NCBI RefSeq assembly: GCF_006345805.1
Contig: NC_043009.1
Location: 52,328,001 to 52,392,000, forward strand
Source of the DNA: Octopus sinensis
Lineage: Eukaryota
DNA length: 64,000 bases
Direction of reading: 5' to 3'
How positions within the stretch are numbered: the first letter of the stretch is position 1; every line of letters begins with the position of its first letter. Of this stretch, positions 1-64,000 are shown piece after piece. The translations under genes were made by a program, and so were the position numbers. Under the pieces are notes generated by a model. That model saw only the letters and a program-made list of their open reading frames with translations. It was not told the DNA's origin and did no database searches.

Positions 1-14485: not shown

Positions 14486-14884
14486 GTACATTGATCTATA
14501 AACGTTGATATACAAGGCGCATGTTTAGCTGTGTTGTAAAACGCTTGCCTCATGATTCCTTGAGGCATGTATGATTCCTTGGGCAAGTGTCTTCTACTAT
14601 AGCTTGTGGTCGACCAGAGCCTTGCTTGTGTGTACGTGTGAGAGGAGAGCGATAAAAAATTCGGTTGCAGGAAACTGAAAGAATCCCGTCACAAACACAC
14701 ACGCACACACATATAAAGATAATAATACCCACGCAAATATTTTAAAACGATATATTGAGAACAGTCACTACCTATGAACTTATTCAGAACAATGCCAATA
14801 AGTACAACTACAACCAGAACGGGTCACCTGACCATTTAAGATGATTCCACCAACATCCTACTACTGCCATACTACTCCCGCATT

Positions 14885-15071
14885 TTTCTTCTTCTTCTTC
14901 TCCTTCTTCTTCTTCTTCATCTATTTCTTCTTCTATTTCTCCTTCTTCTCCTTCTCCTCCTTTTTCTTCTTCTTCTTCTTCTTCTTCTTCTTCTTCTTCT
15001 TCTTCTATTTCTTCTCCTATTTCTTCTACTTCTTTTTCTTCTTCTTCTTCTATTTCTTCTTCTTCTTCTTC

Positions 15072-15115
<44 letters not shown>

Positions 15116-15167
15116 TTCTTCTTCTTCTTCTTCTCCCACTTCTTTTTCTTCTTCTATTTCTTTTCTT

Positions 15168-15198
<31 letters not shown>

Positions 15199-15232
15199 TT
15201 ATTATTATTATTATTATTATATTTCTTCTTCT
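14885..15232. repeat. (CTT)n/(ATT)n compound microsatellite
   Basis: Direct inspection. Confidence 0.95.
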
Positions 15233-15595
15233 TTCTCAACTACTACTGCTGCTTAAACAATCAAAAACAAGGATTCATATCAAATATTAGGTCTACTACT
15301 ACTACCTGTGGCCCACTACCTAGAACTCACAAGAGTAAAAAAGAGAGTCGGGGACAGACAGAAAAAAGGATTATGTCTCTTGCATTTGAAAGCTATGGAA
15401 ATATTTCTAGACGACTGAGAACAAAGGTTCACCAAAACAGAAGCGTTCTGTCTCTGTTCCTGGTACTACTGAAAGATTTAAGGATCCAACCTGTCACCCG
15501 CCTGCATAGTGCTGCCATTTGAGCAACGTTAGTTAGTTAGTTAGTTAATTTCGCTCAAAAGCAAATAGCAAGGCCATGTAGGGGACATGGAATGT

Positions 15596-15717
<122 letters not shown>

Positions 15718-15777
15718 GACAGACAGACAGAGACAGATATAGACAGACAGACAAATATTAAGACTACTACTACCTGC

Positions 15778-16191
15778 GATGAAAAGCAAACTCGACCTCG
15801 GAGGAATTTGAGCTCAGAACGTAAAAGACAGACGAAATACCTATTTCTTTACTACCCACAAGGAGCTACACACAGAGGGGACAAACAAGGACAGACAATC
15901 GGATTATATCGACCCCAGTGCGTAACTGGTACTTATTTAATCGACCCCGAAAGGATGAAAGGCAAAGTCGACCTCAACGGAATTTGAGCTCAGAATGTAA
16001 AGACAGACGAAATACCTATGTCTTTACTACCCACAAGGGGCTACACACAGAGGGGACAAACGAGGACAGACAAACGGATTATATCGACCCCAGTGCGTAA
16101 CTGGTACTTACTTAATCGAACCCGAAAGGATGAAAGGTAAAGTCGACCTAGGCGGAACTTGAACTCAGAACGTAACGGCAGACGAAATACG
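15778..16191 (-). mobile_element. Head-to-tail array of headless SINE family A units, period 175 bp
   Basis: gacgaaatac recurs at 15831, 16006 and 16181; each unit is body plus tail of the 14192-14423 SINE. Confidence 0.9.
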
Positions 16192-16439
16192 AATTTCTTT
16201 ATTGCCCACCGGGGGCCAAACATAGATATGGACAGTACAACTGATGGGATCAGTGAATCGATATGATTTTACATAAATGTGACATCAAAAATAAAATACA
16301 ATACATAAACATCGAATGGAATACACAGTACAAAAACAATACAAATGAAGCGATGATCAAGTTACGCTCCGATCCCACAAGCCCCGATCTACCGCTGATA
16401 CCTTTTTATTTTTCCTTTTTTTTTTTTTTCCTCGTCTAT

Positions 16440-19400
16440 TCACACGGTTCCTTGCACGCACAACACTTGTGCAACATACTTCCATCTCTTTTGGAACGTA
16501 CACTCTGACAGACACTCTTCTCCAGCCACAGTTTCCTTTTCAAATGAAAAGGAAAAAAAGGATCGTAAATTGTCACCAGAGATAAAGTTGCCTGTCTTAA
16601 TTCCTTTTATCCTAGTATTCCATACAGCCTCTTTTGCTATTGCTACAACCGTGAGAAAACAATTCTTACCTCGTTCGTTAGAACTCCCGGTGGGTCAATT
16701 TTTATAATTGACTCAGTCGACAGCCGTACTCTTCTTCGCCGGACAACAGATGTTCAGCATAAGCCCACATTTCAGTTATCTCCGGACACTGAACAATAGC
16801 GTGAGGGACGGTTTCCCTGTCCCCACGCTCTTGGACAGGTCGGCGACTGACGTTTACCATGTCTTGCGAGCTTATCCCAAACGGGCAAGGCACCTCTGTA
16901 GCATTGCCAGGTTAAGGACTTTTGGAAGTTGTCCAACGTTCTCAACCCGAATGTACGATGAAACAAGCTGTCCAGTTGAATAAATCCGAGACCTAGAGTC
17001 GACCCCAGGCCATCGTCGCATTCAGACTCTACCAACCCACTATATAAAATCCGTGTGGAACCCCAACCGCTGGCGTTGCCCGAGCGCCGGAACAGCAAGA
17101 GGGCCTTACGGCACTCTTTATGCCACTCACTCAACCTCGGTCTACGAGAACACCAGGCTTCCTGTTCGCAAAAACTCTTGAACTCAGGGAACATTTGTCT
17201 GGCCAGCGGAGACCACACCCGTTCACTATCCAGGAGAATCCAGAGGTGCCTCAACCTCAACGCATGTCTGCGCATCATTAACCAAGGCATCCCTAAACCT
17301 CCATTTAAAGGCTTTTGACAGCAGACAGAGCGTTTCACAAGTGGCGACCTGCCCTTCCACAAAAAGCGAAAGAGCTGTCTCTCCAACCTGATCAACCACG
17401 AATCCGGACAGGGCACGACAGTCAGGCGGTAGGTAATGACCGATGCGATAAACACATTGGCCACTTCCGCCCTCCCTTTCAGGGATAGCCACCGCCAAGA
17501 CCAAGTCTTGACTACTGCAGCACCCTGCTCAATACCTCCGTCTAGTTCTTCTCTATCTGGAGGCTGGTCCAAACCAGACTCCCAGCAACTTAACCGGTCC
17601 CTCCGTCCAGCGCCTAACAACACTGTCTGAAGGCATCGACTTGCCAACCCAGGTGCCGAGCTGCAAGCCGACCGACTTTTCCGGGTTAATCTTTGCTCCT
17701 GCACTACCTCCTCGTAAGCCTCAATAGTCTTACCTACTTCACGTAGGCGTACCACTGTGGTTACACTGATAGTGATATCATCCGCGAAAGCCGTAACAAA
17801 CTCCTCTAGTCCTGGTTCTCTCGGGATGCCACTCAACCTTTGCAGTAATGGCTCGAGAGCCATCACATACAAAAGTGGTGAAAGCGGACATCCTTGACGA
17901 ACCGAGCGTCTGATGCAGAACGGCTTCGAAAGGAAACCGTTCACCCGAACTATCGAGTCAATGTTGTGGTACAAAGATAATAAACCACCTGAGGAAGCCA
18001 AGGCCCAGGCCAAACCGCGCAAGTACAGTCGCTAGGTATCGATGGTCAACCCTATCAAAAGCTTTAGACTGGTCCAAATGCACCAATGCCCCACCTTTGC
18101 CAGATTTATTACCAAACCTCTCTATGGTATATAGCGAATAAGATGGAGGGTATCCTGAATGGTTCTGCCTGGGATGGCACATGTCTGTGCCTCCCCGACT
18201 ATACCATTCGCGACACGCGCCAACCTTTTTGCTAGAACCTTGGCCAAAATCTTCACTTCTGCGTTTAACAGAGTGATGGGCCTGAAATTCTCTAGAACGT
18301 CCCCCTTGTCCGGGTCCTTTCTGACCAACGTCACTACTCCCCGGCGCACAGATCTGGGGATAAACCCATTCTGTTTCCAGTTCGCGTACACGTCAGTCAG
18401 TAGTTGCCCGAACAAGTCTGGCATACATTTATACAGCTCGTACGGAAGACCATCAAGTCCCGGTGACTTACCCGCTTTACAATCAGCCAAAGCCTCCATC
18501 ACCTCCTCAAGTGTGATTGGCCCTTCGCAAGACTCCGCATCCGACCCCGAGAGGCACGGCAGCCCGGTAAGAAAGTCCTCGAGGGCTCTCCCACCACCAG
18601 GACCGCCGTCACCCCCGAACAGCTGGGCGAAGTACTCCCGAAAGACCTCACACATTTTCTCGGGTTCGTTATCAAGACACCATTTTGATTCGTCAAAGAC
18701 CGAATAGAGGAACTATTTCCTTGCCGAGCTTCCACCACTCGGGCCCATCCAGCGGCTTTGATTCCTTCACTTCCCATTGCACGTAACTTAGCTCTGGTAA
18801 TACTTCCCATGTGGTGGGCTTCAAGATGCTGGTTTAACTCCAGTCTTTTCACCCTCGCTTGGTCTGTATTACCAGTCCTCCAGGCTTCTTCTAGTTCTTA
18901 ACTAGACCATCTCCTATTTTACGTCCCTTCTTAGCTAAACTTATGCTAAACCTAATAGACTCATATTTGATGGCTCTTTTAGGGCGTACCACCATTTGTT
19001 ATTAATGATGGTACCTGTTAATGCCCTCTGTATTAACATCTTGATCCGCTTTCTGTACTCCTCAATCGCCAAAAGGGACGTATTGAGTTTCCAGTAGCCA
19101 GATCCCTGTCTATGCAACTTATCTACCGTCAGTTTACAGGTAACCATCTTGTGGTCACTGTAGCTGACTAGAAAAAACTGTGGACACTCAACTATGGACT
19201 TATCTTTTTCTCTAATTAAAATCCTATCTAGATATGTTCTGGTAGACCCGTCACTATTTGACCACGTCCACTGTGGAGTGTTCGGGTGCTCCAACCTATA
19301 TGGATCTGCTAGCTGAAATTGACTTAGCAGATCCCGAAAGCCTGTGTTACATTTTCTGTTCATGTTCGAGTTTGAGCCAACATAATCTGTGTGTGCTGCA

Positions 19401-19835
19401 CATATGTATTAGAGTCTCCTAACACTACTAGTGAATGCGACGTGGCTAGGAACTTTCCTAGGCCACGAAAATATTCAGTTTGCGGGCCAATAATGTTTGT
19501 GCATAAATAGCGACCAGCCTGATTGTCTTGCCACAACTGAATGTCAAATCGAGAACGACCAGCCTGCCTTCTGGGTCAGAAAAAACCAACTTTTTCTCGG
19601 CTACCCGGTTTCTTTTTAGTAGGACCAACACCCCACCCCCACCTCCCGCCCGACTCGGAGAAACGTATTTCTCGTAGCCGTTCAGGAGGGGGAGCAGATC
19701 TCTTGGCCCCTTCACCCGGGTTTCCGTTGCAACAATTACATCCAAATTTCTCGACCTGATGTCATTCAGAAAGCGTCCTTGCTTCCAGCTTGACAACAGG
19801 CCATGAACATTTAAACAACCAATGTGAATAGCCAT
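16440..19835 (-). pseudogene. LINE ORF2: APE endonuclease, reverse transcriptase and C-terminal Cys/His domain (frameshifted in this sequence)
   Basis: IGCLNVHGL, VIVATET, LVAIYA, TYLDRIL, SDHKMV, GYWKLN (endonuclease). KSPGLDGLPYELY, FRPITLLNAEVKILAK, LDQSKAFDRVDH, VRQGCPLSPLLY, AFADD (RT). CPR...ETVPHAIVQC (C-terminal). Split over several frames. Confidence 0.92.
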
Positions 19836-19849
19836 CACTTACCTGTTTA

Positions 19850-21364
19850 ATTAGGATTGTCCGGTGGAGGGGGACCCTCCACCTTTTTTTTATCCAGGGT
19901 CGGAGGTGGACGGTCTTGGGAAATAGATTTGTCAAAATCCCGTCTCACCACCGACACAGAATTATCAGGTGGAGGGGGAATCTCCACCTTTTCCTTTTCT
20001 CGCGGGATCGGAGCTGGTAATCCATGAAATATCGACTTGTTAAAATCTAATCTCAATGAAGATACAGTCTTTCTGTACTTATTTTGTAGAATTCTATAAG
20101 TATTTGAGACTTCATATATGTCGTAATTGATAAATTCCTCTGAAAGGTATCAATTTTTTTACAGTCTTTATGAGTGAATGTCTCTCATGAGCTCAGTATC
20201 TTTAGTGTATACGGCTATTATGCCTTTTTCTTCTTTTTCTCTCTGGCAGTCTTTTTTGGTCGTTGTTCTGTAGTAGTCGCCGCTCTCGGCTGGTTGCTGG
20301 TTGTATTTTTCTTTTGTTTGTTGTTTTTCTCATCTGTTTCTTCTTTATCTTCTTCCTCTTTGTCTTTTTCTCCTCTTACTCCTCTTCTTCATTTTCCTTG
20401 CAGTTCCTTCGAATGTGGCCTAATTGACCACATAAAAAACATCGAGGTTTTCGGCCCTCAACAAATACCACGAGGTTCTCCTCCCCTACCTCAATTGTCT
20501 CAGGAATTGTTTGAATTATTTTAGGGTCCGCTTGAATGAGAAGATTAATTGTTTTACCATCCCAGCGTGGGTTTTCCGTAGCGGTATCCTGGAGGAGAGT
20601 AATTTTTTCTACCTCTTTGATTAGGACTGCCGCCAACAACCACATAGGTTCGACCTCTGGCGGGACCCTTGTAATTTTTATTCGCGACGTCCTCATCCCC
20701 ATATAATAGGGTATTAACTCCACGTCGTTCGTTTTCAACGTTTCCACTGAGTTCTTGTGTGTCTATTTTTTATTGGTGAACCTTACTTCCACCGTTCCGA
20801 ATTTTTTCCTCTTCTCAGAAATACTACGTCACCCAATATTGGCTTCAAGCACTTTTCTATTTTCTCTTCTGACATTCTTTCAATTTTTCTTTTTGTAGAC
20901 AATATGTTTTGAAATTATTGTTTTTTGCTTTTCTTCCTGTAATAACTTTTGCGGAGGTTCAATTTTCACACTGTTGTCATTTATTTCCATCATTTTGCTG
21001 TATTTCATAATTTCGCTTTTATTCGTCGACAGTATCTGGGGTCCACCCCCAGCAGCCAACGCAAAACTTTTTTTTTTCCATTTTTTGGTTCTATCTGGAT
21101 GCTAGGCACATCAATTATTCTCTTCGACACAATGCCTTTGTTCTCTGGCAAAGTCGGAAACTCTTCTGGTGAAAGCTCTGACGAGCTCTCAGACACCATC
21201 TCCAAAAATATCAAATATATTATCCTCTCTGCTATTCCTTCTTGTAGCGGGGGAAACCCTATTTCCTTGTCTGTAGTTGGCTCCTCGCCGGACATGTATT
21301 TCCTCCTCTCAACAGGAGAAACAAGTATTTCTGCTCCAACGGTAGGCTCCATGCTAGACGACAT
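19850..21364 (-). pseudogene. LINE ORF1, gag-like protein with CCHC zinc knuckle (frameshifted)
   Basis: ATG at 21364; VFVEGRKPRCFLCGQLGHIRRNC (CX2CX4HX4C), typical of Tx1-type ORF1; charged then Pro-rich C-terminal region. End point uncertain. Confidence 0.8.
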
Positions 21365-21533
21365 TCTTCCCCCCAAAGGGGGAATGAACAACGCGTGCTA
21401 CCACAAGCACTAAGTGTTTTCAATTGAAAACTCCAACAGTTAAGTTATTCAACAGTTTAACAAGAAACAACAGTTGTTAACAATATTAACACCACGAAAC
21501 AGCAATTCTTACTTCACGAACACATGTGCGGCT

Positions 21534-21591
21534 GACGAAATACGGCTACGCATTTCGCCCGGCGTGCTAACGTTTCTGCCAGCTCGCCGCC
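21534..21591 (-). mobile_element. 5' head (A-box part) of the SINE interrupted by the Tx1 element
   Basis: Reverse complement ggcggcgagctggcagaaacgttagcacgccgggcgaaatgcgtagccgtatttcgtc matches 14192-14249. Confidence 0.9.
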
Positions 21592-21739
21592 GTAGATGGA
21601 AATAATAATGTTTACATCTGATGCGTTAAAAATAAATGCTACACACCTTCTTTCATTGAATCGAACGATAGGGTTTCAAATGACGGAAAAGGTTACCAGC
21701 GATATAGCAGCAAAAAGTTAAAATGCCTTAGAACGTTAT

Positions 21740-22560
21740 TAGGTACCAAAACATACAGACTGGAGAATTCCAAAGTACATTCGAGGCAGGGCCATGAAAA
21801 TTTCTAGAAATTTCTAATCTGGCATTGTTAAGTGTGGTGTGTTGCTGAATCGTAACAAACTCTATGTGTATGTAACTGCCGTTGGCCGGGCCTGTCCAAG
21901 GTGCACGAACATCGATGAGACAGTTCTGCACGCATTCATTCAGTGTCCAATCATTGCTGACTTATACAGTTATATCAAAGAGTAATGAATCCGACTAACC
22001 GACAATTTTGTGACATTTTTGTATGGAATATAATATACAATTGGCTTAATTAAATTTTTGGTAGGGGCGGTAGCCGGAAAGACATTAAACTATCACAGTT
22101 CTGGTGGCTCTAACGAAAGATGAGTGATGGGACTTAAAGGGATGAAGATAGGCAACTTGTTGCTTATTAAAGCCTTCATTAAAGCCCTCATTAAGTATTT
22201 CAAGTCACACTTGTAGTGAACAGTGTGAGAGAAGAGCGAAGTGCTACCTTCGAGTAAATTTGTGGAACGGTAGAAGTGGGCGGTAAGGATGATCTGAGTG
22301 GGCGGGCCTGGAATGCGAACTCACCTGCAACTTCAGTGGAGACGATAAAGAAGTGGCAGTTGCACCAGTGGTCAGAATTACGACAGTGTTGCGGGTTACC
22401 CAAGTGCAGCGTTGGGACGTTTCCCCAATTTTGGGAAATTATGTCTTGTTTAGATTATGTGTTTCTGTTATTTTGAAAACCCACATTGAACTGTATTTTA
22501 TTTTATTGTATCGTATTGTCCTGTACCGTCCTTGAGCTTTCTGTAAATCCTTAGTGTAAG
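21740..22560 (+). mobile_element. Older degenerate Tx1-related LINE 3' fragment
   Basis: GRACPRCTNIDETVLHAFIQCPIIADLYSYI is homologous to CPR...ETVPHAIVQCPEITEMWAYA of the neighbouring element; T-rich 3' UTR. Confidence 0.7.
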
Positions 22561-22983
22561 AAACATGATTATTATAATTACTATTGTTGCTGTTGTTGTT
22601 TTTATTGTCATTCATATTCTTTTTTATTATCATCATTATCATCATCATCATCATCATCAACACCAACGATAACAACAAAAAGCACCTCATATTTGTTATT
22701 GTTATTGCTCGAATAGAAAGTTCTATTCTGTTCCCAGATTTAAGTCAGGCATCAATATTCCCTATCCAGTTTATTTCAATATTACTGATAACTTGATTAA
22801 CATAATATTTGATAAGGAATAGTTTAAGCAGTTCACTTTATATATCGAACCGCTGCATGAAGTATTGATCATGCGCAAACTTAAGTCAATATGTATGTGT
22901 GTGCGTGTGTGTGCGTATTTGTGTATTAATGTATGTATTTATGGATAAATACATATGTATATTTGTATGTAAGAGTGTATATC

Positions 22984-23024
<41 letters not shown>

Positions 23025-23040
23025 TGTGAGTGTGTGTGTG

Positions 23041-23086
<46 letters not shown>

Positions 23087-23412
23087 TGTGCATGTGCGTT
23101 TTGTGTGGGCGTGTGTATTTTTGCATGCATTACTATTATTTTCCGCTCTGCTCTGCTCTCCAGAGAAATTATTACATATTTCTGATGATAAGAAGAGATA
23201 AATATAAATAAAAGTGAACGTGAATATGAACAAAAATAATTTACTTCTAAATGCACACACGTATGCATACATACATATATATATATATATGCATATTATG
23301 TATATGTGCATACATGCATGTATGTATACACATGCACTCAGACGCGCAACCAAATGTACATAAATATATTCTCATATACATATATATATATGTGAAACTA
23401 ATGTAGAGATAT

Positions 23413-23456
23413 AAAACAGTACTAGTCCTGTAGAAGCTCCTTCTATAAAATAAATA
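23413..23456 (+). mobile_element. Short fragment of the 11029-type hammerhead element (3' half of the motif)
   Basis: aaaacagtactagtcctgtagaagctccttctataaaataaat closely matches 11119-11160. Confidence 0.7.
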
Positions 23457-23580
23457 TATTTGTATATATATATATATGTACATACGTACATATGTATGCA
23501 TGTATGTACGTATATATATATATATATATATATATATGTTTATGGGTATAAGTGTGTGTATTTGTATATGTAAATGTATG

Positions 23581-23615
<35 letters not shown>

Positions 23616-24040
23616 GTTTAAGTGTGGGTATGTATATATATATATATCTGTGTGCTCACATGTAAATATCTTTACCTCTCGCTCCATCATTCTCTCTCTC
23701 CTGCTTTCTCTCCTCCCTTTTATCTGCCCCCTTTCTCTCTTTCTCTGTGCGTATATAAATGCATATGATAAAACAGACATAAGTACACTTTTGTAATTAT
23801 TTAATATTATAGAGAAAGTACTGCAATACAATGTATGCAGCATTAATATGTTTCATAGAACACAGGAATATATCAACTGCTTTATCAATATATCGCTTAC
23901 AGGTCAGTGACAGTTTTATCTATTTCATCAATGCGTTCCTCTATCCCTTTACTCTGAACTCCCTTTCTATCGGTTTCACACTCTCTCACTCTATCTACCC
24001 CTATCTCTCTCTCACTCTTTCTTGGTGTGTATGCATATAA

Positions 24041-24074
<34 letters not shown>

Positions 24075-24230
24075 TTGTGCGTGTGTGTATACACGTATGA
24101 GCATATATCATGATAATACACCCCCACACACATATATATATATATGTATATATATCATGTTATTGATAACGCAATATACATATGCATTTACATACATATA
24201 CTTATACATGTATACTTATGTACGTACATA

Positions 24231-24294
<64 letters not shown>

Positions 24295-24477
24295 GGTGTG
24301 TCCTTCTTTTACCTATTACTTTACTGAAATATTCTTTCGTCTCCTCCATTATACATTCATCAATTCACTATATATGTGTGTATGTGTGTATGTGTGTGTA
24401 CCTGAACATTTGCGTGCGTGTATTTATGTTACGTATATATGTATGTGTGCATATATATATATATACATATATATGTA

Positions 24478-24513
<36 letters not shown>

Positions 24514-24807
24514 TTTATGTATGTATGTGCTTTTGTGTATTTCTTACTTCATATTTTAGTTTACTCGTTCTGTTATTTCTTTATTTTTCTATTTTACTCT
24601 TTTGCTTCTTACAATTTAATGTCAAAAGCCTTTGTAGTTCACGAGTTGTTTTCTCCATCTCACAGTTCCATGTTCGATCCTTCTGATAGATATAAACGAA
24701 TATATCTCTTTCCCTTGTTTCTGGCTGGACAATATTTTGTTAGCTGAACTTTCTTTCAACGGACACTGCAGCACACCAGCGCACGCATAATCACATGCAT
24801 ACACACA

Positions 24808-24852
<45 letters not shown>

Positions 24853-24953
24853 CTACATGTACATATATACATACATACATGCATACATATATATACATAT
24901 ATATGTATATATGTGTATATATATATATAATATATATATATATACTATATATA

Positions 24954-24997
<44 letters not shown>

Positions 24998-25030
24998 CTG
25001 TGTGTGTGTGTGCACACACACTCACGTGAA

Positions 25031-25182
25031 GGCGTAATGGCCTAGTGGTTAGGGCAGCGGACTCGCGGTCGTAGGATCGCGGTTTCGATATCCCAGACCG
25101 GGCGTTGTGAGTGTTTATTGAGCGAAAACACCTAAAATCTCCACGAGGCTCCGGCAGGGGGTCATGATCCCTGCTGTACTCT
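25031..25182 (+). mobile_element. tRNA-derived SINE family C, 5' part
   Basis: A box tggcctagtgg, B-box-like ggtttcgatatccc; matches 37338-37520 and 40338-40715. Confidence 0.85.
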
Positions 25183-25609
25183 TTTATATATGCACACATA
25201 GATATATACGTAACATAAGATATATATATTATATATATTAGGTCACTTTAGTTCATATGTGTCACCCAGTTTTTTTTGTTCAAATTTACGTACAACTGAA
25301 CAAAACATCCAATTCAAGGATGTCTCGCAATTGCTATAAGACTATAGACACGCTATGATATTCATATCACTTTACACACAATTCTATGCTTGTGTAATTT
25401 ATTTACTTACTCTAACAGTTTATATTTTTCCCAGTTTATATTTTCTCCCAAAACATTCAGTTATTACACGCTATCATTTGCTATAGTAATAAAGTTTTGC
25501 TATATGCTTCTCTTATACAACACTCAATGTTTTATTCTTTCTAATGCTCCGATGTAACAGTTTGTAAAGTTTCCTTTTACAAATAAATAAAATGTATCAC
25601 TCTACCTAA

Positions 25610-25905
25610 AGGCGTGTGGCTTTGTGGTTAGGTTTTACGTCTCACGAATGTAATGTCGTGAGTTTGATTCCCGGCGACATCCTGTGTCCTTGAGCAAGAT
25701 AGTTTATTTCACGTTACTCCAGTCCACTCAGCTGACAAAAATGAGTAGTACCTGTATTTGAAAAGGGCCAGCCTTGTCCCACTTTGTGTTACACTGAATC
25801 TCCATGAGAACTACATTAAGGATACACGTGTTTGAGATGTGCTCAACCAATTTCATGAGCAGACTCCCCTTGATCGGATCAACAGAAACTCTTGTCGTCG
25901 TAACT
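25610..25905 (+). mobile_element. tRNA-derived SINE family D
   Basis: Head ggcgtgtggctttgtggttagg...gagtttgattccc; 3' half homologous to the tail of the family C copy at 40338-40520. Confidence 0.7.
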
Positions 25906-26423
25906 GTGCAAGTTTCGTTTTGTATATCGCTTTACATTCATTATAAATTATTCTCTTTCTTACCCCTATTTACACTAACATGTTTAAAACTATCTATTGC
26001 TCACCGTGTACCAAGTGACGATATATAAACAGCTAAATATGTACGCGTGTTCTTTGCGTTTTTCAACCAAATTTGCTCCCTTCAATCTAAAGAGTACAAC
26101 GTACAAGTACCTTATCGAAAGGTTGTTACACAATTTTTAGATGAATGAAGATTTGAAGAAAATTAAAATAGCATATATACAGTTAGAGAAAATAAAATCT
26201 CACCCGGAAAACAATTTGGGATTACGAATAAAGAAATTAACCTCAAGCGGCTAAGATCTCGAACCATTCGAAACAAATCTTTTCGAATTGTGGAAAAGGA
26301 TGTACGTATCACTTTTCAAAAAAATATTTTAATGAACGATGTTACCTGACGAGAATATTAATCGACATGACACAATATGTTTTATGTTGACAGAAGCACG
26401 TTCACCGATTATTATGCAATAAC

Positions 26424-26855
26424 CTTTACTCTTTTACTCTTTTACTTGTTTCAGTCATTTGACTGCGGCCATGCTGGAGCACCGCCTTAAGTGGAGCAAA
26501 TCGACCACGGGACTTATTCTTTGTAAGCCCAGTACTTATTCTATCGGTCTCTTTTGCCGAACCGCTAAGTGACGGGGACGTAAACACACCAGCATCGGTT
26601 GTCAAGCAATGCTAGGGGGACAAACACAGACACACAAACCCACAAACACACAAACCCACAAACACACATATATATATATATATACATATATACGACAGGC
26701 TTCTTTCAGTTTCCGTCTACCAAATCCACTCACAAGGCATTGGTTGGCCCGGGGCTATAGTAGAAGAGACTTGCCCAAGATGCCACGCAGTGGGACTGAA
26801 CCCGGAACCATGTGGTTGGTTAGCAAGCTACTTACCACACAGCCACTCCTGCACC
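26424..26855 (-). mobile_element. SINE family B, full length
   Basis: Reverse-strand homolog of 13184-13554 and 52410-52838. Confidence 0.88.
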
Positions 26856-28215
26856 TTAGTCATATTTTTCAAAGACTAATGTTTACCAACGCATATAACG
26901 TCATACACGCTTGTGCCAAATATATTTAGTTACCATCAGCACAACAGATTAGAATATTTAATACCAAAATCACAATTACTCTTTAAGGTAACAAAATTAG
27001 TTCTCTTAGTATCTCAAACATCACGTAAAGTAGACAGACTTATCAATTTTAACATAGCAGTGTTCAGTATTATTACCAAGAATATTCTTTTAAGCTTACT
27101 ATATTAAGAACAAAACATTCCATTTTCTATCTCGGTATGGCAATGTAGTTCATCGGTAATCGTCAGTTTAGTACATCTAATTACAAAAAACACAAACATT
27201 TCACGTAGTTTCGCATTGTAGTGTTTCGACCTTCATAATTAAGACTTATCGAAAACTTAAACGTTCCGAAAATAATTACACGGATTATCGAAATATACTG
27301 TGCTCACTTAGCATGCACAATGGAAAACCATTTGTGTTTTTCGATAACTAATCCTTGATAGATGGAAACAGAAAAATAAAATCAATTGTCTAATGTTTCC
27401 ATAGAATCCTGCAATGGATATTTTTAAAAATCGTGGTATTTAATATTTTAAACCACCAGTCGAAAATATTCCCTAAGTTGAGCGGAGGTATGCAAAGAAA
27501 AGACAGTGTCATAGTTATAGGAATATTCGGAAGTTAAAAATTAATTGAAAATAGATTATAAATTCATTTGAAGAAATATATGTCAAAATTACAAATGACC
27601 ACCGACAAGAGAATTTTTTAAAATATTTTCTGAAATAAATTCATAAACGTAGAGAAAAGAATTCTAATAAAATATAACTTTATCTAAAATAAAATTTTGT
27701 GCGGACCTTCAGTATTCTAGATATTCTGTTCCTGTTCTTTGTAAAAATACACTCATATTAATTTTGCATGAGGTTGCGTTTCGGTTATTCCTCATTTTTA
27801 TAGTTATATGACATTCTTAGTAAAATCATACATAACCTGCGCCATCACATCGTTTATGTTCAATATAAACAAATTACATAGGATATAAAAGTGTTCTATA
27901 CTCATTGTATATACCAATCTGTATCTAAATTCATTGCTTGCTTAGAGATGCGGTAAGACAATTGCTGTGGCAATGAGTCTTATTAAGGGAGAAGAATGAT
28001 TAAACAACTGTCTCTAGACAAAACATGACCCTTTCATTAATGGCATGCCAACTTTTTGAAGAAATTCTTTGTTCCTGACGTGACGCATCCACGTTGGGCG
28101 GGGATAGTTTTAATAAATCAGGAATATATACTCTGTGATATGCTATATGCTAGCAATTGACTGTTTCTGAATTCATATGCATCCCACTCCGAGTAATTTC
28201 TCTTAAGGCATATTA

Positions 28216-28265
<50 letters not shown>

Positions 28266-28394
28266 GTGTGTGTGTGTGTGAGTGTGTGTGTGTGTATACT
28301 CACACATGCAGACACATATATAGAGAGATGCAGTTCTATATTGACATACACTCAACCGATAAGAGCGAGCTCGGTACCCGCTAGGATTATATAC

Positions 28395-28430
<36 letters not shown>

Positions 28431-28448
28431 GAGGGGGTAGATAGATTG

Positions 28449-28556
<108 letters not shown>

Positions 28557-29329
28557 TACATACAAACATACATACATACATACATACATACATACATGTA
28601 TATATGTGTACATACATCTATGCATACACGTATACATGCATGCAAACATACGAACCAGCATGCATGCACACATTCGTACGTGCATAAATTTATGTGTGTA
28701 TCTCTAAGTACAGACCTATTATCAGCATACCGTCCTCCTATATTACGTTGTTTGCAGAATATTAAACGACTAAACGTACACATATTCTAATTACATCTAT
28801 CTTAAAATTGTTATTGACATATTAAGAAAACACAGCCTTGCATACGCTGCGTGATAGGATTTATTACATTTACTCACACACTCTTATATACGTATAAATG
28901 TGTATAAATGTTTGTATGGCTGTATGTATATGCACGGATATGAACTGTAAAAAATCGACATTTTATGGAAATAAAGATTTTTTGCTATCAGTTAATATAC
29001 TAACAAAACTAACAGAAGTCATCTTGCGTTCTTTCAGCTAATATTCTGTTTGCAAATATATTCTGATGAACCATTATTTACATAAGGGAGCATATACATC
29101 AAACTATTGTATACAGATGCATTACATTTCTGAAGCTCAGCGCTGTGCATGCACGACAGTGAGTAAATGTGCACTTCGATCTATTGTTGTTTTGTAAACG
29201 GATTTGCAAGTACATATAAATATACTTATAAACACACCCGCCCACAAACATGTATATGTGTGTGTGTGTGTGTACGGGCATGCGTGTGCGTGTGTGTATG
29301 TATTTGAACATAAATTCATATATATACCA

Positions 29330-29550
29330 ACCAGGCTATCAGATGTTGCTACACATCGCTCGTAACAATGCGCTTCGCATTCTTTTAGCCTTCAAATGAC
29401 GCTACGTCGCTAGCTAAGCGAGCAGGTCAACAGAAGAAAGAGTGATAGAAAGTTGTGGCGAAAGAGTACAGCAGGGATCGGCATCACCCCGGTCTGAGAA
29501 TCGAAACCACGATCCTACGACTGCGAGTCCGCTGCTCTAAACACTGGGCC

Positions 29551-29551
<1 letters not shown>
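29330..29551 (-). mobile_element. SINE family C, internally deleted, with alternative tail
   Basis: gagtccgctgctctaaacactgggcca head and gagtacagcagggatc body are shared with the 40338 copy; tail differs. Confidence 0.7.
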
Positions 29552-29579
<28 letters not shown>

Positions 29580-29581
<2 letters not shown>

Positions 29582-30265
29582 AAAGGCTTTTTGCCAACAT
29601 AATGTGGCAGTCATGGATGGGATGACTGTTACTGTTGTTTAGCCCCAGGAGACGTCGATATACAACACAATATCTGCGTCCTTATATTTGAGAACAGAAG
29701 AGCTTACCACCTCCACCCAGCGCAAAGCAATATTTGTGGATCGATTCCTGGGTTCTGGTCCTTTATCAGCACAGAGTAACTGCTCGGCTAGACGGTACTT
29801 CTGAATTCCTGTTCGAAAATATAAAATTTTCAACAGGATACACATACAATGATCTAATATATAGAATCAGTAGTATTTTTAAAATCTCTCAGAGAGAGAT
29901 ATTCACTAACAGTACTTTAAAGTAAAGGCAATTTGATAACATAATGTGGCAGTCCTGAATGAGTCGAATGATACTGTTTTTAGACTCAGGGAACGTGCTT
30001 TCCAGATAGCTATACGACACAATACCTGTTTCTTTGTATTTTCGAAGTGGGAAGCTCAGTACTACCATCCATCACAAAGCAACACCTGTGGACCGGTTTC
30101 TGAGTTACTGCACTTTATCAACACAAAGTAACTGCTCGGCTAGACGGCGCTGCTGAATTCCTGTTCGAAAAAATATAATTTTCAAAGGGACATACAGTTC
30201 TAATAAATAGAAACGATATTATTTCTCAATCACTCAAAGAGAGATATATAAACATGGAATTTATA
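29580..30265 (-). mobile_element. Diverged tandem dimer (~350-bp units), each with a minimal type I hammerhead motif (retrozyme-like)
   Basis: Shared blocks aacataatgtggcagtc and gtaactgctcggctagacgg...ctgaattcctgttcgaaaa. Minus-strand motifs tgtg-CTGATAA-...-GGAA-tcga-TC-caca (29735-29773) and tgtg-TTGATAA-...-GAAA-ccgg-TC-caca (30087-30125). Confidence 0.65.
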
Positions 30266-30630
30266 AACATTTAATGCATCGCTAAACGCGTTTTCACAAA
30301 TCTCATGTCTCTTACGATCACAGTCTGTATTCTTGGGATAATTACAATGTAGTTCGAAGTAACCGTCGGTATCGGGTAGTCCATCTACATGGATTCATTT
30401 CTTCAGGTGGCCTAACATTAATGGATGCACAACAGAGAGATGTTTATCCCATTATACCTTTATAAAGTTTGAGCGATTATTGTTATTATTCTATATATTA
30501 TTCTATATATCGATACAGCTCGATGCAATCCCGCGAAACTGGTTCACTAGTCAGCATCAGTAGATTATGGTTGACATGAAAGAATTGGATCCTTACTTGC
30601 ATATTCAAAACGATTCCAATAAACAAATTT

Positions 30631-30688
<58 letters not shown>

Positions 30689-30756
30689 ATATATATACAT
30701 ACATATATATGTATATGTATACATATAAATATATATATACATATATATATATAAAC

Positions 30757-30818
<62 letters not shown>

Positions 30819-31689
30819 TAGATAGATAGATATAGATATATATATAGATATAGATACAGATATAGATATATACATATGTATGTAGACATTTACATATATA
30901 TATATATATATATATACATATATACGCACACACATATATATTATATCTGTGTATCTGATTGTGAGGTGACAGTGTTTAAGTTGTTTGGTGAGATCCATCG
31001 CTTCTATTCCCTTACAGGCAGACCATTGTGTTCTTAAGGAAAACAATTAACTTCACGTTGTTGTGCGATCAATTCGACCTCACACATACGCCACACGTCG
31101 ATTTGATGGAGAGGGTGAGCTGATGTACGGCTGAAAAATTTACATCTGCATGAACAATTCTTTCACTTATAACTCATCTTCCTTGCGCCTATACATACAT
31201 TCATACATACACACGTACATTCGTAAACAAAATGCTTCATTTCAATAAACTATCTGTCCTCCGAACAAGGGCTTGACATACCATTATCGAAATAATAAGC
31301 CTTCCAATTCATTCTCTTCAGGACATTTTCTCTTTTTAGGTATTATTAGCAAGCCTATGTGAGTCAACATCATAGGAAATATGAGATCCTCGTCAAAACC
31401 TTCTGCATGGATACACAGCAATGCAATCATTCAATGGCGCAAGAAAATTGAATGTGTAAATGCAAATTCATTCAGTTCGACATTGTGGAGCTTTACCTCT
31501 CGATCTAGAAAATCATCTTTAAAAGGCCCTTGAGTTTGGTAAAACGCATGTAACCGTCTGAAATACTGAGGTAGCCATAATTTTGAGTTCACATAAGTCA
31601 TTACTTTTCAAGATGATTCCTATTGGGTGAAAAAGAATGGGGATGAACTATTTCATGTCGTTATCTAGAGTTATGATGCTGCATAAGTT

Positions 31690-31950
31690 AGATGTCCTTT
31701 GGACGAGATTACACATGGATTTCACTGGTCCTTTAAACGGTTCATACTACTTAGTACTAGTAGATAGCTTCTCTAAATCGCCAGACATTTGTAACTGTAC
31801 AAAGCCAACCCCCATAAATTACGACAAACTTTCCATACATGCTGTTTGTGAGATTTGTTGTTCCAGACAAGATAGTGTCTGACAATGGAAAGCAATTTGT
31901 GTCTTTTGAGTTTAAAAAGTTTTGTAAAACTTTCGCCGGGAAACATGTGT
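31690..31950 (+). mobile_element. Gypsy/Ty3 LTR-retrotransposon integrase (rve) fragment
   Basis: WTRLHMDFTGPLNGSYYLVLVDSFSK, then after a frameshift PDKIVSDNGKQFVSFEFKKFCK. Confidence 0.85.
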
Positions 31951-31954
31951 CTAC

Positions 31955-32220
31955 GGTGCCAAAATGTCAGAAACTCAAAAGATAGTGCTTATGGGAACTG
32001 TCTGTAACCTACGTAAAATAATGTCAATGTAATCTCAAATTTTAAAACAAATTCATAATTTTCTCATGTTTTTCTTAAACATTCTCTAGAACAACACAAT
32101 GTACAAAACCAAATATATGACACCCTAAGCATAACACCATCATGAAATTCTAACTTGTCTCTTGAGGTCTCTGGGTGAGACTTGGAGTCAACTTGAACAA
32201 TTACAAAGCAAAAGTCAAAC

Positions 32221-32296
<76 letters not shown>
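31955..32296 (+). mobile_element. R4/Dong-type LINE 3' end with (TAA)n tail
   Basis: ETQKIVLMGTVCNLRKIMSM* resembles the C-terminal QKxVLxGTxxILR motif of RLE-type elements; the 3' UTR runs into (TAA)n. Confidence 0.65.
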
Positions 32297-32297
<1 letters not shown>

Positions 32298-32369
32298 GAA
32301 CACCCCTCGCACATGATGAAGGGTATGTGTTAGTCGTTACAAATGTTGTGACGTAAAAGTAGTCAGGAA

Positions 32370-32700
32370 GTCTGTCATAGATAGTCATGTCTTACTTGTG
32401 TAACTAACTATATTGCTATACTTGACATTGGATTACAACAGGCAACATTACGGATTTGAACGCCAGAACAAAAACTGACGTTGGAATGACGGGGAACACA
32501 TTCAAAGACAGTTATACGCAACATTGAGCTTTCTTCGCAGATAAACACAAAAAACATACATGCCTATATGGCACGGATTTTAAAGAGAAAGATGTGAGAA
32601 ACTCCCGTGTAAACTGGAGTATTATAACTATAGCCAGTAAATACAGGGTACAGGATAGCAAATGCGAGCTCCGCATTATCGAAAATCTAATTATCCCATC
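32370..32700 (+). mobile_element. Penelope-like element, GIY-YIG endonuclease remnant
   Basis: KTDVGMTGNTFKDSYTQH...VNWSIITIASKY...KCELRIIE resembles YIGxTxxxFKxRYxxH...WSII...CxLCxxEK. Confidence 0.6.
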
Positions 32701-33479
32701 AGCAGTGAAGTAGTTAACGTTTTAATCTTTCTCCCCTTGCATGCAAATGCAGCAATTCATACTTCAAACATTCAAGTATACACCCCCATTCAATTTGTTA
32801 ACCCTCCAGCCAGGAACAGCAATTTTCTCTGTGATTCAAATATATGCATTATTTGAGCGATGTGCATACAAGACATATTCCTCCTTTAAAATATGTTGGA
32901 TTCCCTCTTTACACAGATATATGTGCATGACAACAAATAATTCACAGAATACATGTATTCACAATCCCATGGACTAAGTTTGGTGCCCAAATATAACACA
33001 ATCATGTGTGCACATACTCAAACACGAACTAAACCACATATGTGTCTGTGAATATGTTTACTTCTATATATGTATATGTGTTTAGTTTGTGGAGAAGATG
33101 TGTGTGCATATTTTAATAGATGTACATATGTTATTCATATCTATAAATTTAAACGTGCACGAACGTTCTTGCATGAATTGAATAAGGAACCAATCGTAAA
33201 ATGTATGCACGTATATACGTATGTATACATATATATATCTCAACACGATTGTCACAGACATTTATTTAACATAAGATACAACTAATGAAAATCAGAAAAT
33301 CTTTATTTTCAAAAGTTGTAGTACTATTTTAACTAAAATAATTTATCGATCGTCTAAAGAAATGTTATCTACTTATCTGCAAACATATATATCCACACAT
33401 ACTGCGATATAAATAGATAATATTATCGTTATATTGTACGCAACCTAGGTGTGTGTCATTATAAAATACACACACACAA

Positions 33480-33581
<102 letters not shown>

Positions 33582-33844
33582 GCGAGAGAGAGAGAGTAGA
33601 GTTCGACAGGGCAGTCACTAAGTAGAAGTGTATATTTTTTCAAAAGTTACAATATATATATATATATATATCTATATTCATACACATATGTGCGCACAGA
33701 CACCCGCGCACATACGCACATATATATATATATACTATTTCAACGAAGGTATGTACATGTGCCTATGTATATACACAAAACTATGTGCATTTATTCATAG
33801 TTATGATTACACTTATGTTCATATATACATGATGGATGTCATCT

Positions 33845-34102
33845 TTAACTTGTTATCTCCCCTACTTTCCTCCCCGCGTTTGGCCTTTCTGTCCGGCACT
33901 GGTCGCCCTGATACATCGTTAGCCACAACATACATTTTTTCTCTCCTTGCTTCTCCCTTTGTTTGTTCTGTGTACCTTTTGTGTAGAAGAGCGTAGGCTC
34001 GAAACGTAAAAGACTTTTTCTATTCCTGTGCGTTATACTAATACGTCTGTTTGTTTTGTATACCACCTGTCTTCGTCTTTTGTTGTTTTCGTAAACTTTC
34101 CC
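33845..34102 (+). mobile_element. Penelope-type terminal fragment with variant hammerhead motif
   Basis: cttt(t)-GTGTAGAA-gagc(gtag)gctc-GAAA-cg-TA-aaag at 33976-34012; ends in (TA)n; second copy at 52860-53045. Confidence 0.6.
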
Positions 34103-34139
34103 TATATATATATATATATATATATATTAATATATACAT

Positions 34140-34187
<48 letters not shown>

Positions 34188-34613
34188 TATATACATGTAA
34201 AAATGCAAAAATACTTATACGTATATTTGTATTTGTGTATGTATACATGTGTGCATTTGTCTATGAAAATATGTATGTATATCGGTTGATATGTATATGA
34301 AAATACACACGTATTCCAAAATTATTTATATATATATATCTATTTATTTCATCTGTATAGACGAACATTCCGACAGAGCCTCTTATATTCTGAATTTCTA
34401 TCCAAGACATTTTCACACTGTATTTCCATCATTTTTCTAAAGAACCAAGACAGCGTGTTGCTATTATATTTGTTAATATAACTGGAAATGCGGGGATATC
34501 GAAGATTATTCTTTAACAAAAGGTCAAAACTTCATTTGCGAGAGTGCACCGCCTACCTATGTCTACTTTGTTGAAGTTGCGCTTCTATACAGATGTACAT
34601 ATACATACATACA

Positions 34614-34647
<34 letters not shown>

Positions 34648-34711
34648 CATACATACATACATACATACATACGTATATGTACATATATATATATATACAT
34701 ATAAATATGTG

Positions 34712-34744
<33 letters not shown>

Positions 34745-34753
34745 TATATATAT

Positions 34754-34790
<37 letters not shown>

Positions 34791-34870
34791 GCATGTATGT
34801 ATTTATGTATGTATGTATGTATGTATATATATATATATTATGTATTCAGAAATAGATTTGAATTATATAT

Positions 34871-34905
<35 letters not shown>

Positions 34906-34983
34906 GCATGTATGTATGTATGTATGTATTTATGTATGTATGTATGTATTTATGTATATGTATATATATATATATGCATGTAC

Positions 34984-35024
<41 letters not shown>

Positions 35025-35302
35025 CATATATATACATACATATTTATATATTCATGTGAAATATTCACATTCAGAGAGATATACGCACGCACAAGCACAC
35101 GCAAGAATTAATTACTTCCAATCAGTGAGAAATAGATCGTTAAAACCATTTTAATCAGTAATCAGTTATGTTCTTCGTTGAAGAGCTGTCTGAGAGACTG
35201 ACCAATTAAAATGGTCTGTTGTTGCTACCGGCGGTAAGTCAGCAGTGAGTGGTTGAAGAGAACCGGGCAGACAGTGTTAGACATGATTATCAATATACTG
35301 GT

Positions 35303-35303
35303 C

Positions 35304-35341
<38 letters not shown>

Positions 35342-35597
35342 AATGATGATGATGATGATGATGATGATAATGATGATGATGAGGAGGATGAGGATGAGGA
35401 TGATGATGATGATGATTTTGATGGTGGTGGTGGTGGTGGTGGTGGTGATGATGATGATGATGATGATGATAATGATAGTGATGATGGTGATAATGATAGT
35501 TGAATTTGTGGTGGGTGCGATCTGCACTGGTGCTAGTGATGCTGGAGTGGGTGATGCTGGTGGTCATTAACGGTGATATTATTTCAACTAATAATAA

Positions 35598-35653
<56 letters not shown>

Positions 35654-35740
35654 GTAATAATAATAACAACAACAAGAATAATAATAATAATAATGATGAT
35701 GATGATGATGATGATGATAATGATAATAATAATCATAATC
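35303..35740. repeat. (GAT)/(GGT)/(AAT) compound microsatellites
   Basis: Direct inspection. Confidence 0.95.
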
Positions 35741-35744
35741 AATT

Positions 35745-35900
35745 ATAGGCACAGGGCCTCACTTTTTTCGGGAACGGAGTGAGCTAGTCGATTATATCGA
35801 CCCCAGTGATTAATTAGTAATTAAATTATCGACTTTTGATGTAAGAAATCCAAAGTTGACATCGACGACAAAGTTTGAGCTCAGAGCGTAATGGTAGCCG
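35745..35900 (-). mobile_element. Degenerate SINE family A (alternative tail)
   Basis: gtcgattatatcgaccccagtg...tttgagctcagagcgtaa; tail aggcacagggcct. Confidence 0.6.
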
Positions 35901-35940
35901 ATTAATAATAATAATAATGATGATAATGATGATGATGATG

Positions 35941-35980
<40 letters not shown>

Positions 35981-36048
35981 GAAGAAGAAGAGAAGAAGAA
36001 GAAGAAGAAGAAGAAGAAGAAGAAGAAGAAGAAGAAGAATGATAATAA

Positions 36049-36260
36049 TCTTTTCTACTGGAAGCACAAGGCCTCAAATTTGGAGGAATCGATTAAGTCG
36101 ATTACATCGACCCCAGTGTGTAACAGGTACTAATTTCATCGAACCCGAAATGATGAAAGGCAAAGTCAACCTCAGCGGAATTTGAACTCAGAACGTAACG
36201 CAGACGAAATACCGCTAAGTATTTTGCCCCGCGTACTAACGATTCTGCCAGCTCACCGCC
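36049..36260 (-). mobile_element. SINE family A, full length, alternative tail, in TAA-repeat context
   Basis: Head and body match 14192-14360; tail (plus strand tcttttctactggaagcacaaggcctcaaatttgg) is unrelated to the Tx1-like tail; target motif unoccupied at 36203-36212. Confidence 0.85.
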
Positions 36261-36299
36261 TTAGTAATAATAATAATAATATCAGGTGTTTGAACATAA

Positions 36300-36565
36300 C
36301 AGACGCACAATTTCCAATGGAGCAGTTTCGTTACCTAATCATTTCACCATAACTTGTAGTGGTTTTGGACAAGTCTAAAGTTTTCGTTCGTTATATGTGC
36401 AATGGTTTCATCCACTCTATTGCAGATCTGGTACAGCCGAGACACTTGCCCATTCTTAAGGTCGATCCTCAAGTACGTGACCAAAGCTTGGTCATGAGCT
36501 GTCAGTATAGTGCTCCTGATTTCTTTTGTTAATGTTTCTTTCACCAGGCAATACAACCTGTGATA
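36300..36565 (-). mobile_element. R4/Dong-type LINE fragment (zinc-finger region)
   Basis: TILTAHDQALVT...ICNRVDETIAHIT...LVQNHYK matches AAQDQALxT...CRxC...ETIxHI...LAQxxYK; flanked by (TAA)n. Confidence 0.65.
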
Positions 36566-36571
36566 AAGAGA

Positions 36572-36654
<83 letters not shown>

Positions 36655-36695
36655 TAATAATAATAATGAAAATAATAATAATAATAATAATAATA

Positions 36696-36732
<37 letters not shown>

Positions 36733-37337
36733 TATAACAACAACAACAACAACGACGACGACGATGACAGGACGAAGAAGAAGAAGAAGAAGAATATATG
36801 CTGGGCATGATTGCTTGATGGTCTCGAAGACTGAGGCCATCCCAGTGTTATACTCTGTGGTTGTCTGCCGTAGCGAGTATTTCGCTCCCTCATACAAATA
36901 TTAAAGAAGGTGACAATACCAGGGCTCTCAGAAAATCGGAGTTCTATGGATATTAGCAACCCATTTTGTTATGGGGGGGGGGGGCGAAAAGTCGAAAGGT
37001 TACAAATGTGAACAGAAGGTGATGAGAGATCCTGTTTTAACTACTCGTTTAATACCAGTCTGAAGCCTGGGTAATTTGAAAGGTTCTCCGACCTCATTTC
37101 CATGCCGAACGGCAAGGAACAAAGACTAATTTTTTAGACGAGATGGTAAGTCTAAGGAACAACAAGGCATTTAAGAGCCTTCTGTCTCAGTAACTCTAAC
37201 AGAAAATAGGAAAGCTTAAACGACAAATACTGTGCGTGCCACAACAGCAGTAGAAGCAGCAGGTTTGGCAACAAGCTACATTAACAGCATCGGGACCAAG
37301 GCTAACTATAGTAACAACAGCAGCGGTGGAGGATCAA

Positions 37338-37520
37338 TGACCCAGTGGTTAGAGCAGGGACTCGAGGTCGTAAAAACGCGGTTTAGATTCCCAGACCAGG
37401 CGTTGTGAGTGTTTATTGAGCAAAAACACATAAGCTCCACGAGGCTCCGGCGGGAGTGGGGTTGAAACCCGCTGTACTCTTTCACCGCAACTTTATCTCG
37501 CTCTTTCTTCCTACTTCTGC
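37338..37520 (+). mobile_element. SINE family C, 5' part
   Basis: Homologous to 25031-25182. Confidence 0.8.
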
Positions 37521-38859
37521 CACAAAGCAGAGGAACCATGGTGTAACCCACTATGAGGTGGTAAACTTTCAGACCCTTGTCTAGATTGCAAATCTTCTGT
37601 ACCCCAGGATAGTTCAGCTCTCCACCCATTAAAAGCCACCGTTTAAGGAATGAGGATAACAACGTAGCTTTTGCACCCGTGCAACTGCCAGTCTATTGCA
37701 TGTGGTGGGTGGATCTTCAAGTTCCCACACGCATTCTTAGTAGCTTAGAGTAGGCTCGAATTAGAGATTATACTTTGTGGCTAATGGCGTGAGTCCTGAT
37801 TGGAAGAAGACCACAGCAACGACGAGGAAAAGTCCTAGAACTGCACCAGAATCCGTCGAAAGAGCAACAGCTGTAGTACCAACGATATCAGTAACAAATT
37901 TGTCAGCACTAACAACTGTGTTAGCGAAAACATAATGACTGTAACAAAATAATCGCAACCCGAAGCATGTCCCCAGTCAATGTTCTTTCTTTGCGTTCCC
38001 TATTCTTACCCCTTCAATATACACAAGCACACGCAAGCAAACAGGCTTTTGCTCCTGTCCGGATCGTTGCTGTTTACTTTATCAACTAGTAAATACATAA
38101 ATATTTTTAGTTATTGCATGTTTTTTTTTATATACATTTATTTAATCAGTGTAATTAGTGGTATGTTGTCCGTAAATTCCCTTCGCTCCAAATATATAAC
38201 ATGTTGCGTGCAGCTGGATGTTTTCAAAAAACAACCTATCCTTTTTCTTGACGCAACTTAACAGACGTTCGGATATTTTCAGACGCCATCCGAGTTATAA
38301 ACAACATTCATTTCTTTTAACACAATTTGGAGAGATCTGACGGGAAAATTAGAAAGATCGCTACAGCGATCTGAAAACATGACTCCAAAGATTTAGAAAT
38401 AAGCTATGAATACCCTGCACATTGGGATGACACTGCTTGATACAAATAGGAACCTGACAACAGTTACTTGGAGAAGTTACGGGGAATAGATTAATGTAAT
38501 AGGGGATTCTGTAGAAATATAAAGAACCTTTGGCTCTGTATATAAAGAAATTATAAAATTACAGACAGGATGGCAATTGCAATAAATAGAGACTTTTAGA
38601 TGAGGTCACAGCAAATAAAAAGCGCAGAGGACCCAAAGAATAAATTTAGAACGGAATTCCTAAATATTCAAAAGTAAAATGAATTGCGAACCAGTAAGTT
38701 TCATATGTTAGGAAATAAGGAATTGAAAGGCGACAATTGTTCAATGCCTGAGGCTAACAACAGAAAACAAAATTTAACTATAAGAGATCAACGACTGCTA
38801 CAAAAATACTATAAATGCAATATAATTAATCACGTTCTGCGTGTGCTATTACAATGAGA

Positions 38860-39480
38860 AATAACCGACCGTATCTTCTGTGTGTCACCAAGTCACTACA
38901 ATGTTAGATTATATATATACGCAGCATCGATTCATCTGCTATATTGTGACATTTCCCGAGAGAAAACTAATATACAGTTCATTAAACTTTCACCTATCTG
39001 GTTACGTAATCCAAGAAATCCCTGTTGAGAGAGAGGACAGACAAAAGCTTCCGATATAATATCCAACTTTTTTCTTGAAACTGTCGATAAACTAGTAAAC
39101 AAAATTTAATAAGCCTATACGGGATACAAAAGTAAAGGCATTTTATATAATAAAGAATATTACGTATGATTAAAAATATCAAGAAAAATACGGTTGATTA
39201 CGACAGTATAGAGTAAAAACAAAGTCATCTTAGGTACAACCATGTCTTACTCGAGACAATGTTAAGCAAACATCACAACTCAAACAGAAAAATTGTTTTC
39301 ACAGCCGCCACAAAATATTTATAACACACGTGATACGATATATGCTCTGCAGAGTAAACACCAAACAGTTTTAAACAATACCTGCAACACGTGCAAAGGA
39401 AAATGCATCTTCAACAGAATATCATACCTTTCATAGCAAAATGTATGATACACAACACAAAATGACGAAACACTAAAGGA
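38860..39480 (+). mobile_element. Highly degenerate Penelope-like element remnant (region between RT and GIY-YIG)
   Basis: Weak remnants resembling WxNPxYSxNVKxNI and CNC...C...NVxY; many stops. Confidence 0.35.
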
Positions 39481-39550
39481 ACGCCAGGATGGAATAAATA
39501 AAATCTATTATTAAATAATAGGCGCACTTGGTGTGAATACTGCCCGCATA

Positions 39551-39948
39551 TCTTTATATATAAAAGAGAGGTTGTGTGTCTGTCTCCTACGATTTAGATT
39601 CCTAACTACTCCCACATTTTGCGGTGCAGTTTAACCAAATTCGGGTATCTTATAGTCGTGATTCATATCGAGCCCTTCTGGGTATTAGCGCGCGTCTACG
39701 ATGAGTCTACGATTTTAAAAAAAATTACCATCATTTCTTTCCATTTTAATGCATTTTTTTCGCTATTATATAAGGGAAGTAACTCTCTAAAAATGTCTAC
39801 GATGAGTCAACGATTTTTAAAAAAAATTACCATCATTTTTTTCCCGTTTTTTATGCATTCTTTTGCTATTTTTTGGCTATAACTCTCTAAAAATGCTTAT
39901 ATAGTTATTTCCCTTACAAACTCGAGCAACGCCGGGCGATGCTGCTAG
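39551..39948 (+). mobile_element. Non-autonomous Helitron
   Basis: 5' a|TCtttatatataaaa; subterminal hairpin ctcgagcaacgccggg; 3' CTAG|t; inserted between A and T with no TSD; internal ~100-bp tandem duplication (gtctacgatgagtc x2). Confidence 0.8.
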
Positions 39949-40009
39949 TATAGGAAAGGGCAAAATGCGACGGTGCAGAGGATTATTACATAAACATGCT
40001 AAAAAGATA

Positions 40010-40230
40010 ATGATTTCTAGCTTAGGTTCAAGGCTAGTAATTTTGAGAGCAAGGCGTTAGTTGATGTCACGGAGCCAAATACTTGAGTGTCGCACTTTAT
40101 ATTATCGTCTCAAAGATAGGTGTTTCAAGGTTGACCATTGAGGCAATTGATCTCAGAACGTAGAGTAAGAACAACATTACCGCAAGTCAATTTTCTGATA
40201 TTCTCGCGATTCAAAAAAATGCATCGCACT
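40010..40230 (-). mobile_element. Very degenerate SINE family A
   Basis: caaggttgacc...aattgatctcagaacgtag resembles aaagtcgacc...atttgaactcagaacgtaa. Confidence 0.4.
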
Positions 40231-40337
40231 CGTGTGTTGAAAATATGATAATAAACAACAAATTATTTAAGCATAGACATCATCACCATCATCATCATCA
40301 TCGTCGTCGTCGTCGTTGTCGTCGTCATCATCATCAC

Positions 40338-64000: not shown

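Follow-up and report, generated by a model that had tools for sequence, protein, structure and literature searches.

Results

The locus occupies the minus strand of the window, by which we mean the whole 64,000-nucleotide stretch of Octopus sinensis DNA that was analysed. Read along that strand, it begins with the head of a host SINE (21529..21591), which contains an A-box-like part, equals bases 1-63 of a solo copy elsewhere in the window and is of the C type, GCGTAGCC. The end of this head (21544-21529) is the upstream copy of a 16-bp target, and directly behind it lies a full-length, 5.3-kb Tx1-like LINE without a terminal poly(A) (16192..21528). Its ORF1 with a zinc knuckle (about 21400-20376) and its ORF2 with APE, RT and zinc finger (about 19840-16440) are both broken by frameshifts and stops. 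The downstream copy of the target, CGTATTTCGTCTGCCG (16176..16191), has one mismatch to the upstream copy and forms the start of an array of three units. Unit 1 (16017..16191) comprises a B-box-like part, the body and a T-variant of the Tx1-type tail, and is marked by a 9-bp deletion and G206. Unit 2 (15842..16016) is a headless mosaic, with a 5' part like that of unit 3 and a 3' part like that of unit 1, and unit 3 (15778..15841) is a headless 64-bp stub that has lost its tail and is followed by microsatellites. Two solo copies lie apart from the array: a full-length SINE with a Tx1-type tail on the plus strand (14192..14423), which serves as the reference copy, and a minus-strand SINE (36045..36260) with the same head and body and an alternative (B3) tail that ends in ATT repeats. 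Throughout, SINE positions refer to a consensus trimmed to begin AAGGCGG, in which the junction falls at base 50, corresponding to base 48 of the solo SINE at 14192.

On the minus strand, the LINE 3' joint at 16191 reads ...GGGCAATAAAGAAATT followed by CGTATTTCGTC, the end of unit 1 and start of unit 2 read ...GTAGTAAAGACATA followed by GGTATTTCGTC, and the end of unit 2 and start of unit 3 read ...GTAGTAAAGAAATA followed by GGTATTTCGTC. Every joint in the window thus consists of a tail, a G or C, and GTATTTCGTC. TRF describes the array with a period of 175, 2.5 copies and 89% matches. The window units align with the solo SINE (14192-14423) from solo base 48/49 onward, and therefore lack the A-box-like part and retain the B-box-like part, as labelled by the usual box consensus. 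Of 174 aligned bases, 15 differ between units 1 and 2. Both units are shorter than the usual array unit of 184 bp, owing to a 9-bp deletion that they have in common. An earlier, sequence-only reading had described them as headless units differing by several substitutions, and in this it was accurate. It had also supposed one head with several modules; the head does exist, but is found 5.3 kb upstream (21591-21529), beyond the LINE, and together with unit 1 it makes up one whole SINE with the LINE in between. The stub, unit 3, is likely the remnant of the original host SINE.

At the level of the reads, four sequencing runs yielded pile-ups of repeats on both strands and did not assemble into a contig across the locus. 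The bare target 10-mer, with at most one mismatch, occurs 9 times in the window where 3.6 are expected, a marginal excess that was equalled in 3 of 100 shuffles. The target forms the right arm of an inverted repeat (GAAATGC...GTATTTC, window 14228-14245), whose left arm appears to be re-formed by the tail end GAAATA at the junctions at 16010-16023 and 15835-15848.

The window holds several further repeats. A 5.6-kb ATC-type microsatellite array (55807-61447) is found near a 1-kb TAT array (54694-55766), a local duplication of about 1 kb joins 10840-11712 and 11891-12758 at 99% identity, and inverted and direct repeats of 165 and 212 bp, at 95-98% identity, lie within 53143-53980. One dispersed SINE-like family is represented at 13185-13551, 26433-26855, 52430-52838, 48231-48707 and 49241-49392, and another at 25036-25184, 37336-37519 and 40530-40716. 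Beside the B-tailed SINE, the minus strand of 36300-36520 resembles the end of another LINE, possibly an RTE-like one.

Unbroken natural copies of the LINE family carry an ORF1 with a zinc knuckle (L163) and an ORF2 of 1134 aa with APE, RT and a C-terminal zinc finger (L162), as identified with Pfam. The broken ORF pieces of the window copy, which is 98-99% identical to most other copies examined, also show domain matches. The best solved relative of ORF2 is human L1 ORF2 (E 2e-64), there is a 35% match, over 420 aa, to a protein named Transposon TX1, and the nearest named protein is one of Argonauta, at 62%. From these protein comparisons the LINE is assigned to the L1 group, as a Tx1-like member.

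The 3' 25-mer of the LINE occurs 140 times in the genome. Fifty of these loci were examined, one of which (L079) is a SINE, leaving 49 LINE ends outside the window. SINE base 50 directly adjoins 48 of the 49; the lone exception (L177) is a LINE end at a GATATT site. The earlier claim that the unit junctions coincide with the LINE target is thereby borne out, down to one fixed base. The tail of the SINE at L079 matches the last 34 bases of the LINE exactly, which suggests a fresh tail capture.

For the 5' end, 40 LINE loci were fetched at 8 kb, 20 of which had been preselected for long upstream homology. The 5' end is present at 33 of the 40, including 13 among the 20 unselected loci. With the window copy included, a SINE head precedes 33 of the 34 LINE 5' ends and a tail junction the remaining one, all in the same register. 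A pattern search for the LINE 5' junction matched the window copy alone, owing to a private base of that copy. At all 32 typed loci, the LINE 3' junction base is the same as base 50 of the upstream head (20 C, 12 G), and the C or G state is unclustered on the LINE tree (8 changes against a shuffled mean of 9.4, with 105 of 500 shuffles as low), a tree whose bootstrap had not settled. The matching junction base and the lack of clustering argue that the LINE insertions occurred in situ. Two other possibilities were rejected: that SINE heads are carried along by the LINE, as head type does not cluster on the LINE tree, and that the arrays are LINE 3' transductions, as the duplication lies immediately behind the LINE and agrees with the head of the host. 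Between the two target copies there are no mismatches at bases 50-56 and few at 57-62, with 13, 10 and 6 of 34 at bases 63, 64 and 65, respectively, and the LINE target duplication measures up to 16 bp. Since the first bases of the LINE itself imitate the target, its 5' end was likely joined by annealing. Among 40 LINE ends at the SINE site, 22 have C and 18 have G junctions, and among the identities listed all six LINE copies with 86-93% identity are located at G.

The SINE is short, non-coding and dispersed; its copies have target duplications and end in a LINE-like tail that is 79% identical to the end of the window-family LINE over 34 bp and 78-86% identical to sister LINE-type ends over 42-48 bp. 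A search for the tRNA identity of the head with ARAGORN and Rfam, the latter at the gathering threshold and also at E values up to 5, gave no match. Folding returned a long hairpin across the target in the head (z = -1.2) and z of about 0 to 0.7 for the tails, values that leave a structure unsupported. Across the 2.72-Gb genome, the 23-mer of the Tx1-type (A) tail occurs 57,922 times exactly, and the exact junction 29-mer of a T-variant tail and the target 19,854 times, compared to 0 for the reversed control. A second T-variant tail junction adds 5,406 exact occurrences and the C-variant tails 1,648. The T-tail junction with C in place of G at base 50 was found 159 times, so that SINE junctions are 99% G.

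A content-blind sample of 1 Mb, composed of one hundred 10-kb stretches at round coordinates on C1-C22, contains 80 A tails. Of these, 27 run into base 50, three into base 17 and one into a full head, and the remaining 49 are followed by other DNA. The sample also contains 98 alternative (B) tails, one of which was scored as running into the target, which was no true junction: three B-junction candidates comprise two A tails with internal deletions and one that lies about 100 bp off. Genome-wide, the B2 tail (2,677 occurrences) has the target within 12 bases five times, and in register 0 times. The expectation that such junctions be confined to the Tx1-type tail is thus upheld. Extrapolated, 27 junctions per Mb correspond to roughly 70,000 in the genome. 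Arrays of at least two units make up 20 of 59 A-bearing loci and are about equally common after LINEs (18 of 46), a second reason to reject 3' transduction by the LINE.

That the junctions should always fall at base 50 is, by contrast, too strong a claim: 49 of the 80 tails lie outside any SINE, and a second insertion site at SINE base 17 (AGAAACGTTAGC), within the A-box-like part, accounts for 1,750 exact junctions (e.g. L008, L010, L012 and L030). Among the matches listed for this second site, 89 of 100 have a C-variant tail. Duplications of 8-20 bp flank 27 of 54 solo SINE copies, starting mostly with GGTAT, GATAT or TATA at T tails and with AGAAA or TATA at C tails. T-variant tails outside SINEs are mostly at GGTAT-like sites, with duplications of 9-19 bp. 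Of the typed solo heads, 18 of 45 are of the C type. In the 1-Mb sample, 18 of the 98 B tails have another SINE head at most 110 bp downstream, perhaps reflecting insertion into the ATT tails.

To describe the arrays we used 85 clean ones, defined by the presence of a head and by joints that all lie at base 50. These were mostly junction-selected from the first 27 Mb of C1 and omit arrays after a LINE tail (through de-duplication), nested loci and C-junction loci. They include 55 dimers and 20 trimers, and the longest has 9 parsed units. The term satellite, as used in the sequence-only reading, does not suit such short arrays, of which only some long ones are homogeneous. In 26 of the 85, the terminal body is B-tailed and carries the B alleles at 143, 146 and 159, the hosts being B2 in 21 cases, B3 in three and B1 in two; duplication of a single element is therefore insufficient. 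Moreover, a T tail is found in 133 of 136 non-terminal units compared to 27 of 46 terminal A units, and a C tail in 19 of 46 terminal A units compared to 2 of 136 inner units. Heads of the C type occur in 3 of 22 typed A+B arrays and in 16 of 31 solo copies with a T tail (P = 0.008), and the A+B arrays retain the G head of the host type.

Rare variants common to both units of A+A dimers peak at bases 50-65 (10/28, every shared site being counted twice), with 0.07-0.15 elsewhere and 0.01-0.02 in the control; between different arrays, 48 of 3438 are in common. The age gradient that had been proposed along the arrays is also seen, in that divergence is lower in the first unit than in the last at 35 of 46 arrays (2.6% compared to 3.7%, P = 0.001), a trend that is weaker for T-tailed terminal units alone (n = 27, P = 0.09).

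Nested full-length copies, in which a head and target are followed by a full SINE, gave 149 exact matches, a number whose ratio to the 19,854 headless junctions is rough since the two patterns differ in length. Thirty of these matches were fetched, of which six lie in tandem-head runs; among the other 24 loci, the host resumes after the insert at 15. Seven of the 30 matches listed follow a tail junction. Hosts deviate from the A consensus at bases 61-62 in 10 of the 15 nested cases compared to 20 of 136 headless junctions (P = 4e-5), and over 61-65 in 11 of 15 compared to 62 of 136 (P = 0.056). An excess at 61-62 in nested hosts is what the annealing of an upstream overhang to the cDNA predicts. 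With the chimeric arrays, the sharing within a 16-bp window, the age gradient and this mismatch effect, site-specific self-insertion with a homologous 5' joint, as first proposed from this one locus, is well supported.

Not all units were added in this way. In the window, the 5' part of unit 2 carries the unit 3 alleles T63, T65 and C78, the last of which is found in 10 of 753 units, and its 3' part carries the unit 1 alleles, the 9-bp deletion and G206, which occur together in 1 of 470. The switch point lies between consensus bases 79 and 158. Such a mosaic is what an out-of-register exchange within a dimer of units 1 and 3 would be expected to produce, and judging from these alleles unit 2 likely arose by DNA duplication. 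Elsewhere, mosaic switch points lie at 100-120 (L271) and 104-163 (L270). Related neighbours are seen in 13 of 30 trimers (control 168/2000), and 11 of the 30 have no rare allele in common past the duplication window. Neighbours share rare alleles in 8 of 10 arrays of at least four units, the exceptions being L006 and L020; neighbour divergence amounts to 0-5% in L264, L266 and L254, and to 10-13% in L006 and L020. The proposal that such arrays are built by retrotransposition rather than unequal crossover is therefore contradicted in its second half. Of the dimers, 9 of 55 share at least two rare alleles beyond the duplication window (control 75/3000) and 33 of 55 share none beyond base 66 (control 2440/3000); some dimers, as their alleles indicate, are dependent and not separate insertions.

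Could retrotransposition nonetheless have added every unit, the middle one of the window included, with the transcript of a locus reinserting at its own adjacent junction? A mosaic unit can also be produced in this manner, and with the same order of parts as by crossover. Junctions do serve as targets, both for the seven nested matches mentioned above and for one of the 34 LINE 5' ends, and the 11 trimers and the two 4-mers (L006 and L020) that share no rare alleles beyond the duplication window fit this explanation as well. However, the switch points, at the window locus as at L271 and L270, lie far past base 65, which is why crossover is favoured over self-templated reinsertion. Furthermore, the near-identical runs of 4-7 units (L254, L266 and L264) and the five identical 65-bp heads of L202-L206 are more simply explained as DNA duplications, with assembly error being possible for both. 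We therefore consider a purely retrotranspositional origin unlikely. The head run just mentioned (C1:195358956-195359245) is one of several tandem runs of the 65-66-bp SINE head with its target, along with C7:15322785-15323079 and C18:40399010-40399169, and consists of one whole SINE preceded by five head-only copies that are all of equal identity. Such head runs reflect either recent DNA duplication or an assembly artefact.

Somewhat less probable still is that in-situ self-insertion is rare, and that a few multimeric master elements, made by Pol III read-through, were retrotransposed whole. A recognisable duplication does surround the entire array in 27 of 46 A+A arrays, and among the nested matches listed one doubled-head form recurs at many loci. 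In addition, the head is of the C type and the junctions are G in 12 of 39 typed A+A arrays; the overhang alone leaves this combination unexplained, and a longer strand exchange or movement of the whole array is needed. An outer duplication, however, is equally predicted by the insertion of the host itself, and master elements do not account for hosts with three different B tails, for rare variants that are common within arrays in the 16-bp window and hardly across arrays, or for first units that are younger than the last at the same locus, while nested copies with private duplications amount to direct insertion. That all arrays are DNA-level duplications of solo SINEs, through microhomology between the internal GGTATT and a GGTATT-like flank behind the tail, is very improbable and largely refuted by the A+B chimeras: T-tail solos often adjoin GGTAT-like flanks, which would supply the microhomology, and long arrays are homogeneous, but a B-tailed terminal body has no Tx1-type tail to copy, C tails are concentrated in terminal A units, most dimers share no rare allele beyond base 66, and LINEs and full-length SINEs are inserted at the same base with duplications.

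Discussion

In this study, we describe an array that is probably one locus of a genome-wide self-targeting SINE system, seeded by retrotransposition and with its middle unit added by DNA duplication. More generally, retrotransposition likely seeds the arrays and DNA duplication often extends the longer ones, that of the window included. As the junctions indicate, the Tx1-like LINE family inserts at SINE base 50, duplicating up to 16 bp, and T-variant SINE tails are joined at the same base. How, then, would a headless unit come about? The endonuclease of a Tx1-family element would nick the bottom strand at base 50, its RT would copy the SINE RNA starting from the tail, and the top strand would be cut about 13-16 bases downstream. 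Because the cDNA holds the same 16-bp stretch, the upstream overhang would anneal to it and prime the second strand, so that the head of the incoming copy is lost and the new unit is headless. The A-box of the host and the B-box of the incoming copy would together restore a complete promoter and target. Where the host has a mismatch near the end of the overhang, annealing would fail and a full-length copy with a plain duplication would be left. Adjacent units could subsequently give rise to extra ones through out-of-register crossover or slippage. At the window locus, unit 1 would have inserted into the host, now unit 3, followed by the duplication that gave unit 2 and the insertion of the LINE at the head-proximal site, these two in either order. 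Less in line with this model, only 4 of 16 hosts with T65 in A+B arrays have passed this base to the upstream copy. An RNA-templated G at the junctions found no clear support in the upstream and downstream duplication copies, which mostly start alike.

The window LINE family itself is probably a relative of the driver and not the driver. SINE junctions are almost exclusively G while young LINEs take both C and G, which is a mismatch for such a role, and the LINE tail resembles the C-variant SINE tail, whose preferred site is the second one at base 17. The T-tail wave was likely driven by an older, G-specific relative. A search of about 2 Mb of DNA for the exact partner LINE of the T tail found none, and yielded sister families that have other targets. 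Related tails are also present on the LINE-type ends at L231, L246, L283, L350, L260 and L237, four of these ends having an ORF2 at 40-64% identity; those at L231, L246 and L283 lie at TATC repeats, and those at L350 and L260 elsewhere. At L184 (minus strand, 1-1160), an ORF1-like element with a SINE-like tail and no ORF2 match is joined to SINE base 17 and closely precedes a full LINE at base 50; it is possibly an ORF1-only element. More speculatively, and with rather little confidence on our part, a target race may be taking place on the SINE. As its own best landing site, whose promoter and target are rebuilt with each landing, it would have accumulated its roughly 70,000 junctions, which recombination turns into proto-satellites; heads changed from G50 to C would escape the older enzyme, and the youngest LINE lineage would have widened its target to C.

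MetaSINEs are marked by a 66-bp Meta domain behind the head, which the central part of the octopus SINE presumably resembles. By layout alone, the SINE may be like the MetaSINEs and the octopus OK, OR1 and OR2 SINEs, which, in the accessible part of the source, combine a tRNA-like head and a common central domain with swappable LINE-linked 3' tails (PMC4824008); further context on SINE superfamilies is given in PMC4758252, likewise seen in part. A closer parallel in behaviour is offered by the crocodilian SINEU-3 and Tx1-Mar LINEs, for which the accessible text describes a common target preference with two favoured places in a common repeat, as well as tandem copies that sandwich a duplication and are interpreted as sequential insertions (PMC4494074). 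As in the octopus, where the LINE is Tx1-like, a SINE shares its target with Tx1-clade LINEs and inserts in tandem. The target of SINEU-3, however, is an unrelated DNA transposon (Mariner-N4), so that tandem copies are whole SINEs, whereas the octopus SINE targets its own head, so that each unit added lacks a head and restores the target.

In Drosophila, according to the portion of PMC2718515 available to us, R1 forms tandem arrays by repeated insertion into a regenerated 14-bp duplication, and annealing of the cDNA to the upstream target gives R1 and R2 precise 5' junctions. R1 and R2 differ in being autonomous LINEs of 28S rDNA, with homology that derives from co-transcribed flank, whereas the octopus SINE is its own target. 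Tandem repeats of SINE parts are also found in squamates and bivalves. For the SINE-derived satellites of squamates, the accessible text favours mainly unequal recombination and mentions same-locus insertion briefly (PMC10702118); the tandem SINEs of bivalves are likewise attributed mainly to unequal recombination, and have one complete head followed by head-truncated units, with longer arrays being more uniform (PMC11481361, in part). In contrast to the octopus arrays, no partner LINE target is described at the squamate and bivalve junctions in these partial sources, and the inner units of bivalves lack the tail end. The repeat annotation of Octopus vulgaris reports active L1-Tx1 families, and gives no targets in the part available (PMC13282606). 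Our literature search, for which Repbase, Dfam and most subscription papers were beyond reach, found no self-targeting SINE system of like kind, and the SINE family may already be in Repbase or Dfam. The system is real and genome-wide, and belongs among the target-sharing Tx1/SINE systems; it is not a new class of element.

Nothing in the arrays suggests a host function. For repeat annotation, they call for the caution that dimers of this kind are not separate SINE families. The joining of the 5' end is a poorly understood step in the insertion of non-LTR elements, of which tens of thousands of natural events are recorded here, and through the mismatch effect at bases 61-62 the annealing model can be tested directly. 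Above all, the arrays show in countable form how a dispersed repeat can become tandem DNA, in that targeted self-insertion makes the first dimer and recombination continues from there.

What the first reader, a model, noticed from the sequence alone, without database searches (positions are those of the whole stretch)
16192..16235. LINE and its target SINE share a 3' tail with a conserved mini-hairpin
Seen: the LINE 3' end (minus) gtccatatctatgtttgGCCCccggtGGGCaataaagaaat aligns with the SINE tail gtcccctctgtggttaGCCCcttgtGGGTagtaaagaaat (14382-14421). The GCCC-N5-GGGY hairpin is kept via a G-U pair, and neither has poly(A). Established: stringent LINE/SINE pairs share a 3' stem-loop recognised by the RT, well known for CR1/L2/RTE partners and less so for the L1/Tx1 group. 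Inference: the SINE is both target and passenger of this LINE family, so it spreads new target sites.
Basis: partly seen in the sequence, partly recalled or inferred. Interest (0 to 1): 0.8.

Follow-up and report, generated by a model that had tools for sequence, protein, structure and literature searches.

The report
Self-targeting SINE and its LINE
A jumping gene (LINE) lands at one exact spot inside a very common short repeat (SINE), the two end in a similar tail that likely folds into a hairpin, and the SINE is found at that same spot inside copies of itself, so it likely borrows the LINE's enzyme while also supplying the LINE's landing sites.

Summary
The LINE (21528-16192, minus) and the SINE share 36 of 48 tail columns; 0 of 5000 shuffles match that. 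This L1/Tx1-group lineage is strictly SINE-targeting: 30 of 30 young and 42 of 42 older copies sit at SINE position 50, with a 16-bp duplication. The tail is common to a whole group of sibling LINE families. Across them the 4-bp stem shows compensatory changes while the loop varies, although folding energy alone is unremarkable for the window pair. The SINE uses the same site: 23,375 exact tail-to-position-50 junctions, full-length nested copies with the LINE's junctions, and upstream array units younger than downstream ones. Dispersed copies prefer the same GGTA start. One correction: the window's family (139 exact tails, about 99% identical) is too young and never the best tail match. Older subfamilies of its lineage fit by age, tail and junction base, and a non-targeting sibling family matches the tail equally well. 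About two thirds of SINE ends are dispersed. Mobilisation and hairpin function are inferred, not tested. Verdict: new variant of a known kind (Tx1-type targeting plus a stringent tail, closed into a loop).

The parts
16192..21528 (-). Full-length L1/Tx1-group LINE; reading frames broken in this copy; no poly(A)
   Evidence: Ends defined by 30 + 30 junctions; RT fragments in window frames 16772-18031 and 18122-18712; a natural open-frame copy, L198, has APE endonuclease, RT, zf-RVT and an ORF1 CCHC knuckle
16192..16239 (-). Shared 3' tail of the LINE
   Evidence: 36 of 48 columns identical to the SINE tail; the last 52 nt identical in 30 of 30 young copies
16204..16216 (-). Top hairpin, 4 bp with 5-nt loop, within a predicted interrupted stem-loop 16196-16226
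   Evidence: Covariation across families; predicted fold
16176..16191 (-). 3' copy of the 16-bp target-site duplication (SINE positions 50-65)
   Evidence: One mismatch to the 5' copy
21529..21544 (-). 5' copy of the target-site duplication
21529..21591 (-). Head (positions 3-65) of the SINE copy that the LINE split
16016..16191 (-). SINE unit, positions 50-234, directly after the LINE
15841..16015 (-). Second, headless SINE unit (positions 51-234) of the array
   Evidence: the same tail-to-position-50 junction has 23,375 exact matches in the genome
15778..15840 (-). Third, partial SINE unit (positions 51-112)
14192..14423 (+). Dispersed full SINE copy used as coordinate reference (position 1 = 14190); A-box-like and B-box-like motifs flank the target site; tail hairpin 14398-14410
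   Evidence: box motifs judged from recalled Pol III consensus; no tRNA or Rfam match

Best explanation
An L1/Tx1-group LINE lineage inserts at one site of this SINE, and the SINE lies at that same site inside copies of itself, likely because the LINE protein recognises the shared 3' stem-loop and carries the SINE by target-primed reverse transcription. Shown: the LINE site (SINE position 50, 16-bp duplication), the shared tail, stem covariation across sibling families, nested SINEs with the same junctions, and the age order within arrays. Inferred: ORF2p binds the stem-loop, as shown for zebrafish L2 elements; the endonuclease nicks at the GGTA-type site. Most SINE amplification was driven by older subfamilies of the lineage, not by the young family of the window. 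A SINE cDNA entering a SINE usually joins the identical upstream head, which leaves head + body + old remainder and so headless tandem units. Relaxed use of GGTA/TATA-like sites seeds dispersed copies, and these are new targets.
For: Target: 30 of 30 3' and 30 of 30 5' junctions of the best-matching copies; 27 of 30 position-ordered copies by a strict rule; 42 of 42 older copies. SINE at the same site: 23,375 exact junctions; 19 of 64 tailed units in a random 1 Mb; 14 of 23 loci with a full SINE head right behind position 65 continue after the tail with position 51. Order: first unit 3.2% against last unit 7.2% from column majority, last older in 43, younger in 3 of 48 arrays; 15 of 55 arrays end in a SINE family with a different tail; tail type T in 25 of 26 first units but 14 of 26 last units. 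Neighbouring units of short arrays are 91.0% identical against 89.5% between loci, so most are not local duplicates. Dispersed T-type copies: duplication starts GGTA in 15 of 33 (background 0.27%), median length 15. Older subfamilies match the SINE in age (88.9% against 89.7% pairwise), tail (37.9 of 48 matches) and junction base (never C: 0 of 42 LINE and 0 of 55 SINE junctions, against 35 of 56 in the young family). Stem: 94.4% of cells paired against 85.0% in shuffles.
Against: No assay. A sibling family that was never found at the site matches SINE tails as well (best for 34 of 65; 0 of 25 sibling copies at the site), so the tail does not name the partner. The LINE is almost strictly site-specific while 44 of 64 SINE ends are dispersed; the model needs a relaxed specificity in trans that is not shown. 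The hairpin is weak in the SINE (pair probability above 0.5 in 23 of 56 tails; z 0.23). The age gap shrinks when only same-tail arrays are used (3.3% against 4.5%, 17 against 6 of 26) and reverses in columns 166-200. That array heads are older than first bodies is only suggestive (p 0.075). 43 of the 55 arrays came from loci chosen by an exact junction; the 12 from the random sample give 9 against 2. Two arrays of 9-10 units are more homogeneous (94.2%), which suggests local expansion there.
Confidence: 0.68

Rival explanations
1. The SINE is moved mainly by sibling, non-targeting families of the same group. It reaches position 50 because read-through SINE RNA carries the target sequence behind its tail and pairs with nicked DNA there. 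The window's lineage is then a parasite of the SINE that merely inherited the group's tail.
For: Sibling family F3 is the best match for 34 of 65 tails. 50 of 65 tailed units lack a run of four T, so read-through is plausible. The base after the SINE tail is G or A even where the array head has C at position 50, which fits an RNA-templated base. Tail type C goes with other start motifs and a second hot spot at position 17.
Against: Full-length nested SINEs end their 5' junction at position 65 exactly like the LINE in the commonest form, and RNA pairing at the 3' end does not set that second cut. Sibling families were at the site in 0 of 25 copies. The older targeting subfamilies match age and junction base.
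Confidence: 0.22
2. Headless arrays arose without new target-primed insertions, by unequal crossing-over or by copying a few dimeric master genes as blocks; the match to the LINE site is inherited from rare founding events.
For: Full-length nested insertions are rare (56 exact matches) beside 23,375 headless junctions. Four blocks of extra head(s) plus a SINE carry one duplication around the whole block (L093, L099, L104, L114), so composites can move or duplicate as units. Long arrays are more homogeneous.
Against: First units are younger than last units, last units belong to several tail types and to other SINE families, and neighbours are hardly more alike than random copies. The tail end and position 49 share no homology for a crossover.
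Confidence: 0.07
3. The tail likeness is real ancestry or gene conversion between neighbours, but the hairpin has no function.
For: Folding energy equals shuffles for both window sequences. Single tail swaps exist in both directions (L352, L418).
Against: Family-wide compensatory changes at two stem pairs while the loop takes at least nine forms; the three common SINE tail variants fall at an unpaired position or keep pairing in the predicted fold.
Confidence: 0.03

Closest known systems
SINEU with Tx1-Mar in crocodilians (Kojima 2015, PMC4494074; passages and sections 15 and 16 read)
   Same: A Tx1-type LINE and a SINE share a target in another repeat; partnership is inferred from shared site and age; tandem SINE insertions around a duplication.
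   Different: There the target is a third element (Mariner-N4_AMi), SINEU ends in poly(A), and no LINE resembles the SINEU-1 3' half. Here the target is the SINE itself, the tail is shared and there is no poly(A).
Tx1 of Xenopus in Tx1D; Keno, Kibi, Koshi (as summarised in PMC4494074)
   Same: APE-type LINEs with a fixed target in a multicopy sequence.
   Different: The targets listed in the passages read are DNA transposons, LTR elements, RNA genes, satellites and microsatellites; none is the LINE's own passenger.
Stringent L1-clade pairs: maize and sorghum SINEs with a monocot L1 lineage, Chlamydomonas SINEX-3 with L1-1 (Ohshima 2012, PMC3472496; 2013, PMC3747384; passages read)
   Same: A conserved 3' end of about 45 nt with a hairpin and compensatory changes shared by L1-clade LINEs and a SINE. 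Only three of 58 tail-sharing SINEs had L1 tails in that survey.
   Different: Plants and algae; the algal pair ends in poly(A); no targeting of the SINE is described in the passages read.
Zebrafish ZfL2-1 and ZfL2-2 stem-loop recognition (PMC4176376; passages read)
   Same: Model for how ORF2p would read the tail: general stem, specific loop.
   Different: L2 clade, shown by experiment; nothing tested here.
SINE tandem arrays in squamates and bivalves (PMC10702118, abstract and discussion read; PMC11481361, passages read)
   Same: Arrays of partial SINE units with a longer terminal unit.
   Different: Explained there by unequal recombination or satellite growth; here the unit border is the insertion site of a LINE.

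Membership tests
L1/Tx1-group non-LTR retrotransposon | ORF2 with APE endonuclease, RT and C-terminal zinc region; separate ORF1; target-site duplication | tested here: met
   Pfam on natural copy L198; best solved relative human L1 ORF2p, E 1.8e-64, against R2 1.6e-20; 16-bp duplication in 10 of 10 copies with both ends, one with a 1-nt deletion
Tx1 clade proper | RT phylogeny groups it with Tx1, Keno, Kibi and Koshi rather than with L1 | tested here: inconclusive
   No named reference set was available for a tree. The only hit with a family name is a coral protein labelled Transposon TX1 (322 bits), against 221 bits for human L1; a label is not a phylogeny
Tx1 clade proper | Target-sequence preference | tested here: met
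Stringent LINE/SINE pair | Shared 3' tail | tested here: met
Stringent LINE/SINE pair | 3' stem-loop with compensatory changes | tested here: met
   C-G to U-A in 4 of 4 copies of one family, C-G to A-U in 7 of 7 copies of two families. Only two or three independent events
Stringent LINE/SINE pair | Concurrent activity | tested here: met
   For the older subfamilies; not for the window family
Stringent LINE/SINE pair | Tail required for retrotransposition and bound by ORF2p | not testable with these tools
   needs an assay
tRNA-derived SINE (SINE2) | tRNA-like head with A and B boxes | tested here: inconclusive
   Box-like motifs seen by eye (consensus recalled); ARAGORN and Rfam found nothing
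Named octopus SINE families (OK, OR1, OR2) | Sequence identity to the published families | not testable with these tools
   No Repbase, Dfam or SINEBase access; the octopus assignment is recalled from the look of the SINE and comes from no call

The most novel reading that the evidence does not exclude
A closed LINE-SINE loop: the SINE carries the recognition stem-loop of a Tx1-type LINE at its 3' end and that LINE's target site in its head, so each retrotransposed SINE is a new landing pad for both, and self-insertion with homologous joining of the head built tens of thousands of tandem SINE arrays that can themselves serve as source genes.
Probability: 0.55. Interest if true: 0.78.

Novelty: new variant of a known kind. 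Interest (0 to 1): 0.62.

Why it matters
Target-specific LINEs are usually limited by a fixed supply of targets. Here the target would be manufactured by the LINE's own enzyme, which turns the usual parasite relation into mutual dependence. It offers a concrete retrotransposition route to tandem SINE arrays, which the papers read ascribe to recombination. It adds an animal L1/Tx1-group case of a structured, poly(A)-less tail, which bears on whether stringent recognition is ancestral in that group. Sibling families with one stem, different loops and different targets, and natural copies with long open frames, make both tail recognition and target choice directly testable.

Tried and rejected
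Expression: no RNA holder listed; four runs laid were contigs of guessed type and show nothing about transcription or RNA ends. Folding energy as proof of the hairpin: not better than shuffles for the window pair. A LINE family dedicated to SINE position 17: one pattern hit only, from a family with varied flanks; not established. Old-family against young-family diagnostic bases in array heads: 6 cases, mixed result. Head age test: p 0.075. Linkage of head type to downstream bases could not locate the joining point. Naming relatives for a Tx1 tree: 7 of 8 clusters carry no name. tRNA and Rfam scans of the SINE: blank. Local duplication as the general origin of arrays: rejected for short arrays. 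One of the three two-sided changes (U-G) comes from a family with a shorter loop that the alignment shifts, and I do not count it. Earlier notes of this scan on this genome or sequence: none.

Full report
Observation. The window holds a 5.3-kb LINE on the minus strand (21528-16192) inside a copy of a 232-bp SINE; a free copy of the SINE lies at 14192-14423 and gives the position numbers used here (position 1 = 14190). The two 3' ends align at 36 of 48 columns, 0 of 5000 shuffles reach that score, and no other part of the LINE comes near (best 22 against 41). The window is part of a 2.72-Gb animal assembly. That it is an octopus is my recollection from the look of the SINE and comes from no call.

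The LINE. A natural copy (L198) has a 520-codon first frame with a CCHC knuckle and a 1134-codon second frame with APE endonuclease, RT and zf-RVT. Human L1 ORF2p is the closest solved relative. The only homologue with a family name is labelled Transposon TX1. It belongs to the L1/Tx1 group; Tx1 proper is likely but was not placed on a tree. The window family has 139 exact tails and is about 99% identical among its best copies.

Target. All 30 best-matching 3' ends (of 40 listed, 376 candidates) abut SINE position 50, and all 30 5' ends abut position 65. The queries held no SINE sequence. Of the first 30 of 139 exact tails by position, 27 pass a strict rule; one has 7 extra bases before the site, one has a diverged target, and one is a SINE with a LINE-type hairpin. 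In 10 copies with both ends the duplication is 16 bp and its first base follows the resident SINE in 10 of 10. Older subfamilies, 86-88% identical to the window copy, sit at the same site in 42 of 42 cases (37 of these were fetched from the 40 places). The site lies between the A-box-like and B-box-like motifs (consensus recalled).

The tail belongs to a group. A LINE about 77% identical to the window copy led to 30 loci of sibling families, which form a sister branch to the targeting lineage in a tree of 29 ORF2 ends (5 of 34 rows were left out as too short or unmatched). All share the last 45 or so bases in altered form. On an unfitted alignment of 18 tails the four stem pairs are kept in 94.4% of cells against 85.0% in shuffles, and slid registers give 24-49%. 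By family, the inner C-G becomes U-A in 4 of 4 copies of one family, the second C-G becomes A-U in 7 of 7 copies of two families, and the outer pair switches between G-C and G-U, while the loop takes at least nine forms of 4-6 nt. These are two or three independent events, and related sequences can beat such shuffles, so this is good but not overwhelming support. Predicted folds extend the stem downwards to about 31 nt. Energy is unremarkable for the window LINE and SINE (z 0.18, 0.23) and better for three relatives (z -1.7 to -2.8).

Which family is the partner. Scored against 65 SINE tails from a random 1 Mb, the mean matches of 48 are 37.9 for the oldest targeting subfamily, 37.5 for sibling F3, 36.4 for the middle subfamily and 35.7 for the window family. 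Best match per tail: F3 34, oldest subfamily 28, others 3, window family 0. Pairwise identity is 88.9% among the older LINE ends (two subfamilies pooled) and 89.7% among SINE bodies. The base at the 3' junction is never C for older LINEs (0 of 42) or SINE arrays (0 of 55) but is C in 35 of 56 young-family copies. Sibling families were at the site in 0 of 25 copies. So the older targeting subfamilies are the best candidates, and the tail alone does not exclude the siblings.

The SINE uses the same site. A 24-base tail pattern has 91,341 exact matches and a 32-base tail-to-position-50 pattern 23,375. In 100 evenly placed 10-kb stretches, 19 of 64 tailed units abut position 50, 1 abuts position 17 and 44 are dispersed. 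A full SINE head right behind position 65 has 56 exact matches; the 30 examined are 23 loci, and in 14 the inserted SINE is followed by position 51 (counted by hand). In 55 arrays the first body is 3.2% and the last 7.2% from column majority (43 against 3 of 48), and 15 arrays end in a SINE family with another tail. Restricted to same-tail arrays over columns 66-200 the gap is 3.3% against 4.5% (17 against 6 of 26), with a reversal in columns 166-200; the 12 arrays of the random sample give 9 against 2. First units have tail type T in 25 of 26, last units in 14 of 26 (p 0.0008). Neighbouring units of short arrays are 91.0% identical (46 pairs) against 89.5% between loci; two long arrays reach 94.2%. 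Duplications were found for 43 of 110 dispersed blocks, median 15 bp; for type T they start with GGTA in 15 of 33 and have TA at positions 3-4 in 29 of 33.

Mechanism. Shown: site, duplication, shared tail, covariation, nested SINEs, age order. Inferred from established TPRT biology and the ZfL2 experiments (PMC4176376, passages): ORF2p binds the stem-loop, nicks at the site and primes from there. Inferred from anatomy: when a SINE enters a SINE, its cDNA meets an identical head upstream and joins it, so full-length nests are rare and headless units common; the test for older heads was only suggestive. Four blocks of extra head(s) plus a SINE carry one duplication around the block, which suggests that nested loci are transcribed and copied again, although local head duplication would look the same. 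Unexplained: why the LINE is nearly strict while two thirds of SINE ends are dispersed.

What is known. Kojima 2015 (PMC4494074; passages and sections 15, 16) describes SINEU and Tx1-Mar sharing a Mariner target, without a shared tail for SINEU-1 and with poly(A). Ohshima 2012 and 2013 (PMC3472496, PMC3747384; passages) found three SINEs with L1 tails among 58 pairs, in plants and an alga. A 2026 annotation of Octopus vulgaris lists 13 recently active L1-Tx1 families and has no occurrence of 'target' or 'nested' (PMC13282606; first third read plus term search). SINE arrays in squamates and bivalves are put down to recombination (PMC10702118, abstract and discussion; PMC11481361, passages). Passages of PMC4758252, PMC5786205 and PMC8967140 add nothing on this pair. 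Ten full-text searches found no LINE whose target is its own tail-sharing SINE. The library lacks most subscription papers, Repbase and Dfam, and I read no supplements, so a prior note there is possible. Unchecked notes of this scan report Tx1-like LINEs in SINEs of other genomes, so SINE targeting alone may not be rare.

Verdict. Observation confirmed; interpretation right for the lineage, too narrow for the family. New variant of a known kind, interest 0.62.

Noticed in passing
L431 (G000:C4:74137100-74142700), L207, L211, L223, L228, L232: Sibling LINE families lie head to tail at about 5.4-6.4 kb spacing, and several copies of a family share the same sequence behind the tail; they may target the 5' ends of each other.
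   Followed up: partly
L082, L102, L007, L024, L036, L062, L112, L293: A second hot spot at SINE position 17, with arrays of units 17-234 and one sibling LINE copy there; often after C-type tails.
   Followed up: partly
window 36087-36260 (minus); many loci: Older SINE families share positions 3-168 but end in unrelated tails with ATT-like repeats; they are also hit at position 50 and close 15 of 55 arrays.
   Followed up: partly
L352 and L418: One SINE ends in the LINE's hairpin (34 nt identical) and one older LINE copy ends in the SINE's T-type tail, which suggests occasional tail exchange.
   Followed up: no
L091-L097, L119-L120; G000:C3430:1378-2210: Tandem repeats of the SINE head alone, period 65-67 bp, breaking at position 65.
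   Followed up: partly
window 14031-14190: An inverted repeat of about 30 bp around a TA-rich spacer lies directly before the free SINE copy; possibly a small foldback element.
   Followed up: no
window 55000-61500: Long low-complexity tract with GC skew near -1 (almost no G on the plus strand) that produces many spurious open frames.
   Followed up: no
L194 (G000:C3:151139400 onward): An internally deleted copy of the LINE (about 1.2 kb of 5' end joined to the last 0.4 kb) at the normal site with an intact duplication.
   Followed up: no
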